Source of the DNA: Escherichia phage AV116
Length of the DNA stretch: 64,000 nt
Direction: 5' to 3' (one strand)
Sequence record: OR352946.1
Under the pieces are notes generated by a model that was not told the origin of the DNA, searched no databases, and was given only the letters and a program-made list of their open reading frames with translations. Position numbers and translations under genes: made by a program. This document shows, in pieces, positions 1 through 64,000 of this stretch (positions within the stretch are counted from its first letter, which is position 1; the number at the start of each line of letters is the position of its first letter).

Positions 1-2317
<2,317 letters not shown>

Positions 2318-2344
2318 AAATAAAGCAAATTAAGAGGAATTAAA

Positions 2345-4327
2345 ATGGCACTTCTCTCTCCGGGCGTTGAGCTCAAAGAAACTACCGTACAGAGTACTGT
2401 AGTTAATAACTCCACTGGTACTGCTGCCCTGGCTGGAAAATTCCAATGGGGACCTGCATTCCAGATTAAACAAATCACTGATGAAGTTGCATTGGTTGAT
2501 ATGTTTGGTACTCCTAATACGGATACAGCAGATTATTTCATGTCTGCTATGAACTTCCTTCAATATGGTAATGACCTTCGTGTCGTACGCGCAGTTGATC
2601 GTGATACTGCTAAGAACTCATCTCCTGTGGCAGGCAATATTGAATTCACAATCTCTGCTACTGGTAGTAACTATGCGGTTGGTGATAAAATTATCGTTAA
2701 GTATTTGACCGAAACTGTTGAAGCAGATGGTTATGTCACTTCAGTTGATGTCGATGGTAAAATTCTTAACATTTATATCCCAACCGGTAAAATTATTGCT
2801 CGTGCAAAAGAAATTAATGAATATCCGGCATTGGGTTCTAACTGGACCGCCGAAGTTGCCAGTTCTTCTTCTGGACTTTCTGGCGTTATTACAATTGGTT
2901 CTATCGTAACTGATTCGGGTATTCTGTTAACTGAAGTTGAAACTTCTGAAGAAGCTATTACTTCTCTAACTTTCCAAGAATCTATTAAAAAATATGGTGT
3001 CCCAGGCGTAGTTGCTCTTTATCCTGGTGAACTTGGCGACCAGCTCGAAATTGAAATCGTATCTAAAGCAGACTATGACAAAGGTGCTTCAGCCCAGTTA
3101 AAAATTTATCCTGATGGTGGTACTCGTGCATCTACTGCTAAAGCAATCTTTGGGTATGGCCCACAAACTGATGACCAATATGCAATTATCGTTCGTCGTA
3201 ACGATGCTGTAGTTCAGAGCGTAGTTCTTTCTACTAAACGCGGTGAACGAGATATTTATGGTAGTAATATCTTTATTGATGATTTCTTTGCTAAAGGCGC
3301 AAGCAATTATATTTTCGCTACTGCACAAGGTTGGCCAAAAGGTTTCTCTGGCGTAATCAAACTGGGTGGCGGCTTATCATCTAATGAAACTGTTGACGCT
3401 GGTGATTTAATGGAAGCTTGGGATTTGTTTGCTGACCGCGAATCTGTTAATGCGCAGTTGTTTATTGCCGGTTCTTGTGCAGGTGAATCTTTAGAAGTTG
3501 CTTCTACAGTTCAGAAACATGTTGTAGCAATTGGTGATTCTCGCCAAGATTGCTTGGTTCTTTGCTCACCGCCACGTGCAACTATAGTCGGTATTCCTGT
3601 TAATCGTGCAGTTGATAATCTGGTTGATTGGCGTACTGCGTCAGGAACTTACACTGATAATAACTTTAATGTAAGTTCTACTTATGCCGCTATTGACGGT
3701 AACTATAAATATCAATATGACAAATATAATGATGTGAATCGTTGGGTTCCATTAGCTGCTGATATTGCTGGTCTTTGTGCTCGCACAGACAATATTTCTC
3801 AGCCTTGGATGTCTCCTGCCGGTTATAACCGTGGACAAATTCTTAACGTTATTAAGCTTGCAATTGAAACTCGCCAAGCGCAGCGTGATCGTTTGTACCA
3901 GGAAGCTATTAACCCTGTTACTGGTACCGGTGGTGATGGGTATGTTCTGTACGGTGATAAAACTGCCACTTCTGTTCCTTCACCATTTGACCGTATTAAC
4001 GTTCGTCGTTTGTTCAATATGGTTAAAACGAACATTGGTTCAGCATCCAAATATCGCCTGTTTGAATTGAACAACGCATTTACCCGTTCTTCTTTCCGTA
4101 CAGAGACTTCTCAATATCTACAGGGTATTAAAGCTCTCGGTGGTGTATATAACTTTAAAGTTGTTTGTGATACTACCAATAACACCCCAGCAGTTATCGA
4201 CCGTAATGAATTTGTAGCTACTTTCTACTTACAACCTGCAAGATCGATAAATTATATTACGTTGAACTTTGTAGCAACAGCAACGGGTGCCGATTTCGAC
4301 GAACTAATTGGTGCTGTAGGTGCCTAA
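2345..4327 (+). CDS. 18: tail sheath protein gp18
   Basis: 660 aa, position after terminase and before tail tube; T4 gp18-like sequence. Confidence 0.95.
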   Translation: MALLSPGVELKETTVQSTVVNNSTGTAALAGKFQWGPAFQIKQITDEVALVDMFGTPNTDTADYFMSAMNFLQYGNDLRVVRAVDRDTAKNSSPVAGNIEFTISATGSNYAVGDKIIVKYLTETVEADGYVTSVDVDGKILNIYIPTGKIIARAKEINEYPALGSNWTAEVASSSSGLSGVITIGSIVTDSGILLTEVETSEEAITSLTFQESIKKYGVPGVVALYPGELGDQLEIEIVSKADYDKGASAQLKIYPDGGTRASTAKAIFGYGPQTDDQYAIIVRRNDAVVQSVVLSTKRGERDIYGSNIFIDDFFAKGASNYIFATAQGWPKGFSGVIKLGGGLSSNETVDAGDLMEAWDLFADRESVNAQLFIAGSCAGESLEVASTVQKHVVAIGDSRQDCLVLCSPPRATIVGIPVNRAVDNLVDWRTASGTYTDNNFNVSSTYAAIDGNYKYQYDKYNDVNRWVPLAADIAGLCARTDNISQPWMSPAGYNRGQILNVIKLAIETRQAQRDRLYQEAINPVTGTGGDGYVLYGDKTATSVPSPFDRINVRRLFNMVKTNIGSASKYRLFELNNAFTRSSFRTETSQYLQGIKALGGVYNFKVVCDTTNNTPAVIDRNEFVATFYLQPARSINYITLNFVATATGADFDELIGAVGA

Positions 4328-4359
4328 TAAGACGCCTGATGGGCTATTTCGGTAGCCCA

Positions 4360-4367
4360 TATAAATA
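4360..4367 (+). promoter_or_regulatory. late promoter TATAAATA for gene 19
   Basis: TATAAATA immediately after a GGGCTA..TAGCCC stem-loop that follows the gene 18 stop. Confidence 0.65.
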
Positions 4368-4439
4368 TACTATATCGTTTAAAAATTAATTCTATGGGCA
4401 TCCGGTTAATCCTAAGCCCATATTACTACAGAGGCTAAT

Positions 4440-4931
4440 ATGTTTGTAGATGACGTAACTCGTGCCTTCGAATCAGGTGATTTCGCTCGCCCTAACCTGT
4501 TCGAAGTAGAAATCTCTTATCTTGGGCAAAACTTTAGCTTCCAGTGTCGTGCTACGGCTCTTCCTGCTGCGATCGTTGAAAAGGTTCCTGTTTCTTATAT
4601 GAACCGTAAAATTAACGTGGCCGGTGATCGTACATTTGATGATTGGACTATTACAGTAATGAACGATGATGCTCATAGCATTCGTCAGAAATTTGTTGAT
4701 TGGCAAGGTATTGCAGCAGGACAAGGTAATGAAATTACCGGTGGTAAACCTGCTGAATATAAAAAGTCTGCTATCGTTCGTCAATTTGCTCGTGATGCTA
4801 AAACGGTCACTAAAGAAGTTGAAATTGTCGGCTTGTGGCCTACTAACGTTGGCGAAGTATCTCTTGACTGGGACAGCAATAACGAGATTGAAACGTTCGA
4901 AGTAACTCTTGCTCTTGATTGGTGGGAATAA
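4440..4931 (+). CDS. 19: tail tube protein gp19
   Basis: 163 aa, T4 gp19 size and position. Confidence 0.95.
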   Translation: MFVDDVTRAFESGDFARPNLFEVEISYLGQNFSFQCRATALPAAIVEKVPVSYMNRKINVAGDRTFDDWTITVMNDDAHSIRQKFVDWQGIAAGQGNEITGGKPAEYKKSAIVRQFARDAKTVTKEVEIVGLWPTNVGEVSLDWDSNNEIETFEVTLALDWWE

Positions 4932-4979
4932 TCTGGTTGGGGAGAAATCCCCAGCTTCCCGTGATGACGGAGAAGTCCA

Positions 4980-4987
4980 TATAAATA
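4980..4987 (+). promoter_or_regulatory. late promoter TATAAATA for gene 20
   Basis: TATAAATA 29 nt upstream of the gene 20 ATG; RBS GGAGA. Confidence 0.65.
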
Positions 4988-5015
4988 TAACTATAATTCC
5001 CATTCGGAGAATACA

Positions 5016-6587
5016 ATGAAATTTAATATCTTAAGTTTGTTTGCTCCATGGGCAAAAATGGACGAACGTGATTACAAAGACCAAGAAAAAGAAAATTTAG
5101 AATCTATCACCGCACCAAAATTAGACGACGGCGCTAAAGAATACGAAGTATCTGAAAATGAAGCACAGCAAACATATAATGCTATGTTTCAGAGAATGTT
5201 CGGTAGTCAAGAACCAGGGCTCAAATCAACCCGTGAATTAATCGATACGTATCGAAATTTGATGACGAACTATGAAGTGGATAATGCAGTCTCTGAAATA
5301 GTTTCCGATGCTATCGTATATGAAGATGATACAGAAGTCGTTTCTATAAATTTAGACAACACAAAATTTAGTCCAAATATCAAATCAATGATGTTGTATG
5401 AATTTAATGAAGTGTTAAATCATTTATCTTTCCAACGTAAAGGTTCAGATCATTTTAGACGTTGGTATGTGGATTCTCGAATTTTCTTCCATAAAATTAT
5501 TGACCCTAAACGCCCTAAAGAAGGTATTAAAGAGCTTCGTCGTTTAGACCCACGTCAAGTTCAATATGTCCGTGAAGTTATTACAACTACTGAAGCAGGT
5601 GTTAAAATAGTCAAGGGTTATAAAGAATATTTCATTTATGACACATCACACGAATCTTATGCTTGTGATGGTCGCATATATGAAGCTGGCACAAAAATAA
5701 AAATCCCTAAAGCCGCGATTGTTTACGCCCATTCTGGTTTAGTTGATTGTTGTGGTAAAAATATCATTGGTTATTTGCATCGGGCTATTAAGCCAGCGAA
5801 CCAATTAAAACTTCTTGAAGATGCCGTCGTAATTTATCGTATTACTCGTGCCCCCGATCGTCGTGTATGGTACGTTGATACAGGTAATATGCCTTCAAGA
5901 AAAGCAGCAGAACATATGCAACATGTTATGAATACGATGAAAAACCGTATTGCGTATGATGCTACTACAGGCAAGATTAAAAACCAGCAGCATATTATGT
6001 CGATGACCGAAGATTATTGGTTACAACGACGTGATGGTAAAGCGGTAACAGAAGTTGACACATTACCAGGTGCAGATAATACTGGAAATATGGAAGATGT
6101 ACGTTGGTTCCGTAATGCGCTTTATATGGCTTTACGTATTCCTATTACCCGTATTCCAAGTGACCAAGGTGGTATACAGTTTGATGCCGGTACTTCTATT
6201 ACACGAGATGAATTGTCATTTGGTAAATTTATTCGTGAGCTGCAACATAAATTTGAAGAGATATTCCTAGACCCGCTTAAAACTAATTTAATTCTTAAAG
6301 GAATTATTACAGAAGATGAGTGGAATGATGAAATAAATAATATTAAGATAAAATTTCATCGGGATAGTTATTTCTCGGAATTAAAGGATGCTGAGATTCT
6401 GGAGCGTCGCATTAATATGCTTCAGATGGCCGAACCATTTATTGGTAAATATATTTCTCACAGAACAGCTATGAAAGATATTCTTCAGATGTCTGACGAG
6501 GAAATTGAACAAGAGGCTAAGCAAATTGAAGAAGAGTCGAAAGAGGCTCGTTTCCAAGACCCCGACCAAGAACAAGAGGATTTTTAA
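5016..6587 (+). CDS. 20: portal vertex protein gp20
   Basis: 523 aa, T4 gp20-like, head gene order 20-67-68-21-22-23. Confidence 0.95.
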
Positions 6588-6823
6588 TGGACGATTTAAT
6601 TCAAGCTATTAAATCAAACGACCTCGTTGCTACTCGAAAGTTTTTTGAAAGTGCAATGGCAGAAAAAACGGTTCGTTTGATTGAAGCACGCAAAGCAGAA
6701 ATCGCTTCTCAATTTTTGATTGAAGGCGAAGAACCTGAAGAAGAAAAGAAAGCTAAAGCTTCGGAAGACGACGCTGATGAAGGCGATGACGACGAAGACG
6801 AAGATGATGAGGACGATGAATAA
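6587..6823 (+). CDS. 67: prohead core protein gp67
   Basis: 78 aa with strongly acidic C-terminus ([18 protein letters not shown]); T4 gene 67 position. Confidence 0.8.
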
Positions 6824-7248
6824 TGTATCTTATCCCTGAATCTTATGAATTGGTACTCGAAAATGTCGAAGCACTTATTCCTGAAGCACAGGGCCGAATC
6901 GATGCATTGTCTTCTGCTCTCGATATTGACGATATAAATACTATTATCGAGAACATGCTTGAAACTGAAACGGATTTAGCTGTTGCAATGGCTTCCATTA
7001 TTAATGAAGAACAGTTAAATGAGTTTATCGTTAAACATGTTTCTTCTCGTGGTGAAGTCACTCGCACTAAAGACCGTAAAACTCGTGAACGTAACGCGTT
7101 CCAAACCACTGGTCTTTCTAAAGCAAAACGTAGACAAATCGCTCGTAAGGTCGTTAAAGCTAAAAAAGCTAACCCTTCAGGCCAAGTTAAAGGCTTGCGT
7201 AAGCGTAAAAAAGCTCTTAAACGTCGTAAAGCATTAGGATTAAGCTAA
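6823..7248 (+). CDS. 68: prohead core protein gp68
   Basis: 141 aa, basic C-terminus, ATGA-type overlap with flanking genes; T4 gene 68 position and size. Confidence 0.8.
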
Positions 7249-7889
7249 TGAATAAACCCGAGTTACTTATTGAAACTTGGGGTCAACCCGGTGAGATTAT
7301 TGATGGCGTTCCAATGTTGGAATCTCATGATGGAAAAGATTCTGGCTTAAAACCAGGGCTTTATATAGAAGGTATTTTTCTTCAGGCAGAGGTTGTTAAC
7401 CGAAATAAACGTTTATATCCTAAACGCGTTTTGGAAAAAGCAGTAAGTGACTATATTAAAGAACAAGTCGCAACCAAACAAGCCCTTGGAGAATTAAACC
7501 ATCCACCTCGTGCAAATGTTGACCCTATGCAAGCCGCTATCATTATTGAAGATATGTGGTGGAAAGGAAACGATGTATATGGACGTGCTAGAATTATTGA
7601 AGGCGACCATGGTCCCGGCGATAAATTAGCTGCTAATATACGAGCTGGTTGGATTCCAGGTGTTTCCTCTCGTGGTCTTGGTTCTTTAACCGACACCAAT
7701 AAAGGGTACCGTATCGTGAACGAAGGATTTAAATTAACCGTCGGTGTAGATGCCGTATGGGGACCTTCGGCTCCAGATGCTTGGGTTACTCCTAAACAAA
7801 TATCAGAATCAGAAAATTCGGTGGAAATCACCAAAAACAGTGCTGACGAAGCATTTAAAGCTCTCGCAGAGAGTTTAAAAGCATTATAA
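7248..7889 (+). CDS. 21: prohead core protease gp21
   Basis: 213 aa; position and size of the T4 prohead protease. Confidence 0.9.
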   Translation: MNKPELLIETWGQPGEIIDGVPMLESHDGKDSGLKPGLYIEGIFLQAEVVNRNKRLYPKRVLEKAVSDYIKEQVATKQALGELNHPPRANVDPMQAAIIIEDMWWKGNDVYGRARIIEGDHGPGDKLAANIRAGWIPGVSSRGLGSLTDTNKGYRIVNEGFKLTVGVDAVWGPSAPDAWVTPKQISESENSVEITKNSADEAFKALAESLKAL

Positions 7890-7892
7890 ATA
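7885..7892 (+). promoter_or_regulatory. late promoter TATAAATA for gene 22
   Basis: TATAAATA overlapping the gene 21 stop, 30 nt upstream of the gene 22 ATG. Confidence 0.65.
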
Positions 7893-7922
7893 ATAATGTA
7901 ATCTAAACCACAGGACACTAAA

Positions 7923-8735
7923 ATGATCAAAGAACAACTTTTGAAAGAAGCTCAGAACATCGAGACTTCAGTTGCTCTTAATAGTGTTTTCGAATCAGTA
8001 GAACTGTCTCCGGACGTTAAAGCTAATTTCAGCACTGTATTCGAAGCCACCGTTAAGCAGGAAGCAGTCAAACTAGCTGAATCTCATATCAAAGCCATCG
8101 CCGAAAAAGCCGAAGAAGAAGTTGAAAAGGCTAAAGAAGATGCTGAAGAGAAAGCTGATAAAAAATTGGCTGAACAAGCTTCTAAATTCCTAGACCATCT
8201 TGCAAAAGAATGGCTCGCAGAAAACCAAATCGCAGTTGATAAAGGCATTAAAGCTGATTTGTTCGAATCCATGCTTGGTGGTCTGAAAGAACTGTTTGTT
8301 GAACATAACGTTGTTGTTCCAGAAGAATCTGTAGATGTTGTAGCAGAAATGGAAGAAGAGCTGGCCGAACATAAAGAAGAAACCGCTCGTTTGTTCGAAG
8401 AAGTTACCAAACGTGATGCATATATCAATTACGTTCAGCGTGAAACCGCTATTAATGAAAGCGTAAAAGACCTGACTGAATCTCAGAAAGAAAAAGTTAT
8501 TGGCCTGGTTGAAGGTATGGATTATTCTGACGCATTTGGTACTAAGTTAACTGCTATTGTAGAAATGGTTAAAGGTTCTACTAAAGAAGAAGCCGCTATT
8601 ACCGAAAGTATAAATACAGTTGACAATGACGCTGCCGGTCTTAATTTTGTTGCCGAAGCAGTTGACACTACCACAACTCAGGTAGAACAGAATTCTAATG
8701 TAAGTTTATATGCGAAAGTCGCATCTCGTTTCTAA
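7923..8735 (+). CDS. 22: prohead core scaffold protein gp22
   Basis: 270 aa, highly charged E/K-rich helical protein typical of the T4 scaffold. Confidence 0.9.
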   Translation: MIKEQLLKEAQNIETSVALNSVFESVELSPDVKANFSTVFEATVKQEAVKLAESHIKAIAEKAEEEVEKAKEDAEEKADKKLAEQASKFLDHLAKEWLAENQIAVDKGIKADLFESMLGGLKELFVEHNVVVPEESVDVVAEMEEELAEHKEETARLFEEVTKRDAYINYVQRETAINESVKDLTESQKEKVIGLVEGMDYSDAFGTKLTAIVEMVKGSTKEEAAITESINTVDNDAAGLNFVAEAVDTTTTQVEQNSNVSLYAKVASRF

Positions 8736-8752
8736 TTTAAAGGTTAACACAA

Positions 8753-10321
8753 ATGACTACTATCAAAACTAAAGCTCAGCTCGTAGACAAATGGAAAGAA
8801 CTGCTGGAAGGTGAAGGCCTGCCGGAAATCGCTAATAGCAAGCAGGCTATTATCGCTAAAATCTTCGAAAACCAGGAAAAAGATTTCGAAGTATCCCCTG
8901 AATATAAAGACGAGAAAATCGCTCAGGCATTTGGTTCTTTCTTGACCGAAGCTGAAATTGGTGGTGACCACGGTTATAATGCTCAGAACATCGCAGCGGG
9001 TCAAACCTCTGGTGCAGTAACCCAAATTGGGCCGGCAGTTATGGGTATGGTTCGTCGTGCTATTCCTAATCTGATCGCTTTTGATATTTGTGGTGTTCAG
9101 CCTATGAACAGCCCGACCGGTCAGGTATTTGCTCTCCGTGCAGTATATGGTAAAGACCCTATCGCTGCTGGCGCTAAAGAAGCTTTCCATCCGATGTATG
9201 CCCCAGACGCGATGTTCTCTGGTCAGGGTGCTGCTAAGAAATTCCCAGCTCTGGCTGCTGACACTACTACTGTTGTAGGTGATATCTATACTCACTTCTT
9301 CCAAGAAACTGGTACTGTATATCTGCAAGCTTCTGCTGTCGTAACACTTGATTCTGGTGCAACTGATGCAGCTAAATTAGATGCAGAAGTTAAGAAACAA
9401 ATGGAAGCTGGTGCACTGGTAGAAATCGCTGAAGGTATGGCTACTTCTATCGCTGAACTCCAGGAAGGTTTCAACGGTTCTACCGATAACCCATGGAATG
9501 AAATGGGCTTCCGTATCGATAAACAAGTTATCGAAGCTAAATCTCGCCAGCTGAAAGCTGCTTACTCTATCGAATTAGCACAAGACCTCCGTGCAGTACA
9601 CGGTATGGATGCTGATGCTGAACTGAGCGGTATTCTTGCTACTGAAATTATGCTAGAAATCAACCGTGAAGTTGTTGATTGGATTAACTACTCGGCACAG
9701 GTTGGTAAATCTGGTATGACCCTGACTCCGGGTTCTAAAGCTGGCGTATTTGACTTCCAGGACCCGATTGATATCCGTGGTGCTCGTTGGGCCGGTGAAA
9801 GCTTTAAATCTCTGTTGTTCCAGATTGATAAAGAAGCAGTTGAAATTGCTCGTCAAACCGGCCGTGGTGAAGGTAACTTCATTATCGCTTCCCGTAACGT
9901 AGTTAACGTACTGGCTTCAGTTGATACTGGTATTTCTTACGCTGCCCAGGGTCTGGCTTCTGGTTTTAATACCGACACTACTAAGTCTGTATTTGCCGGT
10001 GTACTTGGTGGTAAATACCGCGTATACATCGACCAGTATGCTAAACAGGATTACTTCACCGTTGGTTACAAAGGCGCTAACGAAATGGATGCAGGTATTT
10101 ACTATGCTCCTTACGTTGCACTTACCCCGCTGCGTGGTTCCGATCCTAAGAACTTCCAGCCGGTAATGGGCTTTAAAACTCGTTACGGTATCGGTGTTAA
10201 CCCGTTTGCTGAAAGTTCCCTGCAGGCTCCAGGTGCTCGCATCCAGTCCGGTATGCCGTCTATCCTGAACAGCCTTGGTAAGAACGCTTACTTTAGACGC
10301 GTCTACGTTAAAGGAATTTAA
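8753..10321 (+). CDS. 23: major capsid protein gp23
   Basis: 522 aa, T4 gp23-like sequence and codon usage of a highly expressed gene. Confidence 0.95.
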   Translation: MTTIKTKAQLVDKWKELLEGEGLPEIANSKQAIIAKIFENQEKDFEVSPEYKDEKIAQAFGSFLTEAEIGGDHGYNAQNIAAGQTSGAVTQIGPAVMGMVRRAIPNLIAFDICGVQPMNSPTGQVFALRAVYGKDPIAAGAKEAFHPMYAPDAMFSGQGAAKKFPALAADTTTVVGDIYTHFFQETGTVYLQASAVVTLDSGATDAAKLDAEVKKQMEAGALVEIAEGMATSIAELQEGFNGSTDNPWNEMGFRIDKQVIEAKSRQLKAAYSIELAQDLRAVHGMDADAELSGILATEIMLEINREVVDWINYSAQVGKSGMTLTPGSKAGVFDFQDPIDIRGARWAGESFKSLLFQIDKEAVEIARQTGRGEGNFIIASRNVVNVLASVDTGISYAAQGLASGFNTDTTKSVFAGVLGGKYRVYIDQYAKQDYFTVGYKGANEMDAGIYYAPYVALTPLRGSDPKNFQPVMGFKTRYGIGVNPFAESSLQAPGARIQSGMPSILNSLGKNAYFRRVYVKGI

Positions 10322-10350
10322 TGCTTTAACGTTAAAATACATAACCTTAT

Positions 10351-10380
10351 GGGAGACTCCGGTCTCCCATTCTTGTTTCT
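10351..10380 (+). terminator. intrinsic terminator after gene 23
   Basis: hairpin GGGAGAC-TCCG-GTCTCCC (10351-10368) followed by T-rich ATTCTTGTTTCT. Confidence 0.7.
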
Positions 10381-11038
10381 ATAGCTTAAAACAATCATCG
10401 CGTTCATTAATCCAATTTCTTATAGTTTTTGCGGATACGTTAAAGAATTCGGCAGCGTAATCGTAGTGGTTAAATTCATGGCCTTTAATAGAAATATCCA
10501 CAAATACAAATTTCTTACCTTTATTAGAATTCTTTCTAATTTTTGCTTTATGCTCTTCTGATAGTTTTCTACCTTTAAGATGAGAATCTCTATTTTTATA
10601 AAACTTTTTATTTGCTATAGATTTGTTTTCTCGATGTTCTTTAGATTCTTTAGAACCTAATTTCTTTTTAGATATTTTGGCCCGAACTTCTTCAGTCATA
10701 CCAGCTTTTGTCTTTTCGGATAACATCTCACGATACCCAGGTTCCTGTAAAGCTACTATAACAGGATTACCCTTGCCGCCTAAGGCTGCATTATAAGTAT
10801 CTGTTCTCATGACAAAAGCCTCGTCAACTAGTTCGGCTTCCTTAGCATACATCTCTTCAGATGTTTCGAAATTGAAAAGGATTTCCTTTTTAAAATTCTC
10901 TAAGCCGTATTTCTTTATGGATTTTACTATGTTAACCCCGGAACCCATATAAGAATCGTTAACATCTGTGGTGGCATGGGCTCCAACATAAATCTTGTTA
11001 TTAATGAGATTGGTTATTTTGTAAATTAAATAATTCAT
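10379..11038 (-). CDS. segD: GIY-YIG homing endonuclease (Seg-like, segD position)
   Basis: 219 aa; N-terminal YKITN..KIYVGAH GIY-YIG-type motif and basic K/S-rich C-terminal DNA-binding region; lies between genes 23 and 24 as T4 segD does; symbol by position only. Confidence 0.75.
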   Translation of the reverse strand: MNYLIYKITNLINNKIYVGAHATTDVNDSYMGSGVNIVKSIKKYGLENFKKEILFNFETSEEMYAKEAELVDEAFVMRTDTYNAALGGKGNPVIVALQEPGYREMLSEKTKAGMTEEVRAKISKKKLGSKESKEHRENKSIANKKFYKNRDSHLKGRKLSEEHKAKIRKNSNKGKKFVFVDISIKGHEFNHYDYAAEFFNVSAKTIRNWINERDDCFKL

Positions 11039-11041
11039 ATT

Positions 11042-11308
11042 TTATGCTGCTTTGACACGTCGGTTGATGATATCACGGAAGTCAATACGATTTTCTTGGA
11101 TTTTCAGCCAGTTACCAGATTTGTCTTTGGTATGGGTAGAATATTCACCGTTCCACCAGAAGTCAGTTTCATAAGCCAGGGCTTCGTATTTCTTAACCAA
11201 TGCATTAACTGCATTACCGTTAGGATTGGTACCAAATTTTTCTACCAGAGCTTTGATGTCTTTGTCAAGGTTAGAAAGTGTGGTACGGATAAAGTTTAAT
11301 TTGTTCAT
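11042..11308 (-). CDS. hypothetical protein (88 aa) upstream of segD-like gene
   Basis: ATG at 11308 preceded by AGGAG with 7-nt spacer; the track start at 11323 places that SD inside the ORF; no recognisable domain. Confidence 0.5.
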   Translation of the reverse strand: MNKLNFIRTTLSNLDKDIKALVEKFGTNPNGNAVNALVKKYEALAYETDFWWNGEYSTHTKDKSGNWLKIQENRIDFRDIINRRVKAA

Positions 11309-11337
11309 TTTTAATCTCCTCATGTTTTGATAGGTCT

Positions 11338-11367
11338 ATAGTAACACGACGCTTTTTGTGTGTAAAC
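11338..11367 (-). promoter_or_regulatory. early sigma70-type promoter (GTTTAC-N18-TACTAT)
   Basis: minus-strand -35 GTTTAC and -10 TACTAT upstream of the 88-aa ORF/segD-like pair. Confidence 0.55.
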
Positions 11368-11373
11368 CACTTT

Positions 11374-11381
11374 TATAAATA
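11374..11381 (+). promoter_or_regulatory. late promoter TATAAATA for gene 24
   Basis: TATAAATA 30 nt upstream of the gene 24 ATG. Confidence 0.65.
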
Positions 11382-11411
11382 AAATTATATTCTCAATAAG
11401 GAAAAAATGCA

Positions 11412-12692
11412 ATGAGTAAAATCCAAAAATTATTGCGTGAATCTACAACGTCTACTAGCAACTCAATTGGTCGCCCAAATCTCGTTGCTTTGACTCGCGC
11501 TACGACTAAATTAATATATTCTGACATTGTAGCAACACAAAGAACTAATCAACCTGTTGCTGCTTTTTATGGTATCAAATATCTTAACCCAGATAACGAA
11601 TTCACATTTAAAACCGGTGCTACTTATGCGGGTGAAGTTGGATATGTAGACCGAGAAAAAATTACTGAACTCACAGAAGAATCAAAAGTCACACTAAATA
11701 AAGGTGATTTTTTCAAATATAATAATATCGTCTATAAAGTGTTAGAAGATACACCATTTGCAGATATTCAAGAAAGTGATCTAGAATTAGCTCTTCAGAT
11801 TGCAGTCGTTCATTTAAAGGTACGGTTATTTTCAGATGCAGCGGTAACAAGCAAATTTGAAAGCTCTGATAGCGAAATTTCTGATGCAAGATTCCAGATT
11901 AATAAATGGCAAACTTCAGTCAAATCTCGTAAACTTAAAACCGGCCTCACGGTTGAATTAGCGCAAGATTTGGAAGCGAATGGATTTGACGCCCCTAACT
12001 TCTTAGAAGATTTGCTTGCTACTGAAATGGCAGATGAAATTAATAAAGATATTCTTCAGTCTTTAATTACTGTATCGAAACGTTATAAAGTTACTGGAAT
12101 TACTGACACCGGATTTATTGACTTGAGCTATGCATCCGCTCCAGAAGCAGGTCGTTCATTATATCGAATGGTGTGTGAAATGGTATCACACATTCAAAAA
12201 GAGTCAACTTATACTGCAACGTTTTGTGTAGCCTCAGCTCGTGCAGCTGCTATTCTTGCTGCTTCTGGTTGGTTAAAACATAAGCCGGAAGATGATAAGT
12301 ATCTTTCACAAAATGCTTATGGATTCTTGGCAAATGGATTACCTCTTTACTGCGATACCAACAGTCCGTTAGATTATGTTATTGTGGGTGTTGTAGAAAA
12401 TATCGGCGAAAAAGAAATTGTAGGGTCCATCTTTTATGCTCCATACACTGAAGGAGTAGATTTAGATGACCCGGAACATGTCGGTGCATTTAAAGTTGTA
12501 GTTGATCCAGAAAGCTTGCAACCGTCTATCGGATTATTGGTTAGATATGCTTTATCAGCAAATCCTTACACAGTAGCAAAAGACGAAAAAGAAGCGAGAA
12601 TAATTGATGGCGGGGACATGGATAAAATGGCAGGACGTTCAGACTTGTCTGTTTTACTCGGTGTTAAATTGCCTAAAATTATTATAGACTAA
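11412..12692 (+). CDS. 24: capsid vertex protein gp24
   Basis: 426 aa, gp23 paralogue-like, T4 gene 24 position. Confidence 0.9.
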   Translation: MSKIQKLLRESTTSTSNSIGRPNLVALTRATTKLIYSDIVATQRTNQPVAAFYGIKYLNPDNEFTFKTGATYAGEVGYVDREKITELTEESKVTLNKGDFFKYNNIVYKVLEDTPFADIQESDLELALQIAVVHLKVRLFSDAAVTSKFESSDSEISDARFQINKWQTSVKSRKLKTGLTVELAQDLEANGFDAPNFLEDLLATEMADEINKDILQSLITVSKRYKVTGITDTGFIDLSYASAPEAGRSLYRMVCEMVSHIQKESTYTATFCVASARAAAILAASGWLKHKPEDDKYLSQNAYGFLANGLPLYCDTNSPLDYVIVGVVENIGEKEIVGSIFYAPYTEGVDLDDPEHVGAFKVVVDPESLQPSIGLLVRYALSANPYTVAKDEKEARIIDGGDMDKMAGRSDLSVLLGVKLPKIIID

Positions 12693-12693
12693 T

Positions 12694-12720
12694 AAAAAGG
12701 GACCGTAAGGTCCCTTTTTT
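12694..12720. terminator. bidirectional terminator between gene 24 and rnlB
   Basis: AAAAA-GGGACC-GTAA-GGTCCC-TTTTTT between convergent genes. Confidence 0.75.
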
Positions 12721-12722
12721 CG

Positions 12723-13721
12723 TTATGATACTAATTCAATCCATGCAGGACGCAGAACATCTTGCACCATTCGGACTAATTCTTTCTTAACAAGATTCGG
12801 ATCATCAGATGATGTTAATACAATACCTTCACGAGAAGTTTCTTCTAGAATATCTTGAACAGTCAATCCCATCACTTTGCCAAAATCTTTTGGCGTTACA
12901 GTCCCAATCTTAGAAATCACATTATTAACACGATTTAATGTAACATAACAAGCTAGAACATCAAGCAAGTTTTTGTCAATTTCGGTTAATGGAACCTGAG
13001 TTTTAATAGGCTTATCAGACTTTTTCTTTTCACTAAATTTAGAGTTCTTGCACTTAATAGCTACACGAGTACCGTTTGGCAGCCATTTAGGGAAACAAGG
13101 CTTCAGAACATAACCTTCTGCCGTATTATCGCCAATAACATTAGCATCAAATACACAATTATTTGCTTCTACAAGGTCTTCCGATGCCGTAGCATTATAA
13201 GCGGCTAAGACGGAATCAAGGTCGTTTGGAATCATGATAAGAGCATCAAATGTTCCACGTCCAAGCATTGGTGCCATTTTAAAACCGAATTCATTACAGA
13301 AATCTTGCATTTCGTAATCGGTCAAATACGTATTATCACCACTTTCTGTATTGATAAGGATATCGAACACATAAAAATCTTTTTCACCGTAGTCAACACC
13401 TTTCTGGATTCCACCACCAGCGAATTCACCGAATACCTGATATGATACGGCTCGAGCTGTGTACATGAATTCCTGAACGGCTTTAATAGCTTTATCATAC
13501 TTCTTGAGTACGATTTCATAACCATAAAAATCTTCTGCTGGAAGAATAGGGCCTGTGCGCTTGGCGCATGTGACGTTGTCACGTTCAATTATTAACGAGA
13601 AGTTAGTCCCATGGATTTTCTCACGTGCTACCCAAACACCATTAGTCAAACCATTAGTGTAGAGTTTTTCAATAAACTTAGAGTTGTAGTGGTTTTCAAG
13701 ACTGCTGTATTTCTTAAACAT
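12723..13721 (-). CDS. rnlB: RNA ligase 2 (RnlB)
   Basis: 332 aa; nucleotidyltransferase lysine motif EKIHGTN near N-terminus; T4 Rnl2-like. Confidence 0.9.
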
Positions 13722-13840
13722 AAATCACCATTATAAATAATAATATCAAAATAATTAGCAGAGACTCTATCTCTGACCGGATGTTTAATTTGAATGGATA
13801 GAACCTAGATTCATTATACCATCAAAAATTGTAAAGCATA

Positions 13841-13951
13841 TTAGAACTTGATTTCTATCCAATGACCATCACGCTGGTCGTGATTAATTTTGTACTGAAA
13901 GCCGTTATCACGAAGCCATTGACCGACTTGTTCAGTTATAGTTAAAATCAT
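13841..13951 (-). CDS. small ORF (36 aa from ATG), possibly 3' part of a split gene
   Basis: track ORF begins at GTG 14035; first ATG gives MILTITEQ...; overlaps the upstream 53-aa ORF out of frame. Confidence 0.3.
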   Translation of the reverse strand: MILTITEQVGQWLRDNGFQYKINHDQRDGHWIEIKF

Positions 13952-14093
13952 TCTTTGACGGATAATATGTAAATTGTGTCTGGCCTTTGTCAGCGGCTTT
14001 CTCTGCCATCGCAGAGAAGTTAGTAATAAAATCACTCAACAAATTAGCTTTAGTGGCCAGAGCCCTTTCTCTTAATTCCTGTGCAAAACTCAT
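13932..14093 (-). CDS. small ORF (53 aa), possibly 5' part of a split gene
   Basis: ATG overlaps the stop of the upstream ORF (ATGA); MSFAQELRERALATK...; below the track length cutoff. Confidence 0.35.
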   Translation of the reverse strand: MSFAQELRERALATKANLLSDFITNFSAMAEKAADKGQTQFTYYPSKNDFNYN

Positions 14094-14323
14094 TTCTTCA
14101 CCTTTTTGTTAATCAAACGTTTACGGTATACAACTTTTTCTTTTGCTTTAAACTTTGACCGAGCTATCTCGGCTTTAGTCCATAGTAATCCAACTTCTTT
14201 AGGTTGTAAACCAATTTTTTGAGCAATTTCTACGAATGAAAATCCCGCCTCATGTAATGTATAAACTTCAACTTCAGCTCTCATAATCAATCCCGTACTA
14301 TTTGGTTGTGCCATTATATACAT
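14090..14323 (-). CDS. small helix-turn-helix-like protein
   Basis: 77 aa from internal ATG; HTH-like segment HEAGFSFVEIAQKIGLQPKEVG and basic tail; the longer track ORF overlaps the hoc terminator. Confidence 0.45.
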   Translation of the reverse strand: MYIMAQPNSTGLIMRAEVEVYTLHEAGFSFVEIAQKIGLQPKEVGLLWTKAEIARSKFKAKEKVVYRKRLINKKVKK

Positions 14324-14344
14324 CAATCTCAAGTTGTGTTTTGT

Positions 14345-14380
14345 ATGCTTTAAAAACGAAGTAAGGGGCCGAAGCCCCTT
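14345..14380 (-). terminator. intrinsic terminator after hoc
   Basis: minus-strand hairpin AAGGGGC-TTCG-GCCCCTT followed by CTTCGTTTTT. Confidence 0.65.
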
Positions 14381-14384
14381 ACGA

Positions 14385-15515
14385 TTATGGATATGTATAG
14401 ATGATACCAGTTTCCAAAGCAGTTTTATGGATGATGTATCCATTACGTGATTCTTGAACATCAACTTCCGGATAGTCTTTCATCATCTTCTGAAGAGTGT
14501 AACGATGCAGGTAGTATTTACTATCTGGATCTTCAGTTTTCCAATCTTTACCTTCTTCAGTCATTTTTTGTATTTCATCCATAACCCACCAACCGCACCA
14601 GATGTAAGCTGAAGTACGATGTGGAAGAGGATGAACATAAGGTAGTTCACCTTCTGGTTCTGGAGCAACTTTATCAGTTACCTGAACTTGACCTTCTGCT
14701 GTAATAGTTTTACTATCGTAATCAGTTGCAGTAATAGTTGCAGTAACTTCAATAGTTTGACTTCCAATAGATGAGGTATCAACGGTATATACATTAGTTG
14801 ACCCTTCTACAGGAGAAGAATCTTTCTTCCATGAATACGCAATTTGCGCTTCTTCTGGAGCATCCGTAACATTAGCTGTAAATGTAGCCGAAGCATCTTG
14901 TTGAACATTAATAGAAGGAGGAGTCAATGTAACCCGTGGATTCATTGTCTTCTTATTAACCGTTAATGATACTTCATTCGAAGTAACTTCCTTTGCATCA
15001 TAATCTGTCGCAGTTACTTGGGCTACACATTTAATTCTTTTTACTCCACTTGTAGTTGGAGTATAGCTAAATGTAGAGTTAGTTTCTCCACCAACCTGTG
15101 AATCATCTACATACCACTGATACGTAGCAGACGCTCCAACCGGTTGAGAAGCTAAGGCGGCAGTAAATTGAACTGTGGTTCCAATTACTCCGGCTGAAGG
15201 ACTATTGGGAGTTACTGCCAACGTAGTCGTTTGTGTCTTGTTTTGAACTGTGATAGTTGTAGAAGCTTCTGCTGTTTCAGCTTCAGCTTCTGGAACTGTA
15301 TTTGTTGCAACTACTTTAATAGTCTTTTGACCGGCAGGTCCTTTTAGTACATAACTAAAAGTTGCTTCAGCTCCATCTTGCGGAACATCATCTACAGTCC
15401 AAGCATATGTAATAGTTCCGCCTCCAGTTTCACCACCAGGTGTAGCAGTAAACTGCTGAGTCTGATCTATAACTCCAGTAGGTGTTTTAGGAGTTATATC
15501 AACTGTAAAAGCCAT
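14385..15515 (-). CDS. hoc: head outer capsid protein Hoc (Ig-like domains)
   Basis: 376 aa, N-terminus MAFTVDITPKTPTGVIDQTQQF... T4 Hoc-like; repeated Ig-like T/V-rich domains. Confidence 0.9.
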   Translation of the reverse strand: MAFTVDITPKTPTGVIDQTQQFTATPGGETGGGTITYAWTVDDVPQDGAEATFSYVLKGPAGQKTIKVVATNTVPEAEAETAEASTTITVQNKTQTTTLAVTPNSPSAGVIGTTVQFTAALASQPVGASATYQWYVDDSQVGGETNSTFSYTPTTSGVKRIKCVAQVTATDYDAKEVTSNEVSLTVNKKTMNPRVTLTPPSINVQQDASATFTANVTDAPEEAQIAYSWKKDSSPVEGSTNVYTVDTSSIGSQTIEVTATITATDYDSKTITAEGQVQVTDKVAPEPEGELPYVHPLPHRTSAYIWCGWWVMDEIQKMTEEGKDWKTEDPDSKYYLHRYTLQKMMKDYPEVDVQESRNGYIIHKTALETGIIYTYP

Positions 15516-15524
15516 AAGTTATCC

Positions 15525-16193
15525 TTATTTTAATGTTACGAAAGAAGAATTACGAGTTTCACGAATTAGAACTGATCCATCGCGATTAATATAATAAATT
15601 AAGCTAAATAATGTTTGGTGAGCAGAAGCGTGCACAAAACTGGTTGGGCGAGATTTCCAATCTGGAGTTTCGGCTATCCATTGATAAATCCACCAAGGAA
15701 CAGTAACATATCCTGGGCCTTTGCCTAATTTAATGAGTGTAGGACTAAAATTTTCAGGCAGAACAAATTTTACTTCTTTATTTACCTCTGACTCAGGCTC
15801 TTTTTCAGATTCAACAATCTGAGTAATTGCTTCTTCGAATTTATCGTGGTCGAATTCTTTTTCTTGTTCGACAACTTCTAATACTTCAACTTGTTCTGTT
15901 GGAGAATCAAACAACAGAATAGCTTCTTCTTTAACTTCTTCGTTGGTGAAATTAACACCGTCCACATCATCTGCGGCAGTAATTAAATCGGTGATAGATA
16001 ATCCATCAGTTTCAGGTAATGGTTCATCAGCCAGTGCGTTAAGAGCTTCTTCGATATCAATAACAATATTATCGAATGATTTTGTTTTCTTAACACTAAT
16101 GCCAAATTGTTCCGCATATTCAAACAGTTTAGCTTTGGCTTCCTTTTTATCAGAAAGAGCACGTAACTCTTCAATATAGTCTTTATCGATCAT
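15525..16193 (-). CDS. inh: prohead protease inhibitor Inh-like
   Basis: 222 aa acidic protein directly upstream of hoc, as T4 inh; RBS GAGGAAA. Confidence 0.7.
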   Translation of the reverse strand: MIDKDYIEELRALSDKKEAKAKLFEYAEQFGISVKKTKSFDNIVIDIEEALNALADEPLPETDGLSITDLITAADDVDGVNFTNEEVKEEAILLFDSPTEQVEVLEVVEQEKEFDHDKFEEAITQIVESEKEPESEVNKEVKFVLPENFSPTLIKLGKGPGYVTVPWWIYQWIAETPDWKSRPTSFVHASAHQTLFSLIYYINRDGSVLIRETRNSSFVTLK

Positions 16194-16206
16194 GATATTT
16201 CCTCAT

Positions 16207-16214
16207 TATAAATA
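16207..16214 (+). promoter_or_regulatory. late promoter TATAAATA for uvsW
   Basis: TATAAATA 30 nt upstream of the uvsW ATG in the inh/uvsW divergent gap. Confidence 0.65.
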
Positions 16215-16243
16215 TAACTATATTTATTACATGGTAATTTGAC

Positions 16244-17758
16244 ATGACTGACGTTAAAGTACATTTTCATGATTTTAGTCACGTGCGCATTGAATGCGAC
16301 GAAAGTACGTTTTACGAACTTCGTGACTTTTTTAGCTTTGAAGCTGACGGGTATAAATTTAACCCGCGTTACAAATATGGGAACTGGGATGGTAGAATTC
16401 GACTTTTAGATTACAATCGTTTGTTACCATATGGACTTGTAGGACAAATAAAAAAGTTCTGTAACAATATGAGTTATTCTGTATGGATTGACCCTAAAAT
16501 CTTTGAGACCGAAGACCTTACCAGGGAAGATTTTGACGCATGGCTTTCTAAACAAGAAATTTATTCAGGCAACGCCAAAATCGAACCACATTGGTATCAA
16601 AAAGATGCGGTATATGAAGGACTAGTTAATCGTCGTCGAATTTTAAACCTTCCGACATCAGCAGGTAAATCACTAATCCAAGCACTTTTAGCTCGGTATT
16701 ATCTAGAGAACTATGAAGGTAAAATTCTCATTATCGTCCCTACAACAGCATTGACAACCCAGATGGCTAATGATTTTGTTGATTATCGCTTGTTTAGTCA
16801 TTCGATGATTAAGAAAATTGGCGGTGGCGCTGATAAAGCAGACAGAGCTAAAAACGACGCTCCAATTATTGTTGGCACATGGCAAACGGTAGTTAAGCAG
16901 CCTAAAGAATGGTTCTCTCAGTTCGGTATGATGATGAACGATGAATGCCACTTAGCAACAGGCAAAAGTATTTCTTCAATCATCGCAGGATTAAATAATT
17001 GTATGTTTAAATTCGGTTTATCTGGCTCATTAAGAGACGGAAAAGCCAATGTAATGCAGTACGTAGGTATGTTCGGTGAAATCTTCCGTCCTGTTAGCAC
17101 GTCTAAATTAATGGAAGATGGACAGGTAACTGAGCTTAAGATTAATAGTATTTTCCTTCGTTATCCGGACGAATTCACCGTTAAATTAAAAGGTAAAACA
17201 TACCAAGAAGAAGTTAAAATTATTACCGGACTAAAACGTCGTACAAAGTGGATTGCTCAACTTTCAGTCAAATTGGCTAAGAAAGACGAGAACGCCTTTG
17301 TAATGTTTAAACACGTTACACACGGTAAAGAAATATTTGAAGCTATTAAAGAGCTTGGATACGAAAAAGTTTATTACGTATCAGGTGAAGTTGATACCGA
17401 AACACGTAACGCGCTTAAAGTCATGGCAGAAAATGGTAAAGGCATTATTATTGTCGCATCATATGGAGTATTCTCTACTGGTATTTCAGTCAAGAATCTT
17501 CATCATGTTATTTTTGCCCATGGTGTTAAATCAAAAATTATTGTACTTCAAACCGTAGGTCGTGTGCTTCGTAAGCATGGTTCTAAAGCTGTTGCTACAG
17601 TTTGGGATCTCATCGACGATGCAGGTGTAAAACCTAAATCATTAAATACTAAAAAGAAGTATACTCATCTTAATTACTTGTTAAAACACGGTATTGATCG
17701 TATCCAACGTTACGCTGATGAGAAATTTAACTATGTAATGAAAACAATTAATTTATAA
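16244..17758 (+). CDS. uvsW: UvsW DNA/RNA helicase (SF2)
   Basis: 504 aa; Walker A LPTSAGKS and DECH box (MMNDECH); T4 UvsW-like. Confidence 0.9.
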   Translation: MTDVKVHFHDFSHVRIECDESTFYELRDFFSFEADGYKFNPRYKYGNWDGRIRLLDYNRLLPYGLVGQIKKFCNNMSYSVWIDPKIFETEDLTREDFDAWLSKQEIYSGNAKIEPHWYQKDAVYEGLVNRRRILNLPTSAGKSLIQALLARYYLENYEGKILIIVPTTALTTQMANDFVDYRLFSHSMIKKIGGGADKADRAKNDAPIIVGTWQTVVKQPKEWFSQFGMMMNDECHLATGKSISSIIAGLNNCMFKFGLSGSLRDGKANVMQYVGMFGEIFRPVSTSKLMEDGQVTELKINSIFLRYPDEFTVKLKGKTYQEEVKIITGLKRRTKWIAQLSVKLAKKDENAFVMFKHVTHGKEIFEAIKELGYEKVYYVSGEVDTETRNALKVMAENGKGIIIVASYGVFSTGISVKNLHHVIFAHGVKSKIIVLQTVGRVLRKHGSKAVATVWDLIDDAGVKPKSLNTKKKYTHLNYLLKHGIDRIQRYADEKFNYVMKTINL

Positions 17759-17772
17759 GGGCTTCGGCCCTT
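17757..17772 (+). other. UUCG-loop stem-loop overlapping the uvsW stop
   Basis: AAGGGC-TTCG-GCCCTT immediately before the uvsW.1 RBS AGGAG; no T-run, so a stability or processing element rather than a terminator. Confidence 0.5.
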
Positions 17773-17783
17773 AGGAGATAAAA

Positions 17784-18017
17784 ATGGTACTTGAATTTAA
17801 ACAATTTTTATACGAAGCATCTATTGACGAATTCATGGGTAAAATTGCTAGTTGTCATACCCTAGAAGGGCTTGAAGAATTGGAAGCTTATTATAAGAAA
17901 CGTATAAAAGAAACGGAATTAAAAGATACAGATGATATTTCTGTCAGGGATGCCTTAGCAGGTAAGCGTGCCGAACTTGAAGGCGACGATGATGAGGATG
18001 TGGAAGAAGACTTCTAA
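17784..18017 (+). CDS. uvsW.1: UvsW.1 small acidic protein
   Basis: 77 aa, acidic C-terminus, directly downstream of uvsW. Confidence 0.7.
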   Translation: MVLEFKQFLYEASIDEFMGKIASCHTLEGLEELEAYYKKRIKETELKDTDDISVRDALAGKRAELEGDDDEDVEEDF

Positions 18018-18024
18018 TTAAAAA

Positions 18025-18058
18025 AAAAAGGCCCGACCTTTTTGGAAGGGCCAAAAAC
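18025..18058. terminator. terminator-like element between convergent units
   Basis: A10-GGCCC...GGGCC; on the minus strand the GC stem is followed by T10. Confidence 0.55.
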
Positions 18059-18078
18059 CATAGGCAAAAAAGGTAACA

Positions 18079-18246
18079 CTATAGTAAAAGTTGGGTTTCG
18101 TTCAATTGCTCTTCTGAACTTTCTGAAACCGGCAATTGTTGGACATAGTTATAACAAGGACCAGGATGTGCTGGACCTTTGTCTGTTTCAACAACCAATG
18201 CAGAATCGATTGGAGTTTTACAGACAACACAAATCTTATCTGACAT
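18079..18246 (-). CDS. small protein (55 aa, uvsY.-2-like position)
   Basis: ATG at 18246 with AGGAGG SD 5 nt upstream; MSDKICVVCKTPIDS...; below the track cutoff; replaces the plus-strand track ORF 18042-18248. Confidence 0.5.
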   Translation of the reverse strand: MSDKICVVCKTPIDSALVVETDKGPAHPGPCYNYVQQLPVSESSEEQLNETQLLL

Positions 18247-18275
18247 GATTGCCTCCTAAGTTGAAATTACATATC

Positions 18276-18283
18276 TATTTATA
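18276..18283 (-). promoter_or_regulatory. late promoter TATAAATA (minus strand)
   Basis: plus-strand TATTTATA about 30 nt upstream of the 55-aa ORF start. Confidence 0.55.
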
Positions 18284-18503
18284 CAACTCTCATATGCATA
18301 TCAATGCCCATATCTTTAGAATAAAAATATTCATCAAGATATCCGGCAAATTTTCCTTTAATATAAAGGACGTCTTCGCCACAAGGATGGTCTGCCAGGA
18401 TACGAATATCCTGACGACGTAGACGATACTTTTCCATTAAGAATTTAATTTCAGTTTCAAATTCTTCGTCATTATTAAAGGCATCTTCAATTGAATAACG
18501 CAT
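18279..18503 (-). CDS. small protein (74 aa, uvsY.-1-like position)
   Basis: ORF directly downstream of uvsY with 1-nt stop/start overlap. Confidence 0.55.
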   Translation of the reverse strand: MRYSIEDAFNNDEEFETEIKFLMEKYRLRRQDIRILADHPCGEDVLYIKGKFAGYLDEYFYSKDMGIDMHMRVV

Positions 18504-18916
18504 TATTGCCCCGCTTCAAATTCTCGCATATCCTGGATATGTTTAAGTGCAAAACTACGAGACTTAACTGCGTCAAGTGCACCACTACAGAACTCAAGTA
18601 AAATTCCCCAGTATTGTAAAGTAGTCTCTATTTTAAGCACATCTTTATCTGCAGCCAGGACAGTTTTCATTTCAGATTTCTCGTATCGGTCCATACTGAA
18701 TTCATCACCGTCACCTCGTCCCGAGTAGTAGTCTAATCTTGCTTTTAGAGCAGTTTTCTTCTGAGTCTCTATACGCAACATTTCTTTACGAATAAATGAG
18801 TGCTTACGTAGCCATTTGCTGTATAACTTAACATTATTCGCCGTCTCGTATTGCAACTTTGTCGTATCAATAGCTAAGTCTGCGTCTAACTCTTCCTGTA
18901 AATCTTCCAGCTTCAT
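18503..18916 (-). CDS. uvsY: recombination mediator UvsY
   Basis: 137 aa from ATG at 18916 (MKLEDLQEEL...), matching T4 UvsY length; the track extends 27 codons upstream to an ATG overlapping the gene 25 stop. Confidence 0.9.
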   Translation of the reverse strand: MKLEDLQEELDADLAIDTTKLQYETANNVKLYSKWLRKHSFIRKEMLRIETQKKTALKARLDYYSGRGDGDEFSMDRYEKSEMKTVLAADKDVLKIETTLQYWGILLEFCSGALDAVKSRSFALKHIQDMREFEAGQ

Positions 18917-18996
18917 AATATTCTCTCTTTTAACTAATAATCTCCCGGCTGTATCGGAAGGACCTAAAACCATTATACATAGGTTGCCTTGAAGCA

Positions 18997-19395
18997 TTAC
19001 ACTCTATTGCTTGACGCTAACTGAAGTTTAATTTGTTCAATATCGTCAGGGTTGTCTACGACCGAAAATCTAATCTCTACTATAACCGTATAGTCATCAT
19101 ATACTGGCGTTACACTTACAGAAAGTTTGTCGATGCGTGGCTCATAGTTACGAACAGCTGCCTGGATATTACGCTCAATCGTATCGGCTGTAAGTGGTGT
19201 CATGTTCTCGAAAAGTTCATCAACCAAATCGCATCCAAATTCAGGGTCGAAGGGGCGTGAGCCTTTTCTAGTTGTCACTATGCCAAGAAGACTATTTTTA
19301 ATAGAACGAAGTCCTACAGAACGAGCAACGTCCTTGTTCCAATCCATACGCATTTCTGGGTCGATATCTGAATAAAGTTTATTGATATTAGACAT
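18997..19395 (-). CDS. 25: baseplate wedge protein gp25
   Basis: 132 aa, T4 gp25-like (GPW/gp25 family). Confidence 0.9.
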   Translation of the reverse strand: MSNINKLYSDIDPEMRMDWNKDVARSVGLRSIKNSLLGIVTTRKGSRPFDPEFGCDLVDELFENMTPLTADTIERNIQAAVRNYEPRIDKLSVSVTPVYDDYTVIVEIRFSVVDNPDDIEQIKLQLASSNRV

Positions 19396-20021
19396 TATAG
19401 TAACTCAAAGAATTCTTTGAGGCCTCGTATTGTGTGAACGTGTGACGCCCCACATTTGGGGCATTTAATAGGGGTTGCCAGATAAATTGATGGCGACACC
19501 AAAAGATTTTTAATATTGATCATGTCATCTTCTGTTATAAGGCCATAAAGGTCGTTTATTTCTGCTTCAGTTAAATCTTCAACAGGGATGGACTCTCCAT
19601 TGACAAAAACAGCCTCAATACATGAAGCAATCATTAATGCGATATTTTTATCGTCAAATAATTTAGGTTGACGGAACTTAATTTTAATACCACTAAACGA
19701 ATACCAGGGATCGGCCTGTTCATCTAATTGAGTGTGCAATAAATTCATATAGACTTGAAATGAATGCCCACAGGAACAATTCCAGGTGTGTTCTTGATTC
19801 ACTTCACCTAATGAATGTGCCCACAGATTTACCAACAATAACTCGGCTTCTTGTTTAGTCAAGTTTTTAGCGTTAGAGCAATTAGTGATAATATTGTTCA
19901 CTGCTGATTCAATAGTACCGGTAGCCCGCGCACCTATGAGTCCTAAATATTCTTTTAAAGTAAAGGCTCTACAATTCACTTCTTTATCGCCTAAACGTAC
20001 GGTAAACGTATATTTGTACAT
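19395..20021 (-). CDS. 26: baseplate hub subunit gp26
   Basis: 208 aa, T4 gp26 size; Cys/His cluster; RBS AAGGAG. Confidence 0.85.
   Translation of the reverse strand: MYKYTFTVRLGDKEVNCRAFTLKEYLGLIGARATGTIESAVNNIITNCSNAKNLTKQEAELLLVNLWAHSLGEVNQEHTWNCSCGHSFQVYMNLLHTQLDEQADPWYSFSGIKIKFRQPKLFDDKNIALMIASCIEAVFVNGESIPVEDLTEAEINDLYGLITEDDMINIKNLLVSPSIYLATPIKCPKCGASHVHTIRGLKEFFELL
19396..19426 (-). promoter_or_regulatory. split ribosome-binding site of gene 25
   Basis: mRNA reads GAGG-c-[CUCAAAG-AAUU-CUUUGAG]-UUACUAUA-AUG; SD is 27 nt from AUG linearly, near 9 nt if the 7-bp hairpin forms. Confidence 0.65.
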
Positions 20022-20039
20022 GTTAACTCCTTTATTGTG

Positions 20040-20047
20040 TATTTATA
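20040..20047 (-). promoter_or_regulatory. late promoter TATAAATA for genes 26-25 (minus strand)
   Basis: plus-strand TATTTATA 19 nt upstream of the gene 26 ATG; part of palindrome TATTTATAAATA. Confidence 0.6.
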
Positions 20048-20051
20048 AATA
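20044..20051 (+). promoter_or_regulatory. late promoter TATAAATA for gene 51
   Basis: TATAAATA 18 nt upstream of the gene 51 ATG, overlapping the divergent promoter by 4 nt. Confidence 0.6.
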
Positions 20052-20068
20052 ATAGAAAAGGAGTAATT

Positions 20069-20821
20069 ATGGCTAATATAATTCGTTGTAAATTACCGGA
20101 TGGTGTTCATCGTTTTAAGCCGTTCACTGTGGCGGATTATAGAGACTTTTTACTAGTTAGAAATGATATCGAACATCGTTCGCCGCAAGAACAAAAAGAA
20201 ATAATTGCCGATCTGATTGATGATTATTTTGGCGAGTACCCTAAAACATGGCAACCATTTATATTCCTGCAAGTTTTTGCAGGCTCTATAGGCAAAACAA
20301 AAGTTCCCGTTATTTTCACTTGCCCTAAATGCTCTAAAGAAAAAACTGCACCATTTGAGATATATCAAAAAGAACTAGTCGAACCTGAACTTGATGTTGC
20401 TGGTATAAAAATACGTTTTTCTTTCCCTGAAAAGTTTTATGACAACAAGGCATTAATGATAAGTGAAAACATAAAAGAAATATATTATAATGATGAATGG
20501 TACCCATGGAATGATTTGACTGAAGAGAACCAAATCCAAGTAATAGAAGCAATAGACATTGACTCGCTCGAGAAGGTTATTGCTTCTATGAATCCTATTA
20601 ATTTGACCCTTAGATTAGGTTGTTGTGAACGACATGTTAAAACATATACTGATATCTTAGAGGTTTTTAAATTGTTAGTTAACCCTGATGAGATTTTTAC
20701 ATTCTATCAGATAAACCATTCACTAGTAAAGAGCCAATACACATTGGATTCTATTATGCAAATGATTCCTGTTGAACGTGGTATTGCTTTAACATTAGTA
20801 GAAAAGGACCATAAAAAATGA
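20069..20821 (+). CDS. 51: baseplate hub assembly protein gp51
   Basis: 250 aa, position between 26 and 27. Confidence 0.85.
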
Positions 20822-21990
20822 AAGTATTCCAACGTCCAGGATATCCTAACTTAAGCGTTAAATTATACCAAGATTATTCGGCTTGGCAAGAAAATAGATA
20901 CGTTGAACTCGCGGCAACAATAACAACTTTAACCATGCGAGATTCGCTATATGGAAGAAATGAAGGGATTCTTCAATTTTATGACACTAAAAACATCCAC
21001 ACTAAAATGGACGGTAGACAGATAGTTCAAATCTCTGTTTCAAATTCAAACACACCTCTCCAAGTTAGAACTCGAATTTATGGATGTAGACATTATTCTG
21101 TGTCTGTGGACTCAAAAGGTGACAATATTATTGCAATTGAGCTTGGAACAATACATTCTATAGAGAACCTTAAATTTGGGCGTCCATTCTTCCCGGACGC
21201 AGGCGAATCTATACGTGAAATGTTAGGTGTCATATACAAAGACCGTGCGTTAATTACTCCGCCAATAAACACTATTAATGCTTATGTTCCTGATATCCCT
21301 TGGACAAGCACATTTGATGATTATTTGGCATATGTCAGAGAATTAGGACTTGCTACAGCGAGTGATAAGTTCGTATTCGTATGGCAAGATATTTTAGGCG
21401 TAAACATGATTGACTACGATACTCTTATTGGACAGGAAGGCATTAAGATGATTGTAGGTGAGCCAAATACTGTAGGTCAGTATATTCAAGAGCTTGAGTA
21501 TCCATTAGTATGGGATTTCACCTGGATGACTAAAGCTAACCAATTTACAAGAGACCCTATTAAAAACGCCACGATATTCGCTCATTCATTTTTAGATACA
21601 TCTATTCCGGTTATTGTTACAGGCGATGGTGATAATGCTATTCTTGTGTCAAGATCCGGTGGATATTCCGAAATGACCTATCGTAATGGATTTGAAGAAG
21701 CAAGTCGTCTTCAGACAATGGCTCAATATGACGGATATGCTAAATGCACTACTACAGGCAATTTTAACATAACGCCTGCTACTAAAATTATATTTGTTGA
21801 CCAAAAGAACCAATTCAAATCCGAATTTTACGTAGATGAAGTTATTCATGAGTTATCAAATAACAACTCACAAACTCATCTGTACATGTTTACCAACTCA
21901 ATGGTGTTAGAACCTGTTAACCCAGTTAAGGTTAAAAATGAACTTAAATCTGATTCTACCTCTAAAGAAAATAATTCTACCACAGTCTAA
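20818..21990 (+). CDS. 27: baseplate hub protein gp27
   Basis: 390 aa, T4 gp27 size and position. Confidence 0.9.
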
Positions 21991-22471
21991 TAAAAAGGTA
22001 ATGATTCCTAAATTAGGGCTCAAACATTATAATCTTTTAAAGGACGTTAAAGGTCCTGATGAAAACATGAAAATCTTAGCTGATTCTATTTGTAAAAATA
22101 TGAGTCCCGCAGATTTTGATTTTGCATGTCTACACATATTGGAATTTAATAACAAACTTAAGTCTGAAGTTGAAAAAGATGGATTCACTTATAAACTAGA
22201 TGACGTCTATGTATGCCAACGAACAGAATTCCAATTCCAAGGTAATACTTTTTATTTTAGACCACCAGGCAAATTTGAACAATTCGCTACAATCAGTGAA
22301 ATGCTATCAAATTGCTTAATAAAAGTTAATGACGAAGAGAAAGAAATTTCTTTCCTTGAGATGCCTGCTTTTGTAATCAAATGGGCAGAAGACCTTTCGA
22401 CAACTATTGCTATTCCAGGCCCTAATGGTCCTATTAAGGGTATAGCAGAAATTATTGGATTGCTTGAATGA
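21938..22471 (+). CDS. 28: baseplate hub distal subunit gp28
   Basis: 177 aa, overlaps gene 27 end. Confidence 0.85.
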
Positions 22472-24240
22472 AACCTGAAGAAATGAAATCCATGCGTAGA
22501 AATAAGGTCATTGCCGATAATAAACCACAAAAAGTAGCTGCAACAGCAGCTACCGATTCATTAGAAGCATTGAATGATATTTCATCAAAACTAGACGATG
22601 TCCAAGCTGCGTCTGAACTCACATCACAAAGTGTAGAAGATAAAGGCAATGGAATTATTGAATCAATTGGAGACTTAAAGAATTCGACAGATAATACTGC
22701 TGAAGGCACAGAGCTTATCGCAGAAGTTATTGAAAAACAAACTGAAGTCACTAAAAGTATAAACGAAGTTTCTAGTGCAATAAGCTCTAAGTTAGACCGA
22801 TTAGCTACATTATTAGAGCAAAAATTACAAACATCTACCGCTATTCAAAATACAGGAGGCACCTCTCTTGAAGTAATTGAGAACGCGATACCTGTTAAAG
22901 TGGTTGAGAATGAAACTTCTGATGAGTTGTTTAAAGCATTCCCTACACCTGAAAAGATTGATAATAAGCCAGACGAAGATTTCTTCCCAACGCCGGTTCA
23001 AGAAAGTGCTAATTCTACTTCCGATTCTAAAGGCGGGATTAGCTTTAAATTGAGCGATAAAATTGCAATGCTCACCAAAACAGTTCAAGCCGGGTTTAAT
23101 AAATCAATATCAATTTCAGACAGAATTGCTGGAATGCTTTTCAAATACACTATAACGGCTGCTATTGAAGCAGCAAAAATGGCCGCACTTATTCTTGGTA
23201 TTGTTATCGGTATTGATTTATTGATAGTCCATTTCAAATATTGGACAGACAAGTTCACTTCTGCCTGGGATTTATTTGATGAAAACTTTACTAAATTCTC
23301 CGATGAAGCTAAAGAGTGGGGTAAATTCTTAAGTGATATATTCACTTCTATTGACTCTATAAAACAATTGTGGGAAGCTGGAGACTGGGGTGGTTTAACC
23401 GTTGCTATTGTCAAAGGTGTAGGAACAGCATTAATGAACTTAGGTGAACTAATTCAATTAGGAATGGCTAAACTCTCTGCGTCTATATTGCGTGCTATAG
23501 GTTTTGGCGATACCGCGGACGAAATAGAAGGACGTGCTTTGGAAGGATTCCAAGAAACTACTGGGAACAAATTAAAGAAAGAAGACCAAGAGAAAGTCGC
23601 TAAATATCAAATGAAACGTGACGATGGGGAATTAGGAACCGTTTCTAAAGGTCTTGATATGTTACAACGCGGCAAAACATTCGTTACTAACTGGGTTCGT
23701 GGTAATGACAATAAAGAAGAGTTTAGTACAAGCGATGAGCGTGCTGCGGAATCAGCAAAATTAAAAGAGTTACCTGAAGAGGAACGTAAAGAGGCATACA
23801 TAAAAGCGAATGAAACTCGTGCGGCACTGGTTAGATTTGAGGATTATATCGATAAAATCGATATGACTAATCCGGAAAATGCTAAAAACGTCGAGAAGTC
23901 TTATGCTGATTTAAGTAAACTTATTAAAGACCCTGAACTTAATAAAACTCCTGTTGTTAAAAAGGAATTAGATGCTAGATTTGAAAAGCTAAATAATAAA
24001 ATGGCTGAAGCCAAAAAGGCTCAGACAACAGTTAAGCCTGAATCTTCGTCTAAATCTCCGGAAGCAAAACAAGTTCAGTCAATAGAGAAAGGACGTGCTT
24101 CTGAATCTAAACAACAGCAACCGGTAGCGGCGATTAGTAACACAAATAATGTCGTCAAAAAGAATACCGTAGTCCAGAATATGACCCCTGTAACAAGTAC
24201 AACGGCTCCTGGAATTTTCCATGCCACCGGTGTTAATTAA
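22468..24240 (+). CDS. 29: tail tape measure / baseplate hub protein gp29
   Basis: 590 aa, helical charged protein, T4 gp29 length. Confidence 0.85.
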   Translation: MKPEEMKSMRRNKVIADNKPQKVAATAATDSLEALNDISSKLDDVQAASELTSQSVEDKGNGIIESIGDLKNSTDNTAEGTELIAEVIEKQTEVTKSINEVSSAISSKLDRLATLLEQKLQTSTAIQNTGGTSLEVIENAIPVKVVENETSDELFKAFPTPEKIDNKPDEDFFPTPVQESANSTSDSKGGISFKLSDKIAMLTKTVQAGFNKSISISDRIAGMLFKYTITAAIEAAKMAALILGIVIGIDLLIVHFKYWTDKFTSAWDLFDENFTKFSDEAKEWGKFLSDIFTSIDSIKQLWEAGDWGGLTVAIVKGVGTALMNLGELIQLGMAKLSASILRAIGFGDTADEIEGRALEGFQETTGNKLKKEDQEKVAKYQMKRDDGELGTVSKGLDMLQRGKTFVTNWVRGNDNKEEFSTSDERAAESAKLKELPEEERKEAYIKANETRAALVRFEDYIDKIDMTNPENAKNVEKSYADLSKLIKDPELNKTPVVKKELDARFEKLNNKMAEAKKAQTTVKPESSSKSPEAKQVQSIEKGRASESKQQQPVAAISNTNNVVKKNTVVQNMTPVTSTTAPGIFHATGVN

Positions 24241-24248
24241 GGATTATT

Positions 24249-25358
24249 ATGATTAGTGTAAAAGAAATAGTAGTAGATGCAAAGGATTTAAATAAAGCAA
24301 TCCCAGTCTCAGAAAGTGCCGGGCAAAGCACTAAAACCGAAACAACTACTAAAACTTATGTTGCTCAATTTCCTACAGGAAGAGCAGCCGGAAATGACTC
24401 CACAGGAGACTTCCAGGTAACAGACCTTTATAAGAATGGATTATTATTTACCGCGTACAATATGTCTGCACGCGATTCAGGATCCCTCAGGAATTTACGT
24501 CCGGCATATGCCGGGACTTCATCTAATGGTATCATATCAGATTTAACTGATAATGTGAAAGATGCAGTGACTAAATTCTCTAATGGGTTGCTTCCTGCCG
24601 GAGCTAATAAATCTACTATAAATAAAACTCCTGTTGCTAATATCCTTTTGCCGCGTTCCAAATCTGACGTTGATACAACTTCACATCGTTTTAATGATAT
24701 TGGTGATAGCCTTATTACTAAAGGTGGAGGTACTGCTACGGGCGTTTTAAGTAACATTGCTTCTACCGCAGTTTTTGGTGCATTAGATTCTATTACTCAA
24801 GGGCTTATGGCTGATAATAACGAACAGATTTATACGACTTCTCGTAGTATGTATGGTGGTGCTGAGAACCGTACTAAAGTCTTTACATGGGATTTAACTC
24901 CACGTTCAACTGAAGACCTTATGGCTATTATAAACATTTACCAGTATTTTAACTATTTCTCATATGGTGAGACCGGTAAATCACAGTACGCCCAAGAGAT
25001 TAAAAGTTATTTAGACGAATGGTACCGTTCAACGTTTATTGAGCCTATGACACCAGACGATGCTGTAAAAAATAAGACATTGTTTGAAAAGATTACTGCG
25101 TCATTAACAAACGTATTAGTTGTAAGCAACCCTACGATTTGGATGGTTAAAAACTTTGGACACACATCTAAATTTGACGGGTTAACTGATGTATTTGGCC
25201 CATGTCAAATTCAAAGCGTACGTTTTGATAAAACTCCAAATGGACAATTTAATGGTCTCGCTGTTGCTCCTAACTTACCGTCAACATTTACGTTAGAGAT
25301 AACAATGCGAGAAATTATTACATTAAACCGTTCTTCACTTTATGCGGGGACTTTCTAA
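24249..25358 (+). CDS. 48: baseplate tail tube cap gp48
   Basis: 369 aa, position after gene 29. Confidence 0.85.
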   Translation: MISVKEIVVDAKDLNKAIPVSESAGQSTKTETTTKTYVAQFPTGRAAGNDSTGDFQVTDLYKNGLLFTAYNMSARDSGSLRNLRPAYAGTSSNGIISDLTDNVKDAVTKFSNGLLPAGANKSTINKTPVANILLPRSKSDVDTTSHRFNDIGDSLITKGGGTATGVLSNIASTAVFGALDSITQGLMADNNEQIYTTSRSMYGGAENRTKVFTWDLTPRSTEDLMAIINIYQYFNYFSYGETGKSQYAQEIKSYLDEWYRSTFIEPMTPDDAVKNKTLFEKITASLTNVLVVSNPTIWMVKNFGHTSKFDGLTDVFGPCQIQSVRFDKTPNGQFNGLAVAPNLPSTFTLEITMREIITLNRSSLYAGTF

Positions 25359-26320
25359 TGTACTCTTTAGAAGAATTTAATAACCAAGCTATAAATGCAG
25401 ATTTCCAACGAAACAATATGTTTAGTTGTGTATTTGCTACTACGCCATCGACCAAATCGTCTTCACTAATTTCGTCAATTGGTAGTTTTGCTTATAATAA
25501 CTTAGGGTTGGATTCAGATTGGCTAGGATTGACTCAAGGTGATATCAATCAGGGCGTAACAACCCTGATTACAGCAGGAACACAGAAATTAATTCGAAAA
25601 TCAGGTATAAGTAAATATCTGATTGGAGCAATGAGTCAACGTACGGTACAAAGCTTGTTAGGTGAGTTCACAGTAGGAGCTTATCTGATAGACTTCTTCA
25701 ATATGGCATATAATAATACAGGTTTAATGATTTATTCTGTAAAAATGCCTGAGAACCGATTATCTTATGAAACGGATTTCAACTATAACTCACCGAACAT
25801 CCGAATTACCGGCCGTGAAATGGACCCGTTAGTAATAAGCTTTAGAATGGATTCTGAAGCATCTAACTTTAGAGCAATGCAAGACTGGGTAAACTCAGTC
25901 CAAGACCCTGTAACAGGTCTTCGCGCTTTACCACAAGACGTCGAAGCAGATATTCAGGTTAATTTACATGCACGAAATGGTTTACCACATACCGCCGTCA
26001 TGTTCACCGGATGTATTCCTGTTAGTGTCTCTTCTCCTGAGTTAACGTATGATGGTGATAACCAAATAACAGTTTTTGACGTAACATTTGCTTATCGCGT
26101 TATGCAATCAGGTGCTGTAAATAGACAGGCTGCTTTAGAATGGTTGGAATCAGGACTTATTAGTAGTGTTTCAGGAATGTTTGGAAATAATCAGAATGAT
26201 TCTGGTCTAGGAAGCGCAGTATCAAGACTTTCTAGATTAGGTGGGACTGCTGGCGGCGTGTCTAATATAAACACATTGACAGGTGTGGTGAATTCGACGT
26301 CAAGAGTTTTAGGACTATAA
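25358..26320 (+). CDS. 54: baseplate tail tube initiator gp54
   Basis: 320 aa, position after gene 48. Confidence 0.85.
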   Translation: MYSLEEFNNQAINADFQRNNMFSCVFATTPSTKSSSLISSIGSFAYNNLGLDSDWLGLTQGDINQGVTTLITAGTQKLIRKSGISKYLIGAMSQRTVQSLLGEFTVGAYLIDFFNMAYNNTGLMIYSVKMPENRLSYETDFNYNSPNIRITGREMDPLVISFRMDSEASNFRAMQDWVNSVQDPVTGLRALPQDVEADIQVNLHARNGLPHTAVMFTGCIPVSVSSPELTYDGDNQITVFDVTFAYRVMQSGAVNRQAALEWLESGLISSVSGMFGNNQNDSGLGSAVSRLSRLGGTAGGVSNINTLTGVVNSTSRVLGL

Positions 26321-26321
26321 G

Positions 26322-26349
26322 AAAAAAGGGAGACAACGTCTCCCTTTAT
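26322..26349. terminator. bidirectional terminator after gene 54
   Basis: AAAAAA-GGGAGAC-AACG-GTCTCCC-TTTATGGG between convergent genes. Confidence 0.7.
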
Positions 26350-26353
26350 GGGT

Positions 26354-26647
26354 TTATTTACGGAATGAAAGGAATGCTGGTGCTCGGAATGGAGTATCAT
26401 CTTTAGAGTATTTAACTAATACGACCATTGGTACCTCTGTTTCTAAATGACCTGTCAATACACCGATAAAAATTTGATCAGTGTGCTCAGGGTCACGAAA
26501 GTTTTTAAGAGGTTCCATAGCAATATGGAATGCACCTGGGAATACTCGATTCAATTCGTCAATCACAGCTTCGTTAAAAACATCATCCGCTGGGATAACA
26601 TCTTCAACTACTAGTTCTTGACCATTAAAGCGAAGCATAGATTTCAT
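26354..26647 (-). CDS. hypothetical protein (97 aa, alt-downstream ORF)
   Basis: ATG at 26647 (MKSMLRFNG...) with GAGGA SD; track start at 26719 is a TTG inside the promoter. Confidence 0.5.
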   Translation of the reverse strand: MKSMLRFNGQELVVEDVIPADDVFNEAVIDELNRVFPGAFHIAMEPLKNFRDPEHTDQIFIGVLTGHLETEVPMVVLVKYSKDDTPFRAPAFLSFRK

Positions 26648-26676
26648 AACGTTTTCCTCATGTTGTTGATTGGATG

Positions 26677-26706
26677 ATAGTATCACACATCCATGTGCTT
26701 GTAAAC
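26677..26706 (-). promoter_or_regulatory. early promoter GTTTAC-N18-TACTAT
   Basis: -35 overlaps the alt stop codon; drives the 97-aa ORF. Confidence 0.5.
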
Positions 26707-28793
26707 TATCCTTGAACAAATTTAAACGGAACCGATTCTAAATCCATTAAAGATGCTAACAGTTTCAATCCTTTAGGAGCACTAGTTTTTTCTACAAATG
26801 AGGAGAACGATACCGGCTCATCTGATTCGATTTCACCCATCATAGCAACCACCTCGCCTGTTTCCATGAGAACATCACCATCGTAAATGACAGCTTCGTC
26901 CAACTGGTCTGAGGACATGACTTCAGCTTGAATAAATTTAAGGTTGGATTCTAAACCTGCACCAGTGTCAGATGACGCATCTGTAATTTTATTTATCTGC
27001 AAGAGAATGCCTCTAGGCAAAATAATTTCTTGCTCATTAGGGTGATTACTCAACTGTCCTGGATAAATCACGTTAACTTTATGAGCGCCATCAATAGCCC
27101 ATCCAACGTTAACACGGATTTGTTCTGGTGCATGCATAGCTGTTCTTACTTGACTAGGAGAAATAGTAACACCTTCGTCATTATTGTCAATGTTAAGCTC
27201 TTTGCGAACTTCTTCAGGAGCAAGTCCAAGGGCAACGTTCTCTTTAAACCCACCGAAAATAATAGGAGCTAGTGAAGTGGAAACATAGTTTCTGAAGTAG
27301 AATACCTTATTTTTAACCATTGCTTCGTAAATAGGCATTCTGATAGACTGAGCTCTATATAACGTTAGTCCTTCAGGTAAACGGTCTCCATTTAAAAACG
27401 CCGAATCAAGACCATCAATAGCGCGTTTAACTTCATCTTCATCCGCAACATCGTAAAAATCTGGTTTATAACGACCTAACAACATATTATTGATATCGGT
27501 ATACGCAGAAGAGGCATATTCACGAATAGCTCGTTTTTCAGCAACAGAGTATTGTTTAGGGTCACGATTCATTGTTATATTAAAGGTGCCTCTAGCCGAT
27601 TCTCGTGCATAAGTATACATCACATTAGACAAGAACGCTGATTTACGTTGTTTCCAAGTTTTTTCAGATACTTCAGCTAAAACGTCGTCAGCCAGTTGGA
27701 AATTATCTCGTCTAAAATCTTCAAACCATTCGTCTCTAATAGAGTCTGCAATTTCATTTGCAGCTTCAACAAAAGCAGCTAATGCTTTAACAGATGTTGT
27801 TTTTTCGGTTTTAATTTTCTTAGCAAACTTTTCTAAAGTTGGCTTAATAACACTACCATAAGAAACTTCATCAGCAAATCTAAAGGATTCATCAATACGA
27901 TTATAAATCTTATTTTCGATATCAGCAACTAAAGTGCCTTTTGCTGTGGACGATGCTTGGGCTAGTACGATTTCATATGCTTCAGGAAGTAATTCGGCCG
28001 TAGCCGGGCCACTAACTTCTTTAGCAGAATTTTCGTATTTCTGGAATAACTCACCTTCTTGACGGTCAGCTTCTAAAGATTGACTTGCTGCAATAGCACG
28101 ACGAGAAATTTTAGTGCGAGCAATAACAGGCTTATCTTTACGTTTTTCTTCTACCGCGGCAATAGAACCAGCGATAGCCGTTTCTTTGGTGACCTTTTCA
28201 CCGGTCTTTTTACTCACATAAACTTCGCCAACATCAGAATCTACTTTCGTGTACAACTCTGTGTTAATGTTAGGGATGCCTTTAATATCTTCAATGTTGG
28301 CATTTTTACGAACCATCATCACATAGGTGTGTTTACCTGTGAATTGATACATTGCCGACAATACTTTAAAACGACCACCAGTTTTAGTAGAAACTAAACG
28401 AGCAAGAAGAGTTTGAAGTTGTTGTCCACGTCCTTTCAATTTCTTGGTAGGGAATCGGAACAGAACTGCATCCATACGAAGAGCTTTAACCTGTTCATAT
28501 ACTGTATTGAAAATAGTGTTGATTGCATCAATAGGAGCAGGACCAAGGCCATTTTTCAATTCAGCGAGATTACCCTTTTCAGACAGACTCATAATAACAA
28601 CATGAGCATATTTGTCGCCAAGTTTAACTTGTTTTACAGCATCGCCTTCAGAAAGGTAAGAGAATAAGCGAACTACGATGTTTGTATCGATATCACCAAT
28701 TTTCCAGACTTGTGGAACTTTAGCTTTAGGGTTCAAATTGACGACAGGAAGACTGCCTTCAGATTCAAACACTTCATTTAATTGTTCAGACAT
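26706..28793 (-). CDS. alt: Alt ADP-ribosyltransferase (virion-packaged)
   Basis: 695 aa ORF in the T4 alt position between gene 54 and ligase; size near T4 Alt. Confidence 0.85.
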   Translation of the reverse strand: MSEQLNEVFESEGSLPVVNLNPKAKVPQVWKIGDIDTNIVVRLFSYLSEGDAVKQVKLGDKYAHVVIMSLSEKGNLAELKNGLGPAPIDAINTIFNTVYEQVKALRMDAVLFRFPTKKLKGRGQQLQTLLARLVSTKTGGRFKVLSAMYQFTGKHTYVMMVRKNANIEDIKGIPNINTELYTKVDSDVGEVYVSKKTGEKVTKETAIAGSIAAVEEKRKDKPVIARTKISRRAIAASQSLEADRQEGELFQKYENSAKEVSGPATAELLPEAYEIVLAQASSTAKGTLVADIENKIYNRIDESFRFADEVSYGSVIKPTLEKFAKKIKTEKTTSVKALAAFVEAANEIADSIRDEWFEDFRRDNFQLADDVLAEVSEKTWKQRKSAFLSNVMYTYARESARGTFNITMNRDPKQYSVAEKRAIREYASSAYTDINNMLLGRYKPDFYDVADEDEVKRAIDGLDSAFLNGDRLPEGLTLYRAQSIRMPIYEAMVKNKVFYFRNYVSTSLAPIIFGGFKENVALGLAPEEVRKELNIDNNDEGVTISPSQVRTAMHAPEQIRVNVGWAIDGAHKVNVIYPGQLSNHPNEQEIILPRGILLQINKITDASSDTGAGLESNLKFIQAEVMSSDQLDEAVIYDGDVLMETGEVVAMMGEIESDEPVSFSSFVEKTSAPKGLKLLASLMDLESVPFKFVQG

Positions 28794-28825
28794 AGTGTTT
28801 TCCTTTTAGTAATAATTTATATTTA

Positions 28826-28849
28826 TGCCAAAAAGAGCCCGAAGGCTCT
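28826..28849 (-). terminator. terminator-like hairpin upstream of alt
   Basis: minus-strand AGAGCC-TTCG-GGCTCT followed by TTTTT; a TATAAATT late-promoter-like motif and AAGGAA SD follow before the alt ATG. Confidence 0.55.
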
Positions 28850-29037
28850 TAATCCACAATCGGAAGCAAAGTACGATAAACTTCAAAATTAGAGCCTTTT
28901 TCGTACTTATCGAAATTGTCCATAAAAATATGATAGGAATCGTTATTAGGAAAATCTAATATAATCTGAGAGCAAGAGGTGGAAACATCTCCACCATCCT
29001 TCTTAGCTACAATAACTGTTTCTAAATAAGCTTTCAT
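28849..29037 (-). CDS. small hypothetical protein (62 aa)
   Basis: ATG at 29037 overlaps the ligase stop (TAATG); the track extends it into ligase. Confidence 0.45.
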   Translation of the reverse strand: MKAYLETVIVAKKDGGDVSTSCSQIILDFPNNDSYHIFMDNFDKYEKGSNFEVYRTLLPIVD

Positions 29038-30530
29038 TATAAACCTGTCTGGGACCACGGTCCAAATACGTCTTCAAACGAATCCGCTTCTGTTTTATCA
29101 AAACGGAACCCTTTAATAATTGGGAGGAAAATACCTACAGTGCCTTCACGTCCTTTAGAATGAACCCAACCATTGCATTCACAATCAGCAATACGTCCAA
29201 TCAATTTACCTTCACGAGCTTCGGTCATTAATCGTTCACGGTCCAAATCATGTCGCTCATCTAAAGGAATAAGAACCTTTACACCATCAACTGTTTTATG
29301 AGTTGTATCTTTAAACCCTGAACCACAATCGGTTGTAATACGACGACAACGTGATACGAGTTCGACACCACCTAATTTGTTAGGGTCTTTAGAGTGTTCA
29401 TAGTATCCTACAACTTCTAAAGCGATATCAATAACTTCTTTAAATTTAATTAGGTTCTTAGAACGTTTGTTTTCCCAATATGAATCACGGTTTTTAAGGA
29501 TAATACCTTCAAGTCCTTGGTCAACATATTTTTTATAAACCACTTTAGCTTCGTCAAGATTACGAACTAACTGATTTTCAATTGGCTCAATTCGCTTAAA
29601 GCCTTCAGCCATATTTTCAAGAGCAGCAAAACGAACATCGTATTTCTGACCTTTAATTTTACCACCAGAATAGACTTCATCTAAAGGAACATAGTCCCAG
29701 GCTTGAAGAACCATACCTTCAGCTTCTTTAGGAGAAATAGTCCCTTGAAGAGATTTATTTGCTAAACCATTTGAAGTGCTACGGTCTGCAACCTGTACTT
29801 CTTCGGATTCTTCATTATCATCAAATAAGAACGACAGGTCATTTCCTGAGCTCACAGCCTTTTTAATATCAAATGAATGATAAACTAATTCACCGTCGAT
29901 TAAAACCCCATTAGGGTGTCTTTCACGAGCTTCTTTAGTCATTTCCATTAATTCATCTGCTAATAGGGTAAGACCATGATATTCGTTGCCGGCACGAGAA
30001 AAGAATTGAACACCATCATCGCGAACTTCAGCGAAACAACGAGCACCATCGGCTTTTAATTGAGCAAATGCAGGCCATTTAATATTTTTAGTAATCAATT
30101 TCTCATCATATGCAGATGCTAACATCTGTGGTTGCAATTGAATAAGTCCGGGCCACACCTTATTCGCGATAGACACTGAAGCACCTACTTCAAGGTCGCG
30201 CATCATTACACGACGAAGGACTTCTACATCATCAGGTTTACCGTCAGCGATATAACCCATGAGCTCTTTAATTGCAGCATTACCAGTGAGTTTACGAGTG
30301 GCTAATGTGAACTCAATAAAATCCAACATGTCATCTAATTCAAGAAGACCATATGCTTGGGACCTTTCACCTGGTCCTGGCCATTTCTTAATATAATACT
30401 GAATGCCACGTGCATACGTTAAACGATATACACGTTCAAGTAATTTGTTGTCCTTATTTTTCTTAAGGATTTCTTGTTTTGTTTTAGTAGAACCGATCGC
30501 AGCTATTTGGTTTAAAATATCTAAAATCAT
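29037..30530 (-). CDS. 30: ATP-dependent DNA ligase gp30
   Basis: 497 aa; adenylation motif KADGAR; T4 DNA ligase-like. Confidence 0.95.
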   Translation of the reverse strand: MILDILNQIAAIGSTKTKQEILKKNKDNKLLERVYRLTYARGIQYYIKKWPGPGERSQAYGLLELDDMLDFIEFTLATRKLTGNAAIKELMGYIADGKPDDVEVLRRVMMRDLEVGASVSIANKVWPGLIQLQPQMLASAYDEKLITKNIKWPAFAQLKADGARCFAEVRDDGVQFFSRAGNEYHGLTLLADELMEMTKEARERHPNGVLIDGELVYHSFDIKKAVSSGNDLSFLFDDNEESEEVQVADRSTSNGLANKSLQGTISPKEAEGMVLQAWDYVPLDEVYSGGKIKGQKYDVRFAALENMAEGFKRIEPIENQLVRNLDEAKVVYKKYVDQGLEGIILKNRDSYWENKRSKNLIKFKEVIDIALEVVGYYEHSKDPNKLGGVELVSRCRRITTDCGSGFKDTTHKTVDGVKVLIPLDERHDLDRERLMTEAREGKLIGRIADCECNGWVHSKGREGTVGIFLPIIKGFRFDKTEADSFEDVFGPWSQTGL

Positions 30531-30796
30531 TTGATGTCCTCGATTTTGGTTACGGTTCTATTATAAGCAACTTCATCTAGAAGCGATTTCAGCGTTTTCT
30601 GATAAGTGGTAATCCATTTACCGAGCCCTTCAACATAGTATTCTGAAATGTAGATGAACCCTTGTTCAACACACTCTTTAAATATTTCTGCGTCTTTTAC
30701 TGAACGAAACAATGGCCAGTCTCGAAAGAACATGTTAACGTGACCGTAGTCACGCGTTGTGTTTTTGCCATCTGTAATATCATGAACTACAAACAT
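30527..30796 (-). CDS. hypothetical protein (30.1 position)
   Basis: 89 aa, ATGA overlap with ligase start. Confidence 0.55.
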   Translation of the reverse strand: MFVVHDITDGKNTTRDYGHVNMFFRDWPLFRSVKDAEIFKECVEQGFIYISEYYVEGLGKWITTYQKTLKSLLDEVAYNRTVTKIEDIK

Positions 30797-30805
30797 AATT
30801 ATCCC

Positions 30806-31621
30806 TTAACAATTTATAGACCAAGTCCATTTAGACGAATCTAAAGGAAAGTTTTGAATCGTCCACCATGGCTGCATATTGGTTGGTCCTGGGGTTCGCC
30901 AGGTATACGGATTCGACGGACCGCCAATTTGATTAGGCCATGCACCTGGACTTGTTGCACCAGATTCTTTAAGCAAATCCGCCAATCGTTTTAAAAGGTC
31001 TTCACGATCTGAATCTGAATTATGCTCGGGTGGAACCAAACGAGATTCAATATCATCCCACGTGTGTACACGTTGTGCAGTGCGAGGAATATCATCACGT
31101 TCACCACGAGCCAACCAATAAATCGGTACATTAAGAATTTCTGCCGCATGGTCACAATGATGAGCTAAATCGTCAACGTAACAAATCACGTTATATTTTG
31201 TTTTAGCTAGTTCAAATAATTGTTCCTTTGACGAATCATGACCACACATCATTACTTCAGAAAAAGCGCCTGGGAACAAAGCATTCAAATTAAATTGTCT
31301 ATTCAATCGAGCATCAATTGAATCACCTAGCGCCGTCACGGCTACAAAATTATAGTCTTCTTTTAGTTTATTGATAACTCGAAGAGCATCCGAATAAGGC
31401 GCTAAGTAACGAATAAAATCAGAGCGATTATATTTTTCTATTAATTGTTTACCAAGGTTATCGTCGGTATTGAATAGTTTACCAGGAGAAATAAATTTTT
31501 CGTCCTGGATCATTTTTAAAATATGTTCTAATGGAAGATTATATTTTTGGGCAAAATAAGGAAGTCCAGATTGCCAGCTTAAACATACACCATCAATATC
31601 AGTCAAAATAGTAGGCTTCAT
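30806..31621 (-). CDS. HAD-like hydrolase (30.2 position) with Pro/Trp-rich C-terminal tail
   Basis: 271 aa; N-terminal DIDGV (HAD motif I) and later VDDLAHH; last about 60 aa unusually P/W/G-rich. Confidence 0.65.
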   Translation of the reverse strand: MKPTILTDIDGVCLSWQSGLPYFAQKYNLPLEHILKMIQDEKFISPGKLFNTDDNLGKQLIEKYNRSDFIRYLAPYSDALRVINKLKEDYNFVAVTALGDSIDARLNRQFNLNALFPGAFSEVMMCGHDSSKEQLFELAKTKYNVICYVDDLAHHCDHAAEILNVPIYWLARGERDDIPRTAQRVHTWDDIESRLVPPEHNSDSDREDLLKRLADLLKESGATSPGAWPNQIGGPSNPYTWRTPGPTNMQPWWTIQNFPLDSSKWTWSINC

Positions 31622-32085
31622 AAAGAGTCTCTTAATAGGTTTAACACATCAATAAATTCAGCTTCGGTTAGTATTGTATCATCTTTTGTTAGACCACTAG
31701 CCATGCTGTGCTTCAAAATTTTTCCTTTAGAGGCTTGTAAGGCATCACGAAACCCCTTGTTTTGGATCGCTGCTTCAAAATATGCATTTGTATATAATTC
31801 TTTCCACGCTTCAGAGTATCTTGAAAATGGAACTCCTAACCAGAAGAGAGTCCCATGGTCCTGAGCTCTTGCATAAGACCTTCCAGCTTGCTGTGCAGCC
31901 AGTCCTGACAGCCCAAATATACGTTTTTGTTGTTCAACATTTCTCACCTTACATCCTTGGAGAAATCCTTCAAGACCTCCGAATTGAATATCGTCCATAA
32001 CGAAAGGCCACCGGGCAAAATTACTTAATGCACATGACGGCCACTTAAAATTGCTTCTTATTTCTAATTCAGACATCTTTAACAC
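31618..32085 (-). CDS. NADAR/YbiA-like (DUF1768-type) protein
   Basis: 155 aa; LSNFARWPF resembles the FSNFAAWP motif of E. coli YbiA as I recall it, with similar spacing of later W/K/L positions; by-eye comparison only. Confidence 0.55.
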   Translation of the reverse strand: MLKMSELEIRSNFKWPSCALSNFARWPFVMDDIQFGGLEGFLQGCKVRNVEQQKRIFGLSGLAAQQAGRSYARAQDHGTLFWLGVPFSRYSEAWKELYTNAYFEAAIQNKGFRDALQASKGKILKHSMASGLTKDDTILTEAEFIDVLNLLRDSL

Positions 32086-32287
32086 TTATAATTTCAATAT
32101 CAGCCCAATGACCGTATCCAGGTATACGGTCTTCGATAGATAAATTTCCGTCATTTTTAGGCATTTTAATTGACGTAACGTATGGTTCTAGACGGTTTTC
32201 TGCATAATACGGAAAAACGTCTGTTACACGATAAGTAACTTCGATCATTTCTGTACCCAACAATTTCTGAATTAATTTCTTTAACAT
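32069..32287 (-). CDS. hypothetical protein (72 aa)
   Basis: ORF in 30.x block, tight spacing. Confidence 0.5.
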   Translation of the reverse strand: MLKKLIQKLLGTEMIEVTYRVTDVFPYYAENRLEPYVTSIKMPKNDGNLSIEDRIPGYGHWADIEIISVKDV

Positions 32288-32288
32288 A

Positions 32289-32483
32289 TTATCCTCGCTT
32301 TAAACATTTGATTACAGACAGTTCACCACCCATGCGAACGTCTTCAGTTCCATCGACCCATAGGACGGTGTAGGCTTCTTTAATAGTAGCATTACCTAAT
32401 TTAAAAGCAGGTAAAACCTTTGAAATCATACCAGGAATACCTATACCTTTTAACTGGACAGTTTGTGATAAGAATAGATGCAT
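32289..32483 (-). CDS. hypothetical protein (64 aa)
   Basis: ORF in 30.x block. Confidence 0.5.
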   Translation of the reverse strand: MHLFLSQTVQLKGIGIPGMISKVLPAFKLGNATIKEAYTVLWVDGTEDVRMGGELSVIKCLKRG

Positions 32484-32770
32484 TAGAACCTCATCTGAAA
32501 TCCGTGTGATTTAACATTACCGCCATAAATGTCAGAGGTATTGACTTCACGTGCGGCGCTAGGGTCGATGTTAATATCATGGTTGAGCTTAGTGATTGCT
32601 AAGGTGTCACGACCGTTAACAGTACGGAATTCTACCGGGCACACATCATCAGCATAAGCCTTAATGGATTCATGAGTAGGTTGTTTGTCGACAGGAACGT
32701 CTTTACCTGCTTTAGAGAAAACAACTTCACAGAAATTTTTACGGGTATCAAAATAAGTGGTCATAAACAT
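32483..32770 (-). CDS. hypothetical protein (95 aa)
   Basis: ATG with GAGGAAA SD directly after a hairpin. Confidence 0.55.
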   Translation of the reverse strand: MFMTTYFDTRKNFCEVVFSKAGKDVPVDKQPTHESIKAYADDVCPVEFRTVNGRDTLAITKLNHDINIDPSAAREVNTSDIYGGNVKSHGFQMRF

Positions 32771-32782
32771 AATATTTTCCTC

Positions 32783-32807
32783 AAAGGAGGCCGAAGCCTC
32801 CTTTTTT
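32783..32807. terminator. stem-loop GGAGGC-CGAA-GCCTCC flanked by A3/T6
   Basis: between two minus-strand ORFs; on the minus strand it is followed by UUU and an SD, so attenuator or stability element. Confidence 0.45.
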
Positions 32808-32811
32808 AAGA

Positions 32812-33177
32812 TTAGATATCGAATTCGTTAAGAACTACATCAAAGATTGCTTCGAGATGTTCAGGTTTAGCTCGGTTACTCAGGATATGACGAATCCAAG
32901 TTTTAACCAGAAGTTTACGATTAACACCGTTCCAGCAAGGATGAGTACCTAAATCACGTTGACGGAAATCATCATCTAATGCAATTTTGAAGTTGGAACC
33001 TTCCATCATGATTGAAACAGTAATGCCATTTTCAAATCGCATATAAACGTAATTAGGAGTCATATACTGCTCAATTTCACATACTGAACCATTTTTATGC
33101 TTCCACAAGCAAACCATGTCGATAGAACCAGCGATACCGTTAGAAACATATTTACGTTCGAAGTTGATGTAGTTCAT
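32812..33177 (-). CDS. hypothetical protein (121 aa)
   Basis: first ORF after an early promoter; SD GGAGA. Confidence 0.55.
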   Translation of the reverse strand: MNYINFERKYVSNGIAGSIDMVCLWKHKNGSVCEIEQYMTPNYVYMRFENGITVSIMMEGSNFKIALDDDFRQRDLGTHPCWNGVNRKLLVKTWIRHILSNRAKPEHLEAIFDVVLNEFDI

Positions 33178-33218
33178 TTTATTCTCCGGATGTTTAAGTT
33201 GTTTGTTGGTACAAGTCT

Positions 33219-33247
33219 ATAGTAACACATCCTACAGGAGAGTAAAC
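33219..33247 (-). promoter_or_regulatory. early promoter GTTTAC-N17-TACTAT
   Basis: minus-strand -35 GTTTAC (33247-33242), 17-nt spacer, -10 TACTAT (33224-33219). Confidence 0.6.
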
Positions 33248-33269
33248 ATCTTTTTAAACTTTTTCTGCC

Positions 33270-33301
33270 CTAAACGCACAAAAGGGAGACCGAAGTCTCC
33301 C
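33270..33301 (-). terminator. intrinsic terminator
   Basis: minus-strand GGGAGAC-TTCG-GTCTCCC then TTTTGTGCGTTT, directly after the 59-aa ORF stop. Confidence 0.7.
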
Positions 33302-33306
33302 TAAAA

Positions 33307-33486
33307 TTATGCAACAACCTTTCCAAAACGAGAAGCATCATCTCGAAGAACTGCACGTGCTCTGCGCATGATCTTCTCAACTGTTTGATTAATACGAGAG
33401 TTCGACCCACGCTTGTATCCAGCGCGTTTAGAGGTACCATCAACTTTCTTTTCAACTGCTTTCTTTGCTTTAGCTTGTTTTGCCAT
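33307..33486 (-). CDS. small highly basic protein (59 aa)
   Basis: from ATG MAKQAKAKKAVEKK...; the track N-terminal extension is probably untranslated leader. Confidence 0.5.
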   Translation of the reverse strand: MAKQAKAKKAVEKKVDGTSKRAGYKRGSNSRINQTVEKIMRRARAVLRDDASRFGKVVA

Positions 33487-33650
33487 TATAAATTTCTCTT
33501 TAAATGAAAATGCAGGACTTATTGACATTGCCTGCGCAAGCCCTCGAAGGGAACATAGGTTTTGGATATTTAACGACAGGATAACCATAAACCCGTCATC
33601 ATACCTACCATGACTTACACAGCTAACCTTTTGCTGACGCATGATAGCAA

Positions 33651-33899
33651 TTATTTCAAAGTAATAACAAAATGACGTACTGCTTTACGAGCTGCAGAAG
33701 CCAAAGGCTTAGCATATTTCAGTTCATCTTTTGCTTCCAGTTCAGAAGCCAAAGCTGCCTGGACCGGGTTCAGATGTTTGAAATAACGAAGGATTTCAAG
33801 AGCTTCGGCTTCAACATCAATAGATGCGCCATAGTTTTCATGACCATTATTCCATGCGTTTCGTTGCAGTTCAAGAGCGTGTTGTAATTGTTTAATCAT
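33651..33899 (-). CDS. rIII: rIII lysis-inhibition accessory protein (by size and position)
   Basis: 82 aa ORF adjacent to gene 31, matching T4 rIII length and neighbourhood as I recall it. Confidence 0.65.
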   Translation of the reverse strand: MIKQLQHALELQRNAWNNGHENYGASIDVEAEALEILRYFKHLNPVQAALASELEAKDELKYAKPLASAARKAVRHFVITLK

Positions 33900-34015
33900 T
33901 TTAAATTCTCAATTCGAGATAATATTTAGTAGCCACGTTCGTCTGAATTTCACCTTCTTTCGACAAGTCTCTCAGTTGTAGGCTACCGCTTAGAAGAGTG
34001 TTCTCTTCATATAGT

Positions 34016-34023
34016 TATTTATA
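34016..34023 (-). promoter_or_regulatory. candidate late promoter TATAAATA (minus strand)
   Basis: plus-strand TATTTATA just downstream of the gene 31 stop, upstream of the 82-aa ORF. Confidence 0.4.
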
Positions 34024-34356
34024 TCACTTATAAAGACACGGAATAGCTTTATAGTGGCATGTTACGAATTTCTGTTTAATTTCTTTAGGTTGTTTAAGTC
34101 CTAAAGCCACAAATGGATGTGGAACATTTCGAATTTGTCCAACTGGTAGTGGAGTCAAATCACCGACTTCAACAAAACCTTCAGGAACATCAGGACCTAC
34201 AGAATGAACTACACATAGTTCAGGAACTTCACCTTGAACACGTTTACCAATCACAAGTCCTGATTCGGTAACTTCTTCATCACCTGCTTGAGCGGGTTCA
34301 GAAACCAGAATGACATATTCACCAACAGCACGAATTGGGAGTTGTACTTCAGACAT
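34024..34356 (-). CDS. 31: co-chaperonin gp31 (GroES-like)
   Basis: 110 aa [28 protein letters not shown]..., near-identical to my recollection of T4 gp31. Confidence 0.95.
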
Positions 34357-34413
34357 CTTATTTCCTTGTTGTTTGACGATAGATTAATAATACCATACTA
34401 TTCGTAAAGCATA

Positions 34414-34722
34414 TTACATAAGAAGCAAACGTTCTACCGGAGTACCATCAACCGAAATTACTTTATCAAGGCGGAAAGAACGCCACTGACCTAACTTGGT
34501 ATCGAATGCTCGAACTGATTCACGAGGTTCAGAACGAACTTCTGTTGCTGGATTTCTATTTTCATATTTGACTTCAAGTTCATCACGGGAGGCAAACATC
34601 GTACGAACATCACCATTAGCCTTTTCAAATACAACACAATGAACACCTACAGACAGAATAGTTTTAATACGTTCACGAAGAACCATAGTTTCTTGTTCAG
34701 TTAAAATCATATTATTCACCAC
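34414..34722 (-). CDS. hypothetical protein (102 aa; alternative ATG at 34710)
   Basis: ORF between gene 31 and cd; the track start overlaps the cd stop by 11 nt, whereas Met5 starts 1 nt after it. Confidence 0.5.
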   Translation of the reverse strand: MVNNMILTEQETMVLRERIKTILSVGVHCVVFEKANGDVRTMFASRDELEVKYENRNPATEVRSEPRESVRAFDTKLGQWRSFRLDKVISVDGTPVERLLLM

Positions 34723-35293
34723 AAAAGTTTCGAATTTGTTCCCAATTCAGAGAACGAAGATTATTACGAGAGTACTGAATTACTTCAATACCAGCTTGTT
34801 TTAGAATGTCTGCCCAATTTTCAGGAGACCGGTCATATAATTCTGCATATACAACCTTTTTAATGCCTGACTGTGTGATAGCTTTAGTGCAATCAGGACA
34901 TGGAGAAAGTGTCGTATATAACGTAGCACCTTCAATAGAATTACCTTTACGAGCTGCAAACAAAATTGCATTCAATTCCGCATGGATTTCGTTATTAGCA
35001 GACCATGCACTATGAGCAGCCCGATGTTCTTTAGCCAAAACAAAATTATCTGCCCGTCCAAATGCTGTAGTGCCTTCTTTATGTCCAGCAACGATGACCT
35101 GGCTTGGTTTATTCTTCAACCAGCCGTTTTCGGATGCATGTTCGCAACAGTTTGTACCACCTGAAGGAGAGCCATTATAACCTGTAGAAATAATGCGTCC
35201 ATCTTTTTCAATGACGGCACCAACTTTCCATGAACAACATTTTGATTCTTGAGAAATCAAATAAGCAATTTGAAGATATGTGCTAGCTTTCAT
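34712..35293 (-). CDS. cd: dCMP deaminase
   Basis: 193 aa; zinc-binding deaminase motifs HAELNAI and PCPDC; T4 Cd size. Confidence 0.9.
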   Translation of the reverse strand: MKASTYLQIAYLISQESKCCSWKVGAVIEKDGRIISTGYNGSPSGGTNCCEHASENGWLKNKPSQVIVAGHKEGTTAFGRADNFVLAKEHRAAHSAWSANNEIHAELNAILFAARKGNSIEGATLYTTLSPCPDCTKAITQSGIKKVVYAELYDRSPENWADILKQAGIEVIQYSRNNLRSLNWEQIRNFCGE

Positions 35294-36285
35294 TATTGAA
35301 CCTTATTAATATAAGTTAACAGCTCTTTAGTTTGTTCCCAACTGATGCACGCATCGGTAACGGAAACGCCATAGGACATATTATCAGAAATTTTTTGATT
35401 TCCTTCATGTAGGAATGATTCTATCATAATTCCTTTGACCAAATCATTAGCTGCTAAATTTTTACCAATATCAATTTGATTGCTATAATGCCCAGCAGCG
35501 TTTGCATGGCTACAGTCAACCATTACATAATGATTCAGACCTACTGCCCTTGCTTTGTTAGAAGCTTCTTGAATATCAGAAGAATGATAGTTCGGGCCGT
35601 TAGTCCCGCCACGCAATACGATATGCGTATTCTGATTACCTTCAGCTTCAACAATGCCTACAGTACCATCGACGTCCATACCCATATACCGATGAGGCCG
35701 CGCGGCACTATACATCGCGTCTGTAGCTACTTTAATAGAACCATTGGTTGCGTTCTTGAAGCCTACGCACATCGGTAGACCTGAAGCAATTTCACGATGT
35801 GTCTGACTTTCAGTCGTACGGGCGCCAATAGCAACCCATGAGAAAATACCAGAAAGATACTTAATCGTGAATGGGTCTAATACTTCAGTTGCTAATGGAA
35901 GTCCCATACGTAGAAGTTTACGACACAATGTTCGTGCAACTATAAGACCGTGGTTCATATCAAAACTTCCGTCAAGATATGGATCATTTACAAGACCTTT
36001 CCAACCTACGGTAGTTCGAGGCTTTTCAAAATAAACGCGCATCACTAACAGAACATTAGGAAGACGAGTTTGAAGTTCAGCCAGACGTTTGCCGTATTCA
36101 ACAGCAGCAATAGGGTCATGAATTGAACAAGGACCTACAACAATAAGTTTGCGTGGGTCTTCACCGTTCATAATCGAATTAACTTGTTCGCGATGAGAAG
36201 CCACTTGTGATGCGTAAGCTTCCGACAAAGGAATAATCTCAGCCAGTTCTTTTGGAGAAATAAGTTTTCTGACGACAGGTAACAT
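35293..36285 (-). CDS. 3-deoxy-D-arabino-heptulosonate-7-phosphate (DAHP) synthase, class I (AroG/AroF-like)
   Basis: 330 aa; matches recalled E. coli AroG blocks GPCSIHD, KPRTTVGWKGL, GARTTESQ, SHANA, EGNQ, VTDACI(S/G)W; ATG with AAGGA SD; stop overlaps the cd start (TAATG). Confidence 0.85.
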   Translation of the reverse strand: MLPVVRKLISPKELAEIIPLSEAYASQVASHREQVNSIMNGEDPRKLIVVGPCSIHDPIAAVEYGKRLAELQTRLPNVLLVMRVYFEKPRTTVGWKGLVNDPYLDGSFDMNHGLIVARTLCRKLLRMGLPLATEVLDPFTIKYLSGIFSWVAIGARTTESQTHREIASGLPMCVGFKNATNGSIKVATDAMYSAARPHRYMGMDVDGTVGIVEAEGNQNTHIVLRGGTNGPNYHSSDIQEASNKARAVGLNHYVMVDCSHANAAGHYSNQIDIGKNLAANDLVKGIMIESFLHEGNQKISDNMSYGVSVTDACISWEQTKELLTYINKVQ

Positions 36286-36405
36286 AACAATCCTTAGGAG
36301 ATATAAACAGATTCTGATTCAACAATACCTTTAACCGGATTAGACAGGCTAAGTTGGTAGTGCTCAGATTTATGACCATTCTCGATAGTAATGAGATAGC
36401 TCTCA

Positions 36406-36642
36406 TTATAGTGTTCCATATACTCGAGTTGCTTCAACAAGACCATCACTGCCTAATTTAAGATTAGTAATTTGGTCACCATCTTTAGGATTAACGATTA
36501 TGAGAAAAGAACGTGGAGATTCTTGAATAACTCGTAATGTTGCATCCTGGAAACGTTCAGACACTTTATTGATGAGTGCTTGAGCAAATTCTTTTACTTT
36601 AATCTGAAATTCGTGTACTGTAATTGGATTTTCACTTAGCAT
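36406..36642 (-). CDS. hypothetical protein (78 aa)
   Basis: ATG with GAGG SD, downstream of a promoter-like element. Confidence 0.5.
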   Translation of the reverse strand: MLSENPITVHEFQIKVKEFAQALINKVSERFQDATLRVIQESPRSFLIIVNPKDGDQITNLKLGSDGLVEATRVYGTL

Positions 36643-36667
36643 TTCGATTTCCTCATTTTGGTAGAGT

Positions 36668-36698
36668 CATCATAACACAACTCTACAGTGTTGTAAAC
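36668..36698 (-). promoter_or_regulatory. candidate early promoter (GTTTAC -35, weak -10)
   Basis: minus-strand GTTTAC with TATGAT/TTATGA about 17-19 nt downstream. Confidence 0.4.
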
Positions 36699-36974
36699 TT
36701 AAATTGCAAAACATTTAATTTCTTGTGAATCGAAATCAACTTCACACTGAATTACTAGATCAGCATCAAGTCCAAACACAACAATCACATGAGCCGAGCT
36801 GGGCAACAACGTAACAGACACAGAATCCACTTGGTCAGGCACTAGTGTATTCAAAACGTAGAGTAGTTCAGAGTGGACCTTAAGCTCAGTAGCCGTATCC
36901 AGCTTATCAAAGAAATGATTTGCGATAATCTGACTAAAAACTACCTTTACAATTTCAGAATATTTAGGGAACAT
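36699..36974 (-). CDS. hypothetical protein (91 aa)
   Basis: ORF in cd-pseT small-gene block. Confidence 0.5.
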   Translation of the reverse strand: MFPKYSEIVKVVFSQIIANHFFDKLDTATELKVHSELLYVLNTLVPDQVDSVSVTLLPSSAHVIVVFGLDADLVIQCEVDFDSQEIKCFAI

Positions 36975-36981
36975 AATTACC

Positions 36982-37206
36982 TCAGTGCACAGTATTTACT
37001 TTAACTCGAACAACAAATCGCTCGGTCGGTTCACCTACAGGAACAAACTCTACATGATATTCGCCTTTGTATCGAGTATTCAGGTCATTACGAATTCCCG
37101 CGAGTTTGTTGATTAATGTAGGACTCATATTAAGTCCAACTAGTTTACGAAGCATTTTGTATGCTTCATCTTCGATTTCATGATGTTTATCGTACATAGT
37201 TTTCAT
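36982..37206 (-). CDS. hypothetical protein (74 aa)
   Basis: ORF in cd-pseT small-gene block. Confidence 0.5.
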   Translation of the reverse strand: MKTMYDKHHEIEDEAYKMLRKLVGLNMSPTLINKLAGIRNDLNTRYKGEYHVEFVPVGEPTERFVVRVKVNTVH

Positions 37207-37377
37207 TTAACCATTCAATTGCCTGGTCGACATTATCAAATATACCACCGTCCAAACGTTCTTCACGCTCATAGTCCATCACATCAATACCGAACTGTCC
37301 ATTTACTAAAGGCCAGGCTACAAACAAATATTCTTTATGATGTTCGATGGCCTCAATCACTTCATATAATCGTTTCA

Positions 37378-37378
<1 letters not shown>
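37187..37378 (-). CDS. hypothetical protein (63 aa)
   Basis: ORF directly downstream of pseT. Confidence 0.45.
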
Positions 37379-38464
<1,086 letters not shown>

Positions 38465-38465
<1 letters not shown>

Positions 38466-38764
38466 TATTTTATTCCTAAGAAAGTTTCAAGAATACGAAT
38501 GTTATGCTCGCGCCGGTCTTTATTAATTTCAGCAACGTTTTTATTGATTGACGTACTTCTAACGTTTGAAGAAATAAATTTAATCATATGACTTTTGAGT
38601 TGTTGCAAATCCAACCCTTTTTCTTTAGCAGCTTTACGAAGAGCTTTACCTGCTTCATCTAGTGCCTTTGCTGCATCTTTGTCATAATCGACAAGTGACA
38701 TTCCACGGCAGATATCAATATACTCATCAGACCGTTTGATGTAATTCTCTAGTATTGTTTTCAT
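38465..38764 (-). CDS. hypothetical protein (99 aa)
   Basis: ORF in pseT-alc block. Confidence 0.5.
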
Positions 38765-38821
38765 TTAGATTTCCTCAATTATCCATAGGAGCATTATACT
38801 CTGCTCCCGAGAGTTTGTAAA

Positions 38822-39046
38822 CTATTTTACTAAAGATTCAATATACTCATGAAGAGCTTTAGTCGCTACTGCCCACTTATTCTGATATTCATTTTTCAGA
38901 TTAGCACGAGACTGAACTAACAAGCGGTCATTAGTCGGAGGCAAAGATTCTAATCGTTGAATCTGGCGTCCATAAATCATAGCCGCCATTTCAGATTCAT
39001 AGATAAGCCCTTTAATGTATTCATGCTGTTCTTTAGTCATTGGCAT
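38822..39046 (-). CDS. hypothetical protein (74 aa)
   Basis: ORF in pseT-alc block. Confidence 0.5.
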   Translation of the reverse strand: MPMTKEQHEYIKGLIYESEMAAMIYGRQIQRLESLPPTNDRLLVQSRANLKNEYQNKWAVATKALHEYIESLVK

Positions 39047-39327
39047 TTTTCCTCTTTTAAACCACTACGATAATAACATAACATAGTCTTCTGGTCATGT
39101 ATATATCTTTTTACGTCGTTTAACCAGATACGAAATTCTTGAGAGTCTTCAAATGGCATTCCAACCCACGGATTACCATCAATAACCTTTACTTGCCATT
39201 TCTGGTTGTATTCGGAAATAGGCGTAGGCCATGAAGGATGTAAAGTTTCTTTAGGGCTTACTGGCACATCCTGAGTACATCCAACTAGGAGACCAATAGA
39301 TAATACAGCCACAGTTAATTTAATCAT
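39037..39327 (-). CDS. predicted lipoprotein (96 aa)
   Basis: N-terminal signal peptide with lipobox LVGC (MIKLTVAVLSIGLLVGCTQD). Confidence 0.55.
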   Translation of the reverse strand: MIKLTVAVLSIGLLVGCTQDVPVSPKETLHPSWPTPISEYNQKWQVKVIDGNPWVGMPFEDSQEFRIWLNDVKRYIHDQKTMLCYYRSGLKEEKCQ

Positions 39328-39680
39328 TCTGAGAGCTTCCTGAGGTCTTCTGCAAAGGAATCGAAGGACCTGTTGATTTGTTTTTCGACCAATCCTGGCT
39401 TACTTGCCACCACGTTCTTCTTCTTCGAATCCTTACGGAGCTTTTCATTTTCGGCCTTAAGTTGGTCAACTAAAACACGGTTCTTATAAGTCATTTCTTC
39501 GATTGACTGATATTGAACCTTGAAGTCGTCTAATACTTTAGCATTGTTTTTAGCAGCCTCTTTGACAGAAGCTAATTCAGTATTCAACGAATCAACTTTG
39601 TTGTTTAAGACAACTATTGTTACAGTAGAAACTAGAGCAAAAGCGGCTACTATAGCGTAAATCGGATTTACTTTAAGCAT
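39324..39680 (-). CDS. predicted membrane-anchored coiled-coil protein (118 aa)
   Basis: N-terminal hydrophobic helix PIYAIVAAFALVSTVTIVVL followed by a charged helical region. Confidence 0.55.
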   Translation of the reverse strand: MLKVNPIYAIVAAFALVSTVTIVVLNNKVDSLNTELASVKEAAKNNAKVLDDFKVQYQSIEEMTYKNRVLVDQLKAENEKLRKDSKKKNVVASKPGLVEKQINRSFDSFAEDLRKLSE

Positions 39681-40168
39681 GTTTTAATAATCTCAATGAT
39701 TTCATCTCGGGACAATCCATTGATAAGAACGGTTTTCAAACCATCGCACTGGATTTTGTATGATTCAAACAATACACACAACTCTTCTGCTGTATGATAC
39801 GGACTTGAAATTCCGAGGCGGTTGAATTTGTCGGTAAGAGGGTCGCAAATAATGTAGAATTTTATACCTGCGATATGTACGTTTGGTTGACTAATATTAA
39901 TGAACACATTAGCGTCGTATTTAGTCAAATTGTTTTGAAGAAATTCTACCATGGCATTAACTGCTTCCGGCATCGCTTCGCGTTTCTCTTCAGCGTATCG
40001 GGTGGAATACTCTTTTTGTTTTACTTTCTTTTTAAGATTTTTGGCCAGTGTAACACGTAGGTCGGTAAGATATCCAACTGGACGTCCTTTCTTAAAGACC
40101 CGGATTCCGTCTGTAGAATCACCAAATGCTGCTACAACCATATCGTTAGTAATCAATTGCATATTCAT
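39668..40168 (-). CDS. alc: Alc-like protein (by position and size)
   Basis: 166 aa ORF immediately upstream of rnlA in map order, as T4 alc (about 167 aa); strong SD GAGGAG. Confidence 0.55.
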   Translation of the reverse strand: MNMQLITNDMVVAAFGDSTDGIRVFKKGRPVGYLTDLRVTLAKNLKKKVKQKEYSTRYAEEKREAMPEAVNAMVEFLQNNLTKYDANVFINISQPNVHIAGIKFYIICDPLTDKFNRLGISSPYHTAEELCVLFESYKIQCDGLKTVLINGLSRDEIIEIIKTCLK

Positions 40169-40198
40169 AATTTTCTCCTCGTGTTATTGATAAAAGCC

Positions 40199-40228
40199 AT
40201 AGTAACACCATCCTTGGTGTTTGTAAAC
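40199..40228 (-). promoter_or_regulatory. early promoter GTTTAC-N18-TACTAT
   Basis: between the rnlA stop and the alc start. Confidence 0.55.
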
Positions 40229-40230
40229 CA

Positions 40231-41364
<1,134 letters not shown>

Positions 41365-41383
41365 TCAGTTAGTTTTTTTTTAA

Positions 41384-41413
41384 ATTGTACCACAATCCTT
41401 GTGGTATGTAAAC
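41384..41413 (-). promoter_or_regulatory. early promoter GTTTAC-N18-TACAAT
   Basis: minus-strand -35/-10 pair overlapping the denA 3' end, upstream of rnlA. Confidence 0.55.
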
Positions 41414-41823
41414 TACTTTTTCTTATGTTGGATATTCCAAGGCGGGTTGAACTTTTTGATAAAAAGTGGTTCTTCAAGGTCCATTGTTGCGATGGTCATT
41501 GAACCAAGTTCGTTGGTGACTGAAAGGTCAAAACATTGGCGGGCCCAGAATTCAACCTTTTTGCCTTGCATTAAGGCATCCAAAATCATAAGTGATTTTC
41601 TTGAATCTGAAGTCTGGTCTTTTCGATTTATGGCTGTTCGATAATAGTTAATGCGTTTCTTTAAATTCTTGGTTTTACCAATATACACAAGTTCGTCATC
41701 TATAGCAATAGCATATATAACATTTTTCTTATTAGGGGCATCAATGGTTTTAATTGTTGCATCTTCTAATAGCTCCAATTCTATATATTTAATAAAGGAA
41801 TATTCGGCGGCAATATCTTTCAT
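41413..41823 (-). CDS. denA: endonuclease II (DenA)
   Basis: 136 aa, GIY-YIG-like core (YAIAIDDELVYIGKT); T4 denA size and position. Confidence 0.85.
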   Translation of the reverse strand: MKDIAAEYSFIKYIELELLEDATIKTIDAPNKKNVIYAIAIDDELVYIGKTKNLKKRINYYRTAINRKDQTSDSRKSLMILDALMQGKKVEFWARQCFDLSVTNELGSMTIATMDLEEPLFIKKFNPPWNIQHKKK

Positions 41824-41831
41824 AATAAAGT

Positions 41832-41845
41832 GGGACCGAAGTCCC
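41832..41845 (-). other. stem-loop GGGAC-UUCG-GUCCC between nrdB and denA
   Basis: tetraloop hairpin in the 26-nt gap; weak U-tract, so likely a partial terminator or RNA stability element. Confidence 0.5.
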
Positions 41846-41849
41846 GTCC

Positions 41850-42352
41850 TTAGAAATATTTTTTGTATGAATTGATTACATTTTGGTCTACATCATTATC
41901 AATTTGTGCGACAAGATAAGAACTGATTTCAACTTCCTGAGGAGCTGCTTGAACTAAATCAGAGTTCAGATATTCACGAATCCAAGGATAAGGATGTTTG
42001 GTCGGAGCATCAGTAATTGGACACGGCAAACCACACTGTTTCATACGAGACACAGTCAAGTAATCAACAAAAGCACACATACTCTGTGTATTGATACCTG
42101 GACATGTACCGTCTTTAAAGAGGTGTGCAGCCCATTCCTTCTCTTGACTATTTACTTCCATAAAAATGTCAACTGCTTCTTGTTCACATTCTTTAGCAAT
42201 TTGAACCCACTCATCACCATCAGTACCGGATTGAAGTTGACGGATAATGTACTGAGTACCCTTGAGATGGAGTTGTTCGTCACGAGCAATGAACTTCATA
42301 ATCTTTGCATTGCCTTCCATAATTTCCATATTCTTATGGAAATTAAATGTAC
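41850..42352 (-). CDS. nrdB: ribonucleotide reductase small subunit NrdB, exon 2
   Basis: exon begins GT-ACA-TTT (completing codon TGT Cys with the last T of exon 1) giving ...YVSFA-C-TFNFHKNMEIMEGNAK, like the recalled E. coli ...[21 protein letters not shown]; boundary inferred. Confidence 0.75.
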
Positions 42353-42944
42353 CGTTATGTTCGATTGAGCTCGCTAATTCTCAACCCGTTCTCTTATGAA
42401 CTGCTGCATATTACTATGCAGACCAGACTATATCACAATCCCGGAGGGATTCTCCCCATTTCGAGTCGCTTGACCCTACGTCCGAAGACTAGTCGTTGAA
42501 CCTTGCTTTGCAATTGTCGCCGTGCCATCGTTTATATGTCGATGGTGATAAATCTTTCTTTTCACAATATGGACAATTCAATTGAATTCTATTTGGATTT
42601 AATTTGCATCTGTCATTATGTTTTAGATAAAACCCAGGACCTTTACCAATGTGACCGCAGAAATCACATGTGATTTCTTTTTGTGCAGGATGGGTTCCGT
42701 TCTTAACCATTTCTAATGTTTTTGCTGATGTTCTTCCATCAGAATCTTTAGGTATAGGCCCGTTAGCATCCATCCAAATTTTTCTATAATTCAATTGTGC
42801 ATCCTCTTAAAAGTATAATCATATTTATTTTATAATATACTAATTAAAGGTGCAAGCAAAACCTTGGCTGCTAGTTTTCCTATAAAGGACTTTCCAGCAA
42901 TTAAAGGAGTTTTCGATAAACGTTACCGTTTAAAGGCGCATTTT
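42353..42944 (-). mobile_element. group I intron in nrdB (about 592 nt)
   Basis: interrupts the NrdB frame; 3' core shares GACUAUAUC and GGGUCAAG-GACUCGAAA-type elements with the td intron; ends ...AACAUAACG; carries a short ORF. Confidence 0.75.
42489..42794 (-). CDS. intron-encoded zinc-finger ORF, probable truncated homing endonuclease (I-TevIII-like)
   Basis: 101 aa with CxxC...CxxC pairs (CDFCGH, CPYCEKK); too short for an intact HNH endonuclease. Confidence 0.45.
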   Translation of the reverse strand: MNYRKIWMDANGPIPKDSDGRTSAKTLEMVKNGTHPAQKEITCDFCGHIGKGPGFYLKHNDRCKLNPNRIQLNCPYCEKKDLSPSTYKRWHGDNCKARFND

Positions 42945-43620
42945 ACGCAAAAGATACATAAAAACGAATAGCTTCCAATGCATTGATGACATGCAAACAA
43001 AGATAAAGAGATTTCATTAGGTCTCGTTTAGCTTCGGTCTCTTGTTTAATAGCTCGGTTTAAACGAAGGTCGGCATCAGGAGATTCTTTAGCTTGTTCTA
43101 CAAATTCTTTAGCATTTTCCCAATTACGAGTCTTGACTAGAACATCATCATAATATTTACCTATTGATTCAGCTCGTTTCATGATTGCTTCGTCTAATAC
43201 AATCTCATCAAATACTTTGGATGGATCGGTATAAAGATTTCGCATAATATGAGTATACGAACGAGAGTGAATAGTTTCACTGAATGTCCATGTTGCAACC
43301 CACGTATCTAATGAAGGGTCGGAAAGCAGTGCCATAAGTACCGCAGATGGGGCCCTGCCTTGGATAGAATCTAATAATGATTGATACTTAAGGTTGTTTG
43401 TAAAGATGTCCTGTTGGAACTGAGGAAGCTTATTGAACTGGGCCGAATCCAGCATCAGGTTTACTTCTTCTGGTCGCCAGAAAAACGACAATTGCTTTTC
43501 AATAAGTTCTTCAAAAACTTTATGTCGCTGAATATCATAACGTGCGAGGCCAAGACCAGAACCAAAGAACATTGGTTCATTCAAAACATCGACTTGTTGT
43601 GTGTTAAAAACTGTACTCAT
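42945..43620 (-). CDS. nrdB: ribonucleotide reductase small subunit NrdB, exon 1
   Basis: 225 codons plus 1 nt; frame runs into a stop 1 codon after ...IRFYVSFA at the intron junction. Confidence 0.8.
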
Positions 43621-43675
43621 TATATTTTCTCACTTAGTTATTAACTCATCCATGAGTAAATTATAATCAAAAGTC

Positions 43676-45940
43676 TTAAAGCTTACAAGCAGAACAATCT
43701 TCAGCTTTAGGTGTTTCTAATTCATAGTCATCTGTACCTGACCCATCACGAGTGTTATGATAGTAGAGGTTTTTTCCGCCAAAGTACCAGAAGTAAAGCA
43801 GATCGTCAAGCATTACTGACATTGGCACTTTACCTTTCTCAAATACTGCAGGGTCATAGTAAGTATTAGCAGAAGCAGATTGGCACACCCATTTCAACAT
43901 GATAGCAACTTGGGTCAAATAAGGTTTATTACCTTTCTTAGCAAGTTTCCACGCGTAGTCGTAAAGACTCATGTTATGTTCTATATTAGGAACAACCTGT
44001 CGGAAGTTGCCTTCTTTAGATTCTTTAATACTTACAGGTCCACGAGGTGGTTCTATACCATTTGTGCTATTTGAGACTTGACTGCTTGACTCACAAGGCA
44101 TGAGTGCAGACAACGTTGAGTTACGAATTCCATGTTCTTTGAGTTCAGCTCGAAGTTCTTCCCAGTCACAGACATAGTTCGGGGCTGCGATTTGGTCAAT
44201 CTTTTTATTGTACCAGTCGATAGGTAATTCGCCTCTAGACCATTTAGTGTCTGAATAATACTCACAAGGTCCTTTTTCTTTGGCGAGTTTGATTGATGCT
44301 TTGATAAGGCCATATTGCAATCTCTCGAACAATTCATGGGTCAAATCGTTAGCGTCTTCATATGAAGCAAAGTTAGAAGCTAACCATGCAGCATAGTTCG
44401 TCACACCAACACCGAGATTTCGACGCTTTTTAGCTTTTAAAGCTTCTGGAACCGGATAATCTTGATAGTCTAACAGGTTATCAAGTGCACGTACTTGTAC
44501 TTCAGCAAGTTCATTAATTTTATCTTGGTCTTGCCAATCAAATTTATCTAATACAAAAGCAGATAATGTGCATAAACCAATTTCAGCATCAGGACCATTC
44601 ACATCATTAGTTGGAATAGCGATTTCACAACATAAGTTACTCTGACGAATTGGAGCTTTTTCACGAATAAACGGAGTGTAGTTATTCGTGTTATCAACAA
44701 ACTGTGGATAAATTCGAGCAGTGCCAGAACGTTCAGTCATGAACAATTCAAAGAGTTCTAGTGCTTTGATTCTTTTCTTTCTGATTGTTGGGTCTTTTTC
44801 AGCTTTCTCATAAAGCTCACGGAATTTATCTTGATCTTCAAAGAACGAGTAGTATAGTTCACCTGACATTTCGTGAGGGCTAAATAAAGTAATATAATCA
44901 TTTTTACCAAGGCGTTCCATCATAAGGTCATTAATCTGAATTCCGTAGTCCATATGTCGAATACGGTTTTCATCCACGCCTTTGTTATTTTTCAGAACTA
45001 ATAGGTTCTCTACTTCTAAGTGCCACATCGGATAATACGCTGTAGCAGCACCACCACGAATACCACCTTGAGAACAAGATTTTACTGCAGTTTGGAAATG
45101 TTTCCAGAATGGAATAACACCTGTATGTCGAACTTCACCCGTACCGATCTTAGAACCTTCTGCACGAAGCATACCAACGTTGATACCGATACCAGCTCGT
45201 TTAGAAATATATTCAATAATTGATGCTGAAGTTTTGTTAATAGATTTTAACGAATCACCTGCTTCAATAACTACACAACTAGAGAACTGGCGAGTTGGAG
45301 TACGAGCACCTGCCATAATTGGGGTTGGCAATGAAACTTGATGAGTAGAAACGGCATCATAAAAACGAATAATATGTTTCAAACGGTCATGAGTTTCGTC
45401 TTGGTGTAAGGCCATGCCAATAGCCATGATAGCAAACTGGGGAGTTTCATAAATCTTCCCAGTTGTTTTATCTTTAACTAGATATTTTTCTTTAAGCTGC
45501 ATAGCACCAGCATAAGTCAGGTCAAAGTCTCGTTCATGTTTAATCTGTGAATCGAGATAAATGATTTCTTCTGCTGAATATTGAGACAACAGCTCAGGGT
45601 CATATTTGCCTTCATTAACACAGTAAGAAATATGGTCTATAAAAGCAGGCGGTTCAAACTGCCCATATACATCTTTACGAAGTGCAAACATTAGCCCTTT
45701 GGCGGCGACATACTGATAATCAGGTTCTTCGACAGAAATCAAGTTAGCTGCAACTTTAATACAAATCTTCTGAATATCTTTGGTGCTCATCCCGTCGACA
45801 AGATGGGTCTTAATTTCTTCATACAATTCGTATGGGTCGATTTGTGTTCCTTCACACTGCCAAGTTAATACTTGAATAATTTTCTGTGCATCAAAATTTT
45901 GGGATACACCTGAATTTTTCACTACTTTAAAATTATACAT
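43676..45940 (-). CDS. nrdA: ribonucleotide reductase large subunit NrdA
   Basis: 754 aa; active-site region NLCCEIA; T4 NrdA size. Confidence 0.95.
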   Translation of the reverse strand: MYNFKVVKNSGVSQNFDAQKIIQVLTWQCEGTQIDPYELYEEIKTHLVDGMSTKDIQKICIKVAANLISVEEPDYQYVAAKGLMFALRKDVYGQFEPPAFIDHISYCVNEGKYDPELLSQYSAEEIIYLDSQIKHERDFDLTYAGAMQLKEKYLVKDKTTGKIYETPQFAIMAIGMALHQDETHDRLKHIIRFYDAVSTHQVSLPTPIMAGARTPTRQFSSCVVIEAGDSLKSINKTSASIIEYISKRAGIGINVGMLRAEGSKIGTGEVRHTGVIPFWKHFQTAVKSCSQGGIRGGAATAYYPMWHLEVENLLVLKNNKGVDENRIRHMDYGIQINDLMMERLGKNDYITLFSPHEMSGELYYSFFEDQDKFRELYEKAEKDPTIRKKRIKALELFELFMTERSGTARIYPQFVDNTNNYTPFIREKAPIRQSNLCCEIAIPTNDVNGPDAEIGLCTLSAFVLDKFDWQDQDKINELAEVQVRALDNLLDYQDYPVPEALKAKKRRNLGVGVTNYAAWLASNFASYEDANDLTHELFERLQYGLIKASIKLAKEKGPCEYYSDTKWSRGELPIDWYNKKIDQIAAPNYVCDWEELRAELKEHGIRNSTLSALMPCESSSQVSNSTNGIEPPRGPVSIKESKEGNFRQVVPNIEHNMSLYDYAWKLAKKGNKPYLTQVAIMLKWVCQSASANTYYDPAVFEKGKVPMSVMLDDLLYFWYFGGKNLYYHNTRDGSGTDDYELETPKAEDCSACKL

Positions 45941-46580
45941 AATAATTCCATGTTGGATAATTTGATGATTTTAGACGGCGTCTAACCGTTTGGGTGCTCA
46001 TAGATAAAATTATTGACGCTTCATTTAATGTATCATATATTACGTCGTTTATAATTACTTTCTTTGCAAATGGATTCTTAGCTCCTATCATAGCGTTAGA
46101 AATAGCTTGCTTAGTTGATTCTTTTAATGGGACTCCTTTAGAAATTTTTGTTTTAATTTTTATATTGTATTGTCCGCGTTTTTTACCTAATAAAGAATTT
46201 CGTATCTTTTCTTTAGTCTCTTCAGATTTAACATGTCCTAGTTTGGAACGAGATATTTTATCTTTTGTTTTTTGGTCTAATTTTCGCCCTTTAAGCAAAT
46301 CAACCATTTTTGCTCTAGCCCATCCAAATTCTTTATTATTTCTAGAACTCATTAAATTAACCGCGGTTGCTAAACCTAAATTGTTCGGATATATTTTTAA
46401 TAAAAGAAGATGAGCCAAATAATGTTCTGAATATGTTAATTTAACTAGATTGTATGACTCATTGGTGCCACCTAAACATTTTGGGATTATATGATGCCAT
46501 TCACCATCGATATCTTCAAAATTTCTTTCTTTATTTACTAAGTTTTTATATATTTTTAAATAATCCATAGTATAATCCAC
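45933..46580 (-). CDS. free-standing HNH homing endonuclease (Mob-like)
   Basis: HNH motif EWHHIIPKCLGGTNESYNLVKLTYSEHYLAH; first ATG at 46568 gives 211 aa; 8-nt overlap with nrdA start. Confidence 0.75.
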   Translation of the reverse strand: MDYTMDYLKIYKNLVNKERNFEDIDGEWHHIIPKCLGGTNESYNLVKLTYSEHYLAHLLLLKIYPNNLGLATAVNLMSSRNNKEFGWARAKMVDLLKGRKLDQKTKDKISRSKLGHVKSEETKEKIRNSLLGKKRGQYNIKIKTKISKGVPLKESTKQAISNAMIGAKNPFAKKVIINDVIYDTLNEASIILSMSTQTVRRRLKSSNYPTWNYYV

Positions 46581-46643
46581 TTTGTAGTATCAACGGGATA
46601 GTATTTATCCCGTTAATTTATTATACACTTTTAAACTGAAGCG

Positions 46644-46898
46644 TTAATTATCCTCAGCAATAATTTCTTCGTATTCTTTAGGTGTCAAGACCGTGATATT
46701 GAAATAAACCAACGGTTCTTTTTCCACACCGTAACCACCACAGAATTCACGATATTCATAAATTCGTTCATGTGAATAACAAATGAATCGTTCACCTTTA
46801 ACTATGATTTCACTATTCGGTGAAGGGATATCTAGTTCGGTAGGATTTTTCATTTCAAAAATTGTGGTGCCATATGAATTAATAAAACGTAAAATCAT
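46644..46898 (-). CDS. hypothetical protein (84 aa)
   Basis: ORF between td exon 2 and the HNH gene. Confidence 0.5.
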   Translation of the reverse strand: MILRFINSYGTTIFEMKNPTELDIPSPNSEIIVKGERFICYSHERIYEYREFCGGYGVEKEPLVYFNITVLTPKEYEEIIAEDN

Positions 46899-46899
46899 T

Positions 46900-47211
46900 T
46901 TATACCGCCATTTTAGCTTTGATAGCTGGATGTGATTCGTAATTTTTAAGAACGAAATCAGAATGTGTCATCGTTCCGGTAACCCAGTCCATTTGGATTT
47001 TTGTAGGCCAATTCTCAAAATTACTAGGCCAATTAATTTCAAGAGAACATAACTCTTTAGGTTCACGACGAAGAACTTCTTTGCATTGTTCTACATGATT
47101 GCTGTAGATATGCGTGTTGCCGCCTGAGAACACTAAATCACCTGGGATAAGGTTACACATCTTCGCTACAATATGTGTCAAGGCAGCGTACGAGGCGATG
47201 TTGAACGGTAG
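46900..47211 (-). CDS. td: thymidylate synthase Td, exon 2
   Basis: exon begins CUACCGUUCAA as in T4; the ATG of the track ORF is the last 3 nt of the intron; encodes LPFNIASYAALTH... Confidence 0.9.
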   Translation of the reverse strand, partial: LPFNIASYAALTHIVAKMCNLIPGDLVFSGGNTHIYSNHVEQCKEVLRREPKELCSLEINWPSNFENWPTKIQMDWVTGTMTHSDFVLKNYESHPAIKAKMAV

Positions 47212-48227
47212 CATTATGTTCAGATAAGGTCGTTAATCTTATCCCGGAATTATATCCAGCTGCATGTCACCATGCAGAGCAGACTATATCTCCAACTTGT
47301 TAAAGCAAGTTGTCTATCGTTTCGAGTCACTTGACCCTACTCCCTAAAGGGATAGTCGTTAGGCATTTATGTAGAACCAATTCCACTTATCAGATTTTAC
47401 ACGGTAAGTAACTAATCCTGATGAAATTTCAAAATGTCTAGCCGCATCGGCTGCACATTCAAAAATAATCCCATCGCATGAAATCTTTTTGATGTTAGCT
47501 GGCTTTTTGCCTTTCATCTTTTCAGATAGTTTAGTTTTAGTTTTTTCTGAATGTTTGTGATTAAAGAACGGGTTATTTTCACCTGAACGTTTTCGGCACT
47601 TTCCACAAGTATCGGCCGAAGATGGTATGCGAACACCGCATTTACAAAACTTGTGGTTTTCTGGATTCCATCGGCCATTTTTACTTCCGTGTTTACCATA
47701 AAGAGCTTTCCGACCATCAGGACCAAGCTTAAGCATCTTAGCTTTAACAGTTTCAGCTCGTTTCTTAGCAATTTCTTCTTTTAATGGATGATTTGAAAGC
47801 ACATCGCCAAAAGACGCATCAGCAATATTATATCCATTAATTTTAGAATTTAGCTCTTTAATCCAAAAATTTTCTCGTTCAATAATCAAATCTTTCTCAT
47901 ATGGAATTTCTTCCAGTATAGAGCATTCAAAAACATTACCATGTTTATTAAAAGACCTTTGAAATTTTATAGAAGAGTGAACACCGTTTTCAAGGTCTTT
48001 AAAATGTCTCTTCCATCTTTTCTCAAAATCTTTAGCACTTCCAACATACACTTTACCGTTTAAAGTGTTTTTAATCTGATAAATTCCGCTTTTCATAAAC
48101 ACCTCTTTTTATATAGAAGTATTTATTAAAGGGTAGTCCTACAATTTAGCACGGGATTGTCTACTAGAGAGGTCCCCCGTTTAGATAGATTACAAGTATA
48201 AGTCACCTTATACCTAGGCCTAAATTA
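47212..48227 (-). mobile_element. group I intron in td (1016 nt)
   Basis: 5' end UAAUUUAGGCCUAGGUAUAAGGUGACUUAUACUUGUAAUCUAUCUAAACGGGG and 3' end ...CUGAACAUAAUG match the T4 td intron as I recall it; length 1016 nt as in T4. Confidence 0.9.
47359..48096 (-). CDS. intron-encoded GIY-YIG homing endonuclease I-TevI
   Basis: 245 aa from ATG (MKSGIYQIKNTLNGKVYVGSAKDFEKRW...), SD AAGAGGTG; track adds two codons from an upstream GTG. Confidence 0.9.
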   Translation of the reverse strand: MKSGIYQIKNTLNGKVYVGSAKDFEKRWKRHFKDLENGVHSSIKFQRSFNKHGNVFECSILEEIPYEKDLIIERENFWIKELNSKINGYNIADASFGDVLSNHPLKEEIAKKRAETVKAKMLKLGPDGRKALYGKHGSKNGRWNPENHKFCKCGVRIPSSADTCGKCRKRSGENNPFFNHKHSEKTKTKLSEKMKGKKPANIKKISCDGIIFECAADAARHFEISSGLVTYRVKSDKWNWFYINA

Positions 48228-48776
48228 ACCTAAGAAAACATCTACACTGCGTTGATACCATTGTAAATCAAGATGACCATTACGCACATTGAACTGATAG
48301 AACATATGGCAAGGAGGAAGAGCCATTTGATTTATTTCAGCCGGATTCCAGGCAGAAACAATTTGACGACGATCAGTTGGTAATTTTTTAATACGGTCGA
48401 TTGTTTCAACTAATTGGTCTACACCACCAAAATCACGCCATTGCTTACCATAAATAGGACCAAGTTCGCCGCTATGATATCCAAGGTCTTTTGCCTGATT
48501 TTCATAGTTGTCGTCCCAAATAGTTTTACCTTGAATAAGACTACCATGAGTACGAATACGCAAATCATTAACATTGGTAGAACCAGACATGAACCACAGT
48601 AACTCGGCAATACAAGCTTTCCATGCTAATTTCTTAGTTGTTACTGCAGGAAATCCTTTAGTAAGGTCCCAACGTAATTTAGTTCCGAACAGGGCAATAG
48701 TGCCGGTACCTGTACGGTCGTCTGTTTCGTAGCCATTTTCTAAGATATCTTTAATCAGGTATTGGTATTGTTTCAT
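48228..48776 (-). CDS. td: thymidylate synthase Td, exon 1
   Basis: 183 codons ending ...DVFLG at splice site CUUAGGU|UAAUUUAGG; active-site PCH motif present. Confidence 0.9.
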
Positions 48777-49360
48777 TTATATACGCTCTCAGTAATTTCG
48801 GTGAGTTCATCGATTCTGTAGTAATGAGATTCTACCATAGAACGTTGAAGCATAATATCTTGGACGAAATCTTTATCAAGTTGAACATCGGAATTAACAT
48901 GACATTTCTTAATGATTTTAGTCATCACGATTTCATCGGCATAAGGCAGTGCTTGTTTTAATAGAGCAGGGCCACCAATAATAGATACATCAACATGTTC
49001 AGTAGAAAGTTTAAACGGTACGTCAGTTGCAGGGCTAAACAGGTTAATTTCACCACCCGTTACCAAGGTAATAAATTCTGCTTGGGTGATATAGAACCGT
49101 GCAAGTTCGTTGGTTTTGGTCCTAGGCAGTTTTCTGGCCATATCAGTGACAACCACATGAGTACGATCCTGGAGTAGACGAGGTAATGATGCAAAAGTCT
49201 TAGCACCCATAACCATTACAGTGTTTTTAGTGCGAGCAACAAAGTTACTCATATCTTGTTTGATATGCTTCCATGGAAGTCCATCACCTAATCCAAAAGC
49301 ATATTCCAGTTTATCATCAACTGTTTTAGTCGGAGCGCATGCGAATACTAATTTAAGCAT
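48773..49360 (-). CDS. frd: dihydrofolate reductase Frd
   Basis: 195 aa; T4 DHFR-like blocks (FGLGDGLPW, VIGGPALL, LPYADE) and C-terminus ...TESVYK. Confidence 0.9.
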   Translation of the reverse strand: MLKLVFACAPTKTVDDKLEYAFGLGDGLPWKHIKQDMSNFVARTKNTVMVMGAKTFASLPRLLQDRTHVVVTDMARKLPRTKTNELARFYITQAEFITLVTGGEINLFSPATDVPFKLSTEHVDVSIIGGPALLKQALPYADEIVMTKIIKKCHVNSDVQLDKDFVQDIMLQRSMVESHYYRIDELTEITESVYK

Positions 49361-49363
49361 TTT

Positions 49364-49612
49364 TTATTTCCTCAGATTTTTCTTAACAACTTTCCAATCA
49401 GCTTTAAACGATTCAACATCAGAGTGGTGAATCCAGAATCCTGCACTTTCACCATCTTCGTAGAGTGGACATCCATCGCATTCTTCGTTCCAACCCATTT
49501 CACGTAAAGCTTCTTCAGCTTGTTCAAGGAGTTCAGCGTCTTTACCAACGATGTTGAAGTACCATTTACCTCTAACTTCAGAATCTTTGATGCTCTGGCG
49601 TTGCAATCTCAT
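49364..49612 (-). CDS. hypothetical protein (82 aa, frd-upstream ORF)
   Basis: ATG at 49612 with GAAGGAG SD; the track N-terminal extension lacks an SD. Confidence 0.5.
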   Translation of the reverse strand: MRLQRQSIKDSEVRGKWYFNIVGKDAELLEQAEEALREMGWNEECDGCPLYEDGESAGFWIHHSDVESFKADWKVVKKNLRK

Positions 49613-49674
49613 TTTATTCTCCTTCACTTTTGATTTGATAGGGCTACTATAACATAACCCTATCTGATTATACA

Positions 49675-50067
49675 CTACTTTTTAAAAGTTTTTTGCAAAA
49701 GTTTGATGATTTCGTCGACGTTGGTTTCATCTACGATACAATGGATTTTTGTTACACCTAAAGTTATACCTTCGTTAGTAGGTTGAGGCTTTACTAAATC
49801 TACTTCAATAAAGTATTTGAACTCGTCAGGATAAATCTCGAAATAAGTTTCAATTTCACCACCGGCAGAACATACAGTACCGTCTTCCATAGTTACACTT
49901 ACTACGTTTGACGTATCGCTATCATAATCAGGTTCCATTCCGTTTACAACAAAACTAGGCCCGTGGAGTTCAATCAATTTTAACATCTTAGCGTTATTGT
50001 GTGGTGCTTCTTGAACAAAGTCGTCTTTAAATAAAGGGTTAATGATATAAGATTTTCCGATTTCCAT
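49675..50067 (-). CDS. hypothetical protein (130 aa)
   Basis: ATG with GAGG SD downstream of an early promoter. Confidence 0.55.
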   Translation of the reverse strand: MEIGKSYIINPLFKDDFVQEAPHNNAKMLKLIELHGPSFVVNGMEPDYDSDTSNVVSVTMEDGTVCSAGGEIETYFEIYPDEFKYFIEVDLVKPQPTNEGITLGVTKIHCIVDETNVDEIIKLLQKTFKK

Positions 50068-50096
50068 TTTGATTTCCTCATGTTGTTGATAGGTCT

Positions 50097-50125
50097 ATAC
50101 TAACACATCCAGGTAAGAAGTAAAC
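50097..50125 (-). promoter_or_regulatory. early promoter GTTTAC-N17-TAGTAT
   Basis: minus-strand -35/-10 pair between the gene 32 terminator and the 130-aa ORF. Confidence 0.55.
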
Positions 50126-50145
50126 AACTTTTTCGGCAATTTACA

Positions 50146-50174
50146 GATACTCAAAAGGGAGACCGAAGTCTCCC
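50146..50174 (-). terminator. intrinsic terminator after gene 32
   Basis: minus-strand GGGAGAC-UUCG-GUCUCCC followed by UUUUGAGUAUC, 7 nt after the gene 32 stop. Confidence 0.75.
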
Positions 50175-50180
50175 AATTTA

Positions 50181-51080
50181 TTATAGACCAGCTAACAGGT
50201 CATCGAGGTCACCATCGTCAGAAGACGAGGAACTCATGAAGTCATCTTCAGTTTTTGCAGAACCAAAGGCTTCCATGTCTTTATCAAAATCGTCAAGGTC
50301 AGAAGCAACTTTATCTGCAACAGAAGCTGCTGCGGCTGCTGCACCACCAAGAGCGGCAGTACCAAGAACTTGATTAAATTTAGTATTCAATTCTTCAAAC
50401 GATTTGAACTTATCTTTAGAAGTCATTTCAGAAAGGTCGACCATTTGTTCGAACAATTCTTTCTGGAAAGATTCATCATCAATGTTTGGAATCGCAGATT
50501 GATTCAGGAATTTAGATTCGTCGTAGTTACTGAAACCAGAAACCTGTTTAACTTTCAGCACAAAGTTAGCACCTTCCCACGGGCAAGTTACATCAACAGG
50601 AGTTTCACCCATTTCAGTATCGACTGCAATCATTGCATTGATTTTGTCCCAAATCTTTTTACCGAAACGATATTTGAATACTTTACCTTCATTATCTGGA
50701 GCTTGAGGGTCTTTAACAACCAGAATATTAGCCCAATAAGAAGTTTTACGTTTCAGTTGAGAATATTCAGTTTTGTTGGTATTGTACAGGTCATTTTTAC
50801 TAATGTACTGACATACAGGACAAGAGTCATAATCGCCGTGTGTAGATGAACAGGTTTCAATATACCATTTACCATTTTTCTTGAACCCGTGGTTAACAAG
50901 AATTGTAAACGGAAGTGCGTCATCTGTTTTTGCCGGCAGGAAACGAATTACCGCTTGACCATTACCGGATGCATCGAGTTTCAGCTTCCATTCACCTTTA
51001 TCTTCTGAAGAGAAACCTTTGTTACCATTCAGTTTAGCCATCTGAGCTGCGAGGTCTGCGGTACTTTTACGTTTAAACAT
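50181..51080 (-). CDS. 32: single-stranded DNA-binding protein gp32
   Basis: 299 aa; zinc site with CPVC; acidic Ser/Asp-rich C-terminus; T4 gp32-like. Confidence 0.95.
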
Positions 51081-51160
51081 TTTATTTGCCTTTATTTAGA
51101 TTATTAATTAAATTTTACAGTTGGTTGCTACGACACTTATACCTCGTAGCTGGTATGATT
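51081..51160 (-). promoter_or_regulatory. gene 32 mRNA leader / translational operator
   Basis: AU-rich leader AAUUUAAUUAAUAAUCUAAAUAAAGGCAAAUAAA-AUG preceded by a GC-containing structured segment, as in the T4 gene 32 autoregulatory operator. Confidence 0.55.
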
Positions 51161-51168
51161 TATTTATA
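51161..51168 (-). promoter_or_regulatory. late promoter TATAAATA for gene 32 (minus strand)
   Basis: plus-strand TATTTATA about 80 nt upstream of the gene 32 ATG. Confidence 0.55.
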
Positions 51169-51197
51169 AAGTAATTTTAACACACAAGAAATAAAGC

Positions 51198-51851
51198 TTA
51201 ATACTTACATGATTTGATTGTTTCTATGAACAATTTCTTAGCAGCATTTCTATCGATTTGAAGTATTTTTCGATATGCCTTTAATTTGGTAGAATAATTT
51301 TGCCAGACTAAGTTATCGGTGAGTTCGTCGTGCTTATCTATAATATTCAAAAACGAGTCCAACAATAAGAAAGTCTCAAATGAAATTATATTGCTTTGTA
51401 GCAATTTGAATATGTAGCTCGACTGAACGTTGCTATTATAATCAAATATCTCTTGAAGCGCACTAACTTCAACTTTCTTACTGAAATAGTAGATGTTACG
51501 TACGTCTTCAGCAAACGTCTCCTTGGCTTGTTTGAGACGTCCAATATATTCCCTATAGAAAACTAATGCATCAGCGTCTGATATCTCACCAATCCATGCG
51601 TCTTGGTTAGCAACTAAGTTGCTTATGAATATCAAGGTGAGTTCCTTCAATTTATATTTCTCTGCTAGTTTTTCAAAGAAATATTTATCTCGGCGTTTTT
51701 GATACGCATTATCCGAAACACGCATGCACCAGTTATATTTGATTACGTCATACCGACCACCAAAGTGGTTTTTGCACATCAAGTATAGTTTATATACTGA
51801 TTTTCCATTAATATAACGTTCTCCGTCAGGAGGCATGCGTATTTTAATCAT
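51198..51851 (-). CDS. 59: helicase loader gp59
   Basis: 217 aa, T4 gp59 size and position upstream of gene 32. Confidence 0.9.
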   Translation of the reverse strand: MIKIRMPPDGERYINGKSVYKLYLMCKNHFGGRYDVIKYNWCMRVSDNAYQKRRDKYFFEKLAEKYKLKELTLIFISNLVANQDAWIGEISDADALVFYREYIGRLKQAKETFAEDVRNIYYFSKKVEVSALQEIFDYNSNVQSSYIFKLLQSNIISFETFLLLDSFLNIIDKHDELTDNLVWQNYSTKLKAYRKILQIDRNAAKKLFIETIKSCKY

Positions 51852-52528
51852 AGTTCCATCCAGGCCATTTTGAAGATTTAAGTCTATATGTAACTAAAGA
51901 CGCAGAAATATTAAAAACATTTGAAACTTCTTTACACGAGGCGTATTTTATACCATCAATAATTATAGGTTTTTGTTTTTTAATAGTTCTTTCTTTAGAA
52001 TGCGGCTTTGAATTTGCTATTCTAAGAGCTTCTTTGGTTGAATCAGGCATCGGCTTATTCGTTTTTCGCCCTTTTCGGACTTTACTCAAGGCCAATTTGT
52101 GAGCTTCAGATAGTTTCTTACCCTTATTAGGTGACGGTATTTTTCTTTCTAGTCTTGTTTTAGATACTTTAGCCTTAGTCTCTTCAGATCTAGGTTTACC
52201 TAATTTAGAAAGTGAAATAGGACCTTTTAGCTTCATCACTTTGTTTTTTACCAGGACCACCTTTACCACCGGGAACTAAGTTATAAGTATCATCTCGCAA
52301 AACAAAATCTTCATTAACCAATTCTGCTTCTTTTTTATAGGCGTCCTTGTCATTATCATATTCATAAAGAATTTCGGTATAAAAATTTTTTAGTCCATAT
52401 TTAGCTTTGGCCGCTAATATAGCGCGGCCTGATCCAATATACCAATCTTTCTCTTTATGTTTTTTGTGTACGCCTATATAAATTTTACCATTTATTTTAT
52501 TGGTAGTTTTATACACAACGTATTTCAT
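51844..52528 (-). pseudogene. Seg-like GIY-YIG homing endonuclease split by a frameshift at an A6 run
   Basis: N-terminal ORF (52205-52528, 107 aa) has GIY-YIG-like YKTTN..KIYIGVH; C-terminal ORF (51844-52269, 141 aa) has the K/S-rich DNA-binding region; frames overlap 65 nt around minus-strand A6 at 52244-52249. Confidence 0.6.
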
Positions 52529-52863
52529 AATAAGAAATCTAACGTATTAGTTTTTTCACCACGAGCAACTGATGGGCGAAGCATGTTTTCGTCAATTGCT
52601 TCGCTTGTAATTTTTTCAACAATTCCTGTAGGAATAAATTTAGCAAATTGTGTTTCTGGAATAGAATTTTCTTCCAAGAAAGCAGTTGTTGCTTCTAAAT
52701 AAGACATACCAAATTGTTCAACCATGGATTCGATAATGAATCCGTTTTCTTGTCGGTCAAGCAATTTAGCGATATCATCTTTATCGTGTTTTACTGCTAA
52801 TTCTTGTTCAGATAAACCGGCCTCATCAACCGGTTTAATATCACTTAGTGAAAACTGTGTCAT
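52525..52863 (-). CDS. 33: late transcription accessory protein gp33
   Basis: 112 aa, T4 gp33 size; MTQFSLSDIKPVDE... Confidence 0.85.
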   Translation of the reverse strand: MTQFSLSDIKPVDEAGLSEQELAVKHDKDDIAKLLDRQENGFIIESMVEQFGMSYLEATTAFLEENSIPETQFAKFIPTGIVEKITSEAIDENMLRPSVARGEKTNTLDFLL

Positions 52864-53110
52864 AAAGCTCGACTACCTCTTCGTTTTCAGCTTCAAATTG
52901 GTCACGAGCGTCTTTATGATAAAGAGCTAACAAACGATTAAACATTTTTCCATCGACGCCAAGCTCTTCTTTAGCACGAGTACGAATGTCTTTAATCAGT
53001 TCATTATAACCAGAAATTTTAAGTTTGTTATCGGAAGCTTCTTTGACTAGTTTAGCCAGTTCTTCACCATGCACATCTTGATTAAATTCAACTGCTTCTT
53101 TCTTAGCCAT
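52841..53110 (-). CDS. dsbA: dsDNA-binding protein DsbA
   Basis: 89 aa from ATG at 53110 with GAGGT SD overlapping the rnh stop; the track adds 6 codons. Confidence 0.7.
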   Translation of the reverse strand: MAKKEAVEFNQDVHGEELAKLVKEASDNKLKISGYNELIKDIRTRAKEELGVDGKMFNRLLALYHKDARDQFEAENEEVVELYDTVFTK

Positions 53111-53117
53111 GTTTACC

Positions 53118-54035
53118 TCAGAATTCATTAATTACACTTGTTAATTTAGAAAGACCAGATTTTACAAAGTATGAATAAATCTTGCCTTTAGGTTGTGGTT
53201 TATATGAGTTATAATACTCTATAATGGTTGAAGCAATATTATCAGGGATATAATCAAAATCAATGAGAACCAAATTTTCTTGATACCGTTTATATTCTTC
53301 TGCACTTAATAATACTTCAGCTTGAGAACGGTCATTAGCAATTGCTTCAATAATCGTTGTTTTCATGCTCGGAGTTCGTTCACCATCAACTCTGGTAAAC
53401 CAGAAGTCACCACGAACTCGAACAGATGCAACGCCGTCTTTACGGTCACCTTTAAGAATTTTAGTCATGCAATCAATTTCAGCAGAACCGTTCTTAATTT
53501 TAACCCATTTTTTCTGTGGTGGCGACCACTGTTTAACGTTAGGATATTTGTGTAATTGTGTAAAGTCACCATCTGATGCAACAATACATACCTTATGACC
53601 GGCTAATGACAAATATTTAGTTAATACACCGATATGGTCATCCGCTTCATACTTGTCAATATCCATTACAACGTATGGCATGTATTTCTTAATCTCATCA
53701 ACAACTTGATGGAGTGCAGTAAAATATCCTTCCCAATCCCACTTTGAAGCTTCACGATCGGTTTTACGATTTTTCTTGTAATAGTAAGCAAAATCACGTC
53801 GCCAATAACCTGAAGTAGCATTATCCATACACAATACAAATTTTGTATAGCCTTGCTTACGGAACATCACTACGTTTTTACGAATTGAATTCAAGATTAC
53901 ATGGCGAACCATCGGAACAGTAATTTTATCGCCGTCTTCAAAGTTGTTTAATGCGGCTGCCAATGCAATGTTACTAAAGTCGGCAAGTGCAATACCTTCT
54001 TTGTAATCTTCATCCAACATCATTTCTAAATCCAT
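53118..54035 (-). CDS. rnh: RNase H / 5'-3' flap exonuclease
   Basis: 305 aa, T4 Rnh size; FEN-like acidic motifs. Confidence 0.9.
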   Translation of the reverse strand: MDLEMMLDEDYKEGIALADFSNIALAAALNNFEDGDKITVPMVRHVILNSIRKNVVMFRKQGYTKFVLCMDNATSGYWRRDFAYYYKKNRKTDREASKWDWEGYFTALHQVVDEIKKYMPYVVMDIDKYEADDHIGVLTKYLSLAGHKVCIVASDGDFTQLHKYPNVKQWSPPQKKWVKIKNGSAEIDCMTKILKGDRKDGVASVRVRGDFWFTRVDGERTPSMKTTIIEAIANDRSQAEVLLSAEEYKRYQENLVLIDFDYIPDNIASTIIEYYNSYKPQPKGKIYSYFVKSGLSKLTSVINEF

Positions 54036-54067
54036 ATGAACCTCTTGTTCAGTTAGTCAACTTGTCT

Positions 54068-54097
54068 ATAGTAACACACTCATTTGAAAGCGTAAAC
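54068..54097 (-). promoter_or_regulatory. early promoter GTTTAC-N18-TACTAT for rnh
   Basis: minus-strand -35/-10 pair 33 nt upstream of the rnh ATG. Confidence 0.55.
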
Positions 54098-54100
54098 TGG

Positions 54101-54108
54101 TATAAATA
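54101..54108 (+). promoter_or_regulatory. late promoter TATAAATA for gene 34
   Basis: TATAAATA 30 nt upstream of the gene 34 ATG, abutting the divergent rnh early promoter. Confidence 0.65.
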
Positions 54109-54138
54109 AGTATTATTGAAACAATAAAGGAAAAACGA

Positions 54139-57100
54139 ATGGCCGACATCAAACGTAAGTTCAGAGCCGAAGACGGTCTGGACGCCGGTGGCGACAAGAT
54201 TGTTAACGTAGCATTAGCCGACCGTACAGTAGGTACTGATGGCGTAAACGTTGACTTCCTGGTACAAGAAAACACCGTTCAAGTATATGATTCTACGCGT
54301 GGATATAACAAAGGATTTGTTGTTCTTTATGACAACCGTTTATATCAAGCAATAAATGATATCGTGTCTCCTTCCGGGGCATTTAACCTTTTACAATGGC
54401 GTGCAGTTCGTACCGATGCACAATGGATAACTGTCGCTTCTGGGACTTATCAACTTTCTTCGGGTGAATCGATTTCGGTTAACACTGGTGCCGGCAATGA
54501 TATGGTTTTCACGTTGCCAAATACTCCTGTTGATGGTGATACTGTTGTTTTGGCTGATATTGGTGGAAGAACCGGGACAGTTAAAGTACAGATTAACGCG
54601 TCTGTACAGAGTATTTTAAACTTTAGAGGTGAACAAGTTCGTACGGTTTTAATGACGCGTCCGCGTTCACAACTATTGTTTGTGTTTAGTAATCGTTTGT
54701 GGCAGATGTATATTACCGATTATGGTAAAGAATCAATCACTGTTACACCTGCGACACCATATCAAGCACAAGCAAATGATTTTATCGTTCGTCGTTTTAC
54801 TAGTGCAGCACCAATCAACATTACACTTCCACGTAATGCTAACAATGGTGATATAATCCACCTAGTTGATTTAGATAAATTAAACCCACTGTATCATACA
54901 ATTGTTAAAACATTTGATGATACAACGTCTATTGGTGAAGTCGGGACTCATATTGCCGAAGGCAGAAATGACTCTGACGCGTTTTTTGTTTTTGATGCTG
55001 CAAATAGTTTATGGCGTATATGGGAAGGCGACCAGAAATCGCGTCTTCGTATTATCCGTGCGGATTCAAATATTCGTCCAAATGAAGAAGTTCTTATTTT
55101 TGGCACAAATAACGCTACAACCGGAACTATTAATCTTACGCTGCCTTCCGGAATTTTGTGTGGTGACACTGTTAAAATTTCAATGAACTACATGCGTAAA
55201 GGACAAACAGTAAAAATTAAAGCTGCCGAAGGTGATACAATTGCTTCTTCTGTTGCATTGCTTCAGTTCCCTAAACGTTCTGAATATCCACCTGATGCTC
55301 AATGGGTCTCTGTTACTGAACTAGAATTCAATGGCACTACTTCATATGTTCCTGTATTAGAATTAGCGTATATCGAAGACACCGTTGCTGGTACACGTTA
55401 TTGGGTTGTTCAACAAAACGTCCCAACTGTAGAACGTGTTGATGCTGGAACTGATGCTACACGAGCTCGTTTAGGTGTTATTGCTCTTGCTACTCAAGCG
55501 CAAGCAAATGTTGATTTAGAGAATACTCCAGCTAAAGAAGTGGCTATTACTCCTGAAACGTTGGCAAATCGTACAGCAACTGAAGCTCGACGTGGTATCG
55601 CTAAAATTGCTACAACAGCACAAGTTAACCAGAATTCCACAGCATCATTTGTGGACGATACTATTGTTACGCCTAAAAAACTAAATGAGCGTACAGCAAC
55701 TGAAACTCGTCGCGGTCTTGCAGAAATTGCTACTCAGGCCGAAACCGATGCTGGTCTTGATGACACAACGATTATTACACCTAAGAAATTGCAGGCACGT
55801 CAGGGTTCTGAAACACTATCGGGTATAGTTAAATATGTATCAACTACTTCTGCTACTCCTGCTGAAACTCGTGGGGCTGCAGGCACTAACGTTTATAATA
55901 AAACCGTAAATAATTTAACTATTTCTCCTAAAGCCCTTGACCAATATAAAGCAACTTATGCTCAACAAGGTGCAGTAATTTTAGCTGTTGAAAGTGAAGT
56001 AATTGCTGGTCAATCCCAAGCAGGTTATTCTCACGCTGTAGTAACTCCTGAAACACTACATAAGAAAACTTCTACTGATGGACGTATTGGTTTAATTGAA
56101 ATTGCTACGCAAGCAGAAACTAATGCTGGGACTGATTATACACGTGCAGTAACGCCTAAGACGTTAAATGATAGGAAAGCTACGGAAGGATTATCCGGCA
56201 TAGCCGAACTTGCTACGCAAGTCGAATTTGATACTGGAACTGATGATACTCGTATCTCGACTCCACTGAAAATTAAAACTCATTTTGATTCTTCTGACCG
56301 TACCAGTGTTAATTCTGATTCCGGACTTATTGAAGAAGGAACCTTGTGGAACCATTATACTCTTGATATTTCTAAAGCAAATGAAACACAACGTGGTACA
56401 CTTCGCGTAGCGACCCAGGCAGAATCTAATGCAGGAACTTTAGATGATGTTCTTATTACTCCTAAAAAGCTTTTAGGGACTAAGTCCACTGAAACGTCTG
56501 AAGGCGTAATTAAGGTTGCTACTCAGGCTGAAACTGTAACAGGAACTTCTGCTAATACTGCTGTATCTCCTAAGAATTTAAAATGGATTGTCCAGAAAGA
56601 ACCAACATGGGCTGCTACTACAGCAATTCGCGGATTCGTTAAAACTTCATCCGGTTCTATTACATTCGTTGGTAATGATACAGTCGGTTCTACCCAAGAT
56701 TTAGAACTGTATGAGAAAAATAGCTATGCAGTATCACCATATGAATTAAACCGTGTATTGGCAAATTATTTGCCGTTAAAAGCAAAAGCCGTAGATAGTA
56801 ATTTATTGGATGGTCTAGATTCATCTCAGTTCATTCGTAGGGACATCGCCCAGTCAGTTAATGGTTCACTAACCTTAACCCAACAAACGAATCTGAGTGC
56901 CCCTCTTGTATCATCTAGTACTGCTACGTTTGGTGGTTCAGTTTCGGCAAATAGTACATTAACTATTTCTAACTCTGGAACAGCTACTCGTCTGATTTTT
57001 GAAAAAGGACCTCAGTCCGGAACTAACCCAACACAGACGATGACTATCAGAGTTTGGGGAAATGAATTTGGTGGTGGTTCAGATACAACACGTTCTACTG

Positions 57101-58014
57101 TATTTGAAGTCGGTGATGAAACATCTAATCACTTTTATTCTCAACGTAATAAAGCCGGGAATATAACGTTTAGTATCAATGGTACTGTGATGCCAATAAA
57201 TGTTAACGCTTCAGGCACGTTAAATGCGAATGGTGTAGCAACATTTGGTCGTTCAGTTACAGCCAATGGTGAATTCATTAGCAAGTCTGCAAATGCTTTT
57301 AGAGCAATAAACGGTGATTATGGATTCTTTATTCGTAATGATGCCTCTAATACCTATTTTTTGCTCACTGCAGCCGGTGATCAGACTGGTGGTTTTAATG
57401 GATTACGCCCATTATTAATTAATAATCAATCCGGACAGATTACAATTGGTGAAGGCTTAATCATCGCCAAAGGTGTTACTATAAATTCAGGCGGTTTGAC
57501 TGTTAACTCGAGAATTCGTTCTCAGGGTATTAAAACATCTGATTTATATACTCGTGCGCCAACATCTGATACTGTAGGATTCTGGTCAATCGATATTAAC
57601 GATTCAGCCACTTATAACCAGTTCCCGGGTTATTTTAAAATGGTTGAAAAAACTAATGAAGTGACTGGGCTTCCATACTTAGAACGTGGCGAAGAAGTTA
57701 AATCTCCTGGTACATTGACTCAGTTTGGTAATACACTTGATTCACTTTACCAAGATTGGATTACTTATCCAACAACTCCAGAAGCACGTACAACCCGTTG
57801 GACTCGTACATGGCAGAAAACTAAAAATTCTTGGTCAAGTTTTGTTCAGGTATTTGATGGTGGAAACCCTCCTCAACCTTCTGATATTGGTGCTTTACCT
57901 TCTGATAATGCAACAATCGGAAACTTGACAATAAGGGATTTCTTAAGGATTGGTAATGTCCGCATTATTCCAGACCCTGTGAATAAATCTGTTAAATTCG
58001 AGTGGATTGAATAA
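54139..58014 (+). CDS. 34: long tail fibre proximal subunit gp34
   Basis: 1291 aa, T4 gp34 size; repetitive T/A/G-rich fibrous sequence. Confidence 0.95.
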   Translation: MADIKRKFRAEDGLDAGGDKIVNVALADRTVGTDGVNVDFLVQENTVQVYDSTRGYNKGFVVLYDNRLYQAINDIVSPSGAFNLLQWRAVRTDAQWITVASGTYQLSSGESISVNTGAGNDMVFTLPNTPVDGDTVVLADIGGRTGTVKVQINASVQSILNFRGEQVRTVLMTRPRSQLLFVFSNRLWQMYITDYGKESITVTPATPYQAQANDFIVRRFTSAAPINITLPRNANNGDIIHLVDLDKLNPLYHTIVKTFDDTTSIGEVGTHIAEGRNDSDAFFVFDAANSLWRIWEGDQKSRLRIIRADSNIRPNEEVLIFGTNNATTGTINLTLPSGILCGDTVKISMNYMRKGQTVKIKAAEGDTIASSVALLQFPKRSEYPPDAQWVSVTELEFNGTTSYVPVLELAYIEDTVAGTRYWVVQQNVPTVERVDAGTDATRARLGVIALATQAQANVDLENTPAKEVAITPETLANRTATEARRGIAKIATTAQVNQNSTASFVDDTIVTPKKLNERTATETRRGLAEIATQAETDAGLDDTTIITPKKLQARQGSETLSGIVKYVSTTSATPAETRGAAGTNVYNKTVNNLTISPKALDQYKATYAQQGAVILAVESEVIAGQSQAGYSHAVVTPETLHKKTSTDGRIGLIEIATQAETNAGTDYTRAVTPKTLNDRKATEGLSGIAELATQVEFDTGTDDTRISTPLKIKTHFDSSDRTSVNSDSGLIEEGTLWNHYTLDISKANETQRGTLRVATQAESNAGTLDDVLITPKKLLGTKSTETSEGVIKVATQAETVTGTSANTAVSPKNLKWIVQKEPTWAATTAIRGFVKTSSGSITFVGNDTVGSTQDLELYEKNSYAVSPYELNRVLANYLPLKAKAVDSNLLDGLDSSQFIRRDIAQSVNGSLTLTQQTNLSAPLVSSSTATFGGSVSANSTLTISNSGTATRLIFEKGPQSGTNPTQTMTIRVWGNEFGGGSDTTRSTVFEVGDETSNHFYSQRNKAGNITFSINGTVMPINVNASGTLNANGVATFGRSVTANGEFISKSANAFRAINGDYGFFIRNDASNTYFLLTAAGDQTGGFNGLRPLLINNQSGQITIGEGLIIAKGVTINSGGLTVNSRIRSQGIKTSDLYTRAPTSDTVGFWSIDINDSATYNQFPGYFKMVEKTNEVTGLPYLERGEEVKSPGTLTQFGNTLDSLYQDWITYPTTPEARTTRWTRTWQKTKNSWSSFVQVFDGGNPPQPSDIGALPSDNATIGNLTIRDFLRIGNVRIIPDPVNKSVKFEWIE

Positions 58015-58022
58015 GAGGTATT

Positions 58023-59150
58023 ATGGAAAAATTTATGGCTAAGTTTGGACAAGGATACGTCCAAACGCCATTTTTATCGGAAAGCAATTCAGTACGGTTT
58101 AAATTAAGCATAGCGGGCTCTTGCCCGCTATCAACATCTCCTGCTTATATTAAGTTCCAGGATAATCCGCTTGGGTCCCAGGTTTTTTCCGTTGGATTAA
58201 ACGTTCGTGTAATAAATCCTACAACAGGTGCAGTAGTTGAATCTAAGTCATATAATTTCTCTACTGAAAACGACGCCACGTCAAGTGCATTTGTTACTTT
58301 CATGGACACATATGCTTCTAATTTTATATTTGCTCTTGTTACTAACGCTAAGACAAACTTTCCACCAGAAGTTCTCACATGGTTTACTAAAGCTGGGAGT
58401 TCTGTTATTCCATTAGCTCAACAAGTTTTAAATATAGTGGACATTTCTTATTCTGCATTTTATATTTCTGGTAAGAATGCTATAGCACTAGAACATATTA
58501 AGTATAGTAATAAGAAAACTTCAACCGACTATAGTACACCACTTGATGTTGTGTACGACACTATCGATGATATTGGTGCTACCGGCTTCCCTAGTCGTAC
58601 GTACGAATCGACAGACACATTTTTATCTGCCATTGGAGGTACTAATAATGAAATTAAAAGGATGCCTACAACATCCATTATTACACCTCTCGCTGGGTAT
58701 AAATTGAAGCCTGGAGATTTCCTTTATATGAAATTCCAACTAATGGCCGATGCTGATTTGTTAGCACAAGGGACGACACGACTCTCTATTCGTTTCTTTA
58801 AATCTCCTTCTACTTCACCTATTTCATTTAAGGATATAAACTTTGATGGGGCTGCAGGTGAATGGAAGATATATGAAGACTACATAGAAATTCCTGCTGG
58901 TGCTGACGGGTTCACGATTTATTGTTATCGTACAGCTCCAGTCGGGCAAGGTGGATTAAGAAACGTTATATTCACTGAAGTATCATGTAATGGAAGCGTT
59001 TCAAAACCTGCTGAGTTTGGTATAAATGGTATTCGTGTAAATTATGTTTCAGAATCTTTAAGTGCCCCAGACATAATGACATTACCTACTCAATCTTCAA
59101 CTGATACCGGTAAGGTATTTGGACAAGAATTTAAAGAAGCATCAGAATAA
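58023..59150 (+). CDS. 35: long tail fibre hinge protein gp35
   Basis: 375 aa, position between 34 and 36. Confidence 0.9.
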   Translation: MEKFMAKFGQGYVQTPFLSESNSVRFKLSIAGSCPLSTSPAYIKFQDNPLGSQVFSVGLNVRVINPTTGAVVESKSYNFSTENDATSSAFVTFMDTYASNFIFALVTNAKTNFPPEVLTWFTKAGSSVIPLAQQVLNIVDISYSAFYISGKNAIALEHIKYSNKKTSTDYSTPLDVVYDTIDDIGATGFPSRTYESTDTFLSAIGGTNNEIKRMPTTSIITPLAGYKLKPGDFLYMKFQLMADADLLAQGTTRLSIRFFKSPSTSPISFKDINFDGAAGEWKIYEDYIEIPAGADGFTIYCYRTAPVGQGGLRNVIFTEVSCNGSVSKPAEFGINGIRVNYVSESLSAPDIMTLPTQSSTDTGKVFGQEFKEASE

Positions 59151-59155
59151 ATTTA

Positions 59156-59180
59156 GGGAGACCGAAGTCTCCCATTTTTG
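59156..59180 (+). terminator. intrinsic terminator after gene 35
   Basis: GGGAGAC-CGAA-GTCTCCC followed by ATTTTTG. Confidence 0.7.
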
Positions 59181-59188
59181 TATAAATA
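59181..59188 (+). promoter_or_regulatory. late promoter TATAAATA for gene 36
   Basis: TATAAATA 24 nt upstream of the gene 36 ATG; RBS AAGGAG. Confidence 0.65.
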
Positions 59189-59212
59189 TGGTATACATAT
59201 AAGGAGACAACT

Positions 59213-59875
59213 ATGGCCGATTTAAAAGCTGGTAGTACAACTGGCGGTGCCGTTATATGGCATCAAGGTAATTTCCCTTTAATGCCAGCAGGTGATGACG
59301 TCCTGTATAAAACGTTTAAACTCTATTCAGAATATAATAAACCACAAGCTGCTGATAATGATTTCGTTTCTAAAGCTAATGGTGGTACTTACGCTGCAAC
59401 TGTTCGATTTAACGGAGGCGTACATGTTCCTACTGTAGGTAGTAGTCAACAGTGTGGTGTTTATCCAGGTAACGGTGATGCAGCTACTTTTGATATGGCA
59501 AATATTGACATCGTTTCGTGGAATGGTATTGGTTTTAAGTCATCACAAGGTTCAGCAGACCGAACTGTTGTTATTAACGCTCGTAATGGTGATATTAGTA
59601 CAAAAGGCGTTGTGACAGCAGTAGGTCAAGTAAGAAGCGATGCGACTTCTCCTATAGCAGCGAATGATCTCACAAGAAAAGATTATGTTGATGGACGAAT
59701 AAATATTGTTACGGATAACGCAAATTCCCGTGTATTGCGTAAAGGCGATACCATGACTGGTACTTTAACAGCACCAAACTTTTTCTCACAGAATCCGGCG
59801 TCTGAGGCTAATCATGTTCCTCGTTTCGACCAGATTGTAATTAAAGATTCTGTTCAAGATTTCGGCTATTATTAA
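59213..59875 (+). CDS. 36: long tail fibre distal connector gp36
   Basis: 220 aa, T4 gp36 size. Confidence 0.9.
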
Positions 59876-59883
59876 GAGGACTT

Positions 59884-62800
59884 ATGGCTACTTTAAAACA
59901 AATACAATTTAAAAGAAGCAAAACCGCAGGTGCACGTCCTGCTGCTTCAGTATTAGCCGAAGGTGAATTGGCTATAAACTTAAAAGATAGAACACTTTTT
60001 ACTAAAGATGATTCAGGAAATATCATTGATTTAAGCATTTCTGCTGGTGGTAATATCAGTGGAAACGTGACTATTGATGGAACTTTACGCGTCAATGGAC
60101 CAATAAACAATTTTGGAAATTTTTCCACAAGTGGCCAGATTACCGCTGGTAGTAGTATTTCAGCTCAAGTTTTTAGAGCATTGCAAGGTTCGTTTTATTC
60201 AAGAGCTTCAACCGGTGAAACAGCAAATGCCCATTTATGGTTTGAAAATGCCGATGGCACTGAACGAGGCGTTATATATGCTCGTCCTCAAACTACAACT
60301 GATGGTGAAATACGTCTTAGAGTTAGACAAGGAACAGGAAGCACCGTTAATAGCGAATTCTATTTCCGTTCTATAAACGGCGGTGAATTTCAAGCCAACC
60401 GTATTTTAGCATCAGATTCGTTAGTAACTAAACGCATTGCAGCTGATACAGTTATCCACGGTGGCAAAGCCTTTGGTGTATATGATACAGATTCATTAGT
60501 TAATTATGTATATCCAGGCACCGGCGAAACGAATGGTGTAAACTATCTTCGTAAAGTGCGAGCTAAATCCGGTGGTACAATGTATCATGAAATTGTTACT
60601 GCACAAACAGACCAGGCTGATGAAGTTTCTTGGTGGACTGGTAATACACCATCATTTAAATTATATGGTATTCGTAATGACGGCCGAATGATCGTCCGCA
60701 ATAGCATAGCCATCGGGACCGTGACTGCAGGATACCCGTCAAGCGACTATGGTAATGGTGCCGCTTTAGGATTCGGTGTTTATTTAGCTCTAGGCGATAA
60801 CGGGACGGGGCTATCATACAAAAAAACCGGTGTTTATGATTTAGTTGGTTCAGGGAATTCTGTCGCATCTATTACTCCTGATAGTTTCCGTAGTACCCGT
60901 AAAGCGATTTTTGGTCGTTCCGAGGACCAAGGTACAACATGGATTATGCCTGGAACCAACGCCGCATTTTTATCAGTTCAAACACAGGCTGATGAAAATA
61001 CTGCTGGAGACGGCCAGACGCATATTGGATATAATTCTGGCGGGAAAATGTCCCACTATTTCCGCGGTAAAGGCCAAACCAACATTAATACACAAGAAGG
61101 TATGGAAGTTAACCCTGGTATTTTGAAATTGGTAACTGGTTCTAATAACGTACAGTTTTATGCCGACGGAACAGTATCTTCAATACAAAGAATTAAATTT
61201 GATAACGGATTAGTTCTTACTGGTGCTAGACCCGACGGTATTCAACTTGACGCTCCTACAACAACAGATGGCACTAAAACTATACTGTGGGCCGGTGGTA
61301 CTCGCGAAGGTCAGAATAAAAATTATGTATCTATCAAAGCATGGGGTAATGCCTTTAACGCATCTGGTGATCGTTCCCGTGAAACAGTTTTTGAGGTAGG
61401 TGATGGCCAAGGTTATTATTTTTATGCGCAGCGTGTAGCTCCTGCAACAGGTTCGACTATCGGGTCAATTCAACTCCGTATTGGAGGCGCTTTATTAACT
61501 TCTGGTGGTATTACATCGTCTGGTTCTATTGTTACAGAATCTAGCCTGGTTGCAAATAACGGAATGTCTGTAAACGGCCAGGCTAAATTTGGCGGAACAG
61601 CAAATGCATTGAGAATTTGGAACGCCGAATATGGCGCTATTTTCCGTCGTTCAGAAACAGCATTGCACATTATTCCTACTCTTAAAGACCAAGGAGAAAA
61701 TGGTGAAATAGGTAATCTTCGTCCATTGAGCATCTCACTTCATAACGGTATGGTTCAAATGCGTCATTCTGTCACGTTAGGCGATGATGGTGCCGGCGGT
61801 AATATGATTACTGTAGACAACGATAACAAACTTGTTGTTGTTACTAGTAATAGTCGAATTTCTCCTAATTTCAGAATGCAGATAGGTCGGTCGGCATACA
61901 TTGATGCAGAATGTACTGATAGAGTACGGCCGGCTGGAGCGGGTTCTTTTGCTTCCCAAAATAATGAAAATGTACGTGCGCCGTTCTATATGAATATTGA
62001 TAGAACTGATATTAGTACATATGTTCCTATTTTTAAACAACGTTATGTTCAAGGAAATAGCTGTTATTCTTTAGGAACTCTAATTAATGGTGGTAACTTT
62101 AGAGTTCATTATCATGAAGGTGGTGATAATGATTCGACGGGCCCTTTAATTAAGAACTTCGCGTGGGAATTCAATAGAACAGGCGATTTTATTTCCCCTG
62201 GTAAATTGGGAGCTGGTACAGTTCGTATTGGTACTGATGGTAATATCACCGGTGGTTCTGGCAACTTTGCTAACTTGAATACCACAATAAATAACCTTAA
62301 GACGGATATTGTCTCAAGTTATCCTATTGGTGCTCCGATTCCTTGGCCTACTGATACACCTCCTGAAGGTTATGCCATCATGGAAGGTCAAACATTTGAT
62401 AAGTCTGCATACCCAAAATTGGCTATGGCTTACCCATCCGGCGTAATTCCTGATATGCGTGGTCAAACTATCAAGGGTAAACCATCTGGGCGTGCTGTAT
62501 TAAGTACAGAAGCAGATGGTGTTAAGTCACATAGCCATAGTGCAAGTGCATCAAGCACAGATTTGGGTACTAAAAACACATCAAGTTTTGATTATGGTAC
62601 TAAAACCTCTTCAAGCTTTGATTATGGTACGAAGACCAGTAATACCACTGGTGCTCATACGCATAGTTTGAGCGGTTCCACAAACACCACCGGTGCGCAT
62701 ACCCACTCAATGCAATTTGTTTCAGGTGGAACCAGCGGTACTCCAGGAAGTGGATCACCTGACTATTCTAAATACAATGCCAACACTTCTTCTGCGGGCG

Positions 62801-63015
62801 CTCATTCGCACTCTATATCTGGTACTGCTGCAAGCGCAGGCGCTCACGCACATACTGTCGGTATTGGTGCCCATACACATACTGTAGGTATAGGTGCTCA
62901 CACTCATACTGTAGCGATTGGTTCTCACGGACATACTATCACTGTAAATAATACAGGTAATACAGAAAACACGGTTAAAAACATTGCTTTTAACTATATC
63001 GTTCGTTTAGCATAA
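59884..63015 (+). CDS. 37: long tail fibre distal subunit / receptor-binding protein gp37
   Basis: 1043 aa; C-terminal His-x-His repeats and conserved C-terminus ...[15 protein letters not shown] as in T4 gp37. Confidence 0.95.
62842..62940 (+). repeat. tandem 27-nt repeats encoding AH(A/T)HTV(G/A)IG in the gp37 tip
   Basis: three consecutive 27-nt units (62842-62868, 62869-62895, 62896-62922) plus a partial fourth; encode HxH motifs. Confidence 0.8.
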
Positions 63016-63045
63016 GGAGAAGGGACTTCGGTCCCTTTTTATAAT
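63014..63045 (+). promoter_or_regulatory. split ribosome-binding site of gene 38 / terminator hairpin after gene 37
   Basis: SD AAGGAG (63014-63019), hairpin GGGAC-TTCG-GTCCC (63022-63035), T5, then ATG 63046; SD is 26 nt from ATG linearly, about 12 nt if the hairpin folds. Confidence 0.6.
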
Positions 63046-63597
63046 ATGAAACTCTATCATTATTATTTTGACACTAAAGAATTTTACAAAGAAGAAAATT
63101 ATAAACCATTAAAAGGCGTAGGATTTCCGGCTCATTCAACACCAAAAAAACCTTTAGACCCTAAAGAAGGTTACGCTGTTGTATTTGACGAACGTGAACA
63201 AGAATGGGTATATATTGAAGACCATCGTGGAAAAACAGTATGGACTTATGATAAGCAAAAAATTGTTATTGACACTCCAGGTGCTCTTCAAAATGTTACT
63301 ACAGAAGAACCTGGTGAATTTGACATTTGGACCGACGACGGGTGGAAGGAAGATGAAGCGTATAAGCGGGTAGTTCAACGTGATAAGAAAATTCATGAAC
63401 TCTATAAATTATTCAGTGTTTTAAGTTCTCTTATTGATGCAGAGGTTGCTAATAGAGAAGAAAAACGAAAATTTAAAGAGCTCAAAAAATTCTTTGCCCT
63501 TTTAGAAAAACATGAACATCTTGGTGGTGAATTCCCTAAATTCCCTGACCTTGAAAACAAATCTATTTTCAAAGCGATTATAAATATCTTTAAGTAA
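63046..63597 (+). CDS. 38: tail fibre assembly chaperone gp38 (T4-type)
   Basis: 183 aa MKLYHYYFDTKEFYKEENYKP..., T4-type gp38 chaperone rather than the T2-type adhesin. Confidence 0.85.
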   Translation: MKLYHYYFDTKEFYKEENYKPLKGVGFPAHSTPKKPLDPKEGYAVVFDEREQEWVYIEDHRGKTVWTYDKQKIVIDTPGALQNVTTEEPGEFDIWTDDGWKEDEAYKRVVQRDKKIHELYKLFSVLSSLIDAEVANREEKRKFKELKKFFALLEKHEHLGGEFPKFPDLENKSIFKAIINIFK

Positions 63598-63606
63598 GGA
63601 GGTATT

Positions 63607-64000
63607 ATGGCAACACCAAAAGTATCATTTTCACTTAGTGATATTCTATTTGGGTTGCTAGATCGTATTTTCAAAGATAACGCTACTGGAAAGGTTTTAA
63701 TGTCCCGAGTAGCGGTAATTATTCTTTTGTTCCTAATGGCACTAATATGGTACAAAGGAAGTATTTTGCTGGATTATTATGTAAGAGCTAAGTATGATAC
63801 TTATACCGAAATAATCCAAAAAGAACGAGCTTTACGTTTTGAATCTGCGGCTCTAGAACAACTGCAAATAGTTCATATCTCATCTGGTGCAGATTTTAGT
63901 GCTGTGTATTCTTTCAGACCTAAAAACTTAAATTATTTTGTCGACCTTATAGCTTATGAAGGCAAACTACCTAGCACAATTTCTGAAAAGTCCCTTGGCG
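63607..64000 (+). CDS. t: holin T (3'-truncated by window end)
   Basis: ATG at 63607 with AAGGAGG SD; N-terminus MATPKVSFSLSDILFGLLDRIFKDNATGKV with a single TM segment, like T4 holin T. Confidence 0.85.
   Translation, partial: MATPKVSFSLSDILFGLLDRIFKDNATGKVLMSRVAVIILLFLMALIWYKGSILLDYYVRAKYDTYTEIIQKERALRFESAALEQLQIVHISSGADFSAVYSFRPKNLNYFVDLIAYEGKLPSTISEKSLG

Follow-up and report, generated by a model that had tools for sequence, protein, structure and literature searches.

A probable SegD-type insertion behind a resident small gene between head genes 23 and 24 of Escherichia phage AV116

Introduction

In Escherichia phage AV116, the interval between the head genes 23 and 24 carries two genes on the opposite strand, a small gene encoding a protein of 88 aa and, downstream of it, a gene for a SegD-like endonuclease (hereafter seg). 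The sequence-only reading of this locus treated the two genes as an early module, in which the small protein could be a partner or regulator of the endonuclease or, alternatively, the product of an unrelated hitchhiking gene. The question is whether the two genes belong together by function or are neighbors of separate origin. The interval was analyzed within the window, the 64,000-nucleotide stretch of record OR352946.1, and compared with its counterparts in other phages. With a probability of roughly 0.8, its minus strand is composed of two independent elements in series, a resident small gene and a later SegD-type insertion.

Organization of the gp23–gp24 interval

Both opposite-strand genes were found where the sequence-only reading had placed them, between gp23 and gp24 (Table 1). 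According to the terminator scan, the hairpin next to the seg stop codon has a 9-bp stem followed by a T-run on the plus strand. Read from the minus strand it also forms, with a folding energy of −17 kcal/mol (z = −3.2), but lacks a tight U-run there. It is found in seg-positive and seg-negative genomes alike. The GC content is 32.9% in seg, 38.6% in the small ORF, and 46% in gp23, with 38% for the window.

Table 1. Features of the gp23–gp24 interval of AV116, in window positions.
Feature	Position	Strand	Basis
Gene 23, major capsid protein, left neighbor	8753–10321	+	ORF list; annotation of AV109 (100%-identical record)
Hairpin terminator shared by gene 23, reading in from the left, and by the seg/small-ORF unit, reading in from the right; left edge of the putative insertion	10349–10380	.	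Terminator scan
SegD-family free-standing GIY-YIG homing endonuclease gene (seg), 219 aa, probable secondary insertion	10379–11038	-	Homology, presence/absence
Putative right insertion junction: 3-nt gap from small-ORF TAA to seg ATG, with the final six small-ORF codons	11039–11062	-	Alignments
88-aa small ORF, RB69ORF188c / JS98 orf173 / VR7ORF190c family, PHROG 6003	11042–11308	-	Profile match, dN/dS
Shine-Dalgarno sequence GAGGAG, 7 nt 5′ of the ATG at 11308	11316–11321	-	Read directly; kept in the Mosigvirus and Dhakavirus alignment
Putative sigma-70 / T4-early-type promoter GTTTACA-17-TGtTACTAT serving the small ORF and presumably also seg	11338–11367	-	Promoter scan
Gene 24 late promoter of the T4 type (TATAAATA), back-to-back to the putative early promoter	11374–11381	+	Pattern search; kept in 12/12 aligned genomes
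Gene 24, capsid vertex protein, right neighbor	11412–12692	+	ORF list; AV109 annotation

The open frame of the small ORF extends over 11042–11323 on the minus strand, and the start codon at 11308, which is served by the strong Shine-Dalgarno (SD) sequence described in the sequence-only reading, gives a protein of 88 aa. An alternative in-frame ATG at 11323 overlaps the SD sequence and is missing from phage LF82-1, so the 88-aa protein is regarded as the real product. The early-type promoter proposed upstream of the small ORF was likewise recovered. The TTTACA-17-TACTAT site with a TG extension (11366 to 11338, minus strand) is the sole sigma-70-like site within 10250–11500. Because such a lone match is not above chance in shuffled sequences (1 found vs. 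4.4 expected), its assignment as a promoter rests on conservation across genomes: of 12 aligned genomes, 11–12 retain both hexamers and the length of the spacer, whereas the spacer sequence itself takes three unrelated versions. The same promoter architecture is present upstream of segD in T4 and in the Gelderlandvirus CGG4-1.

No promoter specific to seg was detected, as the minus strand of the interval contains neither a TATAAATA element nor a MotA box. The seg ATG starts 3 nt past the TAA of the small ORF and is not preceded by an SD sequence, no terminator is located between the two genes, and a search for RNA structure sequestering the seg start revealed no departure from shuffled sequences (z = 0.14). 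Since the minus strand has no late or MotA-type promoter, no terminator intervenes, and the gap is only 3 nt, co-transcription of the small ORF and seg is likely. Lacking a promoter and an SD sequence of its own and starting so close behind a stop codon, seg would be transcribed by read-through from the early promoter of the small gene and translated at a low level by termination-reinitiation after the small ORF, and the unit as a whole would be expressed early. Free-standing endonuclease genes of T4 often have no translation initiation regions of their own and overlap upstream ORFs (PMC2988022). The apparent borrowing of a promoter by seg is ordinary behavior for homing endonuclease genes. 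The literature search found no T4 transcriptome paper mentioning segD.

The endonuclease is a SegD-family protein

The 219-aa endonuclease shares an amino acid identity of 58–59% with T4 SegD over 100% of its length. It passes the cut-off of NCBIfam TIGR01453 (I-TevI-like group I intron endonucleases) with 57.4 bits against 56.05, its residues 5–214 aligning to profile positions 4–205 of 215, and is assigned to PHROG 314 (5e-54) and to the PADLOC HEase family (1.6e-22). The Pfam matches were all below threshold, including PF01541 (16.2 bits, cut-off 22.6), PF19835 (20 bits, cut-off 25), and the NUMOD3 and HTH families. T4 SegD aligns with the protein at the GIY (LIY) and YxG (YVG) blocks, at the conserved Glu residues, and at the YN motif; no counterpart of the canonical catalytic Arg of I-TevI was identified in the protein, and there was no sequence-level match to the solved I-TevI chains. 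The segD-like GIY-YIG identity given by the sequence-only reading is upheld by these comparisons, and judging from its sequence the protein is a SegD-family free-standing GIY-YIG homing endonuclease. It presumably has nuclease activity, as this activity is named for the T4 enzyme in the title of the paper on T4 SegD.

In T4, segD is also antisense to genes 23 and 24 (PMC2988022). The AV116 and T4 genes have in common the locus, the antisense orientation, a stop codon a few nucleotides from the gp23 terminator hairpin, and a sporadic distribution within the genus, and their products share the N-terminal GIY/YxG block and the C-terminal ...TIRNWI... helix-turn-helix region. However, T4 segD lies directly behind a TTTACA-17-TATTAT site and has its own SD sequence with no intervening ORF, whereas the AV116 gene follows the 88-aa gene and lacks an SD sequence. 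The Mosigvirus and Dhakavirus seg alleles further differ from T4 SegD in that their C-terminal (DNA-binding) half is mosaic. The enzyme shares with I-TevI-like endonucleases the modular arrangement of a catalytic domain, a linker, and a DNA-binding domain, but it is free-standing and not intron-encoded.

Distribution and probable insertion of the endonuclease gene

The small ORF was detected in 132 phage records and the endonuclease (at least 80% identity) in only 37, with about 95 of the 132 records carrying the small ORF without the endonuclease. In 48 records the junction belongs to the same allele class and is an uninterrupted, empty site. In T4 and CGG4-1, segD stands alone in the 23–24 interval without the small ORF, and most Tequatroviruses have neither gene, the segD cassette being covered in 53 of 888 matching records; the interval of RB10 is 83 nt. 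At an otherwise collinear site, seg is absent from SQ17, JS98, WG01, VR5, VR7, and JS09. This seg-less arrangement spans deeply diverged small-ORF alleles (31% amino acid identity in JS09, 65% in VR7), and the seg-positive arrangement is confined to alleles of the 90%-or-higher class. The obligate co-occurrence that would characterize a nuclease-partner pair was not observed, as each gene is found without the other. The endonuclease gene has the distribution of a free-standing, sporadic gene with a precise empty site (37 seg-positive vs. 48 empty records).

Collinear alignment revealed a clean insert of ~660 bp between the hairpin and the stop codon of the small ORF. Its right junction is common to all 37 seg-positive records, each of which covers at least 80% of an 81-nt junction query. 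All eight differences between the window and the seg-negative phage SQ17 within the small ORF fall in its final ~20 nt, leaving the remaining ~246 nt unchanged, and its final six codons contain a cluster of mostly silent changes specific to seg-positive genomes. All six aligned seg-positive genomes differ at the junction from the seg-negative form, GCAATCTTAAC; four of them have GCTGCTTTGAC, while 04086 has CTCCGCTTTAAC and UP19 has CTCTACTTTGAC with one extra codon.

The identity to the window changes abruptly around the interval in several genomes. JS09 is 97–100% identical in gp23 and gp24 and only 40–63% in the interval itself. UP19 is 100% identical from seg through the gp23 3′UTR and then 63% inside gp23, and 04086 is 98–100% identical from the 5′ half of seg through the promoter and then 57% in gp24; the recombination tracts of these two phages have their ends at the stop of gp23 and the start of gp24. 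SQ17, which has no seg, is nearly identical to the window in both its small-ORF allele and its gp23 3′UTR. We propose that a SegD-family gene was probably inserted once, between the stop codon of the small gene and the terminator hairpin, after which recombination would have carried it between genomes of Mosigvirus and Dhakavirus. Because SQ17 shares the small-ORF allele and the gp23 3′UTR of the window, seg may also have been lost precisely in some lineages.

The small ORF might also have been the target of the enzyme, an explanation that we regard as possible but doubtful. The recognition or cleavage site would then span the 3′ end of the small ORF and the terminator in seg-negative genomes, the silent changes would be a scar of immunity or co-conversion, and seg would have spread by homing. 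The restriction of the eight substitutions to the last ~20 nt of the small ORF is consistent with such a site, as are the one junction common to all seg-positive records, the separation at this junction of the six aligned seg-positive genomes from four Dhaka-type seg-negative genomes (SQ17, JS98, WG01, and VR5), and the recombination tracts that flank seg; for the Seg and Mob enzymes known from T4, the cut sites are within neighboring genes or close to them (PMC2988022, table). However, the substitution cluster could be the mere edge of the inserted cassette. In T4 and CGG4-1, segD has an identical placement with respect to the gp23 hairpin although no small ORF is there, so the small ORF is not required as a target. 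According to the title of Sokolov et al. (2018), T4 SegD does not home, and spread by classical homing is for this reason not assured.

It is improbable that the pair is the original state and that the seg-negative genomes arose by deletion. The near identity between SQ17 and the window to either side of the insert and the occurrence of segD-type genes in the 23–24 interval of at least four genera would fit an ancestral seg. These observations are outweighed by the base-precise empty site common to deeply diverged small-ORF alleles in three genera, the limitation of seg to one allele class and a single junction, its GC content lower than that of its surroundings, and the absence of segD from most Tequatroviruses as well.

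Slightly less probable still is the functional module suggested by the sequence-only reading. Taken broadly, such a module would be inherited as one unit, with the 88-aa protein serving the endonuclease as partner, specificity factor, inhibitor, or immunity protein. The shared strand, the 3-nt gap, and the single upstream promoter are in its favor, and 04086 exchanged the 5′ half of seg, the small ORF, and the promoter together as one tract, although such a joint transfer is also a prediction of flanking-marker co-conversion. The distribution contradicts a partnership: the small ORF is without seg in most of its genomes, the SegD of T4 and CGG4-1 is without the small ORF, and family members in unrelated phages have no adjoining endonuclease gene. 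In addition, the small ORF is equally constrained in seg-negative genomes. The alternative of an unrelated hitchhiking gene was correct as to the lack of relation, but its polarity is reversed, with the small ORF as the resident and the endonuclease as the hitchhiker. For two independent elements in series, neither the small protein nor the nuclease would need the other.

The small gene as a probable mobile accessory gene

By its sequence, the small ORF is a member of the RB69ORF188c / JS98 orf173 / VR7ORF190c family, which is already catalogued as hypothetical. Its product matches PHROG 6003, a family of unknown function, at 1.2e-48, with residues 1–88 on profile positions 1–88 of 90. The window ORF has the length of the named members and lies, as they do, at the same place and on the same strand of the 23–24 interval, and the identity of its protein is 90–99% to Dhaka-type alleles, 65% to VR7, and 31% to the JS09/RB69 type. 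The window lineage differs from the RB69ORF188c family in having a seg gene downstream and one C-terminal residue change (I87A). The sequence-only reading had counted correspondence to a known T4 ORF against its proposal; the small ORF has no T4 counterpart, yet it does correspond to catalogued hypothetical ORFs in RB69, JS98, and VR7.

That the 88-aa ORF is not a gene, but a chance frame or the leader of the endonuclease transcript, could be supposed from the lack of a Pfam family or known motif and is nearly inconceivable, because its dN/dS is 0.06–0.12 at dS up to 0.5, its SD sequence is strong and conserved, its AF2 model is confident (pLDDT 93, pTM 0.78, with a helix-helix-beta hairpin-helix topology), and ~27 homologous clusters of the same length exist in diverse phages. 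Family members are stand-alone phage proteins of ~83–104 aa, and an alignment of 16 diverse members has K3, F6, N30-G31-N32, and Q71 as invariant residues. Two large proteins with multi-stretch phmmer matches, P0009 (1633 aa) and P0012 (1498 aa), were rejected as repeat or composition artifacts of Ig-like and YadA-like repeat proteins, and P0010 was rejected as a chimeric metagenome gene call.

In agreement with the sequence-only reading, which had seen no recognizable motif, the small protein matched no Pfam family, no known motif, and no defense-related PADLOC family. The only NCBIfam line scored 12.8 bits against a cut-off of 600, and a sequence profile search of the PDB gave nothing below E = 0.3. 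With the predicted model, Foldseek returned no PDB match at E 0.001 or better, and a search of BFVD returned only the family itself. In the literature, no functional mention of RB69ORF188c was found.

In Mosigvirus, Dhakavirus, and Gaprivervirus, members of the small-ORF family are located antisense in the 23–24 interval. Homologs also occur in small-gene arrays of Acinetobacter phages, beside a primase-helicase gene in a lambdoid-like contig, and antisense between portal and Mu-F head genes, where the homolog is equipped with a TTGACG-17-TATAGT site of its own and shares a hairpin. None of the homologs in unrelated phages adjoins an endonuclease gene, and a similar self-contained layout, resembling that of a "moron", was found twice among them.

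Morons are independent promoter-gene-terminator units located between genes of late operons, a concept that originates from lambdoid/HK97 phages; the classical examples come from temperate phages, where the prophage expresses them. Like them, the small ORF has a predicted sigma-70-type promoter of its own, is flanked by two late head genes on the opposite strand, and has a hairpin at its end, and its family occurs at different sites in unrelated phages. In contrast, AV116 is a virulent T-even-type phage, and the timing of expression is inferred. The small ORF may thus be considered a moron-type early accessory gene with a predicted promoter and terminator, and the resident unit would comprise an early-type promoter, a strong SD sequence, the 88-aa product, and an end at the gene 23 terminator hairpin. 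A structural or assembly role, as suggested by the neighboring capsid genes, was rejected because the ORF is antisense, has an early-type promoter, and has homologs in the early or replication regions of other phages. The small protein could be a stoichiometric binder of a host macromolecule, serving host take-over or counter-defense, for which we see odds slightly short of even.

Implications

The arrangement is ordinary and largely already annotated. For annotation, the 88-aa ORF should not be labeled a Seg accessory factor, and the endonuclease gene is better described as a probable recent mobile insertion that appears to exploit a resident promoter. The small-ORF family, which is well-folded by prediction, strongly constrained, and horizontally mobile, is a reasonable candidate for host-interaction screens. 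Two bolder readings, which we hold to be unlikely, can be put forward: that the 88-aa NGN...Q protein, with its confident predicted fold without a solved relative and its movement between unrelated phages as a self-contained unit, is a new host-directed inhibitor involved in counter-defense or take-over, or that the AV109/SQ17 allele pair defines a SegD-type target at which homing might be real where T4 SegD reportedly failed. Near-isogenic seg-positive and seg-negative phages constitute a clean natural system for tests of SegD-type homing and of the cut site. The alleles of AV109 (seg-positive) and SQ17 (seg-negative) differ only by the insert and the mostly silent changes at the 3′ end of the small ORF.

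Organization of the interval between genes 23 and 24

The window comes from the left end of a T-even genome of Mosigvirus type, and positions 10300–11420 are 100% identical, at the same coordinates, in Escherichia phages AV109, AV114, and AV115. The two ORFs, the Shine-Dalgarno (SD) sequence, and the early-type promoter site described in the sequence-only reading were all found where it had placed them. The small ORF has a GAGGAG SD 7 nt 5' of the ATG at 11308; as the alternative ATG at 11323 overlaps this SD and phage LF82-1 does not have it, the product is 88 aa. GenBank already carries annotations for both genes between 23 and 24, one as a homing endonuclease (SegD in some records) and the other as a hypothetical protein, and the case adds one more example of kinds already known.

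Features of the gene 23–24 interval in the window
Feature	Position	Strand	Basis or remark
Gene 23	8753–10321	+	ORF list
Gene 23 hairpin, 9-bp stem and T-run	10349–10380	folds on − strand also	ends gene 23
219-aa ORF (endonuclease, seg)	10379–11038	−	ORF list
Small ORF	11042–11323; SD-served start 11308, giving 88 aa	−	ORF list
Sigma-70-like site TTTACA-17-TACTAT, TG-extended	11366 to 11338	−	promoter scan and 12-genome alignment
Late promoter of gene 24, TATAAATA	11374–11381	+	conserved
Gene 24	11412–12692	+	ORF list

Gene 24 is single-copy in the window and tandemly duplicated (24a/24b) in Dhakavirus, Gaprivervirus, and Gelderlandvirus genomes (loci L006, L009, L013–L016, and L003). In JS09, rnlB (L005 586–1585) is annotated as two CDS pieces of 720 and 150 nt with ~130 nt between them, and is possibly frameshifted or interrupted.

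Probable insertion of a SegD-like endonuclease beside a resident gene

The 219-aa protein shares 58–59% identity over its whole length with T4 SegD and 62–63% with SegD of Gelderlandvirus CGG4-1, passes the NCBIfam model TIGR01453 "group I intron endonuclease" (57.4 bits; cut-off, 56.05), and matches PHROG 314 (5e-54) and the PADLOC homing-endonuclease models (1.6e-22), which bears out its initial description as segD-like. Every match to Pfam GIY-YIG, NUMOD3, and HTH was under the cut-off. The segD genes of T4 and CGG4-1 share the interval and antisense orientation of seg, with a few nucleotides between their stop codons and the gene 23 hairpin, but their intervals, unlike that of the window, lack the small ORF.

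The small ORF is best seen as resident in the interval and not as a partner of the nuclease. The sequence-only reading had grouped the two genes as a module with a possible partner role, which is not supported, given this absence beside segD and the distribution of the two genes: the small ORF occurs in 132 phage records (tblastn), whereas the endonuclease at ≥80% identity occurs in only 37. An 81-nt probe for the uninterrupted site, counted at ≥80% coverage and ≥90% identity, found 48 records, and a probe for the seg junction matched exactly the 37 seg-bearing records. Relative to the seg-less phage SQ17, the window carries a clean insertion of ~660 bp between the hairpin (directly after …TTCTATA) and the small-ORF stop codon, and the two 88-aa proteins differ at one residue. 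The seg-less state includes deeply diverged small-ORF alleles (VR7, 65% aa; JS09/RB69-type, 31% aa), whereas seg-bearing genomes always have a small ORF of the ≥90% allele class, so that the insertion is regarded as the derived state. Such natural pairs with and without seg provide a chance for homing tests; judging by the title of the work of Sokolov et al., T4 SegD reportedly does not home.

Promoters and expression

The putative small-ORF promoter is the only sigma-70-like site in 10250–11500 and lies back-to-back with the late promoter of gene 24. The single match is not above shuffle expectation. Across the 12 aligned genomes, conservation extends to both hexamers (plus-strand TGTAAAC and CTATAGTA) and to the length of the spacer but not to its sequence, which comes in three unrelated versions; this looks like the pattern of a functional promoter. 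The Mosigviruses mobillu and LF82-1 (L007, L011) have the JS09/RB69-type promoter spacer and gp24 5'UTR yet a Dhaka-type small ORF, with 60% identity to the window in the bin 11342–11401; therefore, another recombination joint is placed within the 100-nt divergent-promoter region.

The seg ATG lies 3 nt past the small-ORF TAA (…GCAGCATAAAATATG…). Upstream of it there is no SD, minus-strand late promoter, or MotA box, and no significant RNA structure was detected around the start (z = 0.14). Transcription of seg would proceed by read-through from the small-gene promoter, making co-transcription plausible, and its translation would be weak and coupled. This fits the general picture of the T4 free-standing endonuclease genes, many of which have no translation initiation region of their own and overlap the ORF upstream (PMC2988022). 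No segD-specific promoter was found in T4 according to the same 2010 review (PMC2988022). We found a TG-extended TTTACA-17-TATTAT (10/12 matches) 21 nt upstream of T4 segD (L002 2443–2471) and a TG-extended TTTACA-17-TAAAAT upstream of CGG4-1 segD (L003 2447–2475). Both sites, ~20–25 nt 5' of the ATG, are comparable to window 11338–11367 and likewise back-to-back with the gene 24 late promoter, and the 83-nt interval of the seg-less Tequatrovirus RB10 (L024) has no such site.

Mosaicism of the locus

Several features suggest mobility. The GC content is 32.9% in seg, 38.6% in the small ORF, and 46% in gp23. When the window is compared with SQ17, eight differences fall within the last ~20 nt of the small ORF, and its other ~246 nt are identical; under uniform change, the chance of all eight falling there is about (21/267)^8, or ~1e-9. 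This 3' stretch differs from the seg-less form GCAATCTTAAC in all six aligned seg-bearing genomes, reading GCTGCTTTGAC in four, with 04086 and UP19 each having its own variant.

Identity to the window, binned along the locus, reveals a mosaic. JS09 is 97–100% identical in gp23 and gp24 and only 40–63% in the interval, and Dhakaviruses are 40–80% identical in gp24 and 83–98% in the small ORF. In the Dhakavirus UP19, identity is 100% over the seg 3' half and on across the gp23 3'UTR and then 63% inside gp23; 04086 matches the window at 98–100% over the stretch that runs from the seg 5' half up to and including the promoter and then at 57% in gp24, and its seg 3' half, presumably the DNA-binding part, is a different allele (65–75%). 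The tracts of UP19 and 04086 have their limits at the stop of gp23 and the start of gp24, matching the idea that nuclease genes mark genetic-exchange boundaries (PMC10448857).

The 04086 SegD-like ORF is intact (223 aa; L010 1530–2201) and unannotated in GenBank, where the gp23 annotation is also cut at its 5' end. The endonuclease itself is domain-mosaic (window 10379–10700 against L009 and L010): the N-terminal ~117 aa are near-identical in the window, IME08, and 04086, and the C-terminal linker and DNA-binding half shows 65–75% nt identity in 04086 and partial divergence in IME08. Alleles may have been shuffled, or target specificity may have shifted.

The small-ORF family

The small ORF is a genuine gene that matches no Pfam family and belongs to PHROG 6003 (1.2e-48), corresponding to the catalogued hypothetical ORFs RB69ORF188c, JS98 orf173, and VR7ORF190c at the same place and strand. 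It is under strong purifying selection (dN/dS 0.06–0.12 at dS 0.24–0.51), and its AlphaFold model, which is confident (pLDDT 93, pTM 0.78), is helix-helix-beta hairpin-helix. A profile search gave ~27 clusters, all of 51–160 aa (most 83–104 aa) and none with Pfam domains. Other T4-like contigs also have a member antisense between gp23 and gp24. In Acinetobacter phages, members lie within arrays of small genes that carry no annotation, and in a lambdoid-like early region (L020) the member P0024 directly follows a primase-helicase. The distant member P0026 (83 aa) reproduces the T4-like layout in an unrelated small phage, being antisense between the Phage_portal_3 and Phage_Mu_F head genes (L026 3689–4031), with its own TTGACG-17-TATAGT site and a hairpin common to the convergent gene. 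In the Acinetobacter, lambdoid-like, and portal/Mu-F contexts examined, no endonuclease gene lies directly beside the small ORF, and the behaviour of the family is that of a moron-type accessory unit, mobile and self-contained. The protein encoded two genes upstream of P0024 (L020 776–4252) matches T5orf172/MUG113 (GIY-YIG clan) and DUF723, which may be a coincidence.

Searches by sequence, fold, and a defence library found no relatives of the 88-aa protein outside its own family. Its early-type promoter and moron-like mobility lead us to a tentative guess, at or slightly below even odds, that it binds a host macromolecule stoichiometrically, acting in host take-over or counter-defence. For follow-up, it offers an uncharacterised, well-folded, mobile, and presumably early protein that is basic (pI 9.5) and soluble (GRAVY −0.74), with an invariant N30-G31-N32 loop and Q71.

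Follow-up and report, generated by a model that had tools for sequence, protein, structure and literature searches.

The stretch of DNA analyzed in this study (64,000 nts of Escherichia phage AV116, record OR352946.1; hereafter the window) comes from a Tequatrovirus that is a close relative of Escherichia phages AV118 and AV115. The DNA surrounding the gene under study is 99.9% identical to both of these phages, and hundreds of Tequatrovirus records match it. An earlier note, made from the letters of the window alone, had drawn attention to a 155-aa ORF at positions 31618-32085, and the ORF list contains an ORF with exactly these coordinates, on the minus strand. The features of the locus, numbered along the window, are as follows:

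26706-28793, minus strand: alt orthologue, 695 aa, an Alt-type ADP-ribosyltransferase (PF03496, E = 6e-28), 2.8 kb downstream of adfN
29037-30530, minus strand: DNA ligase, 497 aa (from the ORF list)
30806-31621, minus strand: gene 30.2 orthologue, 271 aa, a putative phosphatase/nucleotidase of HAD fold (PHROG 420, AlphaFold2 model, Foldseek)
31618-32085, minus strand: the 155-aa ORF with a GTG start (from the ORF list)
31618-32076, minus strand: adfN (T4 gene 30.3 orthologue), 152 codons plus stop counted from the ATG, a predicted core-only NADAR-fold ADP-ribosylglycohydrolase
31624-31665, minus strand: C-terminal alpha-helix predicted by the model, residues 138-151; the last 27 residues of the protein are identical to T4
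31708-31710, minus strand: His123 in the last beta-strand (residues 120-123 in the model); His in 75 of 75 sequences
31948-31971, minus strand: catalytic segment E36-G-F-L-Q-G-C-K43; E36 and K43 are invariant (n = 75) and the segment is identical in T4
32005-32025, minus strand: SNFARWP motif, residues 18-24 from the ATG; S18, N19, and F20 are invariant, and the motif aligns to SNFAAWP of YbiA
32077-32085, minus strand: GTG-TTA-AAG, the three extra codons of the 155-aa ORF, inside the end of gene 30.4
32069-32287, minus strand: gene 30.4 orthologue, 72 aa (PHROG 2042, E = 2.3e-34; placed as in the T4 gene order)

The gene order of T4, namely alt, alt.1, 30 (DNA ligase), 30.1 (DUF3045), 30.2, 30.3, and 30.4, is reproduced at this locus, with adfN in its T4-type position between 30.4 and 30.2 and upstream of the ligase gene. 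The true start of adfN is probably the ATG at 32076, three codons after the GTG that opens the 155-aa ORF, giving a protein of 152 aa. This ATG was preferred over the GTG because the orthologues in T4 and RB51 are annotated from ATG, and the codons GTG-TTA-AAG probably lie outside the translated protein. At its start, adfN overlaps the stop codon of gene 30.4 by 8 nts (ATGTCTGA), exactly as in T4, and at its end the adfN stop codon and the ATG of gene 30.2 share the overlap ATGA, which is likewise present in T4. A scan of the region from 28.5 to 35.5 kb for promoters and terminators was uninformative (27 promoter-like sites, compared to 22.5 expected). In T4, an out-of-frame gene named 30.3' (75 aa) is also annotated inside 30.3. 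The corresponding frame in the window (31713-31940, minus strand) runs into a stop after 34 codons, which rules out 30.3' as a conserved part of the locus; since this frame is broken here and therefore not conserved, 30.3' is doubtful as a real gene.

Family searches placed the protein together with T4 gp30.3. It matches PF08010 (Phage_30_3, 'Bacteriophage protein GP30.3') over positions 1-138 of the 138 in the profile, with an E value of 2.8e-66 and a score of 222 bits (the cut-off, or gathering score, is 36 bits), and it also matches PHROG 652. T4 gp30.3 (NP_049816) is of equal length and shows 94% identity in a gapless alignment over 152 aa, while the RB51 protein is 93% and the AV115 protein 99.4% identical to AdfN of the window. 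Homologues were found by tblastn in 1510 phage records, mostly of Straboviridae with a few from elsewhere, and a dN/dS of 0.086 between adfN and its T4 counterpart points to strong purifying selection. Taken together, the profile score, the tblastn records, and the dN/dS ratio confirm that the ORF is far beyond chance, and on sequence grounds it is the orthologue of adfN (T4 gene 30.3). The same stretch is labelled 'hypothetical protein' in 15 of the 15 closest phage records listed, including AV118 and AV115; the orthologue in these records can be annotated as adfN.

The earlier note had compared the ORF by eye with the NADAR (YbiA) fold, citing an SNFARWP motif, and had named a PF08719 profile search and a comparison of predicted structures as ways to check this. 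The motif occupies residues 21-27 of the 155-aa ORF. When the single AdfN sequence was used as the query, no match to PF08719 (NADAR) was obtained even at E <= 1, and nothing was returned either by the NCBIfam search or by phmmer against PDB chains, which left PF08010 as the sole Pfam/NCBIfam/PDB match. At the level of the family, represented by an alignment of 75 full-length homologues, 32 of the 75 gp30.3 homologues match PF08719 (best E = 1.5e-7), and the profile of the gp30.3 family finds E. coli YbiA (2b3w) by HMMER with E = 0.0053. The resulting alignment brings SNFA-WP of AdfN onto SNFAAWP of YbiA and the E...K segment onto SEHYFQAQKF. The AlphaFold2 model of AdfN built from the family alignment (mean pLDDT 93, pTM 0.88) has the helical core with two small flanking sheets that characterizes the YbiA/NADAR fold, and it matches NADAR structures only, with 130-132 of 152 aa aligned. 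The NADAR fold of AdfN is therefore beyond reasonable doubt, in agreement with the earlier note. The family alignment and the structure were needed to recognize it, because single-sequence searches gave only PF08010. The profile check proposed in the note thus failed on the single sequence and succeeded on the family, and the lack of a significant profile hit, which the note had taken as a possible refutation, is a misleading sign for a single sequence, as AdfN belongs to a Pfam family of its own, PF08010.

Multiple sequence alignment of the 75 homologues revealed that S18, N19, F20, E36, G37, F38, L39, Q40, K43, and H123 are invariant. Among these residues, E36 and K43 align to the Glu and Lys of YbiA and correspond to the pair that contacts ADP-ribose, and it has been reported that the E36A and K43A mutants impair T4 AdfN (PMC11825919). 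The residue in the last strand is known to differ between NADAR types, with His marking phage NADARs of the gp30.3 type, Glu those of the YbiA type, and Asp those of DarG1/BC4488 (PMC11125620). The allele of phage RB69 is frameshifted and lacks the C-terminal helix, RB69 is sensitive to DarTG1, and the helix is needed for full activity (PMC11825919); in AdfN of the window this helix is intact. With 152 aa and no N-terminal extension, AdfN consists of the core only, and phage NADAR has been described as a bare core domain (PMC12945103).

We also compared AdfN of the window with related known systems. It resembles T4 AdfN in gene order, in its overlapping start and stop codons, in E36, K43, and H123, and in the C-terminal helix, and differs from it by nine substitutions (R11K, Q22R, G29D, K45R, R51K, R74H, P89E, V120I, and I125M) as well as by the broken internal frame 30.3'. 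The DarG1 antitoxin (DarT1-linked BC4488 NADAR; Geobacter lovleyi, PDB 8bat) has an Asp in its last strand, a length of 219 aa that includes an N-terminal extension, and darT1 as its neighbor. None of these is found in AdfN, which has His123 at this position, lacks the extension, and is flanked by 30.4 and the HAD-fold 30.2; moreover, DarG1 is not replaceable by T4 gp30.3 in uninfected cells. E. coli YbiA (PDB 2b3w; PF08719 type) shows ~20% identity, and the Glu of the YbiA type is replaced by His throughout the alignment (75/75). Proteins of the YbiA type have a role in riboflavin metabolism and can also remove C-ADPr, an activity that the T4 NADAR lacks. The NADAR of Phytophthora nicotianae (PDB 8bau, in complex with ADP-ribose) is a eukaryotic protein of 189 aa with 18% identity and a catalytic chemistry of the Glu type. 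Two other anti-DarT factors of T4 deserve comparison: AdfM (T4 Tk.4, a macrodomain) is also an orphan antitoxin-like hydrolase but targets DarTG2 (thymidine-ADPr), and AdfA (gp61.2) binds the toxin. Their folds are unrelated to that of AdfN, and neither gene is located at the adfN locus.

The fold, activity, and counter-defence role of gp30.3/AdfN are already known from work published in 2023-2025. Johannesman et al. [quoted passage not shown] Deletions in T2 and T4 showed that adfN is necessary against DarTG1, and the rescue of RB69 showed that it is sufficient; purified AdfN(T4) strips ADP-ribose from DarT1-modified DNA, does not bind DarT1, does not counter DarTG2, and is fully active only during T-even infection, which implies a further phage factor (PMC11825919). 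Independent work established that T4 gp30.3 hydrolyses guanosine-ADPr and not thymidine-ADPr in vitro and that it fails to rescue uninfected cells from DarT1 (PMC11125620), while cytidine-ADPr is not removed by the T4 NADAR (PMC12945103). A transposon screen of T4 found adfN to be essential on a DarTG1 host but not on K-12, and adfN was the only gene it reported on DarTG1 (bioRxiv 10.1101/2025.11.20.689424). The mechanism in T4 is not fully understood, since AdfN(T4) fails in uninfected cells and needs a T-even factor. The counter-defence role put forward by the earlier note, i.e., removal of ADP-ribose from nucleic acid against DarT systems, has accordingly been demonstrated for a protein that is 94% identical to the one encoded here (PMC11825919; PMC11125620; bioRxiv 10.1101/2025.11.20.689424), and the experiments it suggested (structure comparison, assays on ADP-ribosylated DNA, and plaque assays on DarT hosts) have already given positive results in the literature for the T4 orthologue.

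By orthology, at 94% identity, the allele in the window is very likely to act like T4 AdfN, in guanine de-ADP-ribosylation and against DarTG1 (probability roughly 0.93). Infection of a DarTG1 host would release the DarT1 toxin, which would ADP-ribosylate guanine bases of the phage DNA and block its replication. The E36/K43 pocket of AdfN would then bind the ADP-ribose, His123 presumably occupying the site where a catalytic Glu/Asp is usually found, and the enzyme would hydrolyse the bond between guanine and ADP-ribose, so that the DNA would be restored and replication could resume. AdfN would thus serve as a phage-borne orphan antitoxin. The intact adfN allele predicts that this phage is resistant to DarTG1-carrying E. 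coli, which is relevant to the choice of therapeutic phages.

The neighborhood of adfN was described in the earlier note as containing a HAD-like hydrolase next to the ORF and an Alt ADP-ribosyltransferase a few kb away, and both descriptions proved correct. Sequence signals for gp30.2 are weak and comprise a hit to HAD_2 below threshold (E = 0.02) and one to a deoxyribonucleotidase PDB chain (E = 0.76). The structural signal is clear: its AlphaFold2 model is confident for residues 1-220 (core pLDDT >90), every top Foldseek match is a HAD enzyme, with 5'(3')-deoxyribonucleotidases among them, and the HAD motif residues D8, D10, K132, D150, and D151 are invariant among homologues. The C-terminal tail of gp30.2 (~50 residues) is disordered (pLDDT <50) and rich in Pro and Trp, and its length varies among homologues. 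Tequatrovirus, Dhakavirus, Tegunavirus, and Lazarusvirus share the order alt/ligase/30.2/30.3. A tblastn search for 30.2 homologues up to 4 kb from the gp30.3 homologue was negative for the Karamvirus, Tulanevirus, Vibrio D479, RSP15, and Kikimora loci, and in Wolf_ER13 and Brandy the annotated neighbors of the gp30.3 homologue are not obviously 30.2, as judged from annotation. None of the gp30.3 homologues in Karamvirus, Tulanevirus, and RSP15 lies close to alt. In four distant phages, the gp30.3/NADAR homologue is located inside a tRNA gene cluster, away from the ligase gene:

Positions 3995-4513 of locus L003: homologue in a tRNA cluster of RSP15 (Ralstonia phage)
Positions 4001-4450 of locus L007: homologue in a tRNA cluster of KKP_3262 (Enterobacter phage)
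Positions 4001-4450 of locus L008: homologue in a tRNA cluster of AhMtk13a (Aeromonas phage)
Positions 3001-3450 of locus L010: homologue in a tRNA cluster of Wolf_ER13 (Klebsiella phage)

Three of them are T4-like phages (Karamvirus, Tulanevirus, and the Klebsiella phage) and one belongs to Ackermannviridae. No 30.2 homologue was found by tblastn within 4 kb in three of these four loci, the statement for L010 being based on annotation only. Such placement could reflect an accessory-gene hotspot effect or hint at a role in RNA/tRNA.

Several other readings were weighed against an anti-DarTG1 role of an active AdfN. Eight of the substitutions between T4 and the window fall at variable positions; the exception is G29D (31990-31992), which lies in a turn and could have weakened or inactivated the allele. 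The glycine at this position is near-invariant (69 of 75 homologues), and YbiA too has DG there. Nevertheless, five other full-length members carry D, N, or E at position 29, the model is confident around it (pLDDT 97 for residues 21-30), the dN/dS speaks for strong purifying selection, and both the C-terminal helix and every catalytic residue are intact. In view of the D, N, or E in other members and the strongly purifying selection, loss of activity through G29D is very unlikely, and the change is probably tolerated. A different proposal concerns the factor that AdfN(T4) needs for full activity in T-even infection: gp30.2, as a translationally coupled HAD phosphatase of deoxyribonucleotidase-like type whose DxD, K, and DD motifs are intact, might be this factor, in which case 30.3 and 30.2 would form a two-enzyme module for DNA de-ADP-ribosylation and gp30.2 might process the released ADP-ribose/phosphoribose or act at the lesion. 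We retain this idea at a very low probability, because the adjacency is lost in distant loci and the screen reports adfN alone; on the same observations, 30.2 was rejected as an obligate partner of 30.3. Even harder to believe is that AdfN is a YbiA-type housekeeping N-glycosidase of nucleotide or riboflavin intermediates that works with the HAD protein gp30.2, given that the YbiA-type Glu of the last strand is His in every gp30.3 member aligned, that the T4 protein acts on ADP-ribosylated DNA with a clear DarTG1 phenotype, and that 30.2 is missing near five distant gp30.3 homologues.

AdfN might also reverse or edit the ADP-ribosylation carried out by the phage's own transferases (Alt, ModA, and ModB), as adfN and the alt orthologue point in the same direction with 2.8 kb between them and the order of alt, ligase, 30.2, and 30.3 is common to the four genera named above. 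However, the annotated activity of Alt is mono-ADP-ribosylation of a protein, RNA polymerase, and its target residue is arginine, while the T4 NADAR is specific for guanosine-ADPr and inactive on T-ADPr and C-ADPr. In addition, the phage can do without adfN on E. coli K-12, a host in which Alt functions as usual, and the homologues in Karamvirus, Tulanevirus, and RSP15 are away from alt. This reading is therefore extremely unlikely, and a functional link between AdfN and Alt was rejected, with gene order as its sole support and substrate chemistry arguing against it. The functional tie to Alt or to the HAD protein gp30.2 that the earlier note derived from location is not upheld: it amounts to synteny, and Alt modifies proteins whereas the phage NADAR is guanine-specific. 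Somewhat more room is left for a broader or different substrate range, with guanosine-ADPr in RNA (mRNA/tRNA) or other defences that ADP-ribosylate nucleic acids being addressed by AdfN and DarTG1 as only one target, which we regard as possible though unlikely. NADARs from all four families have been reported to remove RNA G-ADPr (PMC12945103), the authors who described AdfN proposed other DNA/RNA ADP-ribosylating defences as its targets (PMC11825919), and gp30.3 homologues are embedded in the tRNA gene clusters of four distant phages. On the other hand, DarTG1 is the only in vivo phenotype known for AdfN, and adfN of the window sits in the ligase block and not near tRNAs; the location in tRNA clusters may also mean nothing, as the tRNA regions of large phages are general hotspots of accessory genes.

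Comparison with T4 at the nucleotide level also showed uneven divergence along the locus. The ligase of the window (497 aa, compared to 487 aa in T4) contains an acidic stretch (DDNEESEEVQVAD) and shows ~67% nucleotide identity, being far more diverged than adfN. Nucleotide identity to T4 is only 49-78% in the flanking genes 30.2 and 30.4, and at the protein level gp30.2 reaches only 70-73% identity, compared to 94% for AdfN. Within this region, adfN forms an island of 85-98% nucleotide identity (31500-32100, compared to the flanks 30800-31500 and 32100-32700), which suggests either that T-even phages have exchanged adfN in mosaic fashion or that the gene is unusually strongly constrained.

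Follow-up and report, generated by a model that had tools for sequence, protein, structure and literature searches.

A predicted T4-type two-component spanin in the alc-pseT region of Escherichia phage AV116

The 'separated' class of spanins was reportedly described by Summer et al. in 2007, and the T4-type spanin is said to have been identified in that same year. Both of the T4 genes concerned, pseT.3 and pseT.2, carry the label 'Rz-like spanin' in the T4 RefSeq record. Their products, PseT.3 and PseT.2, have become the paradigm of the 'separated' two-component architecture (Kongari et al. 2018; PMC6139136), and a lambda Rzam Rz1am lysogen lyses again when supplied with the two genes together (PMC6139136). 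PseT.3, which lacks cysteine, has a pair of helices in the periplasm, the first alone being prone to form a coiled coil, and in PseT.2 a beta-alpha-beta domain is combined with a variable linker (PMC6139136). The C87S and C98S mutants of PseT.2 are each lysis-defective, both cysteines being indispensable and retained across the family, and PseT.2 formed a disulfide-linked dimer only with PseT.3 present (PMC6139136). Here we describe a pair of adjacent genes in phage AV116, a Mosigvirus (JS98-like T-even phage), that almost certainly encodes a T4-type two-component spanin.

The window analysed was a stretch of 64,000 nt from the AV116 record OR352946.1. The genes surrounding the pair form a densely packed and partly overlapping run on the minus strand, from rnlA to pseT, as follows.

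40231-41355, minus strand: rnlA (Pfam T4_Rnl1_C, 3e-41)
39668-40168, minus strand: alc (Pfam ALC, 8.5e-42)
39324-39680, minus strand: i-spanin gene, orthologue of T4 pseT.3, encoding a predicted type II inner-membrane protein of 118 aa (ORF with ATG start, BLASTP, PHROG)
39037-39327, minus strand: o-spanin gene, orthologue of T4 pseT.2, encoding a 96-aa precursor of a predicted outer-membrane lipoprotein of ~80 aa when mature (ORF with ATG start, BLASTP, PHROG)
38822-39046, minus strand: pseT.1-like ORF (PHROG 2347)
37378-38277, minus strand: pseT (Pfam HAD_PNKP, 2.8e-58)

Successive overlaps along alc-pseT.3-pseT.2-pseT.1 are of 13, 4 and 10 (or 4) bases, the second being the ATGA at 39324-39327 in which the i-spanin gene's stop codon overlaps the start codon of the like-oriented o-spanin gene. 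Two small ORFs lie between the pseT.1-like ORF and pseT. Since tblastn found relatives of the 118-aa protein in 1377 phage records and of the 96-aa protein in 1110, the two spanin ORFs are not chance ORFs; the plus-strand ORFs beneath them are short (31-46 aa) and without support. The 1.6 kb surrounding the pair are 97.6-97.9% identical at the DNA level to Escherichia phages APCEc01 and moha, and an Rfam scan of the whole window at gathering thresholds found no RNA family. An earlier sequence-only reading of this DNA had described, within a pseT-alc block, an ORF pair at 39037-39680 encoding a lipoprotein with the lipobox LVGC and a single-pass membrane protein with a coiled coil. Both ORFs are present at exactly these coordinates on the minus strand, the placement is borne out by the Pfam identification of pseT and alc, and the anatomy of the two proteins given below agrees with that description.

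The i-spanin matched PHROG 739 'Rz-like spanin' (category lysis) with an E value of 2.2e-34 over residues 1-117 of 118, and the o-spanin matched PHROG 812, with the same name and category, with an E value of 1.1e-44 over residues 1-96. In BLASTP comparisons that were essentially full length, the i-spanin was 47% identical to T4 PseT.3 (E 2e-32) and the o-spanin 68% identical to T4 PseT.2 (E 2e-51). No model in Pfam or NCBIfam recognises either protein, the i-spanin matches to many coiled-coil families and to FtsL all being sub-threshold, and the family placement therefore rests on the PHROGs together with the direct comparison with T4. Among close relatives the pair is already known, since spanins are annotated in near-identical genomes: the o-spanin is 100% identical to moha QHR68361 'outer membrane lipoprotein Rz1' and to an APCEc01 'Rz-like spanin', and the i-spanin is 99% identical to the 'spanin Rz' of moha (QHR68360) and to the APCEc01 protein, with one A42T difference. 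The annotated spanins of APCEc01 are YP_009225031/YP_009225032. In many sister records the spanin genes are labelled 'hypothetical protein' or, wrongly, 'thioredoxin'.

The features of the i-spanin and the positions of their codons are as follows.

39606-39662, minus strand: single N-terminal transmembrane helix, residues 7-25 (IYAIVAAFALVSTVTIVVL) (Kyte-Doolittle, AlphaFold2 model, relatives)
39417-39602, minus strand: predicted periplasmic helix alpha-1, residues ~27-88, with a heptad coiled-coil pattern (heptads, AlphaFold2, weak coiled-coil Pfam matches)
39327-39452, minus strand: conserved C-terminal region, residues 77-118 (ENEKLRKD...KPGLVEKQIN...FAEDL), including helix alpha-2 (alignments)

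Residues 7-25 gave the best 19-residue Kyte-Doolittle window (mean 2.56), and the scan found no second hydrophobic segment, the other 92 residues being charged, hydrophilic and helical. A hydrophobic N-terminus was found in all nine aligned relatives. The i-spanin thus has a single N-terminal TMD with its remainder predicted to be periplasmic, which is the topology of a type II protein, and we infer the N-in orientation from Lys3 and from the family. Beyond the membrane, the heptad register V29-L32-L36-V39-A43-N46-L50-F53-Y57-I60 is unbroken, with a weaker extension to about residue 81, and the a/d positions from V29 to I60 are 88% hydrophobic compared with 20-25% elsewhere. A single-sequence AlphaFold2 model (mean pLDDT 84.7, and >90 across residues 21-80) predicted a helix at residues 6-88, a break at about 89-96 that includes K94-P95-G96, and a second helix at 96-117. 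The periplasmic domain is accordingly predicted to resemble that of PseT.3, a short linker connecting two helices of which the first alone has coiled-coil character, and the protein contains no cysteine. By analogy with the C-terminal contacts between lambda Rz and Rz1, residues 77-118 would provide the docking surface for the o-spanin.

In the o-spanin the corresponding features are the following.

39277-39327, minus strand: predicted lipoprotein signal peptide, residues 1-17, with the lipobox LVGC at 39277-39288 (pattern match, DNA)
39076-39078, minus strand: codon of Cys84, equivalent to C87 of T4 PseT.2 (invariant in the nine-sequence alignment)
39043-39045, minus strand: codon of Cys95, equivalent to C98 of T4 PseT.2 (Cys in eight of the nine aligned relatives)

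The N-terminus of the precursor is MIKLTVAVLSIGLLVGC, in which M-I-K is followed by an uncharged hydrophobic stretch leading up to the lipobox at residues 14-17, whose codons were read from the DNA as ctagttggatgt. Residues 7-17 fit a PROSITE PS51257-style pattern. The residue predicted to be lipid-modified is Cys17, and the +2 residue is Thr18, not Asp. The protein therefore combines a lipobox cysteine, a +2 residue other than Asp and two C-terminal cysteines, as is expected of an o-spanin of this type, with lipidation and localisation being predicted. For the mature o-spanin, AlphaFold2 run on the single sequence gave a model of low confidence (pLDDT 56), which weakly hints at a disordered linker at the N-terminus, a hairpin, a helix and, at the C-terminus, a further hairpin bearing both cysteines.

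The pair was aligned from nine phages: AV116, T4, VR7, Aeromonas phages PS49 and P19, Klebsiella phage Mineola, Krischvirus Makalu_002, Citrobacter phage Miller and the T5-like Vibrio phage Chester. In all nine, the gene of a helical protein with a hydrophobic N-terminus comes immediately before a lipoprotein gene, and this adjacent i/o pair is retained in Tevenvirinae, Krischvirus, Pseudotevenvirus, Emmerichvirinae and a T5-like Vibrio phage. In the o-spanin alignment L14, the lipobox Cys17 and the first C-terminal cysteine are invariant, and the second C-terminal cysteine is present in eight of the nine; at +2 there is T, S, A or V, and Asp does not occur. The invariant residues of the i-spanin (K94, L97 and E99) are confined to its C-terminal motif KP-x-LVEKQIN. 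In both proteins, then, conservation is highest in the C-terminal regions, the TMD, coiled coil and linker being more variable, and this is the pattern that would be expected if the two C-termini dock to one another.

A more distant homologous pair is found in the unclassified Pseudomonas phage Voja-6 (PHROG 739, 5.5e-16; PHROG 812, 2.7e-19), where it directly follows an Amidase_2 endolysin (Pfam 1.1e-7; PHROG 822 'amidase', 3e-23) and a 106-aa hydrophobic protein. The o-spanin ORF of Voja-6 starts within the i-spanin gene (1156-1602 compared with 819-1322), and the arrangement is that of a classical endolysin/holin/spanin cassette with 'overlapped' architecture. Because of this cassette the family is tied to lysis genes even outside T4-like genomes, and the Voja-6 context is independent evidence for a lysis role.

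From its sequence, the AV116 pair is predicted to act at the final step of lysis by breaking the outer membrane of the host, as do its T4 orthologues. Since the two proteins lack a Pfam or NCBIfam model and PDB sequence searches returned no solved structure of a relative (best E 0.2-0.8), the physical mechanism proposed here rests on the analogy with lambda Rz/Rz1, supplemented by what is known of lipoprotein biogenesis. The N-terminal helix of the i-spanin would lie in the inner membrane (N-in, C-out), with the long coiled coil and the short second helix extending into the periplasm. The o-spanin would be exported and receive its lipid on Cys17, and signal peptidase II would cleave it. As its +2 residue is Thr and not Asp, the Lol pathway would deliver it to the outer membrane, in whose inner leaflet it would be anchored. 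Its proline-rich flexible linker (residues 18-43) would then let the folded C-terminal domain (residues 44-96) extend to the conserved C-terminal part of the i-spanin. The periplasm is commonly cited as being ~20-25 nm wide, and a rough estimate of the span fits this distance: the 62-residue helix would contribute ~9 nm and the 22-residue helix ~3 nm, to which the small domain and a linker of ~26 residues reaching at most 9 nm are added. The i/o complexes would be threaded through the peptidoglycan mesh and kept inactive by it, and with such restraint harmless accumulation from early or middle transcription would be possible. Upon triggering of holin T and degradation of the wall by endolysin E the complexes would be freed and could oligomerise, the o-spanin cysteines C84 and C95 shifting from an intramolecular to two intermolecular disulfides as the complexes collapse. 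This collapse would draw the inner and outer membranes together, leading to their fusion or rupture and to the release of progeny.

The timing of expression bears on this proposal. The elements relevant to it are listed here together with the other lysis genes of the window.

40199-40227, minus strand: candidate sigma-70-like promoter, TTTACA-17-TACTAT with TG (extended -10), just upstream of alc (consensus scan)
63607-64000, plus strand: 5' part of the holin gene t, a functional partner timing lysis, clipped by the end of the window (Pfam Phage_holin_T, 2.2e-53)
33651-33899, minus strand: rIII, encoding a lysis-inhibition accessory protein (PHROG 1457, 3.8e-43; 99% identical to the annotated APCEc01 protein)

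Searched on both strands, the 36-44 kb interval contained no TATAAATA late-promoter motif, and the minus strand of the 37-43 kb interval had no complete MotA-box middle promoter. The candidate at 40199-40227 could drive alc-pseT.3-pseT.2-pseT.1 as a single transcription unit, sigma-70-like sites in the region being no commoner than in shuffled sequence. Early or middle expression of the pair is plausible and would agree with the word 'early' in the sequence-only reading, and it would be compatible with spanin function since spanins do no harm as long as the wall is intact. It is unusual for lysis genes to be distant from the holin gene t and to be without a recognisable late promoter, as the spanin genes are here, and those of T4 are likewise apart from t and without a late promoter (PMC6139136). 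With rIII, t and the spanin genes scattered, AV116 resembles T4 in the distribution of its lysis genes.

This arrangement raises the idea that the pair, while being a bona fide spanin, has a second role before lysis, such as tethering or stabilising the envelope in lysis inhibition, or altering susceptibility to lysis from without or to superinfection. The separation of the spanin genes from t and e and their want of a late promoter motif would be consistent with such a role, as would the scattering of rIII and t in the window, and the complexes would presumably be present through most of the infection. However, the literature yielded no supporting data, and the restraint by peptidoglycan known from lambda is sufficient to explain early accumulation. 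We therefore consider a second role very improbable, although if true it would partially rescue the idea of exclusion.

The sequence-only reading had favoured an envelope role in superinfection exclusion. As to compartment it was right, but the function predicted for the pair in the envelope is the destruction of the outer membrane at lysis, not the blocking of entry by other phages. The looser alternative in that reading, a modification of the cell envelope, would hold only in the sense of this destruction. An early exclusion system that blocks DNA entry or receptor use in the manner of Imm/Sp, Llp or Cor would suit the envelope location and the probable early or middle expression (no late-promoter motif nearby, a sigma-70-like site upstream of alc), and the lipoproteins Llp and Cor do exclude phages, but it is the least probable reading of all, since the pair is orthologous to T4 proteins with a demonstrated function in lysis (PMC6139136), all of its significant matches are to the spanin families PHROG 739 and 812, its Voja-6 relatives lie in a lysis cassette, and the obligatory i/o pairing with paired conserved C-terminal regions suits a complex that spans the periplasm, not a receptor blocker. 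PADLOC gave no match of the pair to its anti-phage defence models, which is weak negative evidence because that library was not designed for phage-encoded exclusion proteins, and none of the titles and abstracts returned by a literature search on spanins and superinfection exclusion assigns exclusion to a spanin. Superinfection exclusion or defence as the primary function was rejected on this PADLOC result and on these titles and abstracts.

As a discovery the AV116 pair is of small value, since the T4-type spanin was reportedly recognised in 2007 and had been tested experimentally by 2018, and the AV116 copies are identical or near-identical to annotated spanins. The practical value lies in annotation hygiene, in view of the 'hypothetical protein' and 'thioredoxin' labels in sister genomes. 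The case also illustrates that a spanin is easily mistaken for an exclusion system from sequence alone.

Among known systems, Llp of T5 and Cor of T1-like phages are exclusion lipoproteins and, together with Imm and Sp of T4, are small phage envelope proteins. Unlike the AV116 pair, these proteins work singly, their target being a receptor or DNA entry, without a coiled-coil partner in the inner membrane, and scans with Pfam, PHROG, NCBIfam and PADLOC found no sequence relationship of the pair to Llp, Cor, Imm or Sp. The likeness to lambda Rz/Rz1 is one of design, both systems consisting of a type II inner-membrane coiled-coil protein and a small outer-membrane lipoprotein. Lambda Rz/Rz1 has no detectable sequence similarity to the AV116 pair, for which the sole weaker PHROG match was to PHROG 214 (1.7e-6). 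The Rz1 gene is embedded in Rz whereas the AV116 genes are in tandem, and the lambda i-spanin has cysteines whereas that of AV116 has none. Rz1 is proline-rich and unstructured whereas a beta-alpha-beta domain is predicted in the T4-type o-spanin, so that the lambda o-spanin, from which the mechanistic analogy is taken, differs structurally from its T4-type counterpart.

The closest experimentally studied system is that of T4, with which AV116 has in common the order alc - pseT.3 - pseT.2 - pseT.1 - pseT, similar lengths (118 aa compared with 117 aa in T4 for the i-spanin, and 96 aa compared with 99 aa for the o-spanin), an N-terminal TMD, an i-spanin free of cysteine, the identical lipobox LVGC and two C-terminal cysteines in the o-spanin. 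Near-identical blocks are found at WQVKVIDG..WVGMPFEDSQEFRIWLNDVKRY and at ENEKLRKD..KPGLVEKQIN. The AV116 i-spanin has diverged from that of T4 in its TMD and coiled-coil helix (hence the 47% identity overall), its o-spanin linker is three residues shorter and of different sequence, and AV116 has two small ORFs between pseT.1 and pseT that are extra with respect to T4. These differences leave the kind of system unchanged, and between the AV116 pair and the annotated spanins of the Mosigvirus phages APCEc01 and moha there is essentially no difference.

The o-spanin of this phage (the T4 PseT.2 orthologue; window 39037-39327, minus strand) is better conserved relative to T4 than is its partner i-spanin (the PseT.3 orthologue), at 68% and 47%, respectively. 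In the o-spanin the differences from T4 are concentrated in the signal peptide and the linker, and in the i-spanin they are concentrated in the transmembrane domain and the coiled coil. The C-terminal regions of both proteins are nearly invariant between the two phages, a pattern consistent with these regions being co-conserved surfaces through which the two proteins may dock.

The same o-spanin family was also found in Pseudomonas phage Voja-6, where the following ORF was located in L011, a stretch of record PP496442.1:

1156-1602 of L011, plus strand: o-spanin ORF (PHROG 812, 2.7e-19), with lipobox LLTAC and C-terminal CYYRRDLKEDQC

Because this ORF and the i-spanin gene share 167 nt, the T4-type o-spanin family occurs in the "overlapped" architecture as well, in this case adjoining an amidase endolysin. 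The Voja-6 record itself calls only the C-terminal third of the o-spanin, from an internal Met start (1432-1602), as "hypothetical protein".

Other public records also contain errors for these genes. In ESCO10 (OM386655.1; L014, a stretch of that record, 251-891) the label "thioredoxin" is wrongly given to alc, to both spanins and to the ORF that follows, and in phage F2 (NC_054913.1; stretch L013, 341-604) the CDS annotated for the i-spanin is just 264 nt long, leaving out the N-terminal part. In roughly half of the closest relatives the spanin pair is still annotated as "hypothetical protein".

As in T4, the lysis genes besides the spanins are scattered in the window, with rIII lying 5 kb from the pair:

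63607-64000, plus strand: holin t, 5' 131 codons, cut by the window end (Pfam Phage_holin_T, 2.2e-53)
33651-33899, minus strand: rIII, lysis-inhibition accessory protein (PHROG 1457)

Three further loci of the window were compared with known phages:

38274-38764, minus strand: two small ORFs separating pseT.1 from pseT, with PHROG matches
38821-38793: strong sigma-70-like site from a consensus scan (TTTACA-17-TATAAT, 11/12 matches), just upstream of these two ORFs
41413-41823, minus strand: GIY-YIG protein, 136 aa
35293-36285, minus strand: DAHP synthase, 330 aa (Pfam DAHP_synth_1, 5.9e-76)
34712-35293, minus strand: cd, dCMP deaminase gene

The two small ORFs encode proteins of 99 aa (PHROG 2364, 1e-48) and 63 aa (PHROG 8683, 2.7e-41), whereas in T4 pseT is directly abutted by pseT.1. 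With 78% identity to T4 DenA (endonuclease II; E 3e-81), the GIY-YIG protein, labelled "GIY-YIG catalytic domain protein" in the close relative moha, is that enzyme's orthologue and not a mobile homing endonuclease insertion. DAHP synthase is the first enzyme of the shikimate pathway, and its gene lies directly upstream of cd on the coding strand. It appears to be an auxiliary metabolic gene whose presence varies, here carried by a T-even phage: it is likewise annotated in APCEc01, another close Mosigvirus relative, but is missing from the same position in the otherwise 97.6% identical moha, while T4 has only small cd.x ORFs there.

Follow-up and report, generated by a model that had tools for sequence, protein, structure and literature searches.

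An nrdB group I intron carrying an I-TevIII remnant with an in-frame internal deletion in the Mosigvirus Escherichia phage AV116

The interrupted nrdB gene

The window analysed here is a 64 000 nt stretch of Escherichia phage AV116 (OR352946.1), a Mosigvirus (RB69 group). Its minus strand carries a T4-type gene run, rnlA - denA - nrdB - nrdA - (HNH ORF) - td - frd. Within this run nrdB appears as two ORFs, one of 225 codons at 43620..42943 and a second one terminating at 41850, both on the minus strand. Evidence from the ORF list, translation and alignment with the Escherichia coli R2 protein places the exons, and identity with T4 and RB3, the Rfam model RF00028 and helix pairing place the intron, as follows.

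43620..42945, minus strand: nrdB exon 1, 676 nt
42944..42353, minus strand: group I intron (IA2, T4-type), 592 nt
42352..41850, minus strand: nrdB exon 2, 503 nt with the stop codon

Exon 1 ends in ...TTTTGCGT (also written ...UUUUGCGU), with GCGU as its final 4 nt, and exon 2 begins with GTACATTT (also written GUACAUUU). The intron starts with AAAAUGCGCC and finishes with ...GAACAUAACG, its terminal residue being a G (...AACG). Joining the two exons yields 1179 nt in frame, encoding a 392 aa NrdB, and the codon split between them (T and GT; U and GU in the transcript) specifies the Cys within ...IRFYVSFACTFNF... of the spliced protein. Neither exon contains stops or frameshifts. E. coli R2 and the spliced NrdB form one unbroken alignment over residues 3–388 (E = 8e-127), in which AIRFYVSFAC is conserved across the junction and the iron-site motif EGNAKI..ARDE.LH just past it. 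A previous sequence-only reading of this locus had placed an insert of about 592 nt at 42353–42944 and a junction of ...UUUGCGU with GUACAUUU. Both are exact (minus strand, 592 nt), and the junction restores the Cys codon and the FYVSFAC motif in a product collinear with R2. On homology and conserved structure, nrdB would here be one spliced gene.

Ribozyme core and intron identity

The insert shows 97.6 % identity with the nrdB intron of T4 (598 nt; annotated in NC_000866) and 98.1 % with that of RB3 (1091 nt) over the shared 587 nt, whereas the flanking exons share only 81–84 % identity with those of T4 and RB3. Identity with T4 is complete over the final 31 nt of exon 1 and the initial 63 nt of the intron, P1 included; thus, the window shares its P1 and 5′ splice site with the T4 intron that has been studied experimentally. 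Megablast returned 137 phage records with the insert at the same nrdB site, so it is not a chance feature, and four of them are identical over the intron, namely Escherichia phages AV109, AV114, AV115 and AV118 (Mosigvirus, pig waste, Denmark). Judged by its site and by homology throughout, the insert is the T-even nrdB group I intron, an orthologue of the T4/RB3 element.

The secondary structure was built by hand (P2–P9.2, with a P3/P7 pseudoknot), with pairs counted over 8 distinct alleles. The hand-built structure was used because energy folding mispairs P3, as expected for a pseudoknot; the minimum-free-energy fold of the ORF-less core recovered the local hairpins and mispaired P3. The helix map comprises the following elements.

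P2: UAAACG/CGUUUA, with a GUAA loop
P3: CUCCUU/GGGGAG
P4: UGCUGG/CUAGCA
P5: UCCU/AGGA
P6 and P6a: the intron ORF is located in the P6a loop
P7: GACUA/UAGUC, pseudoknotted with P3
P7.1 (UUCG loop), P7.2 and P8
P9 (GUAA loop), P9.1 and P9.2
42849..42944, minus strand: ribozyme 5′ half, with the guide sequence, P2, the 5′ strand of P3, P4, P5 and the 5′ strands of P6/P6a
42353..42517, minus strand: ribozyme 3′ half, with the 3′ strands of P6a/P6, then P7, P7.1, P7.2, the 3′ strand of P3, and P8
42353..42517, minus strand: ribozyme 3′ half, continued, with the 3′ strand of P7, P9, P9.1, P9.2 and the terminal G

The 5′ half corresponds to intron nt 1–96 (from the helix map and the Rfam alignment of an ORF-less allele) and the 3′ half to nt 428–592. 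P1 is formed by exon GCGU with intron G6–C9 (nt 6–9) and includes a U(-1).G6 wobble; P10 with exon 2 amounts to 2 bp at most. All 70 pairs of the 13 core helices can form in the window. Across the 8 alleles 99.8 % of the cells in the pair count hold standard pairs, the lone exception being T4's own C.A in P6a. Compensatory double changes occur in P2 (two pairs), P5 and P9, and a further five one-sided changes all preserve pairing. When partners were slid by 1–3 columns as a control, 32–42 % of positions were paired and 0 compensatory changes were seen. Support from covariation is limited to these 4 pairs, since the structure was drawn from the same sequences and most pairs are invariant. Splicing would then proceed by the usual elements of this map: the pre-mRNA would fold into the P1–P9.2 core, free guanosine would attack 3′ of exon U(-1), paired as U.G in P1, the terminal G592 would set the 3′ splice site, and exon ligation would rebuild the UGU codon for Cys and yield a full NrdB.

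At the gathering threshold Rfam gave no match over the whole window. Under permissive settings RF00028 matched 42404..42641 (minus strand) at 35.9 bits, below the cut-off of 50, so the group I model that had been proposed as a check does match the insert, yet not at a reportable score. The controls behave alike: the T4 intron scores 35.7 bits, the RB3 intron 34.0 and the td intron of the window 36.2. Natural alleles with little or nothing left of the ORF pass the cut-off for that reason, with full-length model alignments (CE1, 68.6 bits; CJY920, 71.7; SG1, 57.9). The window core (261 nt with the ORF loop removed) has only 2 differences from the CE1/RB3/JM17 core, one a base in the P8 loop and the other a G.U to G-C change in P9. 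The low score thus arises because the model cannot bridge the ORF in P6a and forces its 5′ half onto ORF sequence. Since the proven T4 intron scores alike and the ORF-less alleles pass, a score below the cut-off is not evidence against an intron, and the reading of the blank Rfam result as absence of an intron was rejected on these grounds. More generally, RF00028 at its gathering threshold misses ORF-bearing phage introns, the classic T4 ones included. The group I assignment made from the letters alone is therefore supported by the T4/RB3 homology together with a core in which every pair can form.

A second group I intron lies in the same window. The td gene (46900..48776) is split by a 1016 nt intron at 48227..47212 (minus strand), whose ORF (47359..48102, minus strand, 247 aa) has GIY-YIG, I-TevI zinc-finger and I-TevI DNA-binding domains and apparently encodes an intact I-TevI. 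In the public record of AV109 td is given as two ‘thymidylate synthase’ CDSs. The td and nrdB introns share AACGACUA, GUAGGGUCAAG(U/C)GACUCGAAA, GAUAUAGUCUG, a CUGCAU..AUGCAG hairpin and GAACAUAA(U/C)G. Their architecture is the same, with P7, P7.2, P9 and the 3′ end in common and with different P3, P7.1 and P8; direct comparison within the window thus bears out the earlier suggestion that the two introns share 3′ core elements. Separately, the 3′-most ~80 nt of the nrdB intron (42355..42445, intron nt 500–590, P9.1–P9.2) have blastn matches of 84–96 % in unrelated phages, namely Pseudoalteromonas phage pYD6-A, Providencia phage PSTRCR_114, a crAss-like phage and Pectobacterium phage PPWS1, which suggests that this 3′ module is common to other group I introns.

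The intron ORF and its deletion

The features of the intron ORF, all on the minus strand, are these.

42794..42489: I-TevIII remnant ORF, 101 aa, TTG start (translation, BLASTP, PHROG)
42510..42668: two zinc fingers, C43/C46/H59/C63 and C74/C77/H91/C95 (translation)
42735..42728: deletion junction, the sole surviving copy of the 8 bp repeat AAGAACAT (JM17 alignment)
42798..42854: P6a-loop hairpin pairing the ORF Shine–Dalgarno sequence AAGAGG (RNA fold)
42822..42829: late-promoter position, here AATAAATA, adjoining the 5 nt insertion TATAT (T4/RB3 alignment)

The ORF consists of I-TevIII residues 1–22 fused in frame to residues 191–269 (of 269 aa). BLASTP against the I-TevIII of phage JM17 returns two blocks, 1–22 and 182–269, and PHROG 12324 is matched at positions 189–269 of 269. 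Its TTG start and Shine–Dalgarno sequence AAGAGG are those of the annotated RB3 I-TevIII. The Pfam HNH_3 domain of the RB3 protein (aa 4–48, E = 1.9e-11) has no counterpart in the window ORF, the H-N-H motif having gone with the deleted residues 23–190; because the motif is absent on testing, the ORF is regarded as an I-TevIII remnant and not as an enzyme. The zinc fingers of I-TevIII follow the motif C-x2-C-x12/13-H-x3-C and its dimerisation interface lies at residues 194–241 (PMC1865063). Both fingers are complete in the remnant, corresponding to C211/C214 and C242/C245 of I-TevIII (RB3 numbering), and the dimerisation region is retained. The minimal DNA-binding domain starts at residue 166 (PMC1865063), and its residues 166–190 are deleted here. 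In design the remnant resembles the I-TevIII construct 194C, which binds two zinc ions and dimerises but neither binds nor shifts the homing site (PMC1865063), with a 22-residue N-terminal tag added. The remnant is thus predicted to be catalytically dead and is probably unable to bind the homing site or other DNA. The sequence-only reading had described a 101 aa ORF with two CxxC pairs as a truncated I-TevIII-type endonuclease. The ORF and the pairs stand, the latter belonging to two complete zinc fingers, and I-TevIII is indeed defective; the lesion, however, is an internal in-frame deletion of codons 23–190 and not a terminal truncation. With its endonuclease lost the intron would be a non-autonomous passenger, retained, it is proposed, because NrdB needs splicing.

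In I-TevIII a late promoter lies in the loop of a hairpin that sequesters the ORF ribosome-binding site (PMC2988022). The hairpin over the ribosome-binding site is intact in the window (-15.1 kcal/mol, z = -4.27). The late promoter of T4 and RB3, TATAAATA, has 19 matches in the window and none within the intron, and a scan of the intron for sigma-70 promoters and terminators found nothing above shuffled expectation. These signals point to poor expression of the remnant ORF. The promoter change predates the deletion, since JM17 shares it.

Relative to RB3 the window intron lacks 504 nt, which is 168 codons (23–190), so that the deletion is in frame. JM17 (Mosigvirus, PP400779, pig feces, Denmark) has exons 96.8–97.5 % identical to those of the window and a full-length intron of 1096 nt, in which each end point of the deletion bears a copy of AAGAACAT, and the copies are spaced by exactly 504 nt. 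The window and JM17 have in common the 5 nt TATAT insertion, the late-promoter T-to-A change and two further markers, and differ by 6 substitutions in the ORF, 4 of them synonymous. On these alignments the simplest account is that the stretch between the direct repeats was lost in one step in a JM17-like ancestor, and with it the H-N-H motif and the N-terminal portion of the minimal DNA-binding domain. Among matching records the window-type junction occurs only in the four phages AV109, AV114, AV115 and AV118, and an exact search of IMG/VR viral contigs for it found none. T4 has a different, frameshifting deletion of 491 nt, with GGAAGAA joined to CATAAGAAAAGAACATC, a junction common to Manna, Lv5cm, FL23, F26 and G8. 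Introns of 592 nt occur in FL23, F26 and G8 too, and these were considered as carriers of the window's deletion. This was rejected, as they carry the T4-type 491 nt deletion plus separate deletions of 6 nt and 2 nt, and by their sequences the equal length is coincidence. As a separate observation, the I-TevIII of JM17 (L019, 951..1760) has Tyr for Asp at residue 23 (GRTYEIHH against GRTDEIHH), immediately ahead of the H-N-H histidines, and the base substitution responsible also generates the left-hand AAGAACAT copy.

Two other accounts of this allele concern its derivation and its product. The T4 junction reads GG-AAGAACAT-AAGAA-AAGAACAT-CAGC, and loss of one repeat unit gives exactly the window sequence, so a T4-type frameshifted allele could have had its frame restored by a second deletion of 13 nt between the AAGAACAT copies. 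This route is highly improbable: the window has the RB3 base at 7/7 positions at which T4 and RB3 differ, the 5 nt insertion and three point changes that it has in common with JM17 are found in none of the T4-type alleles examined, and JM17, with exons ~97 % identical to the window, has the 8 bp repeat at both end points. The product, for its part, might be a maintained small dimeric zinc-finger protein, acting as an intron-operator autorepressor or a regulator of transcription arising in the intron, or as a dominant-negative heterodimer partner of the full-length I-TevIII of a co-infecting phage. The deletion did keep the frame, the native TTG start and Shine–Dalgarno sequence, the 22 N-terminal residues, both fingers and the dimerisation interface (residues 194–241); 4/6 substitutions relative to the JM17 ORF are synonymous, and the independent deletion in T4 also kept the finger region. 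However, an in-frame deletion is expected by chance in 1 case in 3, and the synonymous fraction is weak (~P = 0.04 before transition bias), with substitutions that may be older than the deletion. No DNA binding is seen with construct 194C, and the altered late promoter and intact ribosome-binding-site hairpin argue for little expression. The finger region is partly or wholly lost in other alleles (SG1, CE1, CJY920), and the 3′ terminus of the ORF is under constraint in any case because its last 8 codons and stop overlap P6a′, P6′ and P7. A maintained function is thus very unlikely, and an inactive remnant left by one deletion between direct repeats in a JM17-like allele is preferred.

Proposed acquisition by homing and subsequent decay

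Uninterrupted nrdB genes in RB69, JS09, AV110 and vB_Eco_mar005P1 are 91.8–93.4 % identical to the window exons. The idea that all close nrdB relatives are intronless was rejected, since the Mosigviruses JM17, JM10 and G2469 carry the full-length intron; the search for relatives had joined pieces at most 1089 nt apart, so that genes with an intron of 1091–1096 nt were split and ranked low. As G2469 (full intron) and vB_Eco_mar005P1 (intronless) are conspecific, presence of the intron is polymorphic within a species. Between JM17/JM10 and RB3 the introns are 99.6–99.7 % identical, against 82–87 % for the exons. Next to the intron the exons carry a short tract of T4/RB3 bases.

42945..42982, minus strand: putative co-conversion tract, exon 1 part, with T4/RB3 bases at -2, -8, -14 and -38
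42333..42352, minus strand: putative co-conversion tract, exon 2 part, T4-type at +20 and Mosigvirus-type from +23 onward

The window, JM17 and JM10 have the T4/RB3 base at -2, -8, -14, -38 and +20, sites at which 4/4 intronless Mosigvirus genes have another, synonymous base. Mosigvirus bases return in both the window and JM17 farther from the intron, at -47 and -59 and from +23/+32. The T4-type tract is therefore ~60 bp long and brackets the I-TevIII cut site, cleavage being at -14/-16 (PMC1865063). Such a tract is as expected for co-conversion during double-strand-break repair, and we infer that the intron entered Mosigvirus by I-TevIII-mediated homing. The -2 base also completes a G-C pair in P1, so selection on splicing may have contributed at that position. 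Given the one full-length relative, JM17, homing would have come first and the deletion later. Recent lateral transfer of T-even introns is already published (Sandegren & Sjoberg 2004, as cited in PMC2993671). In the first 23 nt of exon 2 (42330..42348) the window differs from JM17 at three synonymous positions, +5, +11 and +23; the A at +5 and U at +11 match the Gelderlandvirus S16 and the U at +23 matches intronless Mosigvirus genes. These differences may represent a second short conversion patch, or simply mutation.

Entry by another route, and failure of the intron once in place, were also weighed. The defunct T4 intron is mobilised in trans by the free-standing endonuclease MobE (PMC2790892), and the window encodes a free-standing HNH protein by nrdA whose N-terminus is 47 % identical to RB3 MobE; entry by MobE-type trans-homing, or by ordinary recombination, would dispense with the intron's own I-TevIII. 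Trans-homing by MobE, however, carries mobE into the recipient along with a converted 5′ region of nrdB. In the window exon 1 keeps Mosigvirus-type sequence in its 5′ part, and between nrdA and nrdB lies a 55 nt gap without mobE. With the T4-type tract centred on the I-TevIII cut site and a full-length I-TevIII ORF retained in the close relative JM17, entry without I-TevIII is unlikely. As to failure of the intron, the identical AV109 sequence is recorded with two separate ‘beta subunit’ CDSs and no join, and Rfam reports no intron at the gathering threshold. Both would suit an insert that is dead for splicing and an nrdB that is broken, its fragments non-functional or the phage reliant on the host enzyme. 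Against this, all core helices are intact, core differences from the T4/RB3 alleles are loop changes or improve pairing, the exons are free of stops and frameshifts with a spliced product collinear with E. coli R2 over its full length, and the T4 control has an equal Rfam score; a broken nrdB is thus extremely unlikely. The favoured reading remains a self-splicing T-even nrdB intron in a Mosigvirus, its I-TevIII inactivated by a 504 nt in-frame deletion, for which the probability is put at about 0.93.

The free-standing HNH homing-endonuclease-like ORF (45933..46580, minus strand, 215 aa) overlaps the start of nrdA. Its 47 % identity to RB3 MobE covers the N-terminal 77 aa; NUMOD3 and I-TevI-type DNA-binding motifs are present at the C-terminus. 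A further ORF of 141 aa (51844..52269, minus strand) has an I-TevI-type DNA-binding domain only (aa 97–140), with no catalytic-domain match, and may be a second decayed homing endonuclease.

The T4 nrdB intron with its defective I-TevIII was described by Eddy & Gold (1991), as cited in PMC2988022 and PMC2993671. The window intron has the same nrdB insertion site, P1, 5′ splice site, core (97.6 %) and P6a-loop ORF as T4, and the outcome is also the same, with the HNH half gone and the zinc-finger half kept. Unlike T4, its deletion is 504 nt and in frame instead of 491 nt and frameshifting, it has RB3-type bases at T4/RB3 polymorphisms, a 5 nt insertion and an altered late promoter, and it lies in a Mosigvirus, not a Tequatrovirus, with no mobE adjoining nrdB. 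The RB3 intron is mobile and encodes an active 269 aa I-TevIII (Robbins et al. 2007, PMC1865063). Its ORF start, Shine–Dalgarno sequence, hairpin, zinc fingers and ribozyme core recur in the window, but codons 23–190, including the H-N-H motif, do not. With JM17 the window shares genus, exon background, TATAT insertion, promoter T-to-A change and co-conversion tract; JM17, with its whole ORF, is distinguished by the absence of the 504 nt deletion, of the 6 ORF substitutions and of the 3 changes within exon 2 nt 1–23. SG1 (420 nt), CE1 (304 nt) and CJY920 (309 nt) have the same ribozyme and insertion site with the ORF in progressive loss, and since their ORF is mostly or wholly gone, the window allele stands at an earlier stage of decay. 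Intron sizes in the series are 1091–1096, 595–599, 592, 420 and 304–309 nt, with at least 4 different deletion events.

The records of AV109, AV114, AV115 and AV118 give nrdB as two genes with a ‘homing endonuclease’; on the present evidence the correct annotation is a single spliced nrdB interrupted by an intron whose ORF is defective. Introns are not mentioned in the published description of the AV phages. What is new here comes down to three points: a second, independent, in-frame deletion allele, its likely progenitor, and the Mosigvirus background. Beyond correct annotation the significance is small, as the element is ordinary, already understood and unsurprising to a specialist. It is one clean example of the known life cycle of homing elements, from invasion through endonuclease decay to ORF loss, in which a progenitor-like full-length allele (JM17), a deletion via 8 bp direct repeats and a short co-conversion tract can be seen together.

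Follow-up and report, generated by a model that had tools for sequence, protein, structure and literature searches.

What is an open reading frame for a putative HNH endonuclease doing directly in front of nrdA in a T4-like phage, its last nucleotides shared with the start of that gene? Evidence from domain composition, gene order and comparison of related genomes leads us to a model in which a free-standing member of the T4 Mob family of homing endonuclease genes (HEGs) is mobile by intronless homing, and the cassette in which it travels has rewired the 5′ end of nrdA; we put the probability of this model as a whole at about 0.8. A HEG upstream of nrdA is not described for T4; the family itself is well known.

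The endonuclease gene and its protein

The window, that is, the whole stretch of 64,000 nucleotides of Escherichia phage AV116 (OR352946.1) that was analysed, belongs to a T4-like Mosigvirus and, in the region tested, is 100% identical to Escherichia phage AV118. Three of its genes define the locus:

45933–46568, minus strand: reading frame for the HNH homing endonuclease, 211 codons and a stop, based on the ORF call, the match to PHROG 655 and BLASTP to T4 MobE
43676–45940, minus strand: nrdA (754 aa), downstream of the endonuclease gene and overlapping it
46644–46898, minus strand: upstream neighbour, a DUF5496 protein homologous to T4 NrdA.2 (Pfam PF17600, E = 7.7e-12; BLASTP to T4 NrdA.2, E = 3e-16)

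The original prediction had the endonuclease gene lying between a small ORF on the td side and nrdA, and overlapping the latter by 8 nt. Both statements hold: the small ORF is the NrdA.2 homologue, and the stop codon TAA (45933–45935) falls inside nrdA, the ATG of which is at 45940, with ATGTATAA (45933–45940) as the shared sequence. The statement that mobE of T4 sits between nrdA and nrdB is likewise correct for the T4 gene order, whereas here nrdA ends at 43676, nrdB starts at 43620 and the 55-nt gap between them is empty, without mobE. Read from a GTG, the ORF spans 45933–46580 on the minus strand (215 aa); every annotated GenBank record retrieved uses the ATG at 46568, which yields 211 aa. 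Shine-Dalgarno pairing is weak at this ATG (−3.1 kcal/mol) and absent at the GTG (+0.6 kcal/mol). The gene is free-standing, situated between the complete DUF5496 gene and nrdA, and in the empty-site allele the same place is a plain 87-nt intergenic region. Nor is it the T4 gene of this position, an outcome for which the prediction had allowed: in T4, and also in some Mosigviruses such as JK42, the nrdA.2–nrdA interval is occupied by nrdA.1, which similarly overlaps the nrdA start (by 10 nt) but encodes a small, unrelated protein of 108 aa (BLASTP against the endonuclease, E = 7.6) that has no nuclease motif, and nrdA there keeps its normal N-terminus and strong Shine-Dalgarno sequence.

The protein consists of a Mob-type HNH nuclease domain, NUMOD3 repeats and, at the position of MobE's C-terminus, a putative helix-turn-helix of the I-TevI type:

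46392–46505, minus strand: HNH (beta-beta-alpha-metal) catalytic core, residues 22–59, EWHHIIPKCLGG...NLVKLT..EHYLAH
46179–46238, minus strand: NUMOD3 DNA-binding repeat, the best Pfam match (PF07460, 25.4 bits, cut-off 20.4)
45942–46091, minus strand: putative C-terminal I-TevI-type helix-turn-helix DNA-binding domain (of the kind described by Pfam PF20987), residues ~160–209

All invariant columns of the HNH motif (H25, H26, P29, G34, N40, E48, H49 and H53, in alignments of 47 and 66 homologues) are kept, and the defect in the motif that had been named as grounds for abandoning the prediction is not found. The conserved His...Asn...His on a beta-hairpin plus helix, which characterizes the HNH (beta-beta-alpha-metal) nuclease superfamily, is present, and the AlphaFold2 model (mean pLDDT 86.7) contains the beta-beta-alpha core. 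NUMOD3-like basic repeats run through residues ~95–165. The protein matches the PHROG 655 profile, 'homing endonuclease', with E = 2e-45, and the comparison with MobE proposed as a check returned a homologue with 33% identity over residues 1–167 (E = 7e-27); a tblastn search of a T4 genome gave five matching places. Sequence searches of the PDB produced marginal matches only, among them the I-TevI DNA-binding domain (E = 0.28), and fold searches were more informative. Among 5.8 billion protein clusters, none falls in the identity range from ~50% to 98%. Judged by its sequence, the ORF is a free-standing HNH homing endonuclease gene of the T4 Mob family, with nuclease action and target as predictions.

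With respect to known systems, one of the closest parallels is T4 MobE, which is promoterless and co-transcribed with nrdA, nicks nrdB of phages without mobE and is inherited at high frequency (PMC2790892; reviewed in PMC2988022). The two proteins share a homologous HNH domain and a NUMOD3-type linker, and both genes are free-standing, adjoin nrdA in the nucleotide-metabolism cluster, are sporadic among relatives and depend on upstream transcription for want of a promoter of their own, as mapped for MobE and predicted here (PMC2790892). In contrast, the present gene is found upstream of nrdA and overlaps its start, whereas mobE follows nrdA and precedes nrdB; where MobE has a cysteine-containing tail (CPHCGKK...C), the protein has a putative helix-turn-helix of the I-TevI type; no internal terminator was found in the gene; it replaces the ribosome-binding site and first codons of the downstream gene and does not carry that gene's promoter; and its putative target would be at the insertion site, whereas in nrdB the nick made by MobE is close to the 5′ end, at codon 42.

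Over its C-terminal ~60 residues, the protein probably shares a helix-turn-helix DNA-binding module with I-TevI, the GIY-YIG endonuclease of the td intron, from which the protein differs in its HNH catalytic domain, the absence of a zinc finger and its free-standing rather than intron-encoded gene; the identity of ~30% gives no ground for expecting equal DNA specificity. An I-TevI homologue is itself encoded ~0.8 kb away in the window (47359–48102), and the td intron is ~0.3–1.6 kb away. I-HmuI of Bacillus phage SPO1, also an HNH homing endonuclease (PDB 1U3E), is intron-encoded and only 19% identical in sequence. The closest relatives with the same HNH/NUMOD3/I-TevI-type helix-turn-helix architecture from end to end come from uncultured phages (P0004, P0007 and P0015; 34% full-length identity, E = 8e-35), in which the gene is also free-standing in a nucleotide-metabolism neighbourhood, but directly downstream of the thymidylate synthase gene, not before nrdA, and in another, apparently single, phage lineage.

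A cassette that replaces the start of nrdA

Comparison with genomes that lack the gene delimits the insertion and the elements around it:

45911–46591, minus strand: 681-nt cassette specific to HEG-bearing genomes (endonuclease gene plus new nrdA 5′ end), its junctions mapped against 7 empty-site genomes
45911–45940, minus strand: nrdA codons 1–10 contributed by the cassette (MYNFKVVKNS), an N-terminus found in the 11 HEG-bearing records only
46592–46614, minus strand: leader hairpin with a 9-bp stem and a 5-nt loop (12 bp in this genome), abutting the left cassette junction and invariant in 13 genomes
46620–46647, minus strand: promoter-like site with the sigma-70 pattern TTAACG-16-TATAAT, a consensus match only

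The cassette, with junctions identical in the 7 HEG-bearing genomes examined, stands in place of a 56-nt segment of the empty allele that runs from the 3′ part of the nrdA leader through the Shine-Dalgarno sequence of the gene to the end of its codons 1–7. The gene is found in 11 phage records, at one site throughout, with at least 98.6% amino-acid identity and full length in 11/11, and the intact 56-nt empty site is present in 116 other records; carriers amount to 11 of about 127 comparable Mosigvirus genomes (about 9%). AV118 and AV115 are among the carriers, AV110 and F27 among the phages with the empty site. Furthermore, a metagenomic assembly has the gene at the same site. The GC content of the cassette is 28.6%, compared with 38% for nrdA and the window, and its nucleotide diversity of 0.8% is 3–5 times lower than that of the flanks (4.3% and 2.2%). 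In their flanks, the HEG-bearing genomes do not form a monophyletic group and often have genomes without the HEG as nearest neighbours, and the td-intron and nrdB-intron content varies among the carriers. Ten codons of the endonuclease gene are variable, 6 by synonymous and 4 by non-synonymous substitutions, and no catalytic codon is among them. An AT-rich cassette of low diversity on mosaic backgrounds fits recent spread by intronless homing, as far as such patterns can be read from sequence; the mosaic flanks could also come from ordinary homologous recombination of co-infecting phages, without stimulation by a nuclease. Searches for a donor of the cassette's nrdA N-terminus gave 0 matches in IMG/VR with a degenerate DNA pattern, and tblastn matches were confined to the 11 HEG-bearing records.

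The hairpin bears on another part of the original prediction, which had described a 9-bp inverted repeat at about 46596–46617 and considered it a regulatory element or a remnant of the target. The repeat, AACGGGATA-AATAC-TATCCCGTT, exists, a few bases away at 46592–46614; its fold is stable (−18 kcal/mol, z = −4.25, with 0/200 shuffles as stable), and the window contains its sequence a single time, with 0 occurrences expected by chance. Genomes with and without the HEG (13/13 compared) have an unchanged hairpin and the same 60 nt upstream of the junction, and we reject the idea that the hairpin is part of the insertion. Because the hairpin is identical in 7 genomes without the HEG, it belongs to the nrdA leader itself and is not left over from a target; a regulatory role is possible. 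The promoter-like site upstream of the hairpin is equally retained in these empty-site genomes (both elements identical in 7/7), and it also conforms to a T4 middle-promoter pattern, with a MotA-box-like GCTTCA-N11-TATAAT at 46620–46642. Two other interpretations of the hairpin were discarded. It does not qualify as an intrinsic terminator on the gene strand, given that it lacks a trailing run of T on the minus strand and that the scan flags the opposite, non-coding strand only; and in this window it does not belong, together with the promoter, to a repeated PeSL-like shuffling cassette, an arrangement of RB49-type phages, as the hairpin and the leader each occur only once in the 64 kb.

How the rewired nrdA would be expressed follows a predicted scheme. 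A pattern search of the coding strand detected no middle-promoter-like motif inside the endonuclease gene, and inspection by eye of the region read revealed no late promoter (TATAAATA). The endonuclease gene, without a promoter of its own, would share a transcript with nrdA, initiated at the conserved promoter-like site (46620–46647), and be translated from a weak ribosome-binding site. The N-terminus of NrdA is MQVTKSS in genomes without the HEG, and the nrdA Shine-Dalgarno sequence, estimated at −6.1 kcal/mol in the empty allele, −5.8 with nrdA.1 and −5.9 in T4, reaches only −3.3 kcal/mol in carriers. The start of nrdA lies within the 3′ end of the endonuclease gene behind this weakened Shine-Dalgarno sequence, and its translation is therefore probably coupled to that of the endonuclease. 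Co-transcription is probable as well, with promoter and coupling alike being predictions at the level of consensus. RNA structure is not significant either around the stop/start overlap (z = −0.35) or, in the empty allele, over 100 nt of the leader (z = −0.9). Translational coupling would, moreover, favour keeping the cassette, by selection against its loss.

Probable homing at the nrdA leader and competing explanations

We propose that an enzyme composed of an N-terminal HNH nuclease, a NUMOD3 DNA-binding linker and a C-terminal I-TevI-type helix-turn-helix would, by analogy with T4 MobE and the Seg endonucleases, nick or cut HEG-lacking genomes near the insertion site during mixed infection, and that recombinational repair from the HEG-bearing genome would then copy the cassette. 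A comparison of 7 HEG-bearing with 7 HEG-lacking genomes, which presupposes that carriers are immune through polymorphism of the target, detected no fixed differences in the frd, td and DUF5496 genes, in nrdB exon 1 or in nrdA beyond the replaced part, and thus no polymorphism that would place the target in td or elsewhere in nrdA. The 56-nt segment is the sole consistent difference from frd to nrdB exon 1, and for this reason the putative recognition or cleavage site most likely lies partly in this segment or spans it. The target would be in or next to TGGAGTAATGTCTATCAACCTATACTGAGGAATATATGCAAGTAACTAAGAGCAGT, and the overwriting of the 56-nt segment would make carriers immune. Characterised homing endonucleases usually target highly conserved, functionally critical coding sequences; the target that we infer, the nrdA translation-initiation region, would be unlike these, and this counts against the model.

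A first alternative is that the gene is stranded or domesticated: it would have entered once in an ancestor, lost homing and been kept for the nrdA start and ribosome-binding site embedded in it, its patchy occurrence resulting from ordinary recombination and vertical descent. The embedded initiation region would indeed select against deletion, an argument with a parallel in that made for promoters embedded in the seg and mob genes of T4 (PMC2988022), and the carriers are only 11 of about 127 comparable genomes. However, none of the 11 copies is truncated or has lost catalytic residues, substitutions lean to the synonymous (6 vs 4), and a cassette 3–5 times less diverse than its flanks, which are not monophyletic, shows the reverse of the pattern expected for an old insertion passed on vertically; we regard this history as improbable. 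We give much less credence to a non-homing role, be it regulation of nrdA through the leader or action against competitors without self-copying. The position of the gene directly between the nrdA promoter and hairpin and nrdA itself would suit a regulator, and I-TevI also is an autorepressor through its DNA-binding domain (PMC2988022), but most related phages lack the gene, and a gene that is either present or absent, with sharp junctions that do not vary, bears the mark of a mobile cassette.

The two remaining explanations concern the origin of the gene. That mobE itself has moved from the nrdA–nrdB gap to the other side of nrdA is very unlikely, even though the two proteins are homologous along residues 1–167 at the N-terminus and the 55-nt gap contains no mobE: the identity is just 33%, a putative I-TevI-type helix-turn-helix stands where MobE has its CxxC tail, and the similarity to other members of the family is no lower (up to about 44–50% over partial lengths). 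With neither the nrdA–nrdB location nor a MobE-type C-terminus, the domain comparison effectively refutes orthology to MobE. An intron-encoded enzyme, as implied by the label 'group I intron endonuclease' in the GenBank records of phages WFK and WFL6982, can practically be dismissed, since the ORF lies between two complete genes, contains the nrdA start in its 3′ end and interrupts no exon; the match to TIGR01453, weak at 31.2 bits and far under the cut-off of 56.05, arises because NUMOD3 and helix-turn-helix modules are shared. The Rfam scan for introns, with 0 matches, also missed the known td and nrdB introns and hence is uninformative.

Homing of a free-standing Mob-family HEG remains our preferred reading, and we tentatively extend it by a joint hypothesis, to which we assign considerably less than even odds: the endonuclease would recognize the nrdA leader, Shine-Dalgarno sequence and first codons instead of a conserved coding sequence for a catalytic site; the overwriting of this region would confer both carrier immunity and an addiction-like dependence of NrdA through the 8-nt overlap; and chimeras of HNH and I-TevI-type helix-turn-helix domains may form a subfamily lodged preferentially in the td–nrdA nucleotide-metabolism module of unrelated phages.

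Implications for T4-like phages

The understanding of how such elements work is unchanged by this HEG. It does exemplify how phage homing endonucleases exchange domains, with an HNH head of the Mob type joined to a probable DNA-binding tail of the I-TevI type, and the cassette yields a concrete 56-nt candidate for the target. For phage-therapy collections, such as that of the AV phages, the cassette is a marker of a recombination-prone boundary. Furthermore, phages in which this one site is empty, holds nrdA.1 or holds the HEG make up a natural, isogenic-like set with three allelic states that could be used for measuring homing, co-conversion and the cost of a rewired translation start in an important gene. 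For the td–nrdA–nrdB module of T4-like phages, the site upstream of nrdA would be the fourth that is occupied by a mobile nuclease, besides the td intron, the nrdB intron and mobE.

The nrdA region and its upstream ORF

All genes of the region are carried on the minus strand of the window. Escherichia phage AV118 is 100% identical to the 1.8-kb region around the HNH ORF and ten further records show 97-99.9% identity; wherever these records give a genus, it is Mosigvirus (Straboviridae, T4-like).

Features of the nrdA region, in gene order
50181-51080, minus strand, gene 32
48773-49360, minus strand, frd
48225-48776, minus strand, td exon 1
47359-48102, minus strand, I-TevI homologue in the td intron
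46900-47214, minus strand, td exon 2
46644-46898, minus strand, DUF5496 protein, homologue of T4 NrdA.2 (E = 3e-16)
45933-46580 (GTG) or from ATG 46568, minus strand, HNH ORF, between the DUF5496 gene and nrdA
43676-45940, minus strand, nrdA
42943-43620, minus strand, nrdB exon 1
42489-42794, minus strand, truncated I-TevIII-like ORF, between nrdB exons 1 and 2
after the I-TevIII-like ORF, minus strand, nrdB exon 2

The ORF described in the original prediction is real, encoding 215 aa from the GTG or 211 aa from the ATG. The ATG is the start in all annotated GenBank records retrieved, and Shine-Dalgarno complementarity is present at this codon only, with weak pairing (-3.1 kcal/mol vs +0.6 for the GTG). 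The TAA stop lies 5 nt past the nrdA ATG, and ATGTATAA is common to both genes, as expected from the 8-nt overlap originally described; the 55-nt nrdA-nrdB gap and the location of T4 mobE between nrdA and nrdB were likewise correctly stated. Existing GenBank labels for the ORF are "homing endonuclease" or "group I intron endonuclease", the latter of which is wrong. A scan of 41500-49500 at Rfam gathering thresholds gave zero matches, the td and nrdB group I introns likewise being missed.

The nrdB intron of the window (42489-42794, minus strand) holds the truncated 101-aa I-TevIII-like ORF alone, as in T4; a full 810-nt ORF occupies this intron in the Mosigviruses a20, JK45, G2285 and AV111, and nrdB is uninterrupted in SSE1, AV110 and APCEc01. 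The window has no mobE here that could mobilise the nrdB-intron ORF in trans. The nrdA-nrdB spacer together with nrdB exon 1 (42943-43675) is variable at 202 of 733 positions among 13 genomes, far above the neighbouring genes, which may stem from co-conversion around the nrdB intron or from alignment effects. Furthermore, a homing-endonuclease gene (L003 2752-3462) lies within nrdA of AV111 (L003 1773-4932) and divides it into two ORFs; this resembles nrdA of Aeromonas phage Aeh1, which is reportedly split by mobE.

Domain architecture and relatives of the protein

The HNH signature is intact, with all invariant columns present (H25, H26, P29, G34, N40, E48, H49 and H53, from two alignments comprising 46 and 65 homologues). 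Pfam searches recovered NUMOD3 above threshold, the I-TevI DNA-binding domain just under threshold and a weak HNH_5 match, and the protein falls in PHROGs family 655, "homing endonuclease" (E = 2e-45). In BLASTP, T4 MobE aligns with residues 1-167 at 33% identity (E = 7e-27); the MobE C-terminus (CPHCGKK...) differs from the I-TevI-type tail of the HNH protein. The I-TevI homologue, whose gene is 0.8 kb away, aligns with the C-terminal 60 residues of the HNH protein at 30% identity (E = 5e-6). An AlphaFold2 model (mean pLDDT 86.7) has a beta-beta-alpha core (residues 23-59) joined by a helical linker to a helix-turn-helix at the C-terminus. Of the PDB matches by Foldseek, the I-TevI DNA-binding domain (1i3j, probability 1.00) alone is meaningful. 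On the strength of these domain, MobE and I-TevI comparisons, the protein is a predicted Mob-family HNH enzyme carrying an I-TevI-type tail; it is not MobE itself. Identity with the T4 gene at the same position is ruled out, nrdA.1 encoding an unrelated 108-aa protein. Both the observation and the main interpretation of the original prediction, a free-standing Mob-family HNH homing-endonuclease gene, hold at the sequence level: this is a gene of a known type, placed where T4 has none, and its DNA-binding tail is apparently shuffled.

The same gene is found at the same site in one Logan assembly; outside the 11 phage records that carry it, identity to any relative drops to about 50% or lower. 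Among proteins that share this architecture from end to end, the closest are P0004, P0007 and P0015 (34% identity, E = 8e-35). They are encoded directly downstream of thymidylate synthase in metagenomic phage contigs (L017-L023), apparently from a single lineage of uncultured phages; some of these contigs then carry an anti-defence-type gene, immediately next in line for Tad6 and farther along for Acb3. Other relatives adjoin a helicase-like gene, a T4-type portal gene and others. Literature searches returned work on MobE and reviews, none of which describes a Mosigvirus endonuclease gene located upstream of nrdA.

Elsewhere in the window (51844-52528, minus strand), a frameshift apparently splits a seg-type GIY-YIG endonuclease gene, which is closely followed by the helicase-loader gene (51198-51851). 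A 107-aa ORF with the GIY-YIG N-terminal part (52205-52528) overlaps a 141-aa ORF (51844-52269) in which NUMOD3-like repeats occur together with a helix-turn-helix of the I-TevI type; the product of this second ORF shares 36% identity with the HNH protein over the C-terminal half of the latter.

Alleles, probable spread and proposed target

The ORF is present in 11 of the 394 phage records matching the region, at a single common site and with at least 98.6% amino-acid identity; a search with the empty-site sequence found that site intact in 116 records. Alignment of seven sequences with the gene, including the window, and seven empty-site genomes shows that 56 nt are replaced by a 681-nt cassette (45911-46591), with identical junctions in every aligned genome that carries it. 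The right junction falls within nrdA, such that the encoded protein begins MYNFKVVKNSGVS... vs MQVTKSSGVS... in genomes without the gene, and the cassette-type NrdA N-terminus is confined to the 11 records. Because nrdA.1 with an ordinary nrdA start occupies the same site in some Mosigviruses, e.g., JK42, the interval has three alleles. In JK42 (L024 1208-1513), the interval is taken up by a 101-aa nrdA.1 homologue that overlaps nrdA by 10 nt, and the predicted promoter and hairpin leader of the other two alleles are absent.

Nucleotide diversity among six cassette-bearing genomes is 0.8% in the cassette, compared with 4.3% and 2.2% in the left and right flanks, and their nearest flank relatives are often genomes without the gene. 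GC content of the cassette is 28.6% vs 38%, the carriers vary in td-intron presence and in the nrdB-intron ORF, and six of the ten variable codons are synonymous, with no catalytic residue affected by any of the ten. Taken together, these data are more in keeping with an element that is spreading recently and is under purifying selection than with an old insertion passed on by vertical descent. Part of the mosaic pattern could come from ordinary recombination during co-infection.

With respect to the target of this putative mobile element, the free-standing T4 endonucleases characterised so far cut genomes that lack them (reviewed in PMC2988022), and MobE carriers appear to escape nicking via nicking-site polymorphisms (PMC2790892). 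In a comparison of the seven sequences with and seven without the gene, no position separated the groups in frd, both td exons, the DUF5496 gene and leader, nrdA past codon 10, or the nrdA-nrdB spacer and nrdB exon 1. Given that the replaced 56 nt are the sole segment that does, we tentatively place part of the recognition or cleavage site in or across them, at somewhat below even odds, on a small sample and assuming sequence-based immunity.

Hairpin leader and nrdA expression

The 9-bp inverted repeat noted upstream of the ORF exists, at 46592-46614, a few bases from the position first estimated, and its folding is much stronger than that of shuffled sequence (z = -4.25); the left cassette junction is the base directly after it. 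Neither the hairpin nor the 60 nt leading up to the junction varies among the 13 genomes compared, with or without the gene, and both are hence resident phage sequence: a target remnant and an origin with the insertion are ruled out alike. The hairpin has no second copy within the window. No T-run follows it on the coding strand, where it is thus unlike a terminator; on the plus strand a T-rich run follows 46592-46614, flagged as terminator-like, which could stop antisense transcription.

A promoter-like site just upstream of the hairpin matches a sigma-70 pattern (TTAACG-16-TATAAT) as well as that of T4 middle promoters (GCTTCA-N11-TATAAT), with the predicted transcript starting at about the first hairpin base. 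The MotA-box-like middle-promoter pattern GCTTNA-N10-13-TANNNT is enriched window-wide (37 matches vs 15 expected), mostly on the coding strand. The pattern at 43658-43682, minus strand, coincides with the location given by Wilson and Edgell for the nrdB middle promoter of mobE-lacking phages (PMC2790892).

Since no middle-type promoter-like motif was found on the coding strand inside the endonuclease gene, nrdA transcription is predicted to run through that gene. The cassette also removes the strong nrdA Shine-Dalgarno sequence, pairing being -3.3 kcal/mol in its carriers vs -6.1, -5.8 and -5.9 for the empty allele, the nrdA.1 allele and T4, respectively. At the stop/start overlap, the predicted RNA structure is not significant. 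Given the 8-nt overlap, nrdA is probably translated by coupling to the endonuclease gene. This takeover of the nrdA translation start by the cassette is unusual.
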